From IMG/VR virus record IMGVR_UViG_3300002220_000047: a stretch of DNA of 64,000 bases; one strand, 5' to 3'. Source of the DNA: an uncultured virus (IMG/VR IMGVR_UViG_3300002220_000047). Its lineage: Duplodnaviria > Heunggongvirae > Uroviricota > Caudoviricetes. Below, in pieces: positions 1 through 64,000 of the stretch. Numbering within the stretch: position 1 is the stretch's first letter; every line of letters starts with the position of its first letter. The notes under the pieces were generated by a model, which worked only from the letters and a program-made list of their open reading frames with translations, searched no databases and was not told the origin of the DNA. A program made the position numbers and the translations under genes.

Positions 1-2258
1 CAAATACAGAAGCTGACTGGAATACATTTCCTTACGTTATTCCTGAGAATATGATTATAATAACGTCCGATACCAAAATAATCAAACAGGGTGATGGTAT
101 TAGTTTATTCTCAGAATTAGCAACATTAGATTCTATTAGTGTCATTCAGCAGGATCTCGAACAACTTCCAGTTTATACGATGATTCCAGCATTGGTTGAT
201 GAAGATAAAATAATTGTTATAGAAGGACTAATGTATAAAATTAAAAATACTACAATAACTAGTCTGCTAACTAGAGTACAAAGCATCATTACTAAAAACG
301 GAATTCAAAATAACACTATGGATTCTATCGATCTGATCATAAGCCTAATTACAAAACCAGTAGCTATTACTGACGATGAAAAATTTGCTTATATAGTTAA
401 CGGTCAGTTAGTACCTGGTAATACATTAACTGAATTAGAAGAAGCTGTTTCCGGTGGTGAATTAATTGGAGCTGAATTTTTAATCGGAAATCTTACTTGG
501 TATTCTGATGTAGAATGTAAATATCCAGTAATAGAATTAATAAGAAATAATTTTTATTATGCTAAGATAGATGCCTTCCATGATGGTGGATATCTTAATT
601 ATTCAGCTACATTGACATCAGTGACTCCTGGAGTTAATATAGTTTCTGTCGATGACAAACATATTTTTAAAGTTAGTTTTTCATCAGGGACAATAGTACT
701 AAATGCAGCATTCGTGTATACGATAACTAGTAATTCAAATAATGCAGTAAAATCATTTACAGCTCAAATTGATGAATCTAGAATAAACATTCTTACAATG
801 GAATCATTTACTTCTGGATTTAAAAAAATAGCTATTGATTCTGATGATAATATTTTCGTTATTGGGTCAGATATTGTTACTCAAGATTATTCCATTACAG
901 CAGATCCTCGTGGTGATAAACAAAAATCGACAATAACTAAATTTGATAAAAATTTAAAGGCTGTTAAAACTATATCGATTACATCACAACAACATCCTGA
1001 TATAGCTACATACTCAGTAAACGTATGTGAAGTATCATCTATTAAAATACATAATAATTTAATATATGTAAGTGGTGTAGTAAATCGTCAAGATACAGAA
1101 TACAATTGTGGATTTTTAGCTTATTTTGATAACGATTTAAATTTATTAAAAAGAATAGATATTATCAGTGATTCATCATTTTTTGAGTCGATGAATGCTT
1201 TTATTACAGATTTTGTTATTGATAATAACTATATTTATTTTTGCGGATCGCTTGGAATTCATGAATTAACTGGAAATTATAATAGAAGATCTATTGTAGG
1301 AAAAATAGATAATAAACTCGAAGGAGATATTTCTTCAGTTAGATTACTTATGACAATAAGTTCTCCAGAATACAACATGCCTTCTCGTTTTAATTCTATT
1401 TGTTTAAATCAAGGATATCTCTATGTAGCAGGTATTGGAGAATCTATAGCAGATGGAGACCAGGGAGTTATTGCTAAATTAGATACTAATTTAAATATCA
1501 TAAATAGAAAGTATATAACTACAACAAATGATGCCAGTGAATTCAAAAAAGTAATTGTTGCTAACGGAAAGGTCTATATAGTAGGGTATGTATGGAATAC
1601 TTCTGGAGAAACTATAGTTGGTGGAATTATAACATCATTAAGTTTAGATTTAGAAACACACGATAGCATAACATTAGACTATATGGCTAATTGTTTTTTA
1701 GATGATATTATTTATGATTCAGTTAGTAATAATTTGAAAGTTTTAGGTACTGCATATAAACATCCAGAATCTCCAATTCGTCAAATTATGATTTTCAATA
1801 TCAACACAGATCTAACTACTATCAGTTCTAAGAATTTTCTTTGGTCTAAAGATGATCATGATATTAATGGAAAATCGATAAATATGGACTCGCTAGGGAA
1901 TCTCATATTTTCTGGATATAAATCAATAGAAGTTATTGATCAATTCAGTGAATTGAATCCGAGTGATACAAAATATAAAAATATCATCATGAAGATAAAT
2001 AAAACAGCTAATATCTCCCCAGCTTATTATTTATCAACAACGGCTGGAGATGATTGTCAGTTTGGATTTGGAGAAGCAAATCCCGATTACGGAACTCCAA
2101 TTTCTGGATATTTTATATTAGATGAATTAATTAGTGCATTGGTAGATATTTCTAATGATCGTATGGAAGTTGGTGGTGTGATTATCGAATTTATCAATCC
2201 GGCTTTAAGATTAAAAGAAGAGACAATCCCTTGTATTAGTTATAAAATTTATTATTGA
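1..2258 (+). CDS. Tail fibre/receptor-binding-like protein with Mtd_N-type N-terminal motif and beta-propeller-like repeats (5' end outside window)
   Basis: Frame is open from position 3 (NTEADWNTFPYVIPENMIIITSDTKIIKQGDGISLFSEL), matching the W..P...G.....DT..K.GDG...L motif of phage fibre N-termini. C-terminal half has repeated beta-strand blades (IYVSG, IYFCG, LYVAG, VYIVG). Paralogous to 53544-55799. Confidence 0.6.
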   Translation, partial: NTEADWNTFPYVIPENMIIITSDTKIIKQGDGISLFSELATLDSISVIQQDLEQLPVYTMIPALVDEDKIIVIEGLMYKIKNTTITSLLTRVQSIITKNGIQNNTMDSIDLIISLITKPVAITDDEKFAYIVNGQLVPGNTLTELEEAVSGGELIGAEFLIGNLTWYSDVECKYPVIELIRNNFYYAKIDAFHDGGYLNYSATLTSVTPGVNIVSVDDKHIFKVSFSSGTIVLNAAFVYTITSNSNNAVKSFTAQIDESRINILTMESFTSGFKKIAIDSDDNIFVIGSDIVTQDYSITADPRGDKQKSTITKFDKNLKAVKTISITSQQHPDIATYSVNVCEVSSIKIHNNLIYVSGVVNRQDTEYNCGFLAYFDNDLNLLKRIDIISDSSFFESMNAFITDFVIDNNYIYFCGSLGIHELTGNYNRRSIVGKIDNKLEGDISSVRLLMTISSPEYNMPSRFNSICLNQGYLYVAGIGESIADGDQGVIAKLDTNLNIINRKYITTTNDASEFKKVIVANGKVYIVGYVWNTSGETIVGGIITSLSLDLETHDSITLDYMANCFLDDIIYDSVSNNLKVLGTAYKHPESPIRQIMIFNINTDLTTISSKNFLWSKDDHDINGKSINMDSLGNLIFSGYKSIEVIDQFSELNPSDTKYKNIIMKINKTANISPAYYLSTTAGDDCQFGFGEANPDYGTPISGYFILDELISALVDISNDRMEVGGVIIEFINPALRLKEETIPCISYKIYY

Positions 2259-2317
2259 TAATATGACTAAGCTAATTTTGATGATTTTTTATTAACATAA
2301 AAACAAGGAATACGACA

Positions 2318-3880
2318 ATGTCAAATGTATTTGAAGTAGCCCCAGAAGTTCTTCCCACATTGAAGGAACTGTTCATCCAGACTGGTATTTCTAACGTTCC
2401 AGATTTCGATCTTAACCCAAATTCTGATGTTGCGATTCTTGTCGCGGGATGTTCTACGTTAGTAGTAGGTGCTGAACCTACTGATAATGAAGCTGAACGT
2501 ATTTCTAAGATTTGTGATTCTACTTTAACTTTCCTTTTGGATGAAACTAATATCAGTAAAACTGAATGTCTAGAAATTACTGCGAAAGGTATTTCTGCTA
2601 CTCTCGAAAATAGTTTCAGAACGATCACTCAGGAAATTCATGACATCGTTGATGGAATTTCTAAAAATGTAGAAGTAAGATACGCTAATATCCTTCGTAG
2701 AGAAAAGGCTGAAAATCTTCTTGACGATAATGTCCATGAACCTTCGGCTGACGATTTTGTTTTCCTGAAATGGAACGGATTAACTTCTCCTGGTATTCAG
2801 AATGACATCATCGAGACGGCCTGTGACAACATCAGCCTCGTTTCGAAAGAACTCTCTATGATGAATCTTGGATACATAGTAGCTAGATGTAAATTCACTG
2901 AAGGTTATGCTAATATTAGCCTCCCTGAAGAAACCAAAACCGCTATTACTGAAAAATTGAAAAGCGTCTTCATGGCTGATCCTTTCAATATTTCTGAAGG
3001 CGAAGTACTCATGATGGTCGATTCTATTACTAATCAAAATGGTTATGCCAATATCTGTTCGAAAGCAGTTATGCTGATGGAAGATGTTACTGGAATTGCG
3101 AAGAACTGCGTATTCCTAAATTCATTAGTAAATAATTTCGATTTGATGTTTGGATCAGTACTGAAGAACATTTCTGATATCGTCGATTCTAACGTAATTG
3201 ATTCTATCAAATCTAATATCAGCGTTGTTAATAAAACTATATATGCTATCAAGTATTTCTTGCTTGTAAATAAAGAAATCCGTTTTAAAGATACTCTCGT
3301 CCTTCGAGATGAAATTATCAATAACGATGCTTTTGAAGAATATACCCGTCAGGGTGGAACCATTGCTAAAATCTTTGAGTTTGTTAAAGCTACTTTCAAA
3401 GACATTACTATTCCTGTTGGTGGTATTGGCGTTGGAGCTGTTCTTGATTCCAATGTCGATGAGATGTTAGCTAGAGTAAATAACAAAGTTCGTTCTGAAG
3501 AAAAATATATTAAGTCCATGGCTTTAGTAGAAGCTTTTCAGATGGAATGTGATATTTATCTGAAAGGTATTCTGAATTCCTCTGAGCTGTCTTATGATGA
3601 GAAGTCTAACCTCATTATCAAGTTCAATGGTTTTGTTGAAAGCAAAGCTACTATGCTTGGTGGTCATCTCGGTAAGGTTTCCGATTCTCTTTATGAAATT
3701 ATAATCAATGTCTTTTATAACGATACCCTCGTTAAGGTACTATTTAAATATCTGAATAGTTCTTTCACTGATCTCTGTAATAGCGAAGCCGATGTCGAGA
3801 ATCCCGATATCGTTAATTCCGAAGCTATGGCTAGTATCGATATGATCGTTGAATATCTGTTCGATAGACTTTCCGCTTAA
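2318..3880 (+). CDS. Hypothetical phage protein (520 aa)
   Basis: Long ORF with AAGGA RBS, followed by a hairpin terminator; no recognised motif. Confidence 0.8.
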   Translation: MSNVFEVAPEVLPTLKELFIQTGISNVPDFDLNPNSDVAILVAGCSTLVVGAEPTDNEAERISKICDSTLTFLLDETNISKTECLEITAKGISATLENSFRTITQEIHDIVDGISKNVEVRYANILRREKAENLLDDNVHEPSADDFVFLKWNGLTSPGIQNDIIETACDNISLVSKELSMMNLGYIVARCKFTEGYANISLPEETKTAITEKLKSVFMADPFNISEGEVLMMVDSITNQNGYANICSKAVMLMEDVTGIAKNCVFLNSLVNNFDLMFGSVLKNISDIVDSNVIDSIKSNISVVNKTIYAIKYFLLVNKEIRFKDTLVLRDEIINNDAFEEYTRQGGTIAKIFEFVKATFKDITIPVGGIGVGAVLDSNVDEMLARVNNKVRSEEKYIKSMALVEAFQMECDIYLKGILNSSELSYDEKSNLIIKFNGFVESKATMLGGHLGKVSDSLYEIIINVFYNDTLVKVLFKYLNSSFTDLCNSEADVENPDIVNSEAMASIDMIVEYLFDRLSA

Positions 3881-3898
3881 TTAGAAATTGAATATCAA

Positions 3899-3932
3899 TA
3901 CGTAGAAGATCCCAGAAGGGATCTTCTACGTA
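3899..3932. terminator. Intrinsic terminator-like hairpin
   Basis: TACGTAGAAGATCCC-agaa-GGGATCTTCTACGTA perfect 15-bp stem right after the stop codon. Confidence 0.8.
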
Positions 3933-3947
3933 GTTCTAACTCATTAT

Positions 3948-3967
3948 AAATATATATTATTTATGTA
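3948..3967 (+). promoter_or_regulatory. Putative early (virion RNAP) promoter motif
   Basis: AAATATATATTAT motif, recurring at eight intergenic sites upstream of + strand non-structural units. Confidence 0.6.
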
Positions 3968-4010
3968 CAACTGGATCAATTGTAGTACAAAACAAACTGA
4001 GGAAACATTT

Positions 4011-4430
4011 ATGGAAGGTATCATCTGTCCGAAGGAATTAATTCCGAATTTGAAAAATCTAATAAGCTACTTGATAAGTAAAACTCTCGAAGCTAAAAAA
4101 GCTGAAATATCGAAATCGGAAGCTGAAGAGATGCGGCGGAAAGCCTATTCAAAGATGTACAATGCCGAAGAAGAACGTCGCGCTGGATATTATCAGTTCA
4201 CGAATTTGAATGAACGATCGGCGCGATGGACATCGATTCTCAAGTTGAAACCGGTAAGACTTCAAAATCCTGAAGATCCAAATAAAGCTTGGGGATTCGC
4301 TTACGGTGATTTGGTGGTATTCGGCAGTACCATCGAAAACGCGTCCATTATGTTTGACCTCGCGATGAAAGAAGATCGAGGTAACTACAAAAAACCAGCA
4401 GTAACGGAGGGAGAAGAATCAGATGCATGA
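4011..4430 (+). CDS. Hypothetical protein
   Basis: ORF 3963-4430; GAGGA RBS favours the ATG at 4011 (MEGIICPK). Confidence 0.7.
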   Translation: MEGIICPKELIPNLKNLISYLISKTLEAKKAEISKSEAEEMRRKAYSKMYNAEEERRAGYYQFTNLNERSARWTSILKLKPVRLQNPEDPNKAWGFAYGDLVVFGSTIENASIMFDLAMKEDRGNYKKPAVTEGEESDA

Positions 4431-4818
4431 CATGTGCAAGATGTTCCGGGACGATAACCTTGGAAAGATACCGGCGGCTGGATGGTGTGTAACCTGCCCG
4501 AAAAAAGCAGATGGTTGTTCGGCTGAAAAAGCTAATCAACCGGAAGCATTGCGGGTAGGTTCCGTTATCAAAATAAAAGTTAACGGCATGCGACATACGG
4601 TTAAGGTACTCGGATATAAAGATCGCATTAAGGATGGAGATTTCTGCAAATTCATCCGAGATGGTATATTTACAGAAACCGAATATAACGAAACGATAAT
4701 CGGTTCCTTACACTACCACTGTAACGATAAACACAATCGTGATAGATGGATGTTGACACAATCCATCGGCGATCTCATCTCTGAACATTCGTGTCGAGCA
4801 TATATTAGACCTGTCTGA
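4423..4818 (+). CDS. Hypothetical protein, Cys-rich N-terminus
   Basis: Overlaps upstream stop; C-x14-CxxC-x6-C cluster. Confidence 0.65.
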   Translation: MHDMCKMFRDDNLGKIPAAGWCVTCPKKADGCSAEKANQPEALRVGSVIKIKVNGMRHTVKVLGYKDRIKDGDFCKFIRDGIFTETEYNETIIGSLHYHCNDKHNRDRWMLTQSIGDLISEHSCRAYIRPV

Positions 4819-4834
4819 TAATTAAATTGTCTAA

Positions 4835-4872
4835 AGTATCCCCCAGGAGCTCATTGGCTCCTGGGGGATACT
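4835..4872. terminator. Bidirectional terminator hairpin
   Basis: AGTATCCCCCAGGAGC-tcattg-GCTCCTGGGGGATACT between convergent genes. Confidence 0.85.
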
Positions 4873-4890
4873 ATTAATAAAATTTATTTT

Positions 4891-5349
4891 TTACAATTCA
4901 AAGATCCTAGAAAATCTCATGGAGAAATCTTCTTTTAATCCTTTTTCATGGAAGTCATCCATCATTGAATTGACAACCTCTTCAGATATTCCAGATTTCT
5001 GTACAAGAGTTTCTTTCATATTACGGACAGGATTCATATACAGTTCTGAAATATGTGAAGAAATTTCTTGAATGAACATCTGACCAAAAGAATACTCCTT
5101 AATAAAACTATTAGCGAGATCAAGAACTGCAACTCTCACTGCAGATTCTGGTTTACTTTCAACGCGCTGAAGATGTTCAGCGTATGTTTTAAGCAGAGCG
5201 GTAGCTGTAGTAAATCTAGCCTTTAACATCTGATCAGGAGCTAACTCCATTTTTTCCGCTACTTTAGGACGTCTCAGCAATGTCGACAATGCACCTTTCA
5301 TGGGGTTACTCCTTTCTATATTAAACGATTTTGAAATACAGCTTCCCAA
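4891..5349 (-). CDS. Hypothetical protein (true start probably 5301, MKGALS)
   Basis: ORF track; AAAGGAG RBS precedes the internal ATG. Confidence 0.7.
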   Translation of the reverse strand: MGSCISKSFNIERSNPMKGALSTLLRRPKVAEKMELAPDQMLKARFTTATALLKTYAEHLQRVESKPESAVRVAVLDLANSFIKEYSFGQMFIQEISSHISELYMNPVRNMKETLVQKSGISEEVVNSMMDDFHEKGLKEDFSMRFSRIFEL

Positions 5350-5363
5350 GCTTTCATATAATC

Positions 5364-5711
5364 TTACTCGCTAGTAGAAGATTGTTTGACTTCTTCCTCT
5401 TTGATCATTTTCTCTACTTCTTCAAAACCTTTCTGATAGGCAGAATCTTCATTAGGACTAATATGATAAAGAAGTCTAATAAATTCACCCGCATGGATCA
5501 ATTCTTCATTCATTACACTTAACATAACTTTCTTTACAATAGGATCTTCTGTCTTATCAGCTATCTTTTGATATGTAGCAATCGCCTCATATTCTGAGTT
5601 AATAGATGATCTTATTAACTGAGCTACTTCACTAGTAGTAAGAGGACCTTCTTTTTCAAGATTGATTTTTAAAGAATCGAGTCTTTCTATTGCAGCAAGT
5701 ATTCCTTTCAT
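5364..5711 (-). CDS. Ferritin-like (rubrerythrin/encapsulin-cargo type) diiron protein
   Basis: EYEAIATY ... EELIHAGEF...L..ISP.E...KG.EEV pattern typical of short ferritin-like proteins; GAGGTG RBS. Confidence 0.8.
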   Translation of the reverse strand: MKGILAAIERLDSLKINLEKEGPLTTSEVAQLIRSSINSEYEAIATYQKIADKTEDPIVKKVMLSVMNEELIHAGEFIRLLYHISPNEDSAYQKGFEEVEKMIKEEEVKQSSTSE

Positions 5712-5786
5712 TCTTAATCACCTCATCGTTGATTGTTTCCGTAATGCTATAGTATTTTGTATACAAGTGCAGATGGACAAGTTTTT

Positions 5787-5809
5787 AAATATATATAATT
5801 AATATAGAA
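5787..5809 (+). promoter_or_regulatory. Putative early promoter driving the non-coding unit
   Basis: AAATATATATAATTAATATAGAA, identical over 23 bp to 15764-15786. Confidence 0.65.
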
Positions 5810-6647
5810 TGACCAAATGGTTGTTGTATTACGGTATCAAAAGAATTCATGAGCATATCAATTATTCATCGCCGGATTCGAAACCAACGATGATTAGATA
5901 TGAAGGGTGGCCATTGAAGGGGCTTACTCTATCTGTGAGAATACACTGAGATTCTCAACCGCTAGAACAGATCATAAAAGGAAGTCCTGCTTCGATCAAA
6001 GTAGGATGAGCTGTCTTCAAGGCTACGCGAATAATGAAAAGGCGTAGTTCTAAGATCTAGTAATAGACCGAATAACCGAGACTAAGCATATGCGCATATG
6101 CGGAATATCGGCTGAACTCTGGAAATGTGCTTTCTAGAGACTTCAGAATACCGGTGACTGAAGCACATTCAGGTGTGAGAATACCATTATAGCTCACAAA
6201 ACTAGCGGGGCAGTCAATCTCAATTGGAGCGATTGTCGTATTTAAGATGTTCTGGGAGGCATACCGGATTCTTTTATGTTCGGTCCAGTCTCTGCCATGG
6301 CATTGGGATATTATGTCCCATTAGCCGAGCCGGCGTTATGACAACCTGTCTAACCCCGAACGACATCCGAGCATGCGGCCGATCTGGTATCTGGCGGCGT
6401 GGCGCGGGTGAGAGGTAGTGCCTCGGCCCGGCGGAGATGGCTTATCTGTTTCCGCCGGTGCCGAGGTTGTTAGTATTCGTGGAACAAAGAAGTACCCATA
6501 AAAAGCAGAACAAAGAAGTACCCATAAAAAGAAGTACCCGAAAACTGGCGCTGGTAGTTGTTGAGGGATTTCGTTTAAACTAGCCCGATAGGCTGGGACG
6601 ATTTCTTTCAACAACTACCAGCTGCCGCCTAATTTTATTTTTTTTTG
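5810..6647 (+). ncRNA. Candidate large structured non-coding RNA (~830 nt)
   Basis: No credible ORF; GC-richer than the flanks; many nested inverted repeats; promoter motif at the 5' end; long closing hairpin plus T-tract at the 3' end. Confidence 0.65.
6482..6539 (+). repeat. Direct repeat inside the candidate ncRNA
   Basis: GAACAAAGAAGTACCCATAAAAAG at 6482-6505 and 6508-6531; core AAAGAAGTACCC occurs three times. Confidence 0.9.
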
Positions 6648-6705
6648 TTAAAAATTACTATTGATGCTAATGATATGTTCTGAACTAAAACCAAAAGGAG
6701 AAAGA

Positions 6706-8877
6706 ATGCTATATACTTTATCGAATAAATTATACAAAGAAAAATATTCAAGAACGTCATCCATAACCAAAGAGTATATTGAGAATATGAAAGTATTCTT
6801 GTCTGCTAAATATCCTAATACTTCTATTGAAGAAATTGAAGAGTTTATAAAGAAAACTATTAAAGAAAGTTATAAACCTAGAAAAGTTGCATATCTATTC
6901 ACAGAAAGCCCAGGTAATGTAGATAAGAAAAAGAATGATCTTTTGTCAATGACTAATGAATTGAATAATGAGATCATCACTCCATATGGTTCAACGTTTG
7001 TACCAACATCCGAAGATGAATCTTTTTTTGTTGAGCATATTACTTCTAGACAGAATGAACGTAAAATTGTTAAGAAAGAAATGTTACTAGCAGAAGCTAA
7101 TAAAGATAAGGTTGCTGCGATGATCGGTAATCTTAAGCAGATGAATATCAAAATTGACATCAATGCTATTTCCGGTATTATGTTAGCCAATGTATTCTTT
7201 GGTAGTGCTGTAAGTTACAATAGCATTACTGCGTCAGCTAGACACAACATCATGTTGGGTTATAGTTATACGGAAATGGCTCTAATGGGAAATATGCATT
7301 TATATAGTGAAAACCAAGCAATCAATTGGGTAGTGAATCTTCTTAGGATATATCCTGGAGATACTACTATACAACTAGCAACTGAGAAGTTCTCATTGAT
7401 GCTTCCTTCACATGAAGATGTATTTGAGTTTCTATTTGATAACATTAAGATCTATGATAAATTTAGTAAGAATGAAAGTCTTAAAGAATTAATCAATACT
7501 TTATCTATTTATCAATTAGCTTTCATATTCTATGCATGTAATCTACACAACATCTTTACAAAGAATGATCATTTCAAAAACTTCTTTGATCGATGTTTTG
7601 ATACTGATATTGTCTTTTCTCAGATAAATGAATCAGATCCATATGAATCAGTCTTTAAGTTGAACGATAGTGCATTATTCATTTTAACCACCGCAATCCT
7701 CTGTGATGAAATCACTGGTGTGACGCTCGATAAAATAGACACTGAGCGACCCGACTTGGGTAGGAAAATCAAGTCCTTGTATAATCACCTTCAAGACACT
7801 TTGAGTGAACTAAATGACCTGATTGGAACATTCATGTTAATACCGATTGTTCCTAGTGATATCACTAATCATCAGAATATGATTAGAAAGACTACTATTC
7901 TTTCTGATACCGACAGTATTATTTTTACAAACGTAAGTTGGGTTAGATGGTATACTAATGATATTAGAGTAAATAAGAAATCTTATGCTATTAATGCATT
8001 GATGGTTTGTTTAACTAGTAAGATATTAGAACATGTATTTGCATATTCTTCAGCATGTATGAATATTGCTGAAAGTGGTATTAAAGATATTGAAATTAAA
8101 AACGAATTCATGTTTGATGTTTTCATTAGAACTTCAATGGCTAAGCATTATGCTGGGTATATAAAGTTTCGTGAAGGTAATGTTCTTAATCCATATAAGT
8201 TTGAGCTTAAAGGTAAGAACTTTATTGGTAGTGATTTATGTGACGATACTAGAAAGTTTGTAAAAGAATTCATTAGATACATCATGGATACTATTCTTAC
8301 AGATTATGAATTATCTTCTAGTGATCTTATTTCTAGAGTTATTGGATTCGAACAAAAAATTATTACATCGATATTGAATGGAGATACTTCATATCTTATT
8401 CAATCTCCTCTTAAACATGAAGGTGATTACGCTAATCCAGACGCATCACCTTATTTTTATTATCTCTTATGGAGAGATGTATTCTCTAGTAAATATGGGG
8501 TAATTAATTTACCTCAGAAATGTAAGGTAATCCCAATAGAAGATATTACTATTAAGAATATACATAGATTGGAATTCATGAAAGATATCGATATAAACAT
8601 CTATAATTCTTTAATAGAATTTATTAAGAAATATTCTAAGAAGAAGATCACTAGAATATTTGTACCTATGGGAATTCCTATTCCTATGGAAGTTAGACAA
8701 TTAGCCAATATGAACAAAGTAGTATCGATGAATTGTGCTCCTTTGTATCTGATGATGAGCAGTGTTGGTATTGTGAATTCAAGCCAAGGCGATAAGCTAG
8801 TATCGTTCTCAGACGAATACAAAAAACATTTAGAAATAACTGATTATCACGAACGTAATAATGTTAACGTGAGATAG
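6706..8877 (+). CDS. phiKZ-type divergent family B DNA polymerase (polymerase-domain subunit)
   Basis: Q..IKI.IN.ISG (motif B-like), SDTDS (motif C), KNEF...F.....KHY and ELKG motifs; AAAGGAG RBS before ATG 6706. Confidence 0.85.
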   Translation: MLYTLSNKLYKEKYSRTSSITKEYIENMKVFLSAKYPNTSIEEIEEFIKKTIKESYKPRKVAYLFTESPGNVDKKKNDLLSMTNELNNEIITPYGSTFVPTSEDESFFVEHITSRQNERKIVKKEMLLAEANKDKVAAMIGNLKQMNIKIDINAISGIMLANVFFGSAVSYNSITASARHNIMLGYSYTEMALMGNMHLYSENQAINWVVNLLRIYPGDTTIQLATEKFSLMLPSHEDVFEFLFDNIKIYDKFSKNESLKELINTLSIYQLAFIFYACNLHNIFTKNDHFKNFFDRCFDTDIVFSQINESDPYESVFKLNDSALFILTTAILCDEITGVTLDKIDTERPDLGRKIKSLYNHLQDTLSELNDLIGTFMLIPIVPSDITNHQNMIRKTTILSDTDSIIFTNVSWVRWYTNDIRVNKKSYAINALMVCLTSKILEHVFAYSSACMNIAESGIKDIEIKNEFMFDVFIRTSMAKHYAGYIKFREGNVLNPYKFELKGKNFIGSDLCDDTRKFVKEFIRYIMDTILTDYELSSSDLISRVIGFEQKIITSILNGDTSYLIQSPLKHEGDYANPDASPYFYYLLWRDVFSSKYGVINLPQKCKVIPIEDITIKNIHRLEFMKDIDINIYNSLIEFIKKYSKKKITRIFVPMGIPIPMEVRQLANMNKVVSMNCAPLYLMMSSVGIVNSSQGDKLVSFSDEYKKHLEITDYHERNNVNVR

Positions 8878-8913
8878 ATAATAGAGTAACTAGCTAGATA
8901 GCATATATGAAAT

Positions 8914-8960
8914 GAAGCCCCGGTCTACATGACGGGGCTTCTTCCTCTTTTATTTTTTTT
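8914..8960 (+). terminator. Intrinsic terminator
   Basis: GAAGCCCCG...CGGGGCTTC followed by T-rich tract. Confidence 0.75.
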
Positions 8961-9041
8961 GTTCTAGTTGTTTAATTTTATTGGAGAAATAAATATAATG
9001 ACTTTAACGAAACCATTTAACTCATTACTCCGGAGGAAGGA

Positions 9042-9455
9042 ATGTCAAGTCGTATAAAAATCGGACCGAAAAAGAAAAAGGGCAAAATCTCTGATTTTAA
9101 ACAAATCAAGACAATGAAAGAAGAACTAGAAGGTACTCTAGATGAAGTTGTTTCTGAGATAGATAAATATGTAGCGATCATCGATAAGTCATTATCAGTA
9201 GTTCTTAATTCTATTGAGTTATTGAAAGAAAAGGGATTATCTAAAGAGAAAGCTAATGAACTCAAAGTCTCTACTGAAAAAGCTATCGGTATTAAGACGA
9301 CTCTTATTGAAATGAAAAATCTCGCAATCGAAAAGAAGACTAAACTTACTGAAGATTCTGACATGCTTGATTTGTTTGATGTTATGGATCAGCTTCAAGA
9401 TATCATTCCAGAAATCGAGGGCATCATAAGCTCTCAAGAAGAGATTGTGAAATAA
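9042..9455 (+). CDS. Hypothetical coiled-coil protein
   Basis: ORF with GGAGG RBS. Confidence 0.75.
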   Translation: MSSRIKIGPKKKKGKISDFKQIKTMKEELEGTLDEVVSEIDKYVAIIDKSLSVVLNSIELLKEKGLSKEKANELKVSTEKAIGIKTTLIEMKNLAIEKKTKLTEDSDMLDLFDVMDQLQDIIPEIEGIISSQEEIVK

Positions 9456-10310
9456 ATGGCAGCTAAAGAAGAGAAAATCATCTCGATAAAAAAGAATTTA
9501 GATTTGCCTCTAAATGAGGTCAGAGATATTCTTCTGAATTATTTCAAGGCACATTCTTCTGGTAAATTTAACTATATTTATTGGAATATCATTGATCAGA
9601 AACATCCGAAATTGTTGTTTGTAAATCTTATCGGTAAAGATCTCATTAAAGTAAATAACGGAGATCTTAGATTCCGTATTGTAACTATTAGAAACAAAAA
9701 ACATTGGGAAGTTATTAAGTGGTTTATTACCACATTCCTGATTGATCAGAATGCAGATAAACGATCTATTAATGTTCTTAGATTGGATTACATATTTTCA
9801 TTTTTAAATAACATCAAGTTTGATTTTGATAGCATCTTATTTGGTACTAACGGATATGGTTCTGTCATGCTAAATGATGGAGAATCCGCTAAGATTCTGA
9901 GTTACATCGACCGTGATATTCAGAGTGTCTATTTGATTGAGAATTTGAATAATGGATTTTCTCAATTCGACGATGCTTCTCTTATTGTTGGAGAAAAGAT
10001 AGTAACTGATATTAAACAAGCTTATATTGATGAAAAAGAATTCAGAATGGATATTCCAAATACGTCAATATCAATTTCTCAGATAGATGGATTGGATTGT
10101 GCATCTACAACGTTCATTAGAAAATATCCTAATTCATCTTTAGAAGCACTTTTCGTTAAAGACAACATTTCGACTAAGATAATTTCAGTATTCAAATCCA
10201 ACGACGATGATGATATCTCGATCATAACTGTTCGTGTATATCTTTCATATTTCCTTGGAAAGCGATCAAATAAAAATAAGAAACAAGCAAAGGGAGTTGA
10301 AACAGAATGA
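9456..10310 (+). CDS. Hypothetical protein
   Basis: ORF abutting its neighbours in an operon. Confidence 0.75.
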   Translation: MAAKEEKIISIKKNLDLPLNEVRDILLNYFKAHSSGKFNYIYWNIIDQKHPKLLFVNLIGKDLIKVNNGDLRFRIVTIRNKKHWEVIKWFITTFLIDQNADKRSINVLRLDYIFSFLNNIKFDFDSILFGTNGYGSVMLNDGESAKILSYIDRDIQSVYLIENLNNGFSQFDDASLIVGEKIVTDIKQAYIDEKEFRMDIPNTSISISQIDGLDCASTTFIRKYPNSSLEALFVKDNISTKIISVFKSNDDDDISIITVRVYLSYFLGKRSNKNKKQAKGVETE

Positions 10311-11830
10311 GTACTAACGATTCAGATAAAACCGCCGGCGATGATATCTCTAATGCCGAACCGATAGATGAGAAAATTATTATTATTGAAGATGAACTAT
10401 TAGAAGAAGAATCAGTTTCCAATATACTTGAAGATACTAATAAGGTTAATGACGATCTAGCTGATATGTTGGAAGAAGAAGAGAAAGACAAGACTCCTCT
10501 TAGCGCTGAAGAAATGAAAACTCTCAATAAAATCATTACTGTTGGAGATAAACTCGAAGATGTTATTACTGTGTTGAATGGCGAACATGAGAAACTAGGT
10601 CAAGTTAATTTCATGAAGGAACTAAATAAGATTGATTCTTATGTAGATCTAATAAAGAGAAAGATTGGTTCTTATACCGATCAGACTGAATTCTTTAGAG
10701 ATGCTTTGAAAAAGGCTGATGTATCCAAATTTAGTGATCGTTATATCGAAGATAGTAAAGGTATTCGTCTTGTGAATTCCGTTCTTAGTATTAAAGATAG
10801 TGAAGAAAAAGATGTTAGTGGTAAAAAAGCAAAACTTATGATCATGGCTTCTAATAAGAATATCAAGAAAGTTATTCTTTATGGTAGTGGTTTTTATATT
10901 GTACTTAGATCTCCTGTTATGGGAGAATTGAATAATCTTTATAATGCACTTAACGATGCGTCGGTTGGATATGGTTCTCAGTTTGGAGCTATCTTCTATC
11001 TATTCGCAGATCTCGTAATTACAGATATCCTCTGGAGATTTGTTGAAGAACTCATTATCGATTCTAATCTCGAACGATGGGATAAAGGTCGAAGAGTTTC
11101 TCAATGTATCTCTCTTAATGATAAAAATCATGTCCTTCTTTCAATCGCATCTTTGATGTTTAAGAGCGGTTATGATTTTGTTCATGTTTGTAATAATCCT
11201 CTCTGTAAAGAAAAGACTGAAGAAAAGATCGATCTCGCTCTTATGCAGCAGACTGACTTCTCTAAGCTTACTGAGACTCATATCGAGATCCTTACTAAGA
11301 CTGGGAAAATTACTGATGCTGATCTTGAAAGATATCGGGCAGCATTTGTTAATGGTGAAGATTCAACTGTAGGTACACTTAGGTTCAAACGTAGAGTACC
11401 AACCATTCTTGACTTCATCAACCATGGTAAGAAATTCAATTCCGATCTCATCAATTATGTTTCTGATCTAGATGATGAAAATCTCACTTCAGCTTATATC
11501 CGTTGTAATTATAATAGGTTGTTTGCTCCATGGCTTAGTACTGTAGAAACAATTAAGGAAGATGGTTCTGTTGGTTTTAGAACTACTTCCGAAGAAGCAA
11601 TTCTAGTAGCTCTTAATGAGCTTCAAGATGATAATGAAGAAAGTATTAATTTGAAAAATCAACTAGAAGATTTCATGTCTGGATCTATTGTTACTCATAC
11701 TGGATATAAGGTTGGTGCTTGTACTAAGTGTGGACATGAGCCTACTAATACTAAAGACGGGTTTGTTCCGTTCGATGTCCAAGGGTGTTTTTTTACAGTA
11801 TTGGTGATGAAATTGATCCAAGCTTGCTAA
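10307..11830 (+). CDS. Conserved jumbo-phage protein with two Cys pairs; possible baseplate-hub/tail assembly chaperone
   Basis: CNNPLC and CTKC motifs, acidic N-terminus, ends shortly after an FF dipeptide encoded by a T7 run. Confidence 0.55.
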   Translation: MSTNDSDKTAGDDISNAEPIDEKIIIIEDELLEEESVSNILEDTNKVNDDLADMLEEEEKDKTPLSAEEMKTLNKIITVGDKLEDVITVLNGEHEKLGQVNFMKELNKIDSYVDLIKRKIGSYTDQTEFFRDALKKADVSKFSDRYIEDSKGIRLVNSVLSIKDSEEKDVSGKKAKLMIMASNKNIKKVILYGSGFYIVLRSPVMGELNNLYNALNDASVGYGSQFGAIFYLFADLVITDILWRFVEELIIDSNLERWDKGRRVSQCISLNDKNHVLLSIASLMFKSGYDFVHVCNNPLCKEKTEEKIDLALMQQTDFSKLTETHIEILTKTGKITDADLERYRAAFVNGEDSTVGTLRFKRRVPTILDFINHGKKFNSDLINYVSDLDDENLTSAYIRCNYNRLFAPWLSTVETIKEDGSVGFRTTSEEAILVALNELQDDNEESINLKNQLEDFMSGSIVTHTGYKVGACTKCGHEPTNTKDGFVPFDVQGCFFTVLVMKLIQAC

Positions 11831-12234
11831 GTCGTGAAGGTCTGTTGGATTATTTCGACAGACTAAGTAAGTTCATCACCACCCTCTCCGGCAAACTTTC
11901 TTCCAGAGAAAAATCTTACTATCTCAAGATGTTTAATGAGAATGTTCTATTTGGAAGAAAGTTTGAAAAAGGCTTGGATAGCCTCAAATTTGATCAAACA
12001 AGGTACGATAAAAACAACACGTTCTTGGGTATGATCTTTGAGGAAATAAAGAAAGAGGATAGTGGCTGGAAAGAAACTCTAGGTCTTAATTTTAATGACT
12101 TAATGAATTATGATTACGATCATTATTTATTTTTGAAAGAACAACTACGAGTATTAAAGATAACTAAAAAAGCTATTAAAGGTCCTTTAGACAAAGCGTT
12201 AGAAGACGAACTGAAAAAAGCAGCTATTAAATAA
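11785..12234 (+). CDS. Hypothetical ORF; possibly the -1 frameshift extension of the upstream gene
   Basis: Overlaps upstream gene in the -1 frame at T TTT TTT; only a GTG start with weak RBS. Confidence 0.6.
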   Translation: MFFYSIGDEIDPSLLSREGLLDYFDRLSKFITTLSGKLSSREKSYYLKMFNENVLFGRKFEKGLDSLKFDQTRYDKNNTFLGMIFEEIKKEDSGWKETLGLNFNDLMNYDYDHYLFLKEQLRVLKITKKAIKGPLDKALEDELKKAAIK

Positions 12235-12238
12235 ATCG

Positions 12239-12272
12239 ATGAGGGATGATTCTGTCATCCCTCATTATTTTT
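12239..12272 (+). terminator. Intrinsic terminator
   Basis: ATGAGGGATGA-ttctg-TCATCCCTCAT then TATTTTT. Confidence 0.75.
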
Positions 12273-12292
12273 CAAGAAAAGGAGAAAGTTTG

Positions 12293-14083
12293 ATGTCAGG
12301 TCCAAACCAGTATGGTGGCCAAGAAGTACAGAAACATATCATTGACGCTAATCTAGATAAGGCTAATGTTGTTGATTTTAATACATTCGCTACATTCGCT
12401 ATTAATACTTTAGATGATATCATTGAGATCATTAAACCTCTATGTGGTAAATATGCTCTTTCTGATATGGTAATTTATACTAACGTAGCTAATGAATTTA
12501 ATAGTAATGTATTCTCTAATGATGGTATTCATGTTCTTAAGAGCATCGAATTCCTTAGTCCTATTCAGTCTTATATTGTAAACATGATTGAATATATTGC
12601 TAGACGAGTAGAATCAGCAGCAGCTGATGGTACGTCTACTGCAATATACTTCGCAGCTTCTTATATGAAAAAAGTATTGGAAACGATCCTCGATAATAAG
12701 AAATATTCTACCGATTGTAATATCGATAGACTTCATCGTAATATGAAAAATAGATCAGATCTAGTAAAACACGTAGTAAAAGAATTAGTTAATATTAGAA
12801 AGTATATTGAAAATATTACTATTCATCCTAAAGATGTTGTTCCTGAAACTAAAGAGTTCCTTATTCGTCAATTAGCAATGACTACTGGTAAAGGTAACAA
12901 GATCTTGGCAGATTTTGCTGTAGCGATTTTTAAAGATACTCCTGAAGTAATTTACGAATTTTCATATTTCAAAAGATCTAGTATTGAGACTGAAGAAGAA
13001 TTAATGGTTAAGTATCCTGATTATGATTTTTGTTTGAATGTCAATACTTCAACAAAGACATATTTCAATGCAGAACTTCATACTGCAGTTAAATATGAAA
13101 ACTGCAAACTTCTTATTTTGCCTTATTTCATTACCTCTGTAGCTCCTATTATTGAATACATTAATAAGCATAAGGAAGAGCATATTGTAATTCTTTATAA
13201 GCATATGAACGATATCTCTCAGAGAGAGTTGGAAACAGCTATTGATGAAAAATATGTAACTCTTTGTAAACATACGGTAAGTGTTCCTAACTTTATCGAA
13301 AATCCTGTTGAACTACTCACTCTTCTAGCTATGTCTGATAAAGAAGATTATAGTGATCTTACTTTAGAAGTAATTGAAAAGAATATCATTCATGATGTTT
13401 CTTGTTATATTAAAAACAATGACATGTTTGTAGATAGAGCCTGTCGTTCAATTGAAGGATCTTATCTTCATCCTAATTTTATTTCTAAAGATAATGCGTT
13501 ATTCAATAAGTTTGAAAAAGAACTTAGAGAAGAAATTATAAAACTTCGTGATGGTCATAAACAAACTAATAATATTTTCTTACAAGGCGAGTTTGTTCGT
13601 ATCTACCGATCGATGGTATGTTGCCGTTTGCCTATTCTTACCATTGGTGGAAACTCGACAAGACATCTAGCTAATATCAATGTAGTCGAAGATGTAATTG
13701 GTGCAGTCAGTGTTGCGATGCGATATGGATTCGTACTCGATGGAATTATGAAATTAGAAACAGCTTTTAATGAGAAGGTTCTTTGTAATGACTCTTTCAT
13801 GAAAGATATTGTTTCTGATTTCAAAACTATTACTTATGGAAATACTAAAACTATTAAACGACATGATGCGGCTTTATTTTTGGAAGCCGAAGGTTATTAT
13901 GACCAGGATAATAAACAAGTTTTCGGTATAAATAAAAATTTATATAGAGATAACGTTCAAGTGGTTCAGTCGGCTAAGGCATTCGATGAAACATTCAGGC
14001 GTATGATTGAGGTCATCGTTGAAATAACTAAAGCAGATAGAATTGTTGTTCCTGGTGGAGTTCTTCTTGGAAAAACTAATTAA
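12293..14083 (+). CDS. Divergent GroEL-like chaperonin
   Basis: SNDG (cf. TKDG/TNDG), ADGTSTA (cf. GDGTTTA), VEDVIGAVSVAM (cf. VEDALNATRAA); ~600 aa; GGAG RBS before ATG 12293. Confidence 0.75.
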   Translation: MSGPNQYGGQEVQKHIIDANLDKANVVDFNTFATFAINTLDDIIEIIKPLCGKYALSDMVIYTNVANEFNSNVFSNDGIHVLKSIEFLSPIQSYIVNMIEYIARRVESAAADGTSTAIYFAASYMKKVLETILDNKKYSTDCNIDRLHRNMKNRSDLVKHVVKELVNIRKYIENITIHPKDVVPETKEFLIRQLAMTTGKGNKILADFAVAIFKDTPEVIYEFSYFKRSSIETEEELMVKYPDYDFCLNVNTSTKTYFNAELHTAVKYENCKLLILPYFITSVAPIIEYINKHKEEHIVILYKHMNDISQRELETAIDEKYVTLCKHTVSVPNFIENPVELLTLLAMSDKEDYSDLTLEVIEKNIIHDVSCYIKNNDMFVDRACRSIEGSYLHPNFISKDNALFNKFEKELREEIIKLRDGHKQTNNIFLQGEFVRIYRSMVCCRLPILTIGGNSTRHLANINVVEDVIGAVSVAMRYGFVLDGIMKLETAFNEKVLCNDSFMKDIVSDFKTITYGNTKTIKRHDAALFLEAEGYYDQDNKQVFGINKNLYRDNVQVVQSAKAFDETFRRMIEVIVEITKADRIVVPGGVLLGKTN

Positions 14084-14130
14084 ATACTATGACTAAACTA
14101 ATTAATCTAATCTAAAGGAGACAAAAGTAT

Positions 14131-14544
14131 ATGAGTTTGGTAGCCGATATCACTCGCAGTAGTCAAATACGATTTAGATCTAAATCACCAAATGATAATA
14201 ATCTTTATCATGGAAATGTAATCGGAGAGTGTGATTATAAACTAGCTAAGAGATATGGAGATATCTATACTTATAATACTCAGGTAATCACTCAGGATCC
14301 TACTGTTCCTGTTACTGAATTGTTAGATTTCATTATGATTGAACTATTAGTTAATGTTGACGGACTTGCTAAGTTCATGATTCCTTTTGCTAAGCAGTGG
14401 ATCAATGAAGCTACTCTAGATATCATTTCTACTCAAGCTAAAATTGATATGACTGTTTTTGATGCTGGGAATAACGACATCGAAAACATTCTAGCATTAC
14501 TTCGAGCTGCTGGCTATAAAGCATCCGTGACGAAGGTTTATTAG
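14131..14544 (+). CDS. Hypothetical, probably virion structural protein
   Basis: ORF with AAAGGAG RBS and upstream TATGAC motif. Confidence 0.7.
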   Translation: MSLVADITRSSQIRFRSKSPNDNNLYHGNVIGECDYKLAKRYGDIYTYNTQVITQDPTVPVTELLDFIMIELLVNVDGLAKFMIPFAKQWINEATLDIISTQAKIDMTVFDAGNNDIENILALLRAAGYKASVTKVY

Positions 14545-14553
14545 TAAACTGAA

Positions 14554-14586
14554 ACGACTACGCCCCTATGAAAGGGGCGTAGTCGT
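14554..14586. terminator. Terminator hairpin
   Basis: ACGACTACGCCCC-tatgaaa-GGGGCGTAGTCGT. Confidence 0.8.
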
Positions 14587-14674
14587 AGATATATTCAAGT
14601 ATATATTATTTTTTTGAAAGTAAATTAGTTTAAATTTCAATTTAATCAATAACTTTATTAATTGGAGATCCATA

Positions 14675-14901
14675 ATGTCTGATCATAAAAACAAAGCTAT
14701 AAAAGAATTATCATGGATTTTACGCCAGAAGTAATGAAAGAGATCGATGAATTGAAAGATGATCTTGGTTTAAAATCAAGAACTGAGATGATCCGATACG
14801 CCGTTGGATTATTAAAAACTGTATCCGAAATGAAACGAGATGGATATAGTATGCAATTTAAAAAAGGCGACGAAATAGTAGCGATCGTTCTTCCGATTTA
14901 A
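14675..14901 (+). CDS. Ribbon-helix-helix (CopG-like) DNA-binding protein, apparently frameshifted near 14700
   Basis: KRIIMDF-TPEVMKEIDELKDDLGLKSRTEMIRYAV fits RHH. The RBS-linked ATG at 14675 is out of frame with the 14713 ORF by one base. Confidence 0.65.
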
Positions 14902-14928
14902 TAACCAACAAATACTAGGGAGTTTATC

Positions 14929-15060
14929 ATGATTACTCTGAACATCACAAACGTAGCATTGGCCATGGCCGTACCTGTAGCAACTGTTGTAGCGGCTATT
15001 GTTTTGAATTTCAGTCAGCCTAAAACCAAGAACATCAGGAGAGCGATCAATGAGTACTAG
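14929..15060 (+). CDS. Small membrane protein (43 aa)
   Basis: GGGAG RBS; MITLNITNVALAMAVPVATVVAAIVLNFSQPKTKNIRRAINEY, one hydrophobic helix plus basic tail. Confidence 0.55.
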   Translation: MITLNITNVALAMAVPVATVVAAIVLNFSQPKTKNIRRAINEY

Positions 15061-15670
15061 ACCACCAAAAGACATCATGGACTGCGTTCTTTTCGTTATT
15101 ACCGTAACGAAAGATAACTCCAATGGAATTCTGTATATTAAACGAATACCTAATTCCAATTCATTCATCCTACTCGGTAATCGTGATGAAGCAACCTTTT
15201 TCGACAATTACGTCGCAGCTGATAGCTGGTTGGAAGATCAACTGAAAGAATATTACAATAATGGGCATTTCTGTTTTCCTCCTGACATCCTAATGAAAGG
15301 ATGTGATTTATCAGTCGGACTTCCGAAAAAGCTTTCAGGATTCTGTTCGATTTCAATTCTTCCAGTCGTTGTCCAACCAATTATCATTCGTAAATTCAAA
15401 GCTGATATTCTTCCGAAAGATAATATCACGGATTGTACATTCGTGGAGATCACCATGACTCCTGAAGGTTTCATGAAGAAGTATTCTGTCGGCTTGAGTG
15501 GAGACTGGACGACATTCACTACCGATCCATCCAGATTGTTCTGGGCGAGAAACTACGATCTACCGAAAGAGCAGGAGCTTGAAATGGCTAAGGATTTCAT
15601 CAAGGCCTGTCCGGATGATCTATCGACCAGCATGGATGTCGCCAAAGACATCGTGAAGAAAAACCGATAA
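15050..15670 (+). CDS. Hypothetical protein
   Basis: AGGAG RBS; C-terminal domain is repeated at 17189-17428. Confidence 0.75.
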   Translation: MSTRPPKDIMDCVLFVITVTKDNSNGILYIKRIPNSNSFILLGNRDEATFFDNYVAADSWLEDQLKEYYNNGHFCFPPDILMKGCDLSVGLPKKLSGFCSISILPVVVQPIIIRKFKADILPKDNITDCTFVEITMTPEGFMKKYSVGLSGDWTTFTTDPSRLFWARNYDLPKEQELEMAKDFIKACPDDLSTSMDVAKDIVKKNR

Positions 15671-15695
15671 CATTAATTCGAATATTTAGTATCGA

Positions 15696-15743
15696 AGATA
15701 GAGGCGTGCCTTAAATAGGCACGCCTCTATCTGTTTATTTTTT
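15696..15743 (+). terminator. Intrinsic terminator
   Basis: AGATAGAGGCGTGCCT-taaat-AGGCACGCCTCTATCT then T-tract. Confidence 0.85.
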
Positions 15744-15763
15744 ATGCTGATATATGACATTTC

Positions 15764-15786
15764 AAATATATATAATTAATATAGAA
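15764..15786 (+). promoter_or_regulatory. Putative early promoter
   Basis: 23-bp identical copy of 5787-5809. Confidence 0.65.
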
Positions 15787-15878
15787 GAGTTTAACTCATT
15801 TAATCTTCTTTAGATTTATATATACTAGTTTTATACTCAAAATACTAAAAACAACAATCTTTAATAAAGGTGCTAATC

Positions 15879-17219
15879 ATGAGTAAAATTTTGACCAATC
15901 TAGTAGGTAAGAAGATCGGAAGATTGATGGTGGTATTTAAAGTCAGCGAAAAAGGTAAAGATGATAAGTGGAAATGTATTTGCGACTGTGGAGAACAAGA
16001 AATAGTAGAAACCAAGGTGTTGCTGGAAGGAGTAAAAAAAGCATGTCCTAATCTTCTTATAGCTGCCGCAAATGAAAAATACATCGGAAAAAGATTTGGA
16101 CGTTTAGTAATCGAAAAGATAATTAGCTGTAGTGCGTCTGGAAGATTTACTGCAAAATGCCAATGCGATTGTGGAGGTTCTTCCGATTATCGTCTAGATT
16201 CTTTAGAATCTAAAAAATCTAGTTCATGTGGATGTATTAGATTTCTGAAGTCTAACTGGAATAGATTACATGGTCGTTGTTATGACAAAACCAATCTACA
16301 TTATCCAGAATATGGGGATAAAGGAATTGTGTTTGTTGAACGATGGCAAAATATCGAAAATTTCGTAAATGATACAATATCTGAATATAAGAGAGCATAC
16401 TCTATAGATTTTAAAGATAGCTCAAAAGATTTTGGACCAGAGAATTACAAATGGGTTCCTTCTGGAACTTCTACCAAAGTCGAAGAGAAATCAGAAGAAT
16501 CTAATATGGAAAGTCCTAAATATTCGCTTGTCTCTTCATCTGAAATTTTATCATTAGGACTTTCGAAGATTCAATTAGAGATGCTGACTATGGCCCGTTG
16601 TGTCAATGCTGGATTTATTTCAGCAGCTGATTTCAAATCGAAGGATATTCCAAACTCTACAATAACTTTTTCGCTTAAATCATTATGTGAAAAAGGATTG
16701 CTTATATCTTCTGGAAAAGGAAAAGGAATGAAATATTCCGCCGTTAAAGATCAAACAGCAGAGCAGCCTATTCCTGAGGCTAAGAAAGCTGTTATTGAAC
16801 TAGAAAATAAGAATGATATTGACTATTCTAAATATAAATCCTATATTGAAGTATTCGCTCATCGTATAAAGGACAACTTAGAAAATGAGCGGATCGCATC
16901 TGTAAGAGACTTTGTTTGTAGTACTAATAATCTGATCAAGAATCTTGATCTGGCAGGATCTGTTGAAGGTAATCCCGAAATCCCTTTGAGAAATCATGGT
17001 GGAATTTTGTTAATCGGATTGATTCATAAGAACTTGAATTACATACTAGACCAACTGCTATATTTCATAATCGAGAATGATGGAGACATTCGATTAACGA
17101 TGTCATGTCTTTCGAGATTACAGGAGATATTCTTTACCAATCCGACAGCTGAGAAACTTGATTATGTCAATCTCAGATTGAATGTTAGTTTGACAAAGAA
17201 CTCTCCGAGAAATCTCTGA
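15879..17219 (+). CDS. Multidomain protein: degenerate HNH-family endonuclease-like N-terminus fused to a winged HTH
   Basis: Two G.(K/R).GRL...C.CDCG repeats, SCGC, RCY....YPEYG.KGI....RW, SID.....F.PEN..W; later IPNSTITFSLKSLCEKGLLISSGKGKGMKYS (wHTH-like). Confidence 0.65.
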   Translation: MSKILTNLVGKKIGRLMVVFKVSEKGKDDKWKCICDCGEQEIVETKVLLEGVKKACPNLLIAAANEKYIGKRFGRLVIEKIISCSASGRFTAKCQCDCGGSSDYRLDSLESKKSSSCGCIRFLKSNWNRLHGRCYDKTNLHYPEYGDKGIVFVERWQNIENFVNDTISEYKRAYSIDFKDSSKDFGPENYKWVPSGTSTKVEEKSEESNMESPKYSLVSSSEILSLGLSKIQLEMLTMARCVNAGFISAADFKSKDIPNSTITFSLKSLCEKGLLISSGKGKGMKYSAVKDQTAEQPIPEAKKAVIELENKNDIDYSKYKSYIEVFAHRIKDNLENERIASVRDFVCSTNNLIKNLDLAGSVEGNPEIPLRNHGGILLIGLIHKNLNYILDQLLYFIIENDGDIRLTMSCLSRLQEIFFTNPTAEKLDYVNLRLNVSLTKNSPRNL

Positions 17220-17438
17220 TCGGAGTAACGCTGGAGGAAGTAACTACAAAGAAAGTCTTCTGGTTTGCTTGTTCCAAAATAGAGGAACTCGGAGACAAAG
17301 ATCTTCTTCTTCAGATGTCAAAAGATTACATCGAAGCTTCTCCTAACGACGTTGGAGCTTCTATGGACATGGCGATAAAATGTCTCGAAAATTCCAACAA
17401 GGATGGTTGGAGAGATAATATCGTTTAATTTCAACCTA

Positions 17439-17495
17439 GGACTGCAGCACGCCATCGTAGGCGTGCTGCAGTCCATTCTTATTTTTTTTCTTTTT
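17439..17495 (+). terminator. Intrinsic terminator
   Basis: GGACTGCAGCACGCC-atcgta-GGCGTGCTGCAGTCC then T-tract. Confidence 0.85.
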
Positions 17496-17569
17496 ATTTG
17501 AGATATATATTATCTGTATAGCTTTTACCTTAGGTGGTAATTATTCAATTTAACCAAGTAGAGGATTTC

Positions 17570-17881
17570 ATGAACAACAGTAAACGGATTCACGAAGTAT
17601 TCAAGTTAAGACCTAAATCTATTACTTCTGTTAAAGGGCTTAAAGGTGATTTTGTTATACTCGGATTTAATGACTTACTTACTGAAGATTGTTTATTTAC
17701 TAAAATGGAAGATTATCCTGGTCCTCAAGATACTGAGGCCTATACTAAATCTGTAATGAATAATGCTAATAGATTGATTAAAGAACAAGCTAGTTGGATT
17801 CGTACGACAAATACTGGACAGATGGTTAGTAAGCTACCTATGCATATTTACATCAAACCATTTGGGAGAAAACAAAAATGA
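17570..17881 (+). CDS. Hypothetical protein
   Basis: ORF 17534-17881; GAGGA RBS favours MNNSK start; promoter motif at 17501. Confidence 0.65.
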   Translation: MNNSKRIHEVFKLRPKSITSVKGLKGDFVILGFNDLLTEDCLFTKMEDYPGPQDTEAYTKSVMNNANRLIKEQASWIRTTNTGQMVSKLPMHIYIKPFGRKQK

Positions 17882-18177
17882 TATCAATTCCACCAGATAG
17901 TTCTTTACTCGTAGATCCTCATAAAGAGGCATATCGTGAACATAACGATTCTCCTGATCCTACTGGAAATATTGAAGACAATCCAGAACCGAGACGTAGA
18001 CGTAAATCAGTTCTTCCTCTGATGATGGCTATGGGTGCCGCATTTAGTAGTAACGGATATGATCGCAGAGCTATACCTAGATCTATTCCTGAGAAGAAAG
18101 AAACTCCTAGTAAAAAGAAGTCTCGTAGTAAGCTAAAAACCCAGAAGAAGTCAAGAAAAAAGAACAGGAATAAATAA
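17878..18177 (+). CDS. Small protein with very basic C-terminus
   Basis: ATGA overlap with upstream gene; KKKSRSKLKTQKKSRKKNRNK tail. Confidence 0.65.
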   Translation: MISIPPDSSLLVDPHKEAYREHNDSPDPTGNIEDNPEPRRRRKSVLPLMMAMGAAFSSNGYDRRAIPRSIPEKKETPSKKKSRSKLKTQKKSRKKNRNK

Positions 18178-18213
18178 TTCAACATTAAACTTTTCTCAAA
18201 AGGGAGTACAACC

Positions 18214-18681
18214 ATGATCACAATCAGTATCTTAACAATTGCAGCATTTTGTTTAAATTTCTTAATATTAGATTTTCATATCGCTGTTGTTAATTCATTA
18301 TCATTAGGAATATTTTCTCTATTTACTATTAATCAGATTCGTAACTATAAAAGAAAATCTAATATTAGAAGACTTTTCAGAATGACATTAAATCATCATG
18401 CTCGTAATGATAAAGAAGATTTAACTGAATATCTTTTACTTATGAATGATATTGATAGATATGTTAAAGATTATGATTATCTTTATCATACTAGTCTCGG
18501 ATTTAGATTAGTAGCACTTACAGAAAGATTCGTTGATCTGAATAAGCTTTATGAATTTAGACAAATGAATCAACGTCAGAAAGACGAAATAATTGCAGCT
18601 AGAAATTATATATTAGATACAATCGATAAACCAGGTTATTTCAGAGTCCATTTCATTGGCGACGCTCTGAGTGATTTTTGA
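18214..18681 (+). CDS. Hypothetical membrane protein
   Basis: GGGAG RBS; two N-terminal hydrophobic segments. Confidence 0.7.
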   Translation: MITISILTIAAFCLNFLILDFHIAVVNSLSLGIFSLFTINQIRNYKRKSNIRRLFRMTLNHHARNDKEDLTEYLLLMNDIDRYVKDYDYLYHTSLGFRLVALTERFVDLNKLYEFRQMNQRQKDEIIAARNYILDTIDKPGYFRVHFIGDALSDF

Positions 18682-18814
18682 TTATGGAGACATTAACTGT
18701 AAATGAAATATTATATATTGTATTTGTATTGATGTTAGCAGATTCTATTATAAAGATGATCAAACAATCGATCCTTTTTATCTCAACATTCTAATTGTAA
18801 GCAATCCCCAATGG

Positions 18815-19075
18815 ATGTTTAAAAATCAGCCAGATGTACTCATCGATCCTCGTCTAGATTGGGCTATTAAAAATCACGAAGAAGAAATGATCGAAAAGTT
18901 TCCAGAAGATGTGTTATCATACGACTATGAAGCTACCAATAATAAGTTAGCTAATACTAGAATGATGTGGCTTGCTGAAAATAATCCAGAAATGTTATTT
19001 ACTCATTATTCTAATGTAGCTAGACTTCTTAGACCTGTTCATTGTTCTAATTTTATGAAATTGAATACTCCTTAA
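18815..19075 (+). CDS. Hypothetical protein
   Basis: ORF in a co-oriented cluster. Confidence 0.6.
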   Translation: MFKNQPDVLIDPRLDWAIKNHEEEMIEKFPEDVLSYDYEATNNKLANTRMMWLAENNPEMLFTHYSNVARLLRPVHCSNFMKLNTP

Positions 19076-19110
19076 TCATCTAATAATTCAACATTCAAAA
19101 GGAAATATGT

Positions 19111-19410
19111 ATGGACAGAGACGTTAGAAGTATATTGGAAGATACATCATTACTAGCAATCAAGCTACTGGTCGTCACTGAAGATCCAGAGATACGTATT
19201 TCAAGGCAAGACTTTATGTTCATCTACAATTTGATTCTACGACGTATCGATACTACTATCAAACGTTGCCATGAGTCAGATCGAGAATTGGTCGTTAAAC
19301 TTAAGGCTGACATCGAAGCGAAATTTGAAGAGGCATCCGATGTCATCATTGTGTATTCTGAGGAGATACTGCGCAGTATCTCAGAACTCATCGACGCATT
19401 ATTAACATAA
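19111..19410 (+). CDS. Hypothetical protein
   Basis: ORF with AAGGA RBS. Confidence 0.65.
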   Translation: MDRDVRSILEDTSLLAIKLLVVTEDPEIRISRQDFMFIYNLILRRIDTTIKRCHESDRELVVKLKADIEAKFEEASDVIIVYSEEILRSISELIDALLT

Positions 19411-19426
19411 AAAAGGAGAAAGAAAG

Positions 19427-20527
19427 ATGAAAGTTATTCCGGCTAGTTATGAGTTCAAAGAAGATGGTGATGTTCTTAAAACCATCGAAGAGCGTGGTAA
19501 AATCTGCTATAAAAGTGAATCTAGTATTACTCCAGAATCTTCCGTAGGTTTCACAAAGAAGATCGTTAAAGATGGACATAATAGCGTCGCTGAGATGGCT
19601 GTTATTTCTTTTGTTATTGTAAGACCTCTCGATGACAATACTGGATCATCAGATAAATTCGATAATGCTGTGGAGAAGTTCTATCATAGACAACATAAGT
19701 TCTTAGTATTCGATCGTACTCATTTAGTAATCAGTGAGCAAGAACGTAATGTTATTATTATTTCTGGTTCTGTAAGATCTTTCCGTGAAACCATCAAACG
19801 AGATGGTATTCTCGATTGTCAGATCATCAAAACGATCGTATCTACATGGATGAAAGATGAAAATTCTGGATTCTATGGTAATCTTCTTATCGGTGATATT
19901 CTCACTAGTCTCGGTGATAATTTTGTAAGTGAAGATACTAAATTCATTTCTCTCATGGTTCGTAATGATGAAATCGAACGTGTTCCAGAAAACAATATGA
20001 ATTTTATATCAGAGAACAACGGATGTATTCATCTCACTGATCATCTATTCAAACGTCATAAAGCTGTTTGTGTCAAGTTCATCGCAAACCGCGCAATGAC
20101 CCACGAAATGGTGCGCATGCGCATGACATCACTGCTTCAGGAATCTCAGAGGTACTGCAGGTATTCTGAAGATAAATTCGGGAATGAAGTAACATTTATT
20201 GCACCTCATGCGTTCTGGACTGAAGGTAGTCCTGAATGGATAGCTTGGGAAGAAGCTATGATGCATATGGAAGATACGTATCTCAATCTTCTTAGTGTAT
20301 ACAAATCTTCTCCTCAGGCCGCCAGAACTGTTCTTCCCAATTCATGCAAGACTGAACTTCTGGTTTATTGCTTCATGACTGAATGGAGTCATATTTTGGC
20401 CATGAGGACTACCAATGCCTGTGAACCAAGCATGCTTGAGTTGATGATTCCTCTTCAGCAGGACTTCGTTACTAAGTGGCCCGGACTCGGTTTCGATAAA
20501 CCCACTCGTAGTATCTGTGGGGAATAA
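19427..20527 (+). CDS. thyX: FAD-dependent thymidylate synthase
   Basis: IE..G.ICYKS, GH.SVAE, R.MTHE.VR.R..S..QESQRY and AR.VLPN.CKTE motifs. Confidence 0.9.
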   Translation: MKVIPASYEFKEDGDVLKTIEERGKICYKSESSITPESSVGFTKKIVKDGHNSVAEMAVISFVIVRPLDDNTGSSDKFDNAVEKFYHRQHKFLVFDRTHLVISEQERNVIIISGSVRSFRETIKRDGILDCQIIKTIVSTWMKDENSGFYGNLLIGDILTSLGDNFVSEDTKFISLMVRNDEIERVPENNMNFISENNGCIHLTDHLFKRHKAVCVKFIANRAMTHEMVRMRMTSLLQESQRYCRYSEDKFGNEVTFIAPHAFWTEGSPEWIAWEEAMMHMEDTYLNLLSVYKSSPQAARTVLPNSCKTELLVYCFMTEWSHILAMRTTNACEPSMLELMIPLQQDFVTKWPGLGFDKPTRSICGE

Positions 20528-20556
20528 TTAATCCAAAATCTGCTTAGGAGAAGTAT

Positions 20557-20799
20557 ATGCTTAGTAGAGGAGGAAAGATTGAATATAGTTGCAATGTCTG
20601 TAATTCTACTGATATAATTAAGACACGAAATCAATGGGGCGAATCTCTTTTCGAGTGCCGATCATGTAGAAGATTTGATGATTGGTCTAAACGAAAAAGA
20701 AGATCCTTTAAACTAGCATTAATAAAGAAACTAGAGTCTAGCGGTTCTAATTATACCGAACGGAAAAAAATACTAAAACGATTCCTTAGTAAGAAATAG
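20557..20799 (+). CDS. Small zinc-ribbon protein
   Basis: CNVC...CRSC; AGGAG RBS. Confidence 0.65.
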   Translation: MLSRGGKIEYSCNVCNSTDIIKTRNQWGESLFECRSCRRFDDWSKRKRRSFKLALIKKLESSGSNYTERKKILKRFLSKK

Positions 20800-20812
20800 A
20801 TATTGAATTGAA

Positions 20813-20848
20813 GGATAGAGATGGGAGCATATGCTCCCATCTCTATCC
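20813..20848. terminator. Bidirectional terminator (perfect 36-bp palindrome)
   Basis: GGATAGAGATGGGAGCAT/ATGCTCCCATCTCTATCC between convergent genes. Confidence 0.85.
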
Positions 20849-20858
20849 AGTTTATTTT

Positions 20859-21926
20859 TTAGGCTGCGGCTTTATTATAAAGTTCAACTACGTTATTGTG
20901 GAAATGAAAACCTTTATAATAGATATCATACATCATTTTACATCTTAAAGTTTCCATAGCTACAATTGCTTTTAACATCCTAAGCTTTAATTTAATACTT
21001 TCTAGATTATCATCTTCAGCAGATTTGAACATACCTTTTTCTATTGAATCTGAGAATCTAGTACATATATCAGCTAATTTTTTCATATGAACATCTGCTG
21101 AGTCTACAAATGACGAATGAAGATTTAACGAAAGTCCTTTAGCATTAATCTCATATGAATTTGTATTTTTAAGGGCATCAAAAAGAGATATTTGCTGTGA
21201 TTGATTTTTTTCACTATTTTTAAATATCCTAAAATTATTTTCATCAATATCTACATCATAACCGAGACTAATTAATATCTGTTTATTATCTTTAAGGCCG
21301 CCTGATATAGATATCATAGTTTCTTTAAGGCTTTCTTTTGTGATTGCTTCATCAAAATAATGCAAACCTATACTTGTATTAAAACCAATTCCTTTATTAT
21401 CTATATGGCTTAGTTTAGTAACCGCATCAATATGTTTAGTAACTACATTAGAATATCCATTCAAGTCCGTTATGTATTTAGGAATAGAAAGATGCAGTTT
21501 CTTTGCTTTCTCATCGAATGTATCTGGTTTTTTAGTAGAAGATGAACTAGACGATGAACTCGAATATGTTTTTTTATTCTCTTTATAACGATCTTTTTCT
21601 TTTTCTACTTTATCAGAATAAAGACCAAATAATTTCAGAATAGCTAAGGCTATCTTTTTTAGTAATCTACCGATACCTTTAATGATATCTACAATAACAT
21701 CACCTAGACCTTCAACTGATGGAGTAATTCCTTTTTCTTTTAATTCATCTAGAGGATCACCCATCTTCATCAAAACTTCATCTGGGCCGTATTTAGTTAC
21801 TATCTTTAAAATATGTTCTAATTCTTCTAAAGATTCTAAAGCTCCCTTTTCTATAGATAGAAACTCGTTTAATTCTTTTTCAGAATCCCTGATTTTTCCA
21901 TTTAATTCGAGCGTATCTAAACTCAT
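20859..21926 (-). CDS. Internal head protein paralogue
   Basis: SLE.LEHI.....KYG....M.M.DP..EL...GI.PSVEG propeptide shared with 32866, 34117 and 35366. Confidence 0.7.
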   Translation of the reverse strand: MSLDTLELNGKIRDSEKELNEFLSIEKGALESLEELEHILKIVTKYGPDEVLMKMGDPLDELKEKGITPSVEGLGDVIVDIIKGIGRLLKKIALAILKLFGLYSDKVEKEKDRYKENKKTYSSSSSSSSSTKKPDTFDEKAKKLHLSIPKYITDLNGYSNVVTKHIDAVTKLSHIDNKGIGFNTSIGLHYFDEAITKESLKETMISISGGLKDNKQILISLGYDVDIDENNFRIFKNSEKNQSQQISLFDALKNTNSYEINAKGLSLNLHSSFVDSADVHMKKLADICTRFSDSIEKGMFKSAEDDNLESIKLKLRMLKAIVAMETLRCKMMYDIYYKGFHFHNNVVELYNKAAA

Positions 21927-22048
21927 AATTAGATCCTTTTTTTTGGTTTTTAATAAGAGTATGTCATTGTATATTTAAGCAGTTTCAGATATATATTATT
22001 CGTTTGATAGCCTATTCTAATTAATAATCCTCTGGAGGAAATCGTATA

Positions 22049-22225
22049 ATGAAAGAAATCATCGTAGGAATGATATTCATAATATTAGCTATTATTCTAT
22101 TCGTAGCAGTTTGGCCTATTATGAAAATAGTAATATCTGTATTAATTTCTCTATTTCTTATTTTCATTGTTGGTTTCATAATAGTACAAATATTAACTTT
22201 TCAAAATAAATCAAACGGAGAATGA
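22049..22225 (+). CDS. Small two-helix membrane protein (58 aa)
   Basis: GGAGG RBS; MKEIIVGMIFIILAIILFVAVWPIMKIVISVLISLFLIFIVGFIIVQILTFQNKSNGE; first gene after the promoter motif at 21987. Confidence 0.7.
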   Translation: MKEIIVGMIFIILAIILFVAVWPIMKIVISVLISLFLIFIVGFIIVQILTFQNKSNGE

Positions 22226-22291
22226 TATCATGTTGGAATCATTAAAAACAAAATATGTTCTAAAGAATTTCTTTGTCAGTGGTAATCGACA

Positions 22292-22741
22292 ATGAGTATT
22301 CATCTCGGCGAAGCGCCATTCCTCGAATGTTCTACTAGAGGAGATCGTCGATTCTCTGCATATTGCGCTAGAATAAAATCTCGCGGTAATAGGACTATTG
22401 AAGAAATATATCAAGCTGCGAAAATCTTTGAAGTGGATGGAGATTTCGGAAAAAAATTAATAAGCGGGCTTTCTATCAAAGAAGCTAAAGGTAGGCAAGC
22501 CGTTAATCAGAGAGAAGTTTCTATGTTTTATTCTCTCCTCTGGAATGAATATATTTCGGAGAATCCTGAACTTTTCATTGTATTAGAAAACGCATCTGGT
22601 CTATCTGATATCTTTGGTCAGGAAGGTCATTGTTGCCAGTCGACAGAACTTTGGAAGATTAAGACATCAGGTATTTGCGTAACTGTTAAAAATTCAACCG
22701 ACGGAGGATCTTGGTTAGATGTATTCAAAAACAATGCATAG
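22292..22741 (+). CDS. NADAR-like protein (putative ADP-ribosylhydrolase fold)
   Basis: LECST.G..RFSA......TIEEIYQAAKIF ... LW..Y..ENPEL ... DIFG....CQ resembles DarT1-associated NADAR motifs. Confidence 0.5.
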   Translation: MSIHLGEAPFLECSTRGDRRFSAYCARIKSRGNRTIEEIYQAAKIFEVDGDFGKKLISGLSIKEAKGRQAVNQREVSMFYSLLWNEYISENPELFIVLENASGLSDIFGQEGHCCQSTELWKIKTSGICVTVKNSTDGGSWLDVFKNNA

Positions 22742-23036
22742 ATTGCGATATTTACCGATTCATCTTCAAACCCGTCCGAAATTTGAGGCCAAGGAATATT
22801 TCAAAGAAACGTTGCCAGCTAAAAAAGAGCTGATAATGCAATTCGTTAAACTGGATATAACATGCGTTGATTTCGAATTGGCGTTGTCGAAATATCACGA
22901 AGATCGTAACGTCGAGCCTGAATATGAAATATGGAGGAAATCTATTCTGGATACGATGAATTCATCAGAGGGAATCTCGGATAGGTTCTTTCTGTTTGTA
23001 ACAAAGGAGCTGTTTCTTTATTTAACCATCAGTTAA
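22734..23036 (+). CDS. Hypothetical protein
   Basis: ORF overlapping the upstream stop. Confidence 0.6.
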   Translation: MHRLRYLPIHLQTRPKFEAKEYFKETLPAKKELIMQFVKLDITCVDFELALSKYHEDRNVEPEYEIWRKSILDTMNSSEGISDRFFLFVTKELFLYLTIS

Positions 23037-23058
23037 CAAAAAGCTAAGGAGATTCAAA

Positions 23059-23592
23059 ATGTTAAGCAGAGCCCGTGATATGTTCAAGTCCAAAGAAAAA
23101 CCGGTGGTAAATCTCAAGGAAGAAATGGGTGTCATCGAGAACTCTTTTCTTATCCTCGAAAAGAGTTCTCATCTGTTTCGGAAGGAATCTGACCACGTCG
23201 AAGAAAGATCAGACGATGTTCAGGTTGTCATGAAACATGAGGATTTCACATGGATCGATTCTATCGTCGAGATGTTCTTTCCCAAAGGCGTGGCCGAGGC
23301 TGGCAAGTTTGTCGGTAATCTCATCGCCAAGCTTAACGCAATTGGTCGCACAGATCTATCGATTGCCATGAATCAATTGTCAAACGACATTGGGAAGAAT
23401 GTCTATGCCATTTTCGGCAATGGGAAAGTTTCCCTCGCCATCATGGAAATGTCACCGGAAATTCGGATGGCGGCGGCAACGACAATCGTCGAATCTATCA
23501 AAGCCGTTATTGGTGCGGAGCTTTTCACCGCAGCCGAGGCCAAACATAAGTTCGGTGCCAAGAAACCCGCAACCTCCAGCAAGAAGCAGTGA
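23059..23592 (+). CDS. Hypothetical protein
   Basis: AAGGAG RBS; followed by a terminator. Confidence 0.75.
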   Translation: MLSRARDMFKSKEKPVVNLKEEMGVIENSFLILEKSSHLFRKESDHVEERSDDVQVVMKHEDFTWIDSIVEMFFPKGVAEAGKFVGNLIAKLNAIGRTDLSIAMNQLSNDIGKNVYAIFGNGKVSLAIMEMSPEIRMAAATTIVESIKAVIGAELFTAAEAKHKFGAKKPATSSKKQ

Positions 23593-23605
23593 TCAGAATA
23601 ACTGT

Positions 23606-23650
23606 AGCCGATGGGCAGAAATGCCCATCGGCTCAACCCTTTTATTTTTA
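23606..23650 (+). terminator. Intrinsic terminator
   Basis: AGCCGATGGGCA-gaaa-TGCCCATCGGCT then T-rich tract. Confidence 0.85.
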
Positions 23651-23711
23651 ATTATTTTATCCATCGATAATACAATTACATTAATATCATAAAAATAAAA
23701 GGAGATATGTC

Positions 23712-24716
23712 GTGGGACGAATTTATTATCATGGAAGTGATTTAGACGGAAGAAGTAGTGCAGTTATTCTTATGCGAAAATATCCTAACTATGAAGTATC
23801 TCCAATGAACTATCATAGAGGAATTGATCTTACTAAAATTAAGAAAGATGAACCATTAATATTTGCTGATGTTTTCTTTGATGATAAACGAGAAAAGGAT
23901 CTAAGAGATTTATTAGCTATTACTACAGATATAACTATTCTCGACCATCATGAAAGAAAAATGGCCAATAGAGTATTTGAAGAATTGGGTATTAAATACA
24001 AAGGCATTATCGATACTGAATCAGATGGAGCTTGTGCAATAGTTTGGAATTACTGTTTTCCTAATCATCCAATTCCTATGGGGATTAAACTCATTGGTAC
24101 TTATGATGTATGGAAAAGAAACTTTGATAACATTAGATATATGCTAGGACTAGGTGCAAATAATCCAGCTGTAGCTAATAAATTCATTTGGAATAAAGTA
24201 TTAAGTGATGATGTTGATTTTAATCTACTGATGAAATCTGAAGGAAGTATTATTCTTAAATATTTAAGAAATGATCAAACACGATATGTTAGAGCCTATG
24301 GAATTATAGGAAAAATTAATGGATATAAAGCCTTAGCTATCAATAGAGGATTATCAGATAGTTCAATATTCGATAGTGTTCCTCAGGATGCTTTTGATAT
24401 TTATATGAGATTTACATTTACAAAAGATAGAAAATTCAAAGTATCGATTACTACTCCAAGAGAAGATTTAGATCTCAGAGAGATTGCTGCTAAATTCGAA
24501 GGAGGAGGTCATCCTAAAGCTTCTGGTTTAATTGTTGATAAACTTGAAGATATTTTTGAGATAGATGATAATGCTGATTATTCTCCAATCTATAGATTCA
24601 ATAGAGAAGCTTATTCTAAGATCGATAAAATGGAAATTAATAAACTGGAAATAGTAGATAGGTTTGGCGATATGATATTACAGGCTGACAAAATCAGAGA
24701 AGGAAATTTATCATGA
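23712..24716 (+). CDS. DHH/DHHA1 family phosphoesterase
   Basis: YH..DLDG, FAD, LDHH and GGGHPKASG motifs. Confidence 0.9.
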   Translation: MGRIYYHGSDLDGRSSAVILMRKYPNYEVSPMNYHRGIDLTKIKKDEPLIFADVFFDDKREKDLRDLLAITTDITILDHHERKMANRVFEELGIKYKGIIDTESDGACAIVWNYCFPNHPIPMGIKLIGTYDVWKRNFDNIRYMLGLGANNPAVANKFIWNKVLSDDVDFNLLMKSEGSIILKYLRNDQTRYVRAYGIIGKINGYKALAINRGLSDSSIFDSVPQDAFDIYMRFTFTKDRKFKVSITTPREDLDLREIAAKFEGGGHPKASGLIVDKLEDIFEIDDNADYSPIYRFNREAYSKIDKMEINKLEIVDRFGDMILQADKIREGNLS

Positions 24717-24994
24717 AAGTATCATTGATCGAACGTAGTACAATGAGTGGTAAAGAACTTACAAAAACAGCATATATCGATAGTGAATTTTGTCAGTTAA
24801 AATGTGATGAGCTAAAAGAAGAATGGGCATCTTATAAACCCATCCAATGCGAAGGTGAAGAAATACCTAATGATCGTGTTATTGTAAATGATCGTGTATA
24901 TAAATTAGATAAAACTGATATTGAATCTGCTCTTAAACAAAGAGCTTTGTTAAAATTATCTGAAAAAGAAAGAGCTTTGTTAAACTTAGGTTAA
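24713..24994 (+). CDS. Hypothetical protein
   Basis: ATGA overlap; ends ALLKLSEKERALLNL. Confidence 0.7.
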   Translation: MKVSLIERSTMSGKELTKTAYIDSEFCQLKCDELKEEWASYKPIQCEGEEIPNDRVIVNDRVYKLDKTDIESALKQRALLKLSEKERALLNLG

Positions 24995-25342
24995 CCGCTG
25001 ATATAGAGGTTTTTAAATATATATTATTTGCTTGTATATAGTCGTACGGTTCTTCCGTACCTTCAATAATTTAACAGAGGAGGATCTATTTGATGTGGTT
25101 GATTGTCGCAGCTATCGTTCTCATCTGACAACAACTACTAGACGAAATAGAAAAAACAAATTAGCTTCAGAATTGTTTTGGTCCATAATTGGAATCACTT
25201 AACTAGAACCATAGATTTTAAACCCCAGTAAACCTAGTTGTTCAAATATTAAAAACATAAATTATTCTTTTACTATTACAGATTTCATCCTAATACTGAA
25301 CTGTTGTGAGTACGTGATTGCATCACCAAGCTCACTCCTAGT

Positions 25343-25392
25343 AGACACGCTGACGGATAATCTCCGTCAGCGTGTCTTTAATTTTTTTTTTT
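25343..25392. terminator. Bidirectional terminator
   Basis: AGACACGCTGACGGA-taatc-TCCGTCAGCGTGTCT plus long T run. Confidence 0.85.
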
Positions 25393-25397
25393 GAAAT

Positions 25398-28300
25398 TTA
25401 AGTATCTAGAGATTCGAATTGTATTTCTACATCATCTACAAATGAAATAGTATTATCAGAATTCTTTACCAATAGTCTATTTAGCCTAGGTTCTTTTTCA
25501 GTTTCTACATTCATTAAAGTCTGTAGAGAAAACTGATCGTTAATACTAACAATATCGAGACTTACAATATATGTACTTAGTTTAGATTTTGCGATACTAC
25601 AGATATCGGTAAACGATATCAATGAATTACTCAGATAAGATTCGATGATTTTTACTATTTCTATTTTTAGCATATCTCGTATTTCGTTACTAAGATATAC
25701 TGATTGTTTTACATAACATTTAAGGACAAATGAAAGACCTAGATCAACGATAGCTGTAGAATTATTATTTATACGGAAGCTTGTACTTCCCATTGTAGTT
25801 ATTGGTCTAAAGAAACAAGCTGTATTTTCTAATAGGTTTTTATCTATTTCTAAAATAGAATCATAATAAGCATCGATCAGCTGACTAAGCGTCAGAATAA
25901 ATGCACTGTTATGATAAGTGTGTCTATAATCAACACCGAATAAATCAATCGTATAATCAGTAGCTCGATTACCAACTACTGTACGATTTCCAAAAGAATC
26001 GATATAAGAAGTATCTACCATATTTTGTAATGATAGTTTTAAATTATCGATTTGTTCTTGAGTCAATCCTGAATTATCTATTACCGTACTGATCTTTCCT
26101 TTTAGTTCTTCACCAGGATTAGAGTAAATAATATCTCCAGCATAATGACTAATAATTACAGCTTCTATTGAATCCCCAACTCCGAGGATAAGATCATCTG
26201 ATGCAATGAATACTGTTCCGACTTCATTATCAGCAGCGCCACAAGTTGTGAAATCCAAAGTAACTCTCGTTACTATTTTGTATGTAGTCCCAATAACTAA
26301 TCGATAAGCTTCTATTAATACTACACCATCAGTAATAACATCTCCAGCTTGATGAAGTCTATTTAAAACAACTTCACCTTCAACAATAGTTATCTTTAAA
26401 GTACCATCTAAATTTCTTTCATATACATCTGATAAATATGTGAGAGGAATATCCGTATCATATCTCTGATATTCTTCACCAGTCCAATTTACTAAAATAC
26501 TATTATCGATTACATCATATAGATTTTTACCGAATGAATAGGACATGGATTGTAATGTCATACCGATGTATGTTCCGTCATTTTCTAAATAATGACTAGA
26601 GATCTGATAATCATCAGCTATTCCTGGAAAGTTTGCAGCTTTAACGTGAGCCGATATCTTCAAAGTCCCAGATAAAGGAATCAACTGATCTACATTAATA
26701 TTATTGCTAGTAGTAAGATTCGTGATTGTTATGTTGTTATCTAAAAGATGATAGTTAGTTTCAATACCAAAATCGTATACGGATAATCCGTTGTAGTTCT
26801 CGACGAATGTTCCAACAAGACCTACTTCTACTCCAGATGATGTCATGAATGTTAAGTATATTTTGATATTAGCTTCTTCTACGGATTCTAAATCAGCAGT
26901 CTTCTGAATACCTACTCTGATCTTATATCCACCACTACCAGGAGCTGAGTTTGCCCCAATACTTAAATGTTTAATAATTACACTAACAACATTAGCTTGA
27001 GCACTTAGATTAATATTTTCATTCTCAAATATGATATTAAATACATTACAATTCAACAGATCATAACTCACAACAGTAGGATATCTTTCACCTACATTAA
27101 AAGTGATATGATACGGATGATTTAAATATGATGTTTCATTTAAAATATCGATAATAGATGAGTTTTCCAATAACGCCGTTCTATCGGTATCGTTCATAAT
27201 TTCCAATCTATCAGCAATCGGAATATATCTATAAATCGTAGTAGGTAGAATAGTGAACGTATCATCCGGGAATGTTTTTACGGTACTGTAATTTACATCT
27301 AATGAGCTAGGATTAACAGTTAACTTTAAATTAGAAATTCCGATAGGATTATCTTCAGCATCTAAAACTTTTCTAAAACCGTAATATACACGATCTGTAA
27401 GATTGTCGATTCTTTTATAAGGTTTAAAACCTTTTAACTTAAAGAATGTGTTTATATCAAGATTTGTGATAGGTACTTTTAAATCTTGATTATGATAAAC
27501 TACGATATCTTTTATTTCTTCAAAGGTAAGACTATTGGATCCTCCAGTTATTCTAGTGTTTGTAGGTTCAATAATAATAGTAGGAATGTTTTTTAATACT
27601 GTAGAATATTTGATGTCCGTATTCGGAGAATCAAATGCAAAATTTATTTTTATATCACGAATATCGATATTAGCAATCGATACATCTAGCTCTCCTAGGG
27701 TATTGAAGATCTCTATCCTCAACTTGTTTCCAACGAGATTATTGGTAAAATAAACCTGTGGAATAGTGACCTCCACAGACGACTCATCGGTAAGAACAGA
27801 TAATCTAGCAGTTGGTTTATTTGGATCATAAACAGAATCAGAAAGAGTATATCCTAATTCTGTAGAAACGTTATTATCATCAATAGAAAAAATTCTGATA
27901 GCATAAAACTTATTTTTATAAGGGAATCTTTTTTTGAATCCATATTCGGGAGTAATAGTTTCAGTAAATACTTCTCTTGAGAATTGATAAACATCAAATT
28001 CAAAAGATATGAAATCTACACCATGATACTGGTATTCTTGTTTAATAAGAGTATTCGAATTCAGAGAATGAAGTGGGTTAGGATTTGTAGTATCATAAAC
28101 AATACTGATATTATTTACAACTTCACTAACACGAATGATAATCGGATAGTATAAACTAAAAGTGTACTTACCTATAGAAAAAGTAGTATCTTTCGGAATG
28201 ATAACAACTCGATAATTACTTCCAGGAAATGCAATGGAATTATCGATTATATATTGTTTATGTAAAGTAAGAGATAGCTTTGTACCTGAAGGAAAAGAAT

Positions 28301-28568
28301 AAAAACCAACATATCCGAAATCAGAAACATGTTGGAATAATTCTTTCATATTAGAAGCTCTTTTCTGATATACATAAAACAATTTCTCTTCGACAGCATT
28401 CATCGAATCAGAAGTAAGTCTGGACATAGCTTCTAGTAGAAACATGAAAGAGTTATTACCATCTACTACCATACCTCCACCGTCTAGTCTAGATTCTAAT
28501 TCTTTAAGAGTATCTCTTTGTATTTCGATTGGATTTGTTAGATATTGTGTTATCTTATCTGCATTCAT
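25398..28568 (-). CDS. Large virion structural protein, phiKZ-type baseplate-like
   Basis: 1056 aa; NP..IQ, N.F.FLLE, IPKDT.F, IP.VY, T.G and GG.N.L.FEE motifs; position divergent from the head block as in phiKZ-like phages. Confidence 0.7.
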   Translation of the reverse strand: MNADKITQYLTNPIEIQRDTLKELESRLDGGGMVVDGNNSFMFLLEAMSRLTSDSMNAVEEKLFYVYQKRASNMKELFQHVSDFGYVGFYSFPSGTKLSLTLHKQYIIDNSIAFPGSNYRVVIIPKDTTFSIGKYTFSLYYPIIIRVSEVVNNISIVYDTTNPNPLHSLNSNTLIKQEYQYHGVDFISFEFDVYQFSREVFTETITPEYGFKKRFPYKNKFYAIRIFSIDDNNVSTELGYTLSDSVYDPNKPTARLSVLTDESSVEVTIPQVYFTNNLVGNKLRIEIFNTLGELDVSIANIDIRDIKINFAFDSPNTDIKYSTVLKNIPTIIIEPTNTRITGGSNSLTFEEIKDIVVYHNQDLKVPITNLDINTFFKLKGFKPYKRIDNLTDRVYYGFRKVLDAEDNPIGISNLKLTVNPSSLDVNYSTVKTFPDDTFTILPTTIYRYIPIADRLEIMNDTDRTALLENSSIIDILNETSYLNHPYHITFNVGERYPTVVSYDLLNCNVFNIIFENENINLSAQANVVSVIIKHLSIGANSAPGSGGYKIRVGIQKTADLESVEEANIKIYLTFMTSSGVEVGLVGTFVENYNGLSVYDFGIETNYHLLDNNITITNLTTSNNINVDQLIPLSGTLKISAHVKAANFPGIADDYQISSHYLENDGTYIGMTLQSMSYSFGKNLYDVIDNSILVNWTGEEYQRYDTDIPLTYLSDVYERNLDGTLKITIVEGEVVLNRLHQAGDVITDGVVLIEAYRLVIGTTYKIVTRVTLDFTTCGAADNEVGTVFIASDDLILGVGDSIEAVIISHYAGDIIYSNPGEELKGKISTVIDNSGLTQEQIDNLKLSLQNMVDTSYIDSFGNRTVVGNRATDYTIDLFGVDYRHTYHNSAFILTLSQLIDAYYDSILEIDKNLLENTACFFRPITTMGSTSFRINNNSTAIVDLGLSFVLKCYVKQSVYLSNEIRDMLKIEIVKIIESYLSNSLISFTDICSIAKSKLSTYIVSLDIVSINDQFSLQTLMNVETEKEPRLNRLLVKNSDNTISFVDDVEIQFESLDT

Positions 28569-28589
28569 CGATTAATTCCTCAAATGTTA

Positions 28590-29765
28590 TTATAGGAGAT
28601 TTTGAGCTCCTGGAACTTTCTCTTTAAGTATATTAGGATTAGTTCGTTTGATTGTATTTATGATCTCAATAACTTTACGATCACTCGGATCATATCGCCA
28701 TTGTAATTCATTGGTTCCATTTACTATATCGATATACGGAATTAGTTTATGATTTAAATACATTTTTAGATGTCCTCTGGCTATTTTATATTTTTCAATA
28801 TTAGCGCAGAACCTACGTATTAACATATTAAATTCTTTAAGAATGATAGGATCGAAATACTCTATTCTACCAGACACTACAAATGGTATAGAAATGTTAT
28901 GAGAAGCATCTACCGAAGATGCTGAACTATCGAAATTAAAATAATTACCCAAAGGAACCTGTCTTGGAAAAGTCCCTGTAGCTTTTGCCCATTTTGTTAT
29001 GAACCTTTTAGAAGGATCTAGAACGAATCTATAGATAGCGCTAGTAAATCCCATTCTTCGTCCTTCAACATCTTGGGTATAAGGAATAACATATCCTCTT
29101 GTCAGAAGATGCATATATCTAAACCACATTAAGAATGTCATCAATACAACACTACCTTGAGTATCTGCAAAGGTAGCCTGTAATTCATAGTTTCTCATAA
29201 GACCATCATGGCCTTTAGGATAGGTTATGTTTTCTGAAAAGAAACCACCTTCAGATGTCTCTACATCCAAAACAGAATCAGGCCAGCCACTCAATGATCT
29301 GAGAGTGTTTGTTAATACTGGAATGAAAGGATTTTCCTTGTTAACAAAAATACTAGAAGACAATCCATTAAGCATAGGTCCGTATATTTTTTGTAAATTA
29401 GTATCTAACCAAAATCTAATAGCGAAGTTTACAGTGTTTACATCTAATGTAGATAACATAGACATAATACGATCCTGTCTTAATGAAGTAGTAGTAAGAT
29501 TTAATCTTGGTCTAGTTATAAACGCATATCCATGATGTTCAAACTCCGGCATATGTAATGAACTATTTACAGCATCGAAACCATATAACGTATCTTTAAA
29601 AGAAGTGAATTTATTATTTCCAGTACTATTATAGAGAAGAGAGCTAATATCTCTTAGTTTCTCGGTAATCTCCGTTAGAGTCTTTGGAGATAAATCGTTA
29701 TTATCCATATCATTACAGTCCCTTTGTTGAATTAACTGTGTAAGTTCATTTGTATATAAGGACAA
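28590..29765 (-). CDS. phiKZ-type virion structural protein (tail tube/baseplate-like)
   Basis: G..FITRPRLNL, NPFIP.LTN...SLSGWPD and IYR.VLD.....I.K.A motifs; synteny. Confidence 0.7.
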   Translation of the reverse strand: MSLYTNELTQLIQQRDCNDMDNNDLSPKTLTEITEKLRDISSLLYNSTGNNKFTSFKDTLYGFDAVNSSLHMPEFEHHGYAFITRPRLNLTTTSLRQDRIMSMLSTLDVNTVNFAIRFWLDTNLQKIYGPMLNGLSSSIFVNKENPFIPVLTNTLRSLSGWPDSVLDVETSEGGFFSENITYPKGHDGLMRNYELQATFADTQGSVVLMTFLMWFRYMHLLTRGYVIPYTQDVEGRRMGFTSAIYRFVLDPSKRFITKWAKATGTFPRQVPLGNYFNFDSSASSVDASHNISIPFVVSGRIEYFDPIILKEFNMLIRRFCANIEKYKIARGHLKMYLNHKLIPYIDIVNGTNELQWRYDPSDRKVIEIINTIKRTNPNILKEKVPGAQNLL

Positions 29766-29855
29766 ACATTTTATGACTGTTTGTTTTTAAATAAATGCTA
29801 TACTATTTAAAACCAATATTGCAGAGTAATGTACTTCAAACAAGAGGAGTAAGAT

Positions 29856-30923
29856 ATGAGTATGCAGGATTTTAATGAAGTAGTGTCAATGATTAACCGT
29901 GCGAAGGATTTTAACACGGTAAGTTTGTCTCAGTTAACTAAACAATCTATTATAGAAAGTCCTCTTTTTATTCAAGATCTATTGTTGGATGAACCTATTC
30001 GTGACAGTGTTATAAAGACTCTGTATAATCTTTATATCAGCCAGATCTTGGTAGCTATGCAGATGACTCAGATTGTTCAATCTGGTAGAACCGTAAAAGA
30101 TATTTTGGGTACTGTATCTTCTAGTAGCTATTCTGATACTTATGGTGAAAAAGGCGTAGGCGCTGCGGCAGAATTTCTCGATTCTAGTAAACTTTTGGCT
30201 GGATTTGAAAATCTCGGAAAACCAGCTATTGAGGTTTCTCAAGTATTCGATCCGACTAAGATTGGTCCTATTCCTTCTGGTCGTCTTATAGAATTAAAAA
30301 TAGCCTCTGGCACTGTCGGTAAAGATGGTAAGAATGATATTTCTATTCTTGTAAATGTAATGCTGAATCCTAGATCAGTTCCGACTTCGGTTGTTGAACA
30401 ACTTGTAAATACTGGATTTAATCAGAATATTGCTGATCGTTGGTTGAAAGCTAAGTCTGGGGAAATTCGTTTCTTCAAAGATTTCCTCCTTAATCTCGAT
30501 CAGCTTGAAAAAAGAGCTGAAGCACTTAAGGCTGACAAAGACAATGTACTTAAAGATATTTTTGCTCATCAGAATAAAGCCTCAGTTCGTCAAGCATTGA
30601 GATTAGCTTTCCAGAATACTAAATCTTATAACCTAGCGAATGGCATTCTCATGCTTAAGGAAGATGATTTCCTTAGATTTGCTAAAACGAATAATATGAA
30701 TTTCGATCGATTCTCTGATCGTCAGACCTTCTTCATGAAGACATTCTCTTTGTTCATAGTATTGGTTGATACTAGACATTCGATGGTTACTATTTATACC
30801 AACGGTATAGCTAATGGTGCTGAATATACTTATTCCGAGATAAAATCAAATGCGCAGACTGAGAAAGTCGATATCGCTACGATGATGGAATTTCTTTCCA
30901 AGAACCAAATGCCTAAATTTTAA
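29856..30923 (+). CDS. Putative inner-body/head protein (phiKZ gp89-like position)
   Basis: SL....K, RW...K.GEI.F..D motifs; PAIE candidate cleavage site; synteny. Confidence 0.65.
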   Translation: MSMQDFNEVVSMINRAKDFNTVSLSQLTKQSIIESPLFIQDLLLDEPIRDSVIKTLYNLYISQILVAMQMTQIVQSGRTVKDILGTVSSSSYSDTYGEKGVGAAAEFLDSSKLLAGFENLGKPAIEVSQVFDPTKIGPIPSGRLIELKIASGTVGKDGKNDISILVNVMLNPRSVPTSVVEQLVNTGFNQNIADRWLKAKSGEIRFFKDFLLNLDQLEKRAEALKADKDNVLKDIFAHQNKASVRQALRLAFQNTKSYNLANGILMLKEDDFLRFAKTNNMNFDRFSDRQTFFMKTFSLFIVLVDTRHSMVTIYTNGIANGAEYTYSEIKSNAQTEKVDIATMMEFLSKNQMPKF

Positions 30924-30940
30924 CTCGGAGAATCGAACAG

Positions 30941-31954
30941 ATGAGATTAAACGATGCGCTTAAGGCGATTTCACTTGTATTTAAGAAATCGTCTGATCGT
31001 CTTACAACCATTAAAATGACTAAAGAAAATCTGAGTGCTATGATAGAAGATAATCGTAGCATGCTCAGTATTATTGACGCTACTATTTTCAGTTTCGATA
31101 CTACTCAGCAAAAGGTTATTTTTAATAAAGCTTTAGCTTCTATTAATTCCAATAGAGAAGTTCGTAGATATATTAGTCATGGTACTCTTGATTTTATTGC
31201 TAAGATGCCTTCAAAGCTTCAAGGTAAAGCAAGGTCATTCGATCCTTCTCCTCTTGGAGCTATTGCTCAGACTTCTATTATAATGAATAAGTTCCTCGAA
31301 GATCTAGCATCCAACATGGATGCCATCATGGAGAAGAATGAGTCTATCACTATTAATAATACTAAGATTTCTCAAGGTATTCTCGTTGGTGCAATTGAAG
31401 CTGCCAGCATCTATTGTAATTTCGTCACTTATCTTTTTGCCACTATGAGTAATATCATCACTGGTAAAAATCTAGACACTACTCCGAAATATATCTATGA
31501 ATATATAGATAAACACGGCGATACGTTCATCAATATCGTAAATCAACTTTGTAATATGACTGGACGTTATAGCGTCATTAATGATATTACTAATCTTAGA
31601 AATAAAGGTGTTGATTTCAAGTTTACTGCAAACGAAGAAGTCGGTGCTGTAAATGTCTCTAAGTTTATTGGCGATGTCATTGATATCGAAAATATTTTCA
31701 TTACTGTATTCAGTTTGATGTTCAGACCATTCTCATTCTTTGGTGAGATCTATGTTGATATCAGACATGATCATTATGCTAGAATGAAAGAACGTAAGGC
31801 CTGGTTGGAATCTCACGTAGCCCTTCTCCTTATGGATATGGAAAACGAAGATAAAAACAGTGAACGTTATACTAGACTAGTTAAAGTAATTGAGTATTAT
31901 ACTGAACAGCTTTCTAAATACGACAAGAAATTGTCTAAGTATTACGAAGAGTAA
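30941..31954 (+). CDS. Putative inner-body/head protein (phiKZ gp90-like position)
   Basis: C-terminal Y...KE....LE...L coiled coil; synteny. Confidence 0.6.
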   Translation: MRLNDALKAISLVFKKSSDRLTTIKMTKENLSAMIEDNRSMLSIIDATIFSFDTTQQKVIFNKALASINSNREVRRYISHGTLDFIAKMPSKLQGKARSFDPSPLGAIAQTSIIMNKFLEDLASNMDAIMEKNESITINNTKISQGILVGAIEAASIYCNFVTYLFATMSNIITGKNLDTTPKYIYEYIDKHGDTFINIVNQLCNMTGRYSVINDITNLRNKGVDFKFTANEEVGAVNVSKFIGDVIDIENIFITVFSLMFRPFSFFGEIYVDIRHDHYARMKERKAWLESHVALLLMDMENEDKNSERYTRLVKVIEYYTEQLSKYDKKLSKYYEE

Positions 31955-31957
31955 AAT

Positions 31958-32860
31958 ATGATTTTAAAGAATAGTCTAACGAAAGATGATGATGAGAAAA
32001 AACTCGTAATCGCTTTCAAGGCCGTTAAAAGAATATTAGATCATATGAAGATAGTTCGTATTCAGCCTACTGCTGCTACAGTTAGAATCTTTGCTGTAGA
32101 TACGAATAATCAGTCATTGATGGGTTTGTTTTATTCGAAAGAGCAAAACGTACTCTCTGAGTATAACTCTGAACTATTGATGTATATTGGAAATAAGATT
32201 CTTCTGCTTATCGATTCTGCAATTAATCTTATCCCTAAAGATTCTTTCACTTTTGCTAATTCATTTGTTAATGAAGAAGTTAAAAGAGAAATAGCATCTC
32301 TATTCAATAATCCAAATGAAATACTCTCCAAAGAAATATTTCGCTTTGAAGATATTATGAGACACAAAGCGAAACTATCTAAAACCGATATATCTAGTGG
32401 TGATAAGAGAAACGACTTAGTTGAAAGTAACGTACAAAACATTTTTGGTTATCTTGCTGAACTGATTCGTCATTTCAAAGAGATTAAATATTATAATTCT
32501 TCAGTAGCTGATAGATATAAAACAATTACTGAAAATGATATCCGTATGAAAACTTCTTTAGGTATTCAGATCGGTTATCTAATTGCATTCTTAGTAGTAG
32601 AAATACTTACGGAGTTTAGTAATATTCCTTCTGGGGATTATGATGAATTAGAAAAAGAATTTGACGAGCATCATATCTATGACGATTATATAAGATACGG
32701 GATTGTTGGTAGTTTCTCAATTTCGAATTTACTTTGTTGTTTCGGCAAATGTGAGTTGTTATCTCTGGCGGTCGAAAGTCAAACAATGAAACTTGACAAG
32801 ACCGCTGCAGGTATATTGCGCAATGTACTGGTAGTTCAAAAGTTAACGAGAAAGGAGTAA
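31958..32860 (+). CDS. Hypothetical protein in the head operon
   Basis: ORF between head genes. Confidence 0.7.
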   Translation: MILKNSLTKDDDEKKLVIAFKAVKRILDHMKIVRIQPTAATVRIFAVDTNNQSLMGLFYSKEQNVLSEYNSELLMYIGNKILLLIDSAINLIPKDSFTFANSFVNEEVKREIASLFNNPNEILSKEIFRFEDIMRHKAKLSKTDISSGDKRNDLVESNVQNIFGYLAELIRHFKEIKYYNSSVADRYKTITENDIRMKTSLGIQIGYLIAFLVVEILTEFSNIPSGDYDELEKEFDEHHIYDDYIRYGIVGSFSISNLLCCFGKCELLSLAVESQTMKLDKTAAGILRNVLVVQKLTRKE

Positions 32861-32865
32861 GCATT

Positions 32866-33987
32866 ATGAGTAAGCGAATTCTGGCAGGTCTTGAAAGATT
32901 GGAAGAAGAGCCCGTCGCTCCTGCGGAGGGAGAAGTCGTTGAGACTCCTGAGGAAGTTGTCGAGCTGATGGAAGACGTCGAAGAAGCCGAAGCTGCTGAC
33001 GACGAGCTGGAAGTTGAGGAAGAGAAGGAAGAGGCTGGTGAAGCTTCGATCGAAACCCTTCTGCATATCCACAACATGATTTCCACCCACGGTATCTCCA
33101 AGCCGATGATGGAAATGGCTGATCCGACTGGCGAACTGGCTGAGGCCGGCATCGTTCCTGCTTCGGAAGGTCTGGAGAATGTTCCCGTTAAGAATGGTGA
33201 TGCTGTCACTGCTCTTGAAGGTCTTGGCGAGCAGCTGAAGAAAGCCTGGGACGCGATGATTGCATTCTTGAAGAAGATGGCGGCTGTTGTTGTCGGCTGG
33301 TTCAACAAGTTCCTGCAGATGTTCCTGTCTTATGAGAAGGTTCTCGCTGGTCTGCACAAGAAGTTCGCGGCTATGAAGGGCTTCGATTCCACCAAGGCTA
33401 AGGAAGTCAAGGTTACTGTTGCTCCGATCCTGAAAGATCATGGTGCCAAAGCAACTCTGGCTATCAAGAAGGCTGTCGCTGTCGTCGATTCTCTTAAGAC
33501 TGCCGATCTGGATCCTTCCAAGGACAACAGTGCTGCTGCTTCCGCCATCATGAAAGCTGTGGCTGATGTTGATTTCACCGCCATGGGTTTCAAGGCTTCC
33601 TTCGAGAACAACACCGTCTCTCTGTCTAGCGCTAAGGGCGAAGGCGAAAGTGTTGCATTGGCCGCTAGTGGTTACAATAGCCCCGGTTCTGTAGCTAGCT
33701 CCATCAAGGCTATTCTCGACACTCTTGTTAGTATCAAGAAGGTCAAGGGTGTTGCTGATGAGCTGGAGAAGGGCTACAAGAAGGTCGCCTCTGAAGCTGA
33801 AAAGAAGGTCAGGGAAGTTAACAAGAAGGATTCTGCTGAACTGAAGGCGTTCAATGAGAATCTGAAGAACGGCAAGAACATTCTGAAGAATGTTCAGACT
33901 ACTGCTAAGGCCGCTGTTATCGCTGCTAAGCGTTTGTCTGCCGGTATTGTTTCCATCGCTAATGCCGCTACCAAGGCTGCTGCGTAA
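32866..33987 (+). CDS. Abundant internal head protein
   Basis: Glu-rich propeptide with S/A/G-X-E sites (ASIE, ASE, GLE, ALE), Ala/Lys-rich mature part, strongly biased codon usage (AAG, CTG, TTC) suggesting high expression. Confidence 0.75.
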   Translation: MSKRILAGLERLEEEPVAPAEGEVVETPEEVVELMEDVEEAEAADDELEVEEEKEEAGEASIETLLHIHNMISTHGISKPMMEMADPTGELAEAGIVPASEGLENVPVKNGDAVTALEGLGEQLKKAWDAMIAFLKKMAAVVVGWFNKFLQMFLSYEKVLAGLHKKFAAMKGFDSTKAKEVKVTVAPILKDHGAKATLAIKKAVAVVDSLKTADLDPSKDNSAAASAIMKAVADVDFTAMGFKASFENNTVSLSSAKGEGESVALAASGYNSPGSVASSIKAILDTLVSIKKVKGVADELEKGYKKVASEAEKKVREVNKKDSAELKAFNENLKNGKNILKNVQTTAKAAVIAAKRLSAGIVSIANAATKAAA

Positions 33988-34013
33988 TCCTGGCCCGCAT
34001 TAAAGTTGTATCT

Positions 34014-34060
34014 GAGACTACTCTGCCCAAAAGGTAGAGTAGTCTTTTTATTTTTTTTTC
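34014..34060 (+). terminator. Intrinsic terminator
   Basis: AGACTACTCTGCC-caaaa-GGTAGAGTAGTCT plus T-tract. Confidence 0.85.
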
Positions 34061-34116
34061 TTTTCTATCATATGAACCAATCTAAACTTTAAAACAAATT
34101 ATTAAAGGAGATATAA

Positions 34117-35181
34117 ATGGATTCGTTAATAATAAAACAAAACCTCATAGATGCTGAGAAAGAATATAAAGAAGCTAATGATCTCGTAATAAAATCATTT
34201 GAATCTCTAGAAAAATTACAACATATCCACGATATGATATTAAAACATGGATTCTCTAAATCCATGATGGAAATGTCTGATCCTCTTAATGAACTACCTG
34301 AAGCCGGCATTGTTCCTTCTTATGAAAATCTAGATGGCGCATCATTGGAAGGTATAACTGATACAATCGGTAAATTGATTGATTCTATTATTTCAAAAAT
34401 GAAAAATGTTCTAGCTAAATTAAAAGATAAACTTCGCGCCATATTAGATGCTGCAGATGATGTTTATACTTCGGCAAATAAAAACATTAGACGATTGAAT
34501 GATATAAAAAGTTTTGATAAAGAAAAATTAAATAATGCTAAAGTTGAAATAATGAAATATTTCATGAAAAGAAAGTCCATGAATGATTATAATAATAATG
34601 TTTTATATAAATGGCTGTTTAAGATGCCGATTGCTGCAATTGAGGCAATACAAAATCATGTAATTAGAGAATTTTCGAAAAAGGATCCTAAATTTTCAGA
34701 TCCGAAAGAATTTACATCTCTATTAGAAAATATTTTAAAAGAAGAAAAAAAACTAAAAGAAATATATAATATTAAACTGGATATTAGAAGAGATCGAAAT
34801 GGTAAAATAAATTCAATTGCTACTAGTATAGATAGAAATGCTTTATTAAAAATAGAAGTATCTAAGACTGAATTTATCACTCCGGATAATTGTTTAAAAA
34901 TAACGAAAGAATATTTAAATGATGACCATGTGAAAAATTATAAGGATAATGTTAATCTTTTCTACGATAAATTTAACAGTTGTTTTAATATGTTAATTGA
35001 TAAATATCATTCATTACCAACAGACAAACAAGATAAAGAACATGGTGATTTAATAAACGATGCTTATACACTTCTTATTTATATAGAAAAATTATCTTAC
35101 TTTTTTGGTAGATCATTTTTTGATTACGGTAGAAATATTAATATCGTTGTATCAAAAGCTATTACTTGTAGAACATTATAA
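34117..35181 (+). CDS. Internal head protein paralogue
   Basis: Shared propeptide IH.MI..HG.SKSMM.M.DP..EL.EAGIVPSYE...SLEG. Confidence 0.75.
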   Translation: MDSLIIKQNLIDAEKEYKEANDLVIKSFESLEKLQHIHDMILKHGFSKSMMEMSDPLNELPEAGIVPSYENLDGASLEGITDTIGKLIDSIISKMKNVLAKLKDKLRAILDAADDVYTSANKNIRRLNDIKSFDKEKLNNAKVEIMKYFMKRKSMNDYNNNVLYKWLFKMPIAAIEAIQNHVIREFSKKDPKFSDPKEFTSLLENILKEEKKLKEIYNIKLDIRRDRNGKINSIATSIDRNALLKIEVSKTEFITPDNCLKITKEYLNDDHVKNYKDNVNLFYDKFNSCFNMLIDKYHSLPTDKQDKEHGDLINDAYTLLIYIEKLSYFFGRSFFDYGRNINIVVSKAITCRTL

Positions 35182-35193
35182 AAATATATTTCG

Positions 35194-35224
35194 CTCTCTG
35201 CTCCCTTCATCGGGAGCAGAGAGA
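35194..35224. terminator. Hairpin, possible terminator
   Basis: CTCTCTGCTCCC-ttcatc-GGGAGCAGAGAG. Confidence 0.6.
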
Positions 35225-35365
35225 CCAACGAAACATAAAAAAAGGAGAAAGAATGGCAGCTACCGATGGACCAAGGAGGGCTCAACGAAACAGAAGGTAA
35301 CTTGTCATCTCTATATTATAGGTTATTAAAATGGTTACATTTTTAACAAAAAAAAGGACACCTCG

Positions 35366-36553
35366 ATGAAAACTAAAACTATTTTGGCAGGTCTTGAAAG
35401 ATTGGAAGAAGAGCCCGTCGTTCCGGTAGAGGGAGAACCTACTGAAAGCGAAACTGCTGAACTACTGACTCAATTTGAAGAGCAGAATGATATCACCGAA
35501 GAAGAAGATGAAATCGAACAGAAAAAAGAAGATATCGAAGAAGCTGAAGCTTCTATTGAAACTCTTATGAATATTCATTCGATGATCGAAAAGCACGGTC
35601 TTTCTAAATCGATGATGATGATGGCTGATCCTAATAATGAATTATCTGAAGCTGGTATTGTTCCTTCTTATGAATCATTAAGTAATACTCCTACGAAAGA
35701 TAAGACTTCTTCAGAAACGACCGATGCTCTAGTTGGTAGAATTAATGCTGGACTAGAAAGTATTGTAGCGTCCGTTGAATTTTTATTTAATCTTGTACTA
35801 GGATCATTCATAAAATTTCTTAAAAGACTTGATTTTAAAAGAGATGCCTTAAAAAGTGCTTTAAAGAGATTGTCTTCTATTAAATATTTAGATAAATCAG
35901 AATTATCTATAGTTAAACATAATGTTTATCCACGTGGGTTAGTGATGGATGAAGCTATAACTTATTTAGAAAAAACTGGAAAAACATTCTTACATATGGC
36001 AGATACTGCTATGGAAGATACTCTCAGACTTGTTAAAGATATGAAGTCTGAAGATTATACTGCTAAATCAGCTAAAAGCGAAATATCTTTTTATAAAAAG
36101 CTAGAGGCTGAAAATAAAAATATTACAAAATTCCTCGGTAGGAATTTTAGAGTATCTAAGGGAGAATTAAGTGAGACATCTAAAGAATTAATTGCTATTA
36201 AAATGTGGAAAGTTAAACAAGATAAAGTTTCTGTAACATTAGATAAAACTTTCTGTAAAGATAAGAATTCCATTAAATCTACGTTGGAATCAGCATTTCG
36301 TGGTCTTGATATTAGAAATGAAATTAATGTTTTACGTAAAAAAATAGAAGTTTATGAAATTTTTATTAAAACTAATGAAAACAATAGCGTATTTGCTAGT
36401 AAAGAACGAAGGCTTGGTATTCGTATTATGCGTAATGCGTTTTATGAAATTTCCTGGATTATTACTAGATTGTATCGATCATATAATTCAGTAACTTCTG
36501 AGATGTTATATATGGCGAATGATGCAATTACTGAAGCTGGAATGTTTGAATAA
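35366..36553 (+). CDS. Internal head protein paralogue
   Basis: ILAGLERLEEEPV N-terminus and shared propeptide. Confidence 0.75.
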   Translation: MKTKTILAGLERLEEEPVVPVEGEPTESETAELLTQFEEQNDITEEEDEIEQKKEDIEEAEASIETLMNIHSMIEKHGLSKSMMMMADPNNELSEAGIVPSYESLSNTPTKDKTSSETTDALVGRINAGLESIVASVEFLFNLVLGSFIKFLKRLDFKRDALKSALKRLSSIKYLDKSELSIVKHNVYPRGLVMDEAITYLEKTGKTFLHMADTAMEDTLRLVKDMKSEDYTAKSAKSEISFYKKLEAENKNITKFLGRNFRVSKGELSETSKELIAIKMWKVKQDKVSVTLDKTFCKDKNSIKSTLESAFRGLDIRNEINVLRKKIEVYEIFIKTNENNSVFASKERRLGIRIMRNAFYEISWIITRLYRSYNSVTSEMLYMANDAITEAGMFE

Positions 36554-36563
36554 AATTGATAAC

Positions 36564-36595
36564 CACACTAGAGAGGTTTACGCCTCTCTAGTGTG
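36564..36595. terminator. Terminator hairpin
   Basis: CACACTAGAGAGG-tttacg-CCTCTCTAGTGTG. Confidence 0.75.
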
Positions 36596-36711
36596 AGTAC
36601 TATATTTATTTAATTATTTTCAAATATATATCATATAAATGTAAGGACATCATAATTGTGAATTAGCACGATTATGATAATGGTTAAACAGTCTTCAATA
36701 GGAGAGACTAA

Positions 36712-37650
36712 ATGCACAACATCGAAATCGTACCTCAGATAGCAAAATTAACTAATCTAGAAAATATTGTTTCACAATTTAAATCAGTTGTTTTCTATAT
36801 TGATGATGTCAATCTTGATGAAGTTCGAGGATATACTTTAAGACCTAATAGTTGTGTAGAATCATGCGCAATGGTAATGAATCGAAGTATTTCATTTCAA
36901 AGATGTGATGATCATGAAGGTAATAGAATATTTTTAGGATCGTTGTTTTTCGGTAATGCTTATCAAAAACTACGTATATCTCCATCGTGTAATAACTCAT
37001 CCTGTCATCTACGTCGGATTGTAGTATCATTTTGGAAGGAGTTTATTTCTGAATGTGATACAAAAAGAATTTCGGGTAGAATATATATCGAAGGTCTTAT
37101 TAAAAAAGATGATATAAAACCTATTCGAATGTTCGATTGTATTAATGTTTATAAAGCAACAGATCGTTATACATCAATATATGATGAAAAATTGTTTATT
37201 CCAGAACGTATTCATCGAGATATTAAATATTATGTTTTAGATGTAGTTATGTCTAACGCAATTTTTGATTATAGAAATATTGATTCATTTAAGTATATCA
37301 CTGCTTTATCATATAAAATTGAAAGTGATGTCGAAAATAATACTGATGGTGCTATGTATAGGATTGCTAAACCCGAACATGGTGATGATCGTATTTTACG
37401 ACATTTGGCAGAACAATGTATTAATCTTAAAAAACAACATTCTTGTTTTGAAAAAGATTACCAAGACGATAGTTTAAATCTGAAATTTAAATTTCCAGCA
37501 TACTTCTTAAAATCAGGTCAAATAATGACGACCTCTGGATTTATTGAAGCACTAAAAAATGTACAATTATTAAGATGGCCTCTTTTAGAATCATTTGCTA
37601 TCATATCTGAATGTATGAAAAACCAAAATATAATAATCACTAGTATTTAG
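36712..37650 (+). CDS. Hypothetical protein
   Basis: AGGAG RBS; promoter motif at 36622. Confidence 0.7.
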   Translation: MHNIEIVPQIAKLTNLENIVSQFKSVVFYIDDVNLDEVRGYTLRPNSCVESCAMVMNRSISFQRCDDHEGNRIFLGSLFFGNAYQKLRISPSCNNSSCHLRRIVVSFWKEFISECDTKRISGRIYIEGLIKKDDIKPIRMFDCINVYKATDRYTSIYDEKLFIPERIHRDIKYYVLDVVMSNAIFDYRNIDSFKYITALSYKIESDVENNTDGAMYRIAKPEHGDDRILRHLAEQCINLKKQHSCFEKDYQDDSLNLKFKFPAYFLKSGQIMTTSGFIEALKNVQLLRWPLLESFAIISECMKNQNIIITSI

Positions 37651-37662
37651 AAATAGATTTTT

Positions 37663-37697
37663 ATGGACTACTGGCGCAATACGCGCCAGTAGTCCAT
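37663..37697. terminator. Bidirectional terminator
   Basis: ATGGACTACTGGCGC-aatac-GCGCCAGTAGTCCAT between convergent genes. Confidence 0.85.
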
Positions 37698-37716
37698 CTC
37701 TAATAATTGTTTATTT

Positions 37717-38859
37717 TTATTCTTTAAAGTACATATCTACGGCATTCTTTTCGCCTTTCTCTAAGACAAGACTTAATATACCAGTAATAAGAGGACTCAA
37801 AATAATTCGGTTAAAGATAGATTTCGCTCCGAAGATCGCATCTACTTTAGATCCATTCTCAGTTAAGATATCTCCACTCTCAACGTCACCAACGACGGAC
37901 TTTAGAGAAGAGTCAAATACGATTTTATCACCTACTCCACAGTCTACAGTAGTAGTGATATAGAAGATAATAAGAATATCCATTTCACCAAGAACCATTC
38001 CTCTGATTCTAGTTTCAGGAGGGATCTTATTTATAGAATTAAACTTATCTTCATTAGAAGAGTTCTTAGCAATTACAGCTCTTCGTTTAGTTGTTCTAGT
38101 TACTTCAGCGATAAACTTCTTAACGGATTCAGTAAGTTCATCTGATGTATAGAATACTTGGATGTCAGAAACAACGCCCTTATTCTTAGATTTATATTCA
38201 GCATATTTTAGTTCGTCTATTAGTTCATCTACTGAAGAGTCTTCCACAAATACAGAGGCTGTATCTTCGAATTCGAATTTACAAAGAACTGTATCATAGT
38301 CTACTTCTTGACCTATCTTAGCATATTCTTTTATGATCATATCAGATGATATTCTTACTGTTCTAGGATAGATACTTTTGAAGTCTAGTTTCTTGGAAAA
38401 CTCATTAGAGATCAAACAACTATCTTCTAATGTAACGTCTTTTTCCATTAGTGCTACTTTAGCATTTGTACCATGATTCCAACTTACAGTATCATGATAT
38501 TTATCATAGCTAAAGAAGCCTTTATGGTATGCAAGGATATTTCCTTTCTCTACTTTAAAACCAACCTTAACGAACTCAGATAATATCAATTCATGTTCTA
38601 GATAAGAACCGCTTACTTCGCCACGTATCTTTCCATATTGATAAGTAGAGATTTTACCATCTGCATATTTGACTTTTAGTATAGATTCCTTTTCATGAAT
38701 CTCAATGATCTCGCCTTTCATTCTGGCTTTAATAATAAACATAGAAGAGGCTTTTAGTGGTACTATCATTTCATATCCAGTACGTACTCTGGAAGGGGCG
38801 CTATGATCAGCTGGTACATGATGAGTCATCTGAATGTTAATAAAGTTGGCTCTTTTTGG
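37717..38859 (-). CDS. Virion RNA polymerase beta subunit, exon 2
   Basis: PKRANFINIQ..H, RTGYE, T.EDS, GVGDK.V....LKS and DAIFG.....NRI motifs. Confidence 0.9.
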   Translation of the reverse strand, partial: PKRANFINIQMTHHVPADHSAPSRVRTGYEMIVPLKASSMFIIKARMKGEIIEIHEKESILKVKYADGKISTYQYGKIRGEVSGSYLEHELILSEFVKVGFKVEKGNILAYHKGFFSYDKYHDTVSWNHGTNAKVALMEKDVTLEDSCLISNEFSKKLDFKSIYPRTVRISSDMIIKEYAKIGQEVDYDTVLCKFEFEDTASVFVEDSSVDELIDELKYAEYKSKNKGVVSDIQVFYTSDELTESVKKFIAEVTRTTKRRAVIAKNSSNEDKFNSINKIPPETRIRGMVLGEMDILIIFYITTTVDCGVGDKIVFDSSLKSVVGDVESGDILTENGSKVDAIFGAKSIFNRIILSPLITGILSLVLEKGEKNAVDMYFKE

Positions 38860-39732
38860 CGTTGTATTCAAATTCGTTCGTTAGACGAATCCCGCGCTTA
38901 ACTAAAGCACAGCTGCATGATTTCCATGCAGACTAGACTATATCTTCACCTCGATGAGGTGTCTCCCGTTTCCATGTCACTTGACATGTACTCGCTGATA
39001 AGGCGATAGTCGTTGGACCTCGAACCACTCTTACCACATTATTTTAATTAAACATTATAACCATGTTTTCGCTGGTGATCTTTCTCTGATAACCATTCCA
39101 GGTTATAATCAGAGTTATTCATAGAGTTAAGATCTATGTGATGAACGTCCATTTCGACCCAATTCAATGGCGGGTTACAAAATAGCAACGCTACCAAACG
39201 ACTAAGATTATACGTCACGAACTGACGATCTCTTCGTCTAATGGTTAGTTGAACACGACGATCATTTGCATAGGTCTTGACGAGTCCAGAATTAGTCCTA
39301 ACTCTACCTCTATCAGAAATGAAATATTCTGGATGATTCAATAGAGGTTTCCAGGATTCGCCAGCGATAGCTGCTACAGGCTCTTGATAAAATCTCAATA
39401 AACCCAAACGTTCTCGCTTTTTCTTTATGGATCCGACAGGTCTGTTTAATCTCATAGAAAGCTCTTCATCAAGCATTTCCAGATAATGTGTTCTTAAAAA
39501 CTCGGTTTCTTCAACCATGTAAGATTTTCCCAATCCCATACAAACCTCCTTAGAGTAGTATGTATGTGGCAGGAGTGGAGCTTTGGCTGCTGGTTGTCCA
39601 ATCTTTTGATTTCTTAAACCATCACGTTTATCATTACTGATTGCGTTGTGGTATCAAAAGCTCTAAGGAGATTCCAGACAATTAAGGAGAATTCCATCTG
39701 ATCATTGCTAATCAGTGGGACTTGATAATTCA
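38860..39732 (-). mobile_element. Group I intron (873 nt) in the RNAP beta gene
   Basis: P AATTGTCTGGAA (39683-39672), Q ACAACCAGCAG (within 39599-39585), R CCAACGACTA (39016-39007), S GAAGATATAGTC (38947-38936). Exon 1 ends in U, intron ends in G, and splicing restores ...NDD|PKRANF in frame. Confidence 0.92.
39048..39539 (-). CDS. Intron-encoded NUMOD4/HNH homing endonuclease
   Basis: E.WKP....EY.IS..GRVR (NUMOD4); RLVA..F...DVHHID.N..NN...NLEWL....H..KH (HNH); GGAGG RBS. Confidence 0.9.
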   Translation of the reverse strand: MGLGKSYMVEETEFLRTHYLEMLDEELSMRLNRPVGSIKKKRERLGLLRFYQEPVAAIAGESWKPLLNHPEYFISDRGRVRTNSGLVKTYANDRRVQLTIRRRDRQFVTYNLSRLVALLFCNPPLNWVEMDVHHIDLNSMNNSDYNLEWLSEKDHQRKHGYNV

Positions 39733-42700
39733 ATCATCGTTTGAGGCCCCAGGCATAAGCATAGAAGTATCGCTTAATATATTAGTAGGAGTAAGATCTT
39801 CTTGTTTTACATTGGTATTTAACATACCTCTAAGATTTTTAATATTTGGATTAGCTGATAAATAAGCTACCATAGCGACATTACCACTATCAGGAGTAGC
39901 TTCTGAAAGAATGCCTAGAGCATCTTTCGAAAACTTTCTATCTCTTTCAACGAAGGCTTCAGAAGATCTACCGCCGTATCCAGTATAAGATATCTTTGTT
40001 TGTTCTTTTATAGATTGGATAGGATTGATCTCTTCTTTCAGATCCATTGTCTGGTCCTGAATAATTCTCTGGAAGATAGCTTCAGTATTGATACTGAAAC
40101 TCTTATCCTTAAAGTTACTACTGAGATAATTAGCATACTGACGAGCTATTTCATTATAAGCAACTGCCGAGAACTTTTCAATAGATCTGATTCTGAAATT
40201 CTCAAGAGCTGCTGGATCGATCGTCTTTTTAGTTACTAGCATTTCTACAGCTCTAATAAGAAGATCTCTAGTATTAGTAGGTTCTCCCATCTCCTGAAGA
40301 ACTTCTCTAGTTATTGGATCGATAAAGAAATCGATGGTATTATCGATACCTTTCAAATAGTTGATACTCATTCCCTTATCTTGAAGCAATTGATAAAAGA
40401 TATCTTTGTCATCGAATTGATGAAATTCATAACTCTTAAGTGTGGTATAATGTCTAAGCCCACTAAGAATGAAGCTATTCAGTAATGGATATCTTTTGAA
40501 TACGATAGTCATATCTTTAAATGTAATCGGGATTTCATTAGTAGTAAGATTAAGAGATTTACCTCTAGGAACTGTTCTGTATTTAATATTTAAATATTTA
40601 AGTGTATTTGTCAAACCATATCGATAGGCTAAGATGAAGATGATAGGAATGTTCTTATCTAGTATTTTAAGATTACACCATTCATGAGGTACTGTGATTT
40701 TACCTTCTCCGAATATTAAAGAGAAAATAGACATACCTCTTTTTATGATATTCTCAGAGGATGTATTCACAATGAGAACTTCATTGGAATTATTTAAGAA
40801 GATATATTCTTCTTTAGAACGAACGACTTTACCTAAAAGAATACCGTATTTCAATTCTAGTTTTCTTGTAGCTTCTTCTTCTAGTTCGAAATGAGAAAAT
40901 CTATCATTTACACCAAAGAAGATTTCATATTCTTTAGTCTTTACAGAAAGAACCTTAGATCCAATAGCTGCATATTCATATGGAACAAAATGATCTATGA
41001 AGTTACCTAGATGAGATATCATTTCAATCTTATCTGAAGGATTATCAGTATTCCAATCATTGATGTTTTGCTTAAACACAGTACATATATCGTATATTCC
41101 TGTGGTTACTTTTTCTACGATGGTTTTGTTGAAGTTAGAGATCAATGAAACTCTAATAGGAGATATCTTACATATAGGAAGATTTACTAGTTGTTTCTTC
41201 ATGGAGAGTTTAACTCCATTCACTACGAAATAACCATCATCGTCAGGTACTGGTAATTTGAATCTTACAGTATGACGTTTTCCTTTTATGTCTTCAAATT
41301 GTACTTTAATATGTTTGATCTTATTAAAATTATTAAATTCGTCACTCTCTTCATAGTTTATAACAAATAAACCTTTGGTCTGAAAAGAGAGAACATTAGC
41401 TAATACATCTTTAGTGAATAATTTATCCATATAGTCAGAATCAAAATTAACCGAAGAAGCATCGATCATAGATTTGTCAGCCATCTTATCTTTAACGCTA
41501 TCCATTACATCTGGATTAATTATGATATCGATAGGAGAGCTAACGATCTTATCTATTGTTTCAACTTTACCGGAAGATGTTCTAATAGAAATAGTCTTAT
41601 GTTTCTCAGCTAAAATAGCAGCTCGTTTCTTCTGAGCTACTGTAGCTAAAGGATAGTTCTCTATGAATTTTTCAGTCTCTTCTCTAATATGTTGATAGAT
41701 AGGTTTAACATCCATATTTTTAGATGATTCTTTATAAGTAGTTTCCTCTACCACTGTTATTGAAGGAACTACTGGTTCGATTTTATCTTCATTTATAGTA
41801 ATAGGTTTACTAGAAACGATACCAGAACTATTTATTTTATCGAGTTCATCAATTTGAGCTAAAATCTTTTTATCTTCTTCAGTATTTAATTCCGAGTCAT
41901 CAAAAATAGGGTCTTCTTCATCGAACTTAAAATCGTCTTCAACAGACCCTGGTTTTGAGGTGTCTGGTACTTTAGAAAAACCAAATTTCATAGGTTTGAC
42001 TACAGTAGCCTTCTCATCTTCTTTTTCTACAATATTAGGTTTCTTATCACTCGGCGTAGCTACGATTTCTTCTTTTTGTTCAATTTCATTAATTTTTTCA
42101 AAATTCTCTACAAATTTATCAGCATTAATTGAAGGAGAATGAGTAAGTGCATATATCGATCCAAGTAATTTCCATACTTTAGATTTAGTATTTAATATCG
42201 AAGCCATCGTTGCCATATTGAAAGAAAAAGATCTTCCTTTATGAACGAGAACAAAATTCATTCGTTGTAAAGTATCATTATCTAATCTGGAGAAAAGAGA
42301 AAGACTAGATCTATTATCTAATAAAAATGTTAATAATTGAATTAAAAAGAAATAACAATGATTACTAGATATCAATCTAGAATTACTAATATCTCCAGAA
42401 GAAAACATTCCAAAGAAATTCGATTTAGGATAATACATCTCATCTATCAGTGGTATAAAAACAAAATGGTTCTTATTTCTCAGAACAGAAATTGACTTAA
42501 GCATATTCCAAAAGATAAATTGGAATTGATTATATTTGATTATATTTGAAGGCCCTAAAGCTAATATTCTGTAAAGAGGATTGTGATTATAAACAGTATA
42601 TACTTTATCGTTTTCATAATCAGCATTCCCTTCTAAAGCATTTATTTTTCTAATAAATTTTTTATTAGTTATATTAAAATCTACTAGAGAAATTGATAAT

Positions 42701-43011
42701 TTTGATAAATATATTCTCTTAGGAAATTGAGGAGTTGAGTTCCAATCTAATGTATCAAACCCATCAAAATGATATACAAACTTTCTCACAGATCTATTTT
42801 TTAAAAACGGATAGAGATCCATCCTAGGAACATCTATTGTTTGTTCAGGAGAAGCAACGTTATCGAGAACGTGCATAATAGAATTAAAAGGAAATAAGAA
42901 ATTTTCATCTAGTGTTAGATATTTTTTTGTTAACTCGGATTCTCGAAATACCATTACTCGTCTAAAAAAGACGCTATACGGTAAAAGAAATTCCATGCCG
43001 GCAGTGATCAT
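39733..43011 (-). CDS. Virion RNA polymerase beta subunit (phiKZ gp178-like), exon 1
   Basis: Q..NLPI.KISP.RV.L.SN.NK, F.DPIT, R.R..E, G.GGRS and G..SEATPDSG.V motifs. Confidence 0.9.
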
Positions 43012-43022
43012 ATTTTTTATCC

Positions 43023-44942
43023 TTATTCTTTTATCTCTGGTAATTTTGATGTTACCCATAAATTAGTAAGAGCTTGACCTACTAATGTACCAGCGCCAAG
43101 AGAGAAACCCCACATAGCGGGATTTAATTTATTAGTATGTAATAGTTTTAATAATACTCTACCTCTATTAATTATTCTATCTATGTAAAGAAGTCGATCA
43201 GCAACACCTACACCGGAGAGAGTAAGAAGATATTCTTGATAAGAAGAGTTCTGACCAAAAACAGTATCCCACGCACTTTGAGATCCATCAGCTAAAGCAA
43301 CATACATCATCGGGCTAAGATCTTTTACGGATATAGATACATCTACACAGGTAGGAAGAACGTTTTTATTCCAACCATATTCACTACTACCACGACGAAT
43401 ACTAATGCTTTCTATCATTCCTAGAGGAATAGACACCATACCTCTACTGTACATTCTAACTACAAATGGAGATGTATATGCATTCTGACCAACCGCTCTA
43501 GGAAACGACGCAGCCATTAACATTAAAAGAGGAACGTATATTGAATAAAATATCGAAACAGGATCACCGCTAGGTGATCTTAACTGAAAGTTAAAAGAAT
43601 AACTTTTAGAGAAAGAACTGCTTTTCCATACTTCAGGAATATCTACGAAACCAGATCCTTTAAATACTTCAAGAGGAGCATCCATTCCAATAACATCAGC
43701 AATACCATTAGCTAAACCAGACATAGCATCCATGAAACCACCGACAACACTTCCAGCGGCTCCACCAATAACATTACCTTCCATCATATTAAATTTAATA
43801 GAACGGCCTCTTTCGGCCTGAGAATTTATCATCTGAGCTACTTCAGATTCACCAGTAGTATTTGAAGCTGATTCAGAACTATCAGTTGATTTTTCCATAC
43901 GAAAACCAACGAATGCTTTACTTTCAGTTACTGCAGAATTAAATCCTGTAGCAAAACTACTAGCTGCGTTTCCTATAGAATTAAAGAATCCAGTATTTTT
44001 TTCATCTTTCACTATACCTATTAGTTTATTTAATTCTTCATCAGTAGAAATCGGATTACCATTAGCTCCTTCATCGTAGATACGTTTTTTATCTAGAATA
44101 GCTAATATATCTAATCCACGTTTTTTAAATAAGTCAGGAACACCTCTAGGATCTTTACCGAATTCGGTCTTTTCTTCAAACGCCTCGATATTAACTAAAC
44201 CCATATTAACAGCAACATGAGCTAGCATAGAATTTACTGTTTTGAAATATAAAGGCATCGTTGCTTTAAAATCATAATACTTAGAAGGAGAAATCATATT
44301 AGGCTTTGTTAATAAACCTAAGCCCCACTTAATTGCTATAAATGGAAAGAAGGCTATTGAAGTTGTAGCCCAGGCAGTTATTCTAAATAATGTTTTTAAT
44401 AAAGGAATCTCTCCAGTATTTTGAAGAGCCGCAAGATCTCTATCAATCAAACTTCCATAAAAAGATTTCATATCACTGAAATCAGGAACACCAAAACTCA
44501 TCCATACAATCTGTTGTTGTTCATCGAAGGTCTCATTATAAACACGTCCTAGACCTTCAGTGCATGAATATTCATTATTACCAACAACTGCAGTCATCGG
44601 ATGAATGATATCGTCATTTTCATTAAACTGATAATAACAATTAATTGCTTCATTTCCACCTAATGAAGTATCTCTTCTTTTAGGTTTATCTTTACGATCG
44701 TCTAACGCAATACCTATTGCTTTTTTCAGAAGATCGTGTGCAACTACAGTAGGATCTAATCCTTGACTTCTACCAGCTACACTAAATCCATCTTCTCCGA
44801 TTGGAGCTTTCGTGAAATTAGGATCTTTGAACAATTCATCGCTATTAGAATAAGTCATAGCCTCTTCATGACTTTTAAAGCTTGCACCAATTCTAGTATT
44901 TACTATATATTTAAGAGTACTTCGTTCAAACGTATCATTCAT
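43023..44942 (-). CDS. phiKZ-type virion structural protein (gp182-like position)
   Basis: DTSLGGNEAIN, FGVP.F, G.G..DIPEVW..S, YTSPF and GMI.S.SI.RG motifs; follows the tail lysin gene. Confidence 0.7.
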   Translation of the reverse strand: MNDTFERSTLKYIVNTRIGASFKSHEEAMTYSNSDELFKDPNFTKAPIGEDGFSVAGRSQGLDPTVVAHDLLKKAIGIALDDRKDKPKRRDTSLGGNEAINCYYQFNENDDIIHPMTAVVGNNEYSCTEGLGRVYNETFDEQQQIVWMSFGVPDFSDMKSFYGSLIDRDLAALQNTGEIPLLKTLFRITAWATTSIAFFPFIAIKWGLGLLTKPNMISPSKYYDFKATMPLYFKTVNSMLAHVAVNMGLVNIEAFEEKTEFGKDPRGVPDLFKKRGLDILAILDKKRIYDEGANGNPISTDEELNKLIGIVKDEKNTGFFNSIGNAASSFATGFNSAVTESKAFVGFRMEKSTDSSESASNTTGESEVAQMINSQAERGRSIKFNMMEGNVIGGAAGSVVGGFMDAMSGLANGIADVIGMDAPLEVFKGSGFVDIPEVWKSSSFSKSYSFNFQLRSPSGDPVSIFYSIYVPLLMLMAASFPRAVGQNAYTSPFVVRMYSRGMVSIPLGMIESISIRRGSSEYGWNKNVLPTCVDVSISVKDLSPMMYVALADGSQSAWDTVFGQNSSYQEYLLTLSGVGVADRLLYIDRIINRGRVLLKLLHTNKLNPAMWGFSLGAGTLVGQALTNLWVTSKLPEIKE

Positions 44943-45020
44943 GATATACTATTACCTCCTTTTGTAGGTATCAAATTAACAAGAGATTTAATGCATAGTA
45001 TGGATCGTTTGAATAATATA

Positions 45021-45052
45021 AGCTTGTACCTATCTTTCGATAGGTACAAGCT
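45021..45052. terminator. Terminator hairpin
   Basis: AGCTTGTACCTATC-tttc-GATAGGTACAAGCT. Confidence 0.75.
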
Positions 45053-45065
45053 GTTAGATAACTAA

Positions 45066-48000
45066 TTAAGCGAAAACAACATCTTGTTTAGATAAATCCA
45101 TCCCATTGGTTCTATTACTAGTTTGTGATACTGTCCTAGAAGATTCTGAACTAGGAGCCTTTTCTGGTTTATTAATACCACCATTATCTACAATAGCATT
45201 TATTAGATTTCTTATTTCGTTAACTAATAAAGATGATGTATCGGAGCTTATTCTACTAACAGAAGGATTACTTAAAGTTCCTTCTGCTGGTTTGATATCT
45301 CTAATTTCAGTCAGTACGGAAAGTATATCTTTAAGAATAGAAATCTGTGGATCTGATGTAGTTACATTAGGTTCTGTTTTATTAGGAGCTTCAATAGGAG
45401 TCATTGACGCTCTAGTTACAGATTCAGCTACAGTAGAAGATTTAGCCATAGCTGCAGCTGGTGCAGTAGAAGGAATCGCAGCAGCGACTGCAGCTTCAAC
45501 GGGTGATTTAGTATCATTAGCAGCAATAGCTGATCCACCACTAGCTACAGCTCCAGCAGTAGTCGGTTTACCACCAGCAACCGCTGTTGTGGTAGTCGCT
45601 TCACCACCACTAGAATCAGCTTGGATTATATCATTCTTTCCAGCTTTTTGATTTTCTTTATTTTGTTTGGCGGTAACGATTTCACCCTTTCCGCCAGTAG
45701 CCATAGCTGCTAGATTATTACCTTCTCTTTCAAAACGTTTTATGAGTCCTGGCCAATTATCTTTACTCTTTTTGAAATTGACCGACACATTACTTATTTT
45801 AAATTTATAAACACGTCTAATTAAATCTTCATCAGTAAGATTTTCTATAGAAGTTCCACCATCAAGTGTAAGAGCCTTTGTAATTACATCAGCACCAATA
45901 CTAGGACCATACTGATTAGCAGTAGATACTAACATTTGTTGAACGGCTATACTGCGTTTAGTTAAATCGATCTTATTCTTTTTTAGTGCGGCTATCATCG
46001 GATGAAGATTAGCGCCATAAGAATAATTTCTTTGAGCTTCATAAAACTTCGGATCGGATTTAGCAACTGATACCCATTTTTCGTCAAACTCTTTTGAGCC
46101 GACACTAAGTCCTTTGAATTCTTTATCATAACCAGAAGCTTTTAGGAATTTTTCTACATTACCTTGCTTAGAAGCTAATTGATAAGCTCCATATGATTTA
46201 CCACCATGATCACCAGTACCTTTACTAATAGTAGCGGCAGCTTTTGTTGGATCAGTTTGACCTGTTTCTTCCAACTCTGCCGTTTCTTTGTAAGCCTTAT
46301 AACCCATATATGCAGCGCCACCAGCTACTACTGCGGCACCTGTACCTACCAGAGCTGCGGTACTTACACCACCTGCTACTGCGGCACCCGCACCTGCCAG
46401 AGCCATACCACCTGTTCTTATAAGACTTCCAGCTGTTTTTGCAATACCTCCAGCTGCAGGTAATGCGTCTCCTATTGCATCTTTTGCTTTAGAAAGAATA
46501 CCGCCTCCAGCACCTTTATTACCTAGTTTATCTTTTAAACTACTAAAGACGCTTTCTTTTTTATCAGCTCCAGCGCCACCCATATCTTTTTTCATAGATT
46601 TCATTAAATCAATAATTTCTTGTAGTTTATCAGTTACTAGGGCTTTTAGATTAGCGACAACAATAGGAGCTCCACCATCTTTTACTTTTATTCCTTTCTT
46701 CGAGACATTTATTCCAAAGAAAGCAGCGCCAGCTCTACCAACTCTACCAGCAATATTGCTAGCTATATTGAATCCAGTTTTTATAACTTTACCAGCTATT
46801 TTTAAACCAGTCTTAGCGACTTTTACAGCTCCACCAATAAGTCGTTTAGCGTAGTCCATAAATACACCAGTTTTAGTAAAAGGTCTTCCCTTAGAATCTA
46901 CTATTCCATTACTAAAATCTTCTTTACTAATTAAAACCTTTCCATCCTTATCGAATAGAGGTCCTTTTATTTCATATACTGATTTTAATATATTACCTTT
47001 CTCATCACGAACATTGCCCATAGATATATCAGATGCTTTTATTGCGGGATTACCAACTTCAATTTTTCCTTTAACATAAACATCCTGAGCTTTATTCTTA
47101 AACATCAATAACATTTTTCCAGGTATGGCTTTCAGCTTACTGAGAACTTTCCCAGCTACTCCAGCAGCACCGGGAGTCAATCCGAATAGTCTTCCAATCA
47201 AACCAAAATATGCTTCCATACCTTTTTTACCAAGACTAGCTAATCCGCCAATACCTTTTCCAATACCTTTAGCCGCACTAGCAAATACTCCTTTACTAGA
47301 AAGATCTTTTATAATCTTAAGTCCAGTACCGATGGTGCCACTAATAGCACCTACTGTTTTATTAGCTACGTTCATATAGAAGCTTCCAAGGTTAGCAGCA
47401 CCTCTACCAACAGATGCGATACCAGACTTGAACATACCTCTCATAGAACGATACTTTGTAAAACCAGCTCCACCTAATTGAGCCATAAGCTGCTGAGACA
47501 TAATCTGCAACGCTTCAGCATCTAGAGTCATTTTAGTAGATGTCCATTGTTCTAGTATCTTTTCGATATTCTTAACTGATTTAGTAATCTCTTCTATTTC
47601 GGAAGGATTCTTATCATCAGTATCTTTATTTTTATTCTTTTTATTAACTGATCTTTTTGCGATATTTTCAGATACAGTTTCTCGCATATCATCAATTTTA
47701 GATTTGGTTTTAGATCTAGCTTTATTAAACATTTCAGAAAAAGCTACCTTGGCGGATTCCATTTTACCAGAAGCTTCTTTCTTAAGTTTATCGAGAGTAT
47801 CAGTAACACCTTCTGGTAGTTTAGATTTAACTTTATTTAATAACTCAATAGCCATGGCTTCGGCTTCTGCTCTACTTTTAGGAGAAGCATCTCTAGTCTT
47901 ATTCAATAACTCTTTAGCCATAGCTTCAGCTTCTTCTCTAGTTTTAGGTGTTATTTTTTTCATCTCACTAATAAGAGATTGTACTTTAGTTTCAATGTCA

Positions 48001-50045
48001 GTTTTAGGTAGTTTGGATTTAGCTTTATCTACAAGTCCACTAACAGCCTCAGATTTCTGTTTTATGAAATCTTTGACACCTTCTGGTAGTTTAGATTTGG
48101 CTTTGTCTACAGCTTCACTAGCCATAGTTCCAGCTTCAGTCATAGTTTTAGGTAGTTTAGATTTAGCTTTATCTACTTTAGCATTATTAATAAAACCACC
48201 AAAAGATTCCGCAGCTTTATCCCAGAATTCCTTAGCCTCTGGAGGAATCTTATTTTTCATTGAAGTTGCAGTATCTCCAGAAAGAGAAGCTTTGATGGAT
48301 TCTGCAGCTTTATCCCAGAATGCTTTAGCTTTTTCAAAAGGAATATGAAACTCTTTTTCTGACCCTTGTACATAAACACCAGGACCGGATACTTGAGGAT
48401 CATCTCTAGTAGGTATATCTTCTTTTCTAGTTATTGGTTTACCATTAATTCCAGTAGGTACTCCATATCCACCCAAGTCAATATCTTCAACTGTTTTGGA
48501 AGTAGAAAATAGTTTTTCAAATTGTTTACGGAATGTTTTGCCGATAGTTTCTTCGATTTCTTCAGCGACAGCTCCTTTGAATCTATCTTTAAATTCACTA
48601 GTATCTTCTTTACCCCTAGCGGCATCTCTAGCAATAAACTCTTCACGCTTTTGTTTAGATCCAGATTCTAAATTAGCTTTTAATGAATCGAAATCCATAT
48701 CGTGAAGAATCTCATCGATAGCATTAAAATCTAATCCTTTCTGTTTTCCGTATTCTTTTACTTTCTCATGTAGTTCTTGTTTTAATTTAGGATTATTCAA
48801 AAATCCTTCTTTAGTGTGTTTACTAATATATTTTGCTAATAATTTATTTTGAAATTTTTCTACATCAGCTCGGGATCTATCTCCTAGTATATTTTTCATA
48901 TGTCGTTTTCCACCAGTAGCATTCATAGTACCTATTTTACCTACATATTCGTCAGACCGCATTCCTAAATCTCTTACAGCCTGAGTGACATCCTGAAAAA
49001 CATCAGCGTCTTCTACTTCTTTTCCAGTAGCGGTTTTCTTAAAGAAAGATTCCTTCAATATTTCTGCTACTTTATTTCTATTTTCTCTCTTAACTCCACG
49101 AAATATAAAATCTAAATAAGATTGTTCAGAATCAGAAACTTCAGCACCTTCTAGATAAGAAATGATCTGTTTAGGCTTAACGACTTTTCCATGTTTTGCC
49201 ATATTTCGCAATACAATAGCGATGTCAGGGAGATTTTCTTCAAAGGACTTTAAATCGGCTCCTTCCTTCTTAGAATACCCAGCATATAGGGTCGTCAAAG
49301 CTTCATTCATCGAATCAGTTCTTTCTTTCTGAGTACCGAATAAATCTTCCATATTCTTTTGTTTAAACTCAGAAGCTGAAATGAAATCTTCGGTATCGAT
49401 ATCGAATACTTCTTCTTCGATATTAGTTAATTTATTAAACTTCGTTCTAGCTTGTTTATTCATATTTTTCATTGCTGAAAACTTAGTAGCTTCCGCAGTG
49501 ATAGATGATTTCTGTAAAATCTTAGCCAGATATCCTGGGATGATTTCTATAATACTCCGACGAGTTAATACGTCGAAAGGAACTGAATCAGTCATATTCT
49601 TCTTTAATGTATTATCTAGATTACCACGATCCCCACTGATTTGAGGAAATATGTTTTCTTTTAACCATAATGCAGCGGCATTGTTTTCCGCATGTTTATC
49701 GATAAAATCATTAATCATATAAGGCATATTACTCATCGAGTGTTTTACTAAAGCATCGAGATCTTTTAACTTCTCTTTACCAACTAACGCTTTAGCAGTA
49801 ACAACTCCAGTATTAACTAACAAATGTTTTATTAATGATGTAGTTACTTTGGAAGCAAAACTATCTTGATTACCAGTTCCTAATTCGGCTTCCATTTCTT
49901 GCATTTCTAGATAGCCTTCACCAACATCAGCGCCGGCATCAGAAACATCTATTATTGTTTCTTTTATCTTATCAAATACACTAGCTTTTAAATTCTTTAA
50001 TACATCAGTAGCATAATTAGAATACCACTCAGGGCCATGAATTCT
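45066..50045 (-). CDS. Tail tape-measure-like/lysin protein (phiKZ gp181-like), C-terminal part, with peptidoglycan hydrolase domain
   Basis: FD..TRRSI.EIIPGYL.KI and DVYV.G motifs; ET...ATIS.G.GD.GG.SYG.YQLAS...STA.QYG (VgrG3-C-like lysozyme). The frame is open to 50045, beyond the first ATG at 49904. Confidence 0.8.
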   Translation of the reverse strand, partial: RIHGPEWYSNYATDVLKNLKASVFDKIKETIIDVSDAGADVGEGYLEMQEMEAELGTGNQDSFASKVTTSLIKHLLVNTGVVTAKALVGKEKLKDLDALVKHSMSNMPYMINDFIDKHAENNAAALWLKENIFPQISGDRGNLDNTLKKNMTDSVPFDVLTRRSIIEIIPGYLAKILQKSSITAEATKFSAMKNMNKQARTKFNKLTNIEEEVFDIDTEDFISASEFKQKNMEDLFGTQKERTDSMNEALTTLYAGYSKKEGADLKSFEENLPDIAIVLRNMAKHGKVVKPKQIISYLEGAEVSDSEQSYLDFIFRGVKRENRNKVAEILKESFFKKTATGKEVEDADVFQDVTQAVRDLGMRSDEYVGKIGTMNATGGKRHMKNILGDRSRADVEKFQNKLLAKYISKHTKEGFLNNPKLKQELHEKVKEYGKQKGLDFNAIDEILHDMDFDSLKANLESGSKQKREEFIARDAARGKEDTSEFKDRFKGAVAEEIEETIGKTFRKQFEKLFSTSKTVEDIDLGGYGVPTGINGKPITRKEDIPTRDDPQVSGPGVYVQGSEKEFHIPFEKAKAFWDKAAESIKASLSGDTATSMKNKIPPEAKEFWDKAAESFGGFINNAKVDKAKSKLPKTMTEAGTMASEAVDKAKSKLPEGVKDFIKQKSEAVSGLVDKAKSKLPKTDIETKVQSLISEMKKITPKTREEAEAMAKELLNKTRDASPKSRAEAEAMAIELLNKVKSKLPEGVTDTLDKLKKEASGKMESAKVAFSEMFNKARSKTKSKIDDMRETVSENIAKRSVNKKNKNKDTDDKNPSEIEEITKSVKNIEKILEQWTSTKMTLDAEALQIMSQQLMAQLGGAGFTKYRSMRGMFKSGIASVGRGAANLGSFYMNVANKTVGAISGTIGTGLKIIKDLSSKGVFASAAKGIGKGIGGLASLGKKGMEAYFGLIGRLFGLTPGAAGVAGKVLSKLKAIPGKMLLMFKNKAQDVYVKGKIEVGNPAIKASDISMGNVRDEKGNILKSVYEIKGPLFDKDGKVLISKEDFSNGIVDSKGRPFTKTGVFMDYAKRLIGGAVKVAKTGLKIAGKVIKTGFNIASNIAGRVGRAGAAFFGINVSKKGIKVKDGGAPIVVANLKALVTDKLQEIIDLMKSMKKDMGGAGADKKESVFSSLKDKLGNKGAGGGILSKAKDAIGDALPAAGGIAKTAGSLIRTGGMALAGAGAAVAGGVSTAALVGTGAAVVAGGAAYMGYKAYKETAELEETGQTDPTKAAATISKGTGDHGGKSYGAYQLASKQGNVEKFLKASGYDKEFKGLSVGSKEFDEKWVSVAKSDPKFYEAQRNYSYGANLHPMIAALKKNKIDLTKRSIAVQQMLVSTANQYGPSIGADVITKALTLDGGTSIENLTDEDLIRRVYKFKISNVSVNFKKSKDNWPGLIKRFEREGNNLAAMATGGKGEIVTAKQNKENQKAGKNDIIQADSSGGEATTTTAVAGGKPTTAGAVASGGSAIAANDTKSPVEAAVAAAIPSTAPAAAMAKSSTVAESVTRASMTPIEAPNKTEPNVTTSDPQISILKDILSVLTEIRDIKPAEGTLSNPSVSRISSDTSSLLVNEIRNLINAIVDNGGINKPEKAPSSESSRTVSQTSNRTNGMDLSKQDVVFA
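47800..48330 (-). repeat. Degenerate coding repeats in the tape-measure-like protein
   Basis: VDKAKSKLP x3 plus NKVKSKLP, FWDKAAES x2, PK.R.EAEAMA.ELLNK x2. Confidence 0.85.
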
Positions 50046-50872
50046 TCAGACTTTAACTGTTTCTGAATATCAGGTAGAGCTGTATTCTGAGCAATTGCAT
50101 TAAGCTTAGATTCAACAACAGTACTTAATGAATGCATTGCCTTGAAAGTATCCTGAGCTACAAACAAATGTCTGTACTTAAGCTCAAGACTCTTCATCAT
50201 GTAATTTCTAAATTGACCTTGAAAAAATATCTGATTAGATTTTATTAGATTTCTGATCTGACTCAGAACAGTCTTCTGCTCAGAATGTCTACTTTCATCT
50301 AATCTATTTCTGATGAGATTATCAGTTTTCTCACTAACAAATTGTTCTTTCTGAGCTCCAGCCTGAGCCGAAAACAAAAGAGCTAATTGATCATTTATCT
50401 GAGATTCTCTCTGATCTTTTACACTACCAGAATCAAAAGAATCGGTAGCTAATATTTTATTCAGTTTACCAAAAATACTTTTTGGTAAACTATTTTCTAC
50501 TTTCTGAAGATATCGTCTAGATACATTTTTCAAACGATTTACAGAAGGATTAATATCCCTCATCAAATCATCTTTAGTTCTCTGAACATCACCAATGATA
50601 TCAATAGTACTATTAGCAGCTCTGCCGAAATTTTTGAATTCCCGACTTACGCTCTTTCCAGCCATTCTAGCCATTTCGGCATCAGGCTTTATTGCGGCAG
50701 TTACTGTCTTTAAAACAAACGAAGCTGGCTTTCTTTTATTCTTTACTTTTGCAGGTTCGTCTAATTCAAATTCATCATCTAGATCAGTATCCAACATCCG
50801 ATCGAGATCGTCAAGATTAGCATCTTTCATTCCATTTTTGGAGTCAGTTAAATCATCTTTTTTCTTCGCCAT
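49997..50872 (-). CDS. Tail tape-measure-like/lysin protein, N-terminal part (frameshifted)
   Basis: Y..KSLEL.YR..F and I.QNTALPD..K motifs of the gp181-like N-terminus; GAGGTG RBS; overlaps the downstream open frame by 49 nt. Confidence 0.75.
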   Translation of the reverse strand: MAKKKDDLTDSKNGMKDANLDDLDRMLDTDLDDEFELDEPAKVKNKRKPASFVLKTVTAAIKPDAEMARMAGKSVSREFKNFGRAANSTIDIIGDVQRTKDDLMRDINPSVNRLKNVSRRYLQKVENSLPKSIFGKLNKILATDSFDSGSVKDQRESQINDQLALLFSAQAGAQKEQFVSEKTDNLIRNRLDESRHSEQKTVLSQIRNLIKSNQIFFQGQFRNYMMKSLELKYRHLFVAQDTFKAMHSLSTVVESKLNAIAQNTALPDIQKQLKSEEFMALSGILIMLLMY

Positions 50873-50888
50873 CTGATCACCTCAGGCT

Positions 50889-51680
50889 TTATTCGCTTAG
50901 ACACTCTGGAGGATCTATGTACTCAAAATGCATTGCGAAATTTAATGCCGAAATTGTGAGCTCAAACAAATTGTCGAGTTTATATTTGTTTAAGTCATCT
51001 GGTTTATCGAATATTAATTTAAGTGCTGATACGTATTTATTCGAGAATTTCAAACTATTCAATAGTTCTTGTATAGAATTAGAGAAATATACCAGATTAG
51101 AAATATAATAAATATCATGAGAAAGAAGTTCTTCTTCTGTCATGGATTTGTAATCTTTACAAATAATATCGACATCGACTCCAAATACATTTGTATAACA
51201 AATAGCGATAGCTGAAGATAGTTCATTACTTAATGTTAAAGGATATGTATTTACAGTAAGAAATAGATTATTTTCCTCTGAAAGAATTTTCTTGTTTTCT
51301 TTAAATTCTAATATTTTATTAGATAGATAAGTCTCTGTTGTCATTGACGGACTCATTAAAAATATCCGTTCGTGTTTAGCTGGTTCTTTTATGAATTCAT
51401 ACATATTAGTTCTAGAAATATTCATGAAAGGAAAAATATCAATAGGATCTTCAATCGTTCGTTTTTTAAATACATCAGAATTAATTATGTTTCTAAATTC
51501 ATTAAAGCTAGTTTCATCTAATTTATACATAATAGATAATGTCCCTATGAATAGATTCTTCAAGAATCCCAATTCGACATAGATTCGATTGACAGATTTG
51601 ATTTCATTAGTTATTGACTTCTCATTTATTTCTGAAACGATATTAGAAATATCATTTTGAAAAGAATTCTTATTTACCAT
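50889..51680 (-). CDS. Conserved hypothetical jumbo-phage protein
   Basis: IYVEL..L, R..EDP and VNTYP..L motifs; AAGGAG RBS. Confidence 0.7.
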   Translation of the reverse strand: MVNKNSFQNDISNIVSEINEKSITNEIKSVNRIYVELGFLKNLFIGTLSIMYKLDETSFNEFRNIINSDVFKKRTIEDPIDIFPFMNISRTNMYEFIKEPAKHERIFLMSPSMTTETYLSNKILEFKENKKILSEENNLFLTVNTYPLTLSNELSSAIAICYTNVFGVDVDIICKDYKSMTEEELLSHDIYYISNLVYFSNSIQELLNSLKFSNKYVSALKLIFDKPDDLNKYKLDNLFELTISALNFAMHFEYIDPPECLSE

Positions 51681-51816
51681 TTCCCTCTCCTTGTTGGTCC
51701 GGTTTTATATAGATACCTTGATACTCGTATCATTTTATAGAATTCAACTATTATTAAAGCACAGGATAGTATGACAATTTTCTAATGGCTATAAGATCAT
51801 TCCAGAGGATACGAAT

Positions 51817-53493
51817 ATGGATATCACAGAAAACGACGTAGTCTTATCAGTATTAAATAAAGCTCCATTTCAGATGAAAATAATGAATGTATCAGAAAAA
51901 ATAAAAAAAGAAGGTTTACGCCGAGTTATCTCTACTAGCATATATTCTCCTAATAGTAGAGAGTTTCACCCAAATGGATTATTCAGTGAAGATATATTCG
52001 GAAGAATAACTTCTACTGAAAGATTTACAACTCTAGCATATATTTCTTTAAATACACAAATATTACATCCACAAGTATTCACTTCTCTTATATCGAAAAA
52101 GAAACTATATGAATCTATTATGTCTGGATTCCAGTATGCTAAATTCGATAAAGAAGATAATGATTTTGTAGTAGCTAAACCAGATGATCCTAATGCGGAT
52201 ACTGGTTTTGGTTTCTTTCTAAAATACATTCCTCAGATCAGTAAGAATGAAATTAAATCGGTTAGAAAACAACCAATTAATATTCTTCTAGAGAAATATA
52301 AAGATTCATTAATGATAAAAGAAGTAATAGTTCTTCCAGCAGGAATGAGAGATATTGTAACTGAAGCTGGTCGGTTATCTCAAGATGATATCAATAAAAT
52401 TTATTTATCTATTCTGAGTATTTCTATGGGTCTATCAGAACATGCTTTATCTGAAGATAGACTTTTCGATTCCATTAGATACGCTTTACAGAAGCGAGTT
52501 AATGATGTATTCAATTACATAATGAACTTGATGGAAGGAAAACGCGGTTTCATCCAAGAGCATTATGGTAAACGTAAAGTAGCATTCGGTACTAGAAATG
52601 TTGCATCCGCTGCAATCATGAAAAGTAATACTCCAAATGATCCTTCTACTATTAAGTTCGATGAGACTAAATTACCAATGATGTCAGTGATGAAAGAACT
52701 ACAACCTTTGATGATTCATTTTTTAAAGAATCTTGTATATGGAGAAGTATTTAGTACTGGCGCTACTACAGTCCAAGCAATTGATCCTAAAACACATACA
52801 ATGAAATATATTCAGGTCAGTCCTAAAGAAGTTAGAAAAAGAACTACCTCTAAAGGTATTGAAGATTTAATTAATAAGTTTAAACAAATTAGATTCCGAG
52901 ATAAATCTGTTGCTGTTTTTGATTCGGAAGGAAATGAATATTGGATTTATATGATTTATGATCTAGGTAATCGTGTCTATATGTTTAAGACAATAGAAGA
53001 GCTTCATTCTCTTATGAATAAAATGAATGACACTAATGATATTGATAGTAGTAAAATAAGATCGCTGACTTGGTCAGAAGTTGTTTATATTGGAACTTGT
53101 GTTGTATCGAAAGATAAACACGCATTCATAACTAGATATCCCGCAATTGAAGATGGATCTATATTTCCTAGTAAGATACACGTTCTATCTACTACTCCCG
53201 ATAGAAAAGTAGAAGTTGTTTCATTAGCTCAAACTTTCATTCTTCCTCATTATCCAATTTTAGGTTCTAAGTTTCACGATAGTTTGATGGTTCATCCTTC
53301 TAAATTAGCTGGTCTAGGTATGGATTTCGATGGTGATACTGGATCTATTAATGCTCTTATGGCTGACGATACTAATGAAGAAGTAGCTAATTATTTAAAT
53401 AGCGCTAGGTCTATTATCGACGACAATATGCAATTAAAACTAGGTGAAGGTGCTGGTATTGTAGAATTTGTAGTTTCCAATCTTAGTAAATAA
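51817..53493 (+). CDS. Virion RNA polymerase beta' subunit containing the catalytic loop (phiKZ gp180-like)
   Basis: FHP.GLFS..IFG, V.PAG.RD, GK.GFIQ.....R....GTRNV, TRYP and DFDGD. Confidence 0.93.
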   Translation: MDITENDVVLSVLNKAPFQMKIMNVSEKIKKEGLRRVISTSIYSPNSREFHPNGLFSEDIFGRITSTERFTTLAYISLNTQILHPQVFTSLISKKKLYESIMSGFQYAKFDKEDNDFVVAKPDDPNADTGFGFFLKYIPQISKNEIKSVRKQPINILLEKYKDSLMIKEVIVLPAGMRDIVTEAGRLSQDDINKIYLSILSISMGLSEHALSEDRLFDSIRYALQKRVNDVFNYIMNLMEGKRGFIQEHYGKRKVAFGTRNVASAAIMKSNTPNDPSTIKFDETKLPMMSVMKELQPLMIHFLKNLVYGEVFSTGATTVQAIDPKTHTMKYIQVSPKEVRKRTTSKGIEDLINKFKQIRFRDKSVAVFDSEGNEYWIYMIYDLGNRVYMFKTIEELHSLMNKMNDTNDIDSSKIRSLTWSEVVYIGTCVVSKDKHAFITRYPAIEDGSIFPSKIHVLSTTPDRKVEVVSLAQTFILPHYPILGSKFHDSLMVHPSKLAGLGMDFDGDTGSINALMADDTNEEVANYLNSARSIIDDNMQLKLGEGAGIVEFVVSNLSK

Positions 53494-53502
53494 TATCTTC
53501 GG

Positions 53503-53535
53503 ATACATCAGGGCGCTAAATGCGCCCTGATGTAT
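53503..53535. terminator. Bidirectional terminator
   Basis: ATACATCAGGGCGC-taaat-GCGCCCTGATGTAT between convergent genes. Confidence 0.85.
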
Positions 53536-53543
53536 TTTGTTCT

Positions 53544-55799
53544 TTAATCATATCTTCTAGTTCTAATAACAGAATGAAATTGATTTATATCTACATCTGT
53601 AGGTAATTCAACATGTAACTTTTCTAATGTAAGTGTTGATAAAGAATCTGTATGAGATACTAAATCTTGCGCTAAAGTCAATACATCATCAAAAAGATCA
53701 ATTGTTCCTAGAACATCTAGTGATAATTCACTTTCTCCAAATTTCAAAGAATGGTTAGTTAGATTCAGAGAAGTCTCACCGAATAAATTTACTGGTATCT
53801 TTAACGATGCGAAACCGAAAGAACGTGTAAATTCATCCATCCAGTGGGTATGATTAAAAACACTAGCAGCTAATAATACATGAATATTACCTTTATTATC
53901 TATAAGTGTAGAACCAACCGAAATATTAGATATTTCTATTTCAGAACGAGTGTTTATTAATTTATCTGATATTAAAAGATCACTAAAAGACATTACGTAA
54001 TATTCATAATGATATCCAGAAAATTCTTCACCAGCTAATAGAGAAAATATTAATTTATTATTAATAGTATCAAAAAAGATATCACATCCGACTATAATGT
54101 AAAATCCATCAACAACTACTTCTTTAGATGATATGAGTGTTAGATCGGATGAAAATTTAAATAACTTAGTAGCTCTATATCCATAAGCTACATTTTCACT
54201 ATATGTATATAAATTGTCATTATTGTCTTTAGTTATTTTCTTGAAGTCAGTTACTTTATTAGGAGAAGATGAATTCAATATAGCTAAATTAGAATCTAAT
54301 CTAACGATAAGCCCAGAACCATTTGAGAATGATCCTTCTCCAACAGCTACAAAATTACCATTTGATAATTCTACAATATCTCTAAGAGAACATGTATAAT
54401 TTTCTTCACCGATTATTTTTAAATTAGCTACTTTAGTACTAACGAAATTAAAAGCCATTTTAGCTACAAATGCTTTTTCAATCCCATTCAAATACATAGT
54501 GTGTCCAACAACAACAATATTCAATCCATCGTTAGTAATTATAACTTTATTTAAACTACCTCCGGTAATAAAATCTTTGATTATTACAGAAGAGATTATT
54601 TCTAGATTCTTGTTTAGTATAAGAATTACTGGAAAAGACATCTCTTGTGGTACTGAGATGTCTCCAACTACTATTATTTTCTCTCCATCAGAACTAATAC
54701 ACATACTTTTAAATTCTAATGATTTGAGTAGAGTACCGTGTGCATTCAATATTCCATATTTAACTATTCTTTTTACTTTCTGATTTATATTAGAAATAAT
54801 AATTACTGAATCGCGATTAAATGGTTGTCCTGTTGATATTTGTTCAGCCACTTGATGACCGCAAGAATATATAGAATTATCTCTAATAAATGAATCAGTT
54901 ATGATCGCATCATTAGAACCAAATTCACTCCAGATTCCGAAATCTTCGTTTACATAAAAATTAACAGAAGATTTAATAGCTTCTTCTACGCCATCATTTA
55001 TTGTTATTGAAAATGAGATATTTCTAATAGTAACATCATCTACAGATACTTTAAATATCGGACTACTTACTGACCCGACTTGGGTTATTACTACTCCGGG
55101 ATCAATACATGTCATTTCGAATACGAGATTCGTTTCATTTGAAGAATTTATATATTTTATTTTAGCGTAGTATTCAGTGAAACAAAATAATCCATTAGGA
55201 TTCATTTTCTCACCAGGAAGAACTCTCATATCTACAAGATCTGTACAATCTGGATCTGTAAAGAATTCTAACTTCTCAATATGAAGATTAGTGATCTCCA
55301 TAGCTTCTACGTTAACTTCAAGAAATAGATTCGTTTTTGTTATTGAGTTAGTTATTTTTCCATCATTAACTACAGAGAGAGAATTATTAGGAGCTAGACG
55401 TATATCATAATCTACAACAGCTGCTTTATTTGTAAGTCCTAAAAGTGCAGTATCTTGATTTTCATTAACTATATCTAAGTCATCGAGATCTTCAAGAAAA
55501 TCAACTAATTTTATTCCACTATTAATCAACATTCCATCTTGAGCTATTACTATTTCACCTTCCATTTCTACTGTTGGTTCTATGAATATATTACTTCCAG
55601 CTGAAGTTGTATTTAATAATTCAGTAAGAGTAAAAAGAATGGGCAGATCCTTATATAAAGTCTGCCCATCCCCTAATTTAAATACCCCATTGTCTAAAGC
55701 GAAAACAAGTACACCATCTGTTATTGGTCTAACTGTATCGCTCCAGACATTGGAGGTTCCTTTCGAATATTCGACGATCGCCTTCAATCGTTTAAGCAT
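53544..55799 (-). CDS. Tail fibre/receptor-binding-like protein (Mtd_N-type motif plus propeller-like repeats)
   Basis: GT...W.....I.DG......DNG.FKLGDG.T.Y.DLP; repeated IVVG/FVAVG blades; paralogue of 1-2258. Confidence 0.65.
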   Translation of the reverse strand: MLKRLKAIVEYSKGTSNVWSDTVRPITDGVLVFALDNGVFKLGDGQTLYKDLPILFTLTELLNTTSAGSNIFIEPTVEMEGEIVIAQDGMLINSGIKLVDFLEDLDDLDIVNENQDTALLGLTNKAAVVDYDIRLAPNNSLSVVNDGKITNSITKTNLFLEVNVEAMEITNLHIEKLEFFTDPDCTDLVDMRVLPGEKMNPNGLFCFTEYYAKIKYINSSNETNLVFEMTCIDPGVVITQVGSVSSPIFKVSVDDVTIRNISFSITINDGVEEAIKSSVNFYVNEDFGIWSEFGSNDAIITDSFIRDNSIYSCGHQVAEQISTGQPFNRDSVIIISNINQKVKRIVKYGILNAHGTLLKSLEFKSMCISSDGEKIIVVGDISVPQEMSFPVILILNKNLEIISSVIIKDFITGGSLNKVIITNDGLNIVVVGHTMYLNGIEKAFVAKMAFNFVSTKVANLKIIGEENYTCSLRDIVELSNGNFVAVGEGSFSNGSGLIVRLDSNLAILNSSSPNKVTDFKKITKDNNDNLYTYSENVAYGYRATKLFKFSSDLTLISSKEVVVDGFYIIVGCDIFFDTINNKLIFSLLAGEEFSGYHYEYYVMSFSDLLISDKLINTRSEIEISNISVGSTLIDNKGNIHVLLAASVFNHTHWMDEFTRSFGFASLKIPVNLFGETSLNLTNHSLKFGESELSLDVLGTIDLFDDVLTLAQDLVSHTDSLSTLTLEKLHVELPTDVDINQFHSVIRTRRYD

Positions 55800-57870
55800 A
55801 TTTTACTATCATGTTTTTTATTTTAAATGTACTCGTAGTTACATTATTTTCTTTAGGAATAATAACTACATCTATAGTTTCATCGATGTCTGAAATTATA
55901 TATCTGAAAACAAAATTAACATCACGATAGAAAAATTCTCCATAACCAGAAGATACTTCAGTATCAGAATTATAAGAGCTTAGAATAGTTGTAGCTCGTA
56001 TCGCTGCATCATCAACTTCCTCGACGATATCATCTACTCCAAGAATAAAATTATTAATAGCCACAAACTCAGTTCCGACTTCATTATCAGCAGCGCCACA
56101 CGTTGTGAAATCTAGAGTGGTTCTGGCAATGATTCTATATTTCGTATCAATGACTAATTGATATGCTTCTATCAATTCTACGCTAGGATTCGCTATTAGA
56201 TCAACGATAATCTTATCAATCAAGAGTTTATCTACTGCAGAAAAGAACTGTGGATATGCATCAGTATTATCTAAGACAGTAGGAAAGTCAGGATCGCCAA
56301 AAGGAGTAACCCCAGCTTCTATATCTTTATTAAGAACGATATACATACCTTCGATCATCGGAATGATTTGGGTTTTAGAGGAATAATCGACACCTACAGA
56401 AGACCAGGTTGTAACTCCATCAGGCATCAGAACATCATCGTCTTGAGGAGGAGTATTTGCAGGATCGAAAGGTACTAACAACCAACAAGATTCTTTACCA
56501 CTAAGATCTTCAATAGAAAGAGTTTCCTGAAGAGCCACAGTAAGTTTCATTCCAATCTGAAGAATAACACCTTCATAAGATCCACCAGTATTAGCACGAA
56601 GAAGTCTTAATTTAGGAGTAGCTGCAGATAAAACATTATTAGGAACATTGCTATTTAAACAACGTACTGACATAACGCTATTATTAACATTAATAACATC
56701 TACAGCTACAGAACATTCAAACATCATCTTTGAATATAAAGAAGCTATTCTAAATTTAAATACATCAGATTTAATATAATCAGTAGAACCTTCTACTTGA
56801 TAAAGAGTAGCAATATTCCAGAAATGATCTGTACTATCGATTGCGGATACCTTCTTCAACAAAGAGGTACCGCTACTGATATCACCATAAGACGGTAAAC
56901 CGTTTTGAAGAAGAAGTCGCATTTTTCCCTCCAGACTTTGAAGTTGATCTTTCATTTTTGTAATAACAGGCGATGATCTTAAAGTAGGTGCGGTAATAAA
57001 AGGATTACCAGTAAGGAAATCTACTATAGAATTTATTTTTTCATTAGTAGTGACGATACTGGTGACATCAGTCTGACCACCATATGCCTGATAGTCTATT
57101 TTAACATCACCGACAAATTCAATTAACATCTTTATTGTACTAAACAAACCAGAAGCATTAGCTGAAGTTGATGTTTTTGCAATATCTGCTTCGATTACTT
57201 TATAATCTATATCTTCGGTTAGAACATTTTGAGTAAGATTGTTTTTTACAACGAGAGAGTTTTTAAAGAATGCCCCGTATGTAGGTCTTATGAAAATAAT
57301 ATTATCTAGAGAGTTTACATTATGAATTTCATTAGTAATCATATTAGCCGGATTTGTTCCATCTGGATCGATATCTAAAACTCTAATATCTCCAGTTGCG
57401 ATCGAATAACCTTTTGATCTATAAAGAAGAATTTCACTCAACAATTCTAATCTTCGAGACATATTCGATATTAAAGCTGGAGTAAGTTCAACATGCTGAA
57501 GAGGATCGATGATTGAATAATCAAAAGAATTAGGATATATCTGATTGAATTTCAACTGAATGTGATATTCAGATACAAATGTTTTATTGATAGTAATACT
57601 CTTTAATAATGTTTTATTAAAGGACGCATCAATAGCTTTCATTTTAGACATAGCGTCGTAATTGATATCACTACTCAATATAATAAATTCTGTATTTCTA
57701 ACAAGATTTACAGGAAGACCATCTACCATGATTACTTCTAATTTTTCATTATCGAAAACTGGAATGTCAAACATGATTTTCTGGGTGTTCATGAATACCA
57801 TGCGTTCAACGTCTGTCACATAGAATTCAGGATCAATACCAGTTAAATCGTATGAATAATACATCGACAT
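55792..57870 (-). CDS. Virion structural protein (baseplate/fibre-anchor-like)
   Basis: D.DG.NP.N.I.NE.H, IRP.YGAFFK.S and IDY.AYG motifs; N-half paralogous to 59195-60511. Confidence 0.65.
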   Translation of the reverse strand: MSMYYSYDLTGIDPEFYVTDVERMVFMNTQKIMFDIPVFDNEKLEVIMVDGLPVNLVRNTEFIILSSDINYDAMSKMKAIDASFNKTLLKSITINKTFVSEYHIQLKFNQIYPNSFDYSIIDPLQHVELTPALISNMSRRLELLSEILLYRSKGYSIATGDIRVLDIDPDGTNPANMITNEIHNVNSLDNIIFIRPTYGAFFKNSLVVKNNLTQNVLTEDIDYKVIEADIAKTSTSANASGLFSTIKMLIEFVGDVKIDYQAYGGQTDVTSIVTTNEKINSIVDFLTGNPFITAPTLRSSPVITKMKDQLQSLEGKMRLLLQNGLPSYGDISSGTSLLKKVSAIDSTDHFWNIATLYQVEGSTDYIKSDVFKFRIASLYSKMMFECSVAVDVINVNNSVMSVRCLNSNVPNNVLSAATPKLRLLRANTGGSYEGVILQIGMKLTVALQETLSIEDLSGKESCWLLVPFDPANTPPQDDDVLMPDGVTTWSSVGVDYSSKTQIIPMIEGMYIVLNKDIEAGVTPFGDPDFPTVLDNTDAYPQFFSAVDKLLIDKIIVDLIANPSVELIEAYQLVIDTKYRIIARTTLDFTTCGAADNEVGTEFVAINNFILGVDDIVEEVDDAAIRATTILSSYNSDTEVSSGYGEFFYRDVNFVFRYIISDIDETIDVVIIPKENNVTTSTFKIKNMIVKYA

Positions 57871-57886
57871 GATTTATTATCTCCCG

Positions 57887-58495
57887 CTATGGTTGCTGAA
57901 TTTGAATTATTGTATCTTCGTATGACGCGAGAAGATTTTGTAAATCAGCGATGATTTGCTGTAAAGCTAATTTATCTACATAATGATTAGTTACTCTTGT
58001 CACTAAAGCTTCTCTAGCTTCTTTTATTACTAAGTATTCATCCTGAGACATCCATACTTCTTTAGTGGCATAAATGACAGAAGGATTTGATACACCTATC
58101 ATGGATTCTACGATCTGGTCAACTTCACCTTGAATTGTAGTGAGAGTATCAATTTCTTCGTGAATACCCAAACCAATAGAAATACCTAATTCTAAATATT
58201 TCTGAATACTCGCATTAGGAGTTTCTTTTAATATATGTTCTGGAACATAAATAATATTACTTTCATCAAGTACTGATCTTAGTTTATAGATATTTTCATT
58301 TCGTAAAATAGGAAGATCCGTATCGAAAGTTTCTGTTGGAATTGCTAACTTATCATAAAGATCGGTTTTAATATCGATTCCTAAACCGACCAATTCGGAA
58401 TAAGATAAAACCATTAGTGATGTATATATGCCGTCCAATTCCTCAAACGCAGTTATGAATACGAATTTATATGTGAAGTCTGGTTGAATTCTCAA
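57887..58495 (-). CDS. Hypothetical, probably virion-associated protein
   Basis: AAAGGAGG RBS before TTG at 58495; C-terminal coiled coil. Confidence 0.7.
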   Translation of the reverse strand: MRIQPDFTYKFVFITAFEELDGIYTSLMVLSYSELVGLGIDIKTDLYDKLAIPTETFDTDLPILRNENIYKLRSVLDESNIIYVPEHILKETPNASIQKYLELGISIGLGIHEEIDTLTTIQGEVDQIVESMIGVSNPSVIYATKEVWMSQDEYLVIKEAREALVTRVTNHYVDKLALQQIIADLQNLLASYEDTIIQIQQP

Positions 58496-58561
58496 GGTGT
58501 TACCTCCTTTTAATCTGTTAGTAGACTCATTAGATGATAAATGAATAATACAAAATGTATC

Positions 58562-58591
58562 AGTGAGATGCCTCAATAAGAGGCATCTCAC
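58562..58591. terminator. Terminator hairpin
   Basis: AGTGAGATGCCT-caataag-AGGCATCTCACT. Confidence 0.7.
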
Positions 58592-58603
58592 TAATTGCAC
58601 AAA

Positions 58604-59173
58604 TTAGATTGTTGTAGGATCAATTCCTTTTGATGTCAGAAATGCTATCAAATTCTGACGGATGATCTGAGAATTTTCATTCATAGTTAAAGGATCTTCA
58701 GAATTTATAATAGTGTCTAGTCTATCTTTAGTAATAGAAAATCTCCATTCGCAATATGCATTCACTAATGTCTGAGCTAAAGGTTTCAGTGTATCGACTA
58801 CATATCCATCATCTCCAGTATATGATAATACAGCCATTACTTCAGAATGGCTCATGAAGATCTTTCTGCTGAATACTCCGAAGAACGTTGAGTCATAAAT
58901 GTTTCTTGTTACTCTCATCATTTCTTTCTTTTTCGATTCTACTGAAGCGCTTAACCGACTAGCTTTTTTAGCATCTAGAACTATTTTTTCTTCAGCAGTA
59001 ATTTCTCTTACTTTAATTTTATATTGATTAGTTAGGTCTTCTTCTATAATGTAGTGATCAGCATTTGTATAATCACTATGTATAACGAAAACTGGAAAAT
59101 GATCTTTAGGGAGAAGTTCCGTACTCGAAATCGCATTGATTCTTCTGTTAATGGTATCGACTCTTACAAACAT
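58604..59173 (-). CDS. Hypothetical protein, possible tail-fibre assembly protein
   Basis: GAGGAG RBS; directly downstream of a fibre-like gene. Confidence 0.6.
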   Translation of the reverse strand: MFVRVDTINRRINAISSTELLPKDHFPVFVIHSDYTNADHYIIEEDLTNQYKIKVREITAEEKIVLDAKKASRLSASVESKKKEMMRVTRNIYDSTFFGVFSRKIFMSHSEVMAVLSYTGDDGYVVDTLKPLAQTLVNAYCEWRFSITKDRLDTIINSEDPLTMNENSQIIRQNLIAFLTSKGIDPTTI

Positions 59174-59194
59174 TTTTCAACTCCTCGTGTTTAT

Positions 59195-60499
59195 TTAAGC
59201 GGGTAGTTTGATATCATTTTCAATGACAGCTATTGAGATATTACCAGCATTACCATTTCCAGATATTTTAATTTTATCAGTACCAGCTGCTGTAAATGCT
59301 ATTACTCCAGAAGTCATCTTCCAAGGATGTGTAATGACGAAAGATCCCCAATTTGTTGCTTCTACGATGATTTCCCAATATCCAGTATCTGGTAAATTAG
59401 ATACAGAAAGAGTACATGCTCCATCTGACGTATGTGTAAAATAGTTGGCTTGATCTAAGTTAAAATCGATGTTTCCATTATCGATTCCTAATACATTAGT
59501 TTTACCAATTCCCAAAGGAATAGCATTTCTTAAAATACTAAACTGTCCGATTAAAGAATTAAGAACACTTGAAAGATTCTGAAAAGATGGAGAAGATTTC
59601 AGATTTCCGGAAGTTAACATAGAATTCGTATTCAAAAAAGTAGCCATAGATACTACAATATCTTTCATCGTATTCATCGTAGTTCTAGAAACCGTATCAC
59701 CATATGCGTGGTAATCTATTTCAACTTCTCCAACAAATGCAGTTAGAAATCTTATCGATCTAAAGACTCCAGATGAATTTGCTGACATTGTGGTCAGAGG
59801 AATATCTGAGTCTATGATTTCATAATCTGTATCTAATATAAATAATGTCTGAGCTAGCTTTCTACGGATAACTACTGAATCTTTAAAGAATGCTCCATAC
59901 GAAGGACGAATATATGATATACCTGCAATCGTGTTTATGTTGTGAGTTTCGTCAGTAATTTCATTTGTTTCATTAATCCCATCAATATCAGGTTCTAATA
60001 TTTTTATCGTTTGAGATTCTAAAGAATAGTTTCCATTACTAGATGCCATAACTGATCTGAGCTGTTCTACCTGCAAGGCTAGATTACTTACAAATTCAGT
60101 AGTGGCATCCACTAGTTCTTCGGGATCTACAGAAGACAATGTTACATTATTCGGATATAACTGATTAAACGAAAGACTAACAGAGTAATCAGTCACGAAT
60201 GTTTTTATAATAGTAATGTTTTTTAAAAGAGTAGTATTTCCAAAAGCATTATCTATTACAAGCATTTCGCTAATAGCTTCTTCATCGATATCATCAACAC
60301 CGATTTCCCAATCAACGTCTTTAACCATAAGAACTGGAACATCGCCAGGTACTAATCTATATACTACTAATTCAGCATTATCAAAAACTGGAAATTTAAA
60401 TACTAATTTCTGATTATCTCTAAAAATTCGTTTAATGAGTTCAGTGACATGATAATCCGGAAGTAGTCCGGTTAAATCTGGAGTTCCATAATTTGCCAT
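59195..60499 (-). CDS. Virion structural/fibre-like protein
   Basis: Paralogous N-part to 55792-57870; C-terminal IDFNL..ANYFTHT...CTLS.SNLP....TAAGTD domain of the kind seen in phage fibres. Confidence 0.65.
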   Translation of the reverse strand: MANYGTPDLTGLLPDYHVTELIKRIFRDNQKLVFKFPVFDNAELVVYRLVPGDVPVLMVKDVDWEIGVDDIDEEAISEMLVIDNAFGNTTLLKNITIIKTFVTDYSVSLSFNQLYPNNVTLSSVDPEELVDATTEFVSNLALQVEQLRSVMASSNGNYSLESQTIKILEPDIDGINETNEITDETHNINTIAGISYIRPSYGAFFKDSVVIRRKLAQTLFILDTDYEIIDSDIPLTTMSANSSGVFRSIRFLTAFVGEVEIDYHAYGDTVSRTTMNTMKDIVVSMATFLNTNSMLTSGNLKSSPSFQNLSSVLNSLIGQFSILRNAIPLGIGKTNVLGIDNGNIDFNLDQANYFTHTSDGACTLSVSNLPDTGYWEIIVEATNWGSFVITHPWKMTSGVIAFTAAGTDKIKISGNGNAGNISIAVIENDIKLPA

Positions 60500-60624
60500 A
60501 TCAATCTCCATGAGGATTGTTGTTATTTAAACCTATTCTTATTTCATTTAATGGTAGACCTAATATATTAAACAGAGTAATGAACGCCAGTTTGAGGCGT
60601 TCATTACTTTTAAGAAGCATTTCA

Positions 60625-61656
60625 TTAAAATCCACTAAATGGATCATCGTTATTAGCTGGAGCTTTACTGTAATTATTAGAATTATTATTACCACTATTA
60701 TTTTTAGCAGCCCAGTCTCTTTGACTCATTTTTTTAAGAGCTTCTTTCCAATCGTTTTTCAGAATCAAATACATACGATATCGATCTACACCAAGCTGAT
60801 CAATTATATCTTTAGCCGCAGTTTCGAAATGACTAATGTTATTCCCTAACACTAAAGTCATTTTAGTAGGATCAACACCACGCATTGCATTAAATAAGAT
60901 TCCGTGATTAACCATGAAACTCATTTTCATCATGAACTCTTTAAAGAATTCACCATGGTCGGTTTTATAAAATTCAACTTCTTTGAAATAACCATTATCT
61001 TTAAATACTTTATAAAATCTAACTAGAGATGACTTAGACATTTTGTATCTCGATAGTCTAGTGAAAAGATCTTTGAGAACAATCATTACAAGTATATCAT
61101 CTTTTGAAGACATTCGTGTTTCTTTAAGAGGATTAATTTTCCACGATACTATAGATTTACCTTGAAGTGTCATGATGTCAATAATAAAATATTTTAATTT
61201 ATCTTCTTCATCCATGAGATGAACATCAATAGCTGAATATGATAAGTAATCGATGATAGGTTGAATTGCTAAAGAGTCGGCCAGCCTACTAGTTTTAAAA
61301 TCAATTACCGGTATAACTATTTTCTTAATAAAGAATTTATTTTCTAGACTAATCAATTGATCGAGACAATCTAGAATATCCACTAAAGCTGCACCATATC
61401 GATCTACTGTTTTTATAACTAATAAGATTACTCTGCATTCTTCATTCACTGGAATGATAAATACATTTCCAGGAATAAGAGTTTTCCCAGAATATAATTC
61501 ATCGAATTTTTGATTAAGTTCTGGATATTCTTTACATATTGATAAGAAATAACTATTCTCTCTAATATTATCAACGGCTACTGGAATAACTATATCTTTT
61601 ACATCTATTTCTTTTTTAAGATCTGTGATTGATTTACTCGTATGAACTGTAAGCAT
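60625..61656 (-). CDS. Degenerate macrodomain protein, DarG-like architecture
   Basis: IVIPV, I.K.YPE....F, L.PG.V, IL...KT, I..CL..L, IKKIVIP.I macro pattern; C-domain VEFYKTDHGEF resembles DarG-C F.K..YGP; GAGGA RBS before ATG 61656. Confidence 0.5.
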   Translation of the reverse strand: MLTVHTSKSITDLKKEIDVKDIVIPVAVDNIRENSYFLSICKEYPELNQKFDELYSGKTLIPGNVFIIPVNEECRVILLVIKTVDRYGAALVDILDCLDQLISLENKFFIKKIVIPVIDFKTSRLADSLAIQPIIDYLSYSAIDVHLMDEEDKLKYFIIDIMTLQGKSIVSWKINPLKETRMSSKDDILVMIVLKDLFTRLSRYKMSKSSLVRFYKVFKDNGYFKEVEFYKTDHGEFFKEFMMKMSFMVNHGILFNAMRGVDPTKMTLVLGNNISHFETAAKDIIDQLGVDRYRMYLILKNDWKEALKKMSQRDWAAKNNSGNNNSNNYSKAPANNDDPFSGF

Positions 61657-61740
61657 TGCGTATTCCTCATGATGGTTATTTTTAAAAGAAGTCATTGAAT
61701 TGTATTTAACAATAATTTTAAACCCGGAGAACGTATAAGA

Positions 61741-62751
61741 ATGAAATCATTCGAAGAAAAGATTGTTGAGTTAATGAACCTTTCTGATGATATAAAAGAT
61801 TACATCATAAATCAGAAATTCGTAGATGGAGAAACTCCAGTAGATGCATTAACAGAAACTTCTATTCTAAATAAGTGTTATGAAATATTGATGGATAGTT
61901 TAAATGAACAAGGCATTATCTTTCATGTAGATAAAGAAAGTATTCTGGAAGATGGGCATAATACCAGAACTTTAATTACATTGTTTAATGTATGTACATT
62001 CGCTGGTCTTTATAATCAGCTCGTTGTAAATAAAGATTTGATTTCGGATATATCGAGTATATATGAGAATTTCTCTAATAACGAATATATCACTGAAGTT
62101 ATGAGATTGTTGAAAGATAATACTGACAATCAAGATTATACCGATATGTACGTTTTCCTATTTGATAAGATTTCATCTGATGATAATTATAGTTTAATAT
62201 TAGAGTCTTTGTTAGATACATTTAAAGATAAAGAAAATCGTATTGATTCTATCGATGGTGAAGATATTGGTGGATATCTATCAGTCCTAAAAGAAGAGAG
62301 ATTGAATTTAGATAGAAAGATCTCAGATCTTTTACATTCCACTATGTTCAGCATTCCTGTTCTTGATGATGTAGTAAAAAGAAAAGATAAACTTTTAACT
62401 GAATTATTATTTCCTTGTTATTATGCTTCATTTATTGCCAAGCATCTTCTAGCGATAGGTAATAATGAATCTATCCATAATGAAGAAATTGATAATGAAT
62501 TCAAAACTAGTTTAGATGCTGTAAGTAAACAAAGTAAACGATATATTAAATATTTTACTATAAGAGAAAGTACTGGAAGTAATTATGAAATACCAACTAC
62601 AGCTGACTATATATTAATGATTCTTACCGCTATTGGGGTGAATAATATATTTGGTGGTATGATCGTTAATGTTGAAAATATCTTGGATTCTATCCACGAT
62701 GAGAAAGAAAAAGAAATCATCAGCAATGTTTATCAGACAATAAAAGACTGA
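61741..62751 (+). CDS. Hypothetical protein
   Basis: GGAG RBS; upstream of an RNAP subunit gene. Confidence 0.75.
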   Translation: MKSFEEKIVELMNLSDDIKDYIINQKFVDGETPVDALTETSILNKCYEILMDSLNEQGIIFHVDKESILEDGHNTRTLITLFNVCTFAGLYNQLVVNKDLISDISSIYENFSNNEYITEVMRLLKDNTDNQDYTDMYVFLFDKISSDDNYSLILESLLDTFKDKENRIDSIDGEDIGGYLSVLKEERLNLDRKISDLLHSTMFSIPVLDDVVKRKDKLLTELLFPCYYASFIAKHLLAIGNNESIHNEEIDNEFKTSLDAVSKQSKRYIKYFTIRESTGSNYEIPTTADYILMILTAIGVNNIFGGMIVNVENILDSIHDEKEKEIISNVYQTIKD

Positions 62752-62763
62752 GGTAATATATAA

Positions 62764-64000
62764 ATGAACAAAACAATTCTTAATCTTTTATTATCTTATC
62801 CAGATAACCTATTAAATAAAGATTGTATTATTGACTATTTTACAAAATGTAAACTAAATACTAAAGACGAATTACAGGCTGAAGATAATAGACTGAATAC
62901 TAATGTTTATGTAGGAAAGATTTTTAAACTAGATGAAGATATCTGTACAATAACCACAATGACTTCTAATTCTCTATTCGAATTCGCTAAGATATCAGGC
63001 GTCTCTGAAGAAGAAATGCCTTTCTTGGATTTTCATGAAGATGTTTCTATCGATAGTAAATTTATTAAGAATCTAAAAGATGAAGAAAAGATAACTACGA
63101 CTCTCGGTAGATTTTTATTAAATCATACATTATTAGTAATGACTGTTGGTGATAAAATACCATATATAAATGATAATTGGGATATTAATTCTGTCGGTAA
63201 AAAGCTTATTCAATTAGTTATGGATAAAGAGATAGGTATTGAACCTGCTAAACTATTTATCAATACTGTTTATTTTCTTAGTAGCTATAGTGAATTCGTA
63301 GCTCCTTCTTTAAGCGAAGCTGCAATTACAGTCGATCCTAGAGTAATAGAACTCAGAAATAAATTATTTGAACAGTATAAAGATCAACTTAATGATCCTG
63401 AAATAATGATCAAAATTGAGAAAGAAGTAATTGCTCTAGATAAAGAAATATTAAGTCATGATCCTGAAGCTGGATTCTTATCATCGGCTAAGAATTTTAA
63501 TGTTCATCGTAAACGTATGTTCCTTATGATGGGATTGTTATCAGCATTTGGTGATGAACATAAGCAATTTAATTTCAGTACTACTAATTTAGACGATGGT
63601 TGGAAAATAGAAGATCTAGATACCCTCTTCAATGAAGTAAGAAGTGGCTCTTATGGTCGAGCAAAAGAAACAGCCAAGGGTGGAGCTGAATCTAAATATC
63701 TCGGTAGAACATTCCAGGAAGCCAAAATAGTTGAAGATGATTGTGGTACTAAGAAAGGAATTCACGTAAGTCTAAATAATAATAATATCGAAAACTTCTT
63801 ATATAGAACTTTGATTACCGGAAGTAAAAATCCAGTTGTTATTACTAAAGCTAATAATTCTCAGTTCATTGGAAAAGATGTTATTGTTAGAAGCCCAATG
63901 TTCTGTATTGCTAAAAATGGTTATTGTTATTCTTGTATGGATGAAAGACATAAAACATTAGGTACTAGAAGATTAAATATTCAACCTCTATCTATTGGAA
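62764..64000 (+). CDS. Virion RNA polymerase beta' C-terminal subunit (phiKZ gp80-like), truncated by window end
   Basis: Manual translation from ATG 62764 (GAGGT RBS): TTLGRFLLN, RKRMF, RSGSYGRAKETAKGGAESK, EDDCGTKKG, RSPMFC...GYCYSCM. Confidence 0.88.
   Translation, partial: MNKTILNLLLSYPDNLLNKDCIIDYFTKCKLNTKDELQAEDNRLNTNVYVGKIFKLDEDICTITTMTSNSLFEFAKISGVSEEEMPFLDFHEDVSIDSKFIKNLKDEEKITTTLGRFLLNHTLLVMTVGDKIPYINDNWDINSVGKKLIQLVMDKEIGIEPAKLFINTVYFLSSYSEFVAPSLSEAAITVDPRVIELRNKLFEQYKDQLNDPEIMIKIEKEVIALDKEILSHDPEAGFLSSAKNFNVHRKRMFLMMGLLSAFGDEHKQFNFSTTNLDDGWKIEDLDTLFNEVRSGSYGRAKETAKGGAESKYLGRTFQEAKIVEDDCGTKKGIHVSLNNNNIENFLYRTLITGSKNPVVITKANNSQFIGKDVIVRSPMFCIAKNGYCYSCMDERHKTLGTRRLNIQPLSIG

Follow-up and report, generated by a model that had tools for sequence, protein, structure and literature searches.

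To our knowledge, no function has been assigned to any of the large structured RNAs that phages carry (GOLLD, ROOL, and the ICP1 transcript), abundant though they are. GOLLD (RF01998) and ROOL (RF03087) have multidomain folds and form transcription units of their own; their size, hundreds of nucleotides, and their phage association are described in passages of two sources (PMC7567579; 10.1101/2024.12.08.627333). The most abundant transcript of the phage ICP1, according to the section of PMC7567579 that deals with it, is a ∼800-nt noncoding RNA (ncRNA) from an ORF-less gap of ∼1 kb between gp139 and gp140. For phiKZ-like jumbo phages, a limited full-text literature search found no description of a large ncRNA, and the phiKZ dRNA-seq paper, in its part on small RNAs, reports only one predicted 75-nt sRNA (PMC8244752).

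The element described here, like GOLLD and ROOL, is phage borne and hundreds of nucleotides long, and appears to have a multidomain fold and its own transcription unit. It differs from them in three respects: it is matched by neither model, whether at the gathering score or at E ≤ 10; it has no tRNA genes in its vicinity; and it is a single orphan sequence rather than a family. With the ICP1 ncRNA, which belongs to a lytic phage (PMC7567579, same section), it shares a similar length and the setting of a ∼1-kb ORF-less gap; however, the ICP1 transcript is known from expression data, whereas our element is predicted from sequence. It is plausibly an orphan large structured RNA of phage origin, represented by one sequence and not by a family.

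A noncoding gap upstream of the DNA polymerase gene

The stretch of DNA that we analyzed (the window; 64,000 nucleotides) comes from a metagenome and represents part of the genome of a phiKZ-like jumbo phage. Its genes include split multisubunit RNA-polymerase beta genes as well as those for a tail-tube protein and an internal head protein of the phiKZ type. Cultured phages are only distantly related: tblastn returned 299 records, all with <60% identity, and the best among those listed reached 24 to 27%. The closest metagenomic polymerases are 48% identical to that of the window. Seven closest relatives, whose polymerases are 41 to 48% identical (L001, L002/L016, L015, L017, L018, L019, and L021), served for comparison. 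The sequence is present in four DNA runs, all from one hydrocarbon-metagenome study and with no RNA run among them. In a second sample, identical contigs cover only 5691 to 6065 and 6082 to 6241; the GC-rich 3′ part (6242 to 6638) was seen only in the probable source run. Contigs mapped to the RNA element carried 0 variants within the RNA.

Two divergently oriented genes flank the region of interest:

5364 to 5711, minus strand: encapsulated-ferritin-like (EncFtn-like) gene, matching Pfam Rubrerythrin and EncFtn-like, and NCBIfam EncB_fam (E = 9.8e-20, below the cutoff)
6706 to 8877, plus strand: divergent family B DNA polymerase gene with a complete N terminus (PF20286, E = 4.4e-110; relatives align from residue 4)

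Between them, positions 5712 to 6705 are noncoding and bounded by divergent start codons, at 5711 for the minus-strand gene and at 6706 for the polymerase. This gap is the largest intergenic stretch in the gene map of a window whose coding density is ∼91%; the second largest measures 403 nt. A first-pass annotation of the same DNA had called it the sole ∼0.9-kb gap in a gene-dense window, and GC richer than its flanks, and it was right on both counts: GC in 200-nt windows ranges from 0.385 to 0.575 across 5800 to 6599, compared with 0.30 to 0.32 upstream and 0.245 to 0.325 downstream. Our preferred reading, whose chances we judge to be about evenly balanced, is that the gap holds an independent gene for a structured ncRNA of about 835 nt, a lineage-specific accessory cassette of a phiKZ-like jumbo phage.

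Promoter motif and predicted transcript ends

The features that frame the element, together with the other sites of the same promoter motif, are as follows:

5787 to 5809, plus strand: 23-mer promoter element, with an exact second copy at 15764 to 15786
5316 to 5323, minus strand: promoter core immediately ahead of AAAGGAG and of Met17 in gene w4891
5747 to 5754, minus strand: promoter core TACTATAG of the divergent EncFtn-like gene, from the motif scan
6656 to 6663, plus strand: promoter core belonging to the polymerase gene itself, TACTATTG, located past the RNA terminator and 42 nt ahead of the ATG (6706)
15777 to 15784: promoter core before the HNH endonuclease gene
35318, minus strand: promoter core, from the motif scan
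5807 to 6647, plus strand: predicted transcript of about 830 to 840 nt, placed from the promoter motif and the terminator (start within 5807 to 5816, end in the T-tract)
6546 to 6647, plus strand: terminator, predicted as a branched hairpin (6546 to 6627) with a 19-bp perfect helix, then TAATTTTATTTTTTTTTG (local 150-nt z = −9.2)

The 23-mer has two exact matches in the window against 0.03 expected, bearing out the earlier observation that 5787 to 5809 is identical to 15764 to 15786. The second copy lies behind a terminator, ∼95 nt upstream of the HNH endonuclease gene. The promoter core within the 23-mer is its 3′ part (5800 to 5807, TAATATAG), with the 8-nt consensus TA[AC]TAT[AT]G, which in the window precedes the polymerase gene and three other genes. 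An exact core is found at −37 to −45 from polymerase codon 1 in four of the seven closest relatives; a fifth has a one-mismatch core upstream of its polymerase gene, as judged by eye. Matches to the core were intergenic in 5 of 13 cases in the window (intergenic share, 9.6%; P = 0.0044), in 8 of 35 on the related contig G001 (P = 7.5e-4), and in 3 of 11 on the related contig G002 (P = 0.017), an enrichment that is inflated because the motif consists of A/T only, bar the final G, and intergenic DNA is AT rich. No such enrichment was seen in the more distant contigs G003, G004, and G006. A scan for sigma-70 promoters gave 4 sites versus 5.4 expected.

A published review (PMC7598289) places jumbo-phage early promoters, AT-rich motifs of ∼10 nt, near −10; the late promoters of phiKZ it gives as TATG at a position that overlaps the start site. 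Using these motifs, we placed the start of the RNA within 5807 to 5816 and assigned no temporal class. The first-pass annotation had proposed an early-transcribed unit with its own promoter and terminator. A promoter-type motif and a strong predicted terminator are both present; early transcription is something that we infer from a promoter core common to the element and the polymerase gene. At the other end, the 15-bp perfect stem and T-tract reported earlier proved to be part of a longer structure: the stem extends to a 19-bp perfect helix (6550 to 6568/6604 to 6622) with further pairs, and then the T-tract follows.

These ends also bear on whether the region instead regulates the polymerase gene in cis, as a long leader or attenuator, with transcription from 5800 passing the terminator under some condition. 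The two lie on the same strand, the terminator ends just 59 nt ahead of the polymerase ATG, and the promoter class is common to both, as such a leader would have it. However, the polymerase core at 6656 to 6663 sits at the position found in relatives that lack the element, the predicted terminator is very strong, and no riboswitch or leader family matched; we regard a leader as quite improbable. Because a separate core for the polymerase gene follows the terminator, the element appears to be an independent unit: by its sequence features, with its own putative promoter and terminator and INDEPENDENCE from the polymerase gene, it is a separate unit. We also considered, and rejected, an antisense role toward the neighboring genes: no complementarity emerged between the element and the polymerase, EncFtn-like, or HNH gene at their 5′ ends (antisense duplex energies, z = −1.56, +0.48, and −1.30, respectively).

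Predicted fold and folding stability

Three structural parts were predicted upstream of the terminator:

5854 to 5957, plus strand: three 5′ hairpins (MFE helices, pair probability 0.88 to 0.99)
5959 to 6208, plus strand: domain A, multibranch, closed by CCGCUAG/CUAGCGG (closing helix probability, 0.99)
6238 to 6521, plus strand: domain B, GC rich, closed by UGUUCUG/CAGAACA at 6248 to 6254/6506 to 6512 (helix probabilities, 0.90 to 0.99)

Pair probability exceeds 0.9 for most helices of the element. The first 5′ hairpin (5854 to 5902) has an inner stem (5866 to 5871/5888 to 5893) and a loop, AUUCGAAA, that resembles a T-loop; domain B contains a 21-bp GC hairpin at 6420 to 6467 and the GC peak of 0.575. 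The stems that had been picked out by eye in the first-pass annotation are all in the MFE structure, with pair probabilities of 0.74 to 0.99, except AATGTGCTT/AAGCACATT. In the MFE structure, that pair is replaced by two hairpins of domain A with complementary 5-nt loops, UGUGC (6126 to 6130) and GCACA (6163 to 6167), which may form a kissing pair or, alternatively, a 9-bp helix. Domain A also contains six copies of GAATA versus 1.56 expected, five of them mostly unpaired; neither these six copies nor the three of AGAATAC rise above the commonest k-mers of shuffled sequence.

The element folds more stably than shuffled versions of itself (10 to 40 shuffles in all tests), in line with the check proposed earlier. 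On the plus strand, the MFE of the whole element was −307.7 kcal/mol versus a shuffle mean of −236.0 (SD, 7.6; z = −9.40), and 0 of 20 shuffles were as stable; the minus strand gave z = −6.32. Much of the whole-element value comes from the terminator, since a 150-nt window over the terminator itself has a z of −9.2. For the body alone (5810 to 6480), two runs of 20 shuffles each gave z = −4.56 and −4.25 on the plus strand, and two runs gave −3.08 and −4.52 on the minus strand. Ten 671-nt coding controls ranged from +0.90 to −3.04, with a 52% GC coding segment at +0.90, and the group I intron region of the same window gave −5.67 and −5.80 on its two strands. By these folding models, the region appears to fold better than every coding control and somewhat worse than a true ribozyme region, a comparison that is supportive, not decisive; for the body, the predicted excess over the coding controls is only modest.

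Along the plus strand, each of the ten overlapping 150-nt windows that span 5825 to 6574 had a z-score between −1.5 and −3.0. Values past the terminator (6575 onward) were near 0 and those upstream mostly near 0; across the whole window, z ≤ −2 was reached by 14% of 150-nt strand-windows (10 shuffles). Because the minus-strand z of the body is similar, z-scores do not choose a strand. The first-pass annotation had taken G-T pairs within the stems as pointing to selection at the RNA level. G-U pairs make up 35 of the 268 MFE pairs, with 27 in the body on the plus strand versus 17 on the minus strand, but the plus strand is G+U rich, which accounts for the extra pairs; given also the similar minus-strand z, the argument is weak. 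We infer that the fold itself is selected. The GC content of the EncFtn-like gene is phage-like and that of the RNA region is not, which fits with GC that would be held by structure rather than raised by recent transfer alone.

Coding potential

The longest ORF in the gap is 64 amino acids (aa) on the plus strand and 92 aa on the minus strand, and reading TGA or TAG as sense opened no convincing frame there. The earlier statement that the gap has no ORF with a ribosome-binding site agrees with our results, which extend it: there is neither a ribosome-binding site nor 3-base periodicity (χ2 = 7.0; P = 0.32) nor an alternative-code frame, and five coding segments used as periodicity controls, one of them at 52% GC, all gave P ≤ 2.4e-10. 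A Pfam search of nine six-frame pieces, alongside the neighboring proteins, gave nothing better than E = 0.016. The 92-aa minus-strand ORF had no usable match in the Atlas, and a full HMMER search of 1.84 billion representatives returned only the ORF itself and one low-complexity match.

One frame deserves mention because of its position. If the element encoded one or more small proteins, a candidate would be a 46-aa frame that begins at ATG 5809, 2 nt past the core motif; a transcription start at the final G of the core would give this frame a 2-nt leader, making it nearly leaderless. Against such a protein, the frame has no ribosome-binding site, no periodicity, and no Pfam match, and its ATG is created only at the junction of the 23-mer, the second copy of which has no ATG. 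It would also account for only 141 of about 840 nt. We consider a protein-coding role very unlikely.

Searches for known families and homologs

Rfam 15 (4,227 families) gave 0 matches at the gathering score in the 64,000 bases of the window. Within the element region, the best matches had E values of 0.35 to 7.9 and belonged to unrelated eukaryotic or sRNA models; the covariance scan against Rfam that had been suggested as a check turned up no family match, with GOLLD and ROOL included. ARAGORN found 0 tRNA or tmRNA genes in the whole window, and the Rfam group I intron model (Intron_gpI) was unmatched in 5600 to 6800 even at E ≤ 10, so that the first-pass failure to match tmRNA and group I intron signatures is upheld and a group I intron was rejected as an identity for the element.

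A related proposal links the element to a mobile ribozyme, as a remnant or a relative: a group I intron without its endonuclease, for example, or some other self-splicing element. The window does carry a group I intron with an HNH ORF elsewhere (38913 to 39401, minus strand; 34.9 bits, E = 6.2e-07), and the gene driven by the second 23-mer copy encodes a free-standing HNH endonuclease. Yet the same kind of scan that finds this real intron is silent at the element, and there is no intron signal around the HNH gene at 15.9 kb. Moreover, the element lies between divergent, complete genes and has no flanking exons, because the polymerase is complete. The probability of a ribozyme remnant is, in our estimation, very slight.

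Homologs were sought at several levels. Nothing was returned by blastn in distant mode against 50,697 INPHARED phage records or, with blastn and nhmmer, from the 41 loci that surround related polymerase genes, and BLAST against 14 whole IMG/VR viral records gave a best E value of 0.064. The genome of jumbo phage RaK2 (NC_019526), which belongs to a different lineage, showed no similarity by BLAST (best E value, 0.25), by nhmmer with --max, or by the covariance model R1 described next; weakly similar ORF-free gaps were seen at 224 to 235 kb of that genome. A single-sequence covariance model of one region (R1, 6057 to 6198) matched 0 of 15 records and, among 17 sources, only itself. Pattern scans with an 18-mer from the T-loop-like hairpin found 0 loci; those with a 17-mer from the GC hairpin found 6, all chance matches in GC-rich phages. 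The element has no paralog elsewhere in the window, and the EncFtn-like protein, used as a guide to context, had no relative on viral contigs and no word-index homolog. The search for homologs by BLASTn and nhmmer that the first-pass annotation had called for thus came back empty for the records, loci, and contigs covered. Its broader reading, a large structured ncRNA unit, stands in part: the region is discrete, noncoding, and rich in predicted structure, with a promoter motif and a terminator.

Absence from relatives and the nature of the insert

In all seven closest relatives, the gene order is w2318 (plus), w4891 (minus), polymerase (plus), and w9456 onward, but the spacing between w4891 and the polymerase gene is only about 110 to 200 nt, and the element is absent. 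What is extra at this site in the window comprises two GC-richer genes (3963 to 4818), the EncFtn-like gene (5364 to 5711), and the RNA element; the EncFtn-like gene, also missing from the relatives, is an insert adjoining the element. The available contigs from five relatives, together about 343 kb, were scanned for ORF-free islands of ≥250 nt with raised GC, and none was found. Since the element is missing at the syntenic site in its closest relatives, we interpret it as a lineage-specific insertion that is accessory and dispensable for the clade; this absence counts against a core role.

The same absence invites a simpler explanation, namely foreign DNA that is neutral or in decay: a GC-rich piece acquired in a hypervariable accessory slot which, whether or not it is transcribed, has no selected RNA function. 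It fits with the lack of the element in all seven relatives, with a slot that also houses other lineage-specific genes (3963 to 4818 and the EncFtn-like gene), with the lack of a homolog in any search, and with a body z-score only moderately past those of the coding controls. Other observations sit poorly with it. No protein remnant was detected; the coding control of 52% GC is no more stable than its shuffled versions (z = +0.90); an exact promoter copy on one side and a strong terminator on the other frame the unit neatly; and 0.95 kb of junk would be unusual, because coding density is about 91%. We consider foreign DNA of this kind unlikely, though not markedly so.

A replication origin or primer-RNA region was also weighed, in which the repeats would be iterons and the promoter would supply an activating or priming transcript. 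Position and layout speak for it: the region lies directly upstream of the polymerase gene, and its three direct repeats (6486 to 6544) are followed by an inverted repeat with 25-nt arms and then by an AT-rich tract (0.245 to 0.27 GC). In addition, the pre-polymerase regions of more distant relatives (L008/L025/L026/L027, about 1.3 kb; L013, L036, and L038) are likewise long, ORF poor, and hairpin rich. However, these regions have no sequence in common with the element, and an origin would be expected to be conserved, yet the closest relatives have only ∼110 to 200 nt at the site. The repeat spacings of 26 and 16 nt also do not appear to be helical multiples, and 650 nt of structured body would be left unexplained. 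An origin seems to us improbable.

The repeat tract and a possible role

Between domain B and the terminator lies the following tract:

6486 to 6544, plus strand: three tandem copies of AAAGAAGTACCC in an A-rich tract, spaced 26 and 16 nt start to start

All three matches to AAAGAAGTACCC in the window are at this site (expected, 0.77; 4 of 100 shuffles reach 3). Type III antitoxin loci, as outlined in the part of PMC5086642 that treats them, are defined by short repeats arrayed in tandem with a Rho-independent terminator behind them, and phage TE evades ToxIN by means of a pseudo-ToxI repeat array (PMC5086642, same part). A layout of antitoxin type is present here, with the repeats at 6486 to 6544 followed by the hairpin at 6546 to 6627 and the T-tract, and the 3′ module of the element resembles such a locus in being a repeat array plus a terminator. 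The differences are equally plain: the gene downstream is the polymerase and there is no toxin gene, the array is small, in both the number and the length of its repeats (only about 2.6 of 26 nt), and the layout leaves a 650-nt structured body unexplained.

With the preferred reading, a stand-alone ncRNA gene, the parts could work together as follows. Transcription would start at or just after the core TAATATAG (5800 to 5807), from a promoter of the class used for the polymerase gene. The transcript would fold into the three 5′ hairpins and the two multibranch domains, A and B, leaving exposed an A-rich tract with three AAAGAAGUACCC repeats, and would stop at the long hairpin plus U-tract; the polymerase gene would be transcribed separately, from its own core downstream. 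This layout of hairpins, domains, AAAGAAGUACCC tract, and terminator suggests a stable scaffold that presents a repeated single-stranded site. As to function, our best guess is that the RNA acts in trans by binding protein, as a sponge, decoy, or scaffold; its structured body would give stability and shape, and its repeat tract would be the binding platform.

A bolder version, which taken as a whole we hold to be improbable, is that of an antidefense decoy: in a jumbo phage of the nucleus-forming type, an ∼835-nt multidomain RNA made from a polymerase-class promoter would be the first of a new ornate class. Its AAAGAAGUACCC tract, exposed ahead of the terminator, would either stand in for the type III antitoxin array of a host or titrate an RNA-binding nuclease or chaperone of the host, and its folded body would protect and present that tract. 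If the element is a real RNA, then such RNAs can be accessory cassettes in variable slots, alongside protein morons, and the repeat tract with its terminator makes a compact candidate for tests of RNA-based counterdefense. Its value is that of a lead, coming as it does from one metagenomic sequence of an uncultured phage.

Similar repeats were sought in other genomes. A scan of genome contigs for tandem AAGAAGTACCC found 28 loci, mostly coding for EEVP-type peptide repeats, with the 26-nt unit repeated in 0 of the 28; a tandem-repeat pattern scan of viral contigs gave at least 120 loci, for which BLAST returned short chance matches only. Within the element, the repeat tract also has a counterpart on the opposite strand: the hydrophobic stretch of the 92-aa minus-strand ORF is the tandem repeat read backwards.

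A predicted promoter shared by two cassettes

The 23-mer predicted promoter element that precedes the RNA element, a candidate ~835-nt noncoding RNA, has a second exact copy placed directly 3' of a terminator and ahead of an HNH endonuclease gene, which, as read from the sequence, would be driven by it. We checked the surroundings of this gene (15764-17219) for an intron and found no signal. Presence of the same 23-mer promoter on two accessory cassettes may be a mark of common origin or of common regulation.

Features in the window
15764-17219, including promoter: free-standing HNH endonuclease gene (449 aa), second exact 23-mer copy upstream
38872-39729, minus strand: group I intron between ORFs 37717-38871 and 39730-43059
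39048-39539: HNH/NUMOD4 endonuclease ORF carried inside the group I intron
3963-4818: two adjoining genes (155 and 131 aa), GC 0.44-0.485, above that of the phage
22292-22741: 149-aa protein, subthreshold match to PF22397

Other inserts and accessory genes

An RNA-polymerase beta-like gene appears to be split by the group I intron and its HNH/NUMOD4 ORF: the two flanking ORFs match contiguous positions of the PHROG 3148 profile (3-1050 and 1051-1421). The intron was absent from the default Rfam scan because its Intron_gpI match (34.9 bits, E = 6.2e-07) falls below the gathering score of 50.

The two genes at 3963-4818 had no family match and are missing from the syntenic slot of the closest relatives; they are a second lineage-specific insert, on the opposite side of w4891, a conserved minus-strand gene (4891-5349). 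The annotated TTG start of w4891 is probably wrong, because alignment of relatives begins at about residue 17 to 39, and because Met17 (ATG at 5301, minus strand) is preceded by AAAGGAG and a promoter core, TAATATAG (5316-5323).

PF22397, the NADAR antitoxin domain associated with DarT1, matches the 149-aa protein at 25 bits, under its cut-off of 27 (E = 1.5e-05); this may be a counter-defence gene.

Regions upstream of polymerase genes in other relatives

More distant relatives (L008, L025, L026, and L027; polymerase ~32% identical) carry an ORF-poor, AT-rich stretch of ~1.3 kb immediately 5' of the polymerase gene (L008 3349-4646), in which there are internal repeats of ~190 nt and a number of hairpins of very high stability (z, −6 to −9 over 150 nt). 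No Rfam family matches this stretch, nor is it similar to the RNA element of the window. In L038, another relative, the region just 5' of the polymerase gene (4060-4720) reaches a GC of 0.60, folds strongly (z = −10.6), and has a terminator; part of it (4186-4425) is plausibly an ORF of 79 aa, which has a good ribosome-binding site. Six tRNA genes are clustered 2.5 kb further upstream (886-1684).

Repeated motifs and a diverged strain

Domain A, a predicted multibranch fold of the RNA element, contains six copies of GAAUA (expected, 1.56) and three of AGAAUAC within 5939-6183, five of the six GAAUA copies lying mostly in loops or junctions immediately after a helix in the predicted fold. Neither enrichment was significant once the commonest k-mers of shuffled sequence were allowed for.

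A 195-nt, low-depth contig from the probable source run is ~90% identical to window 5613-5807 (19 differences), and therefore a second, diverged strain is present in the sample. The contig spans the start of the EncFtn-like gene beside the RNA element and the promoter region, terminating at the repeated 23-mer; assembled deeper, this strain could yield the first homologue of the RNA element.
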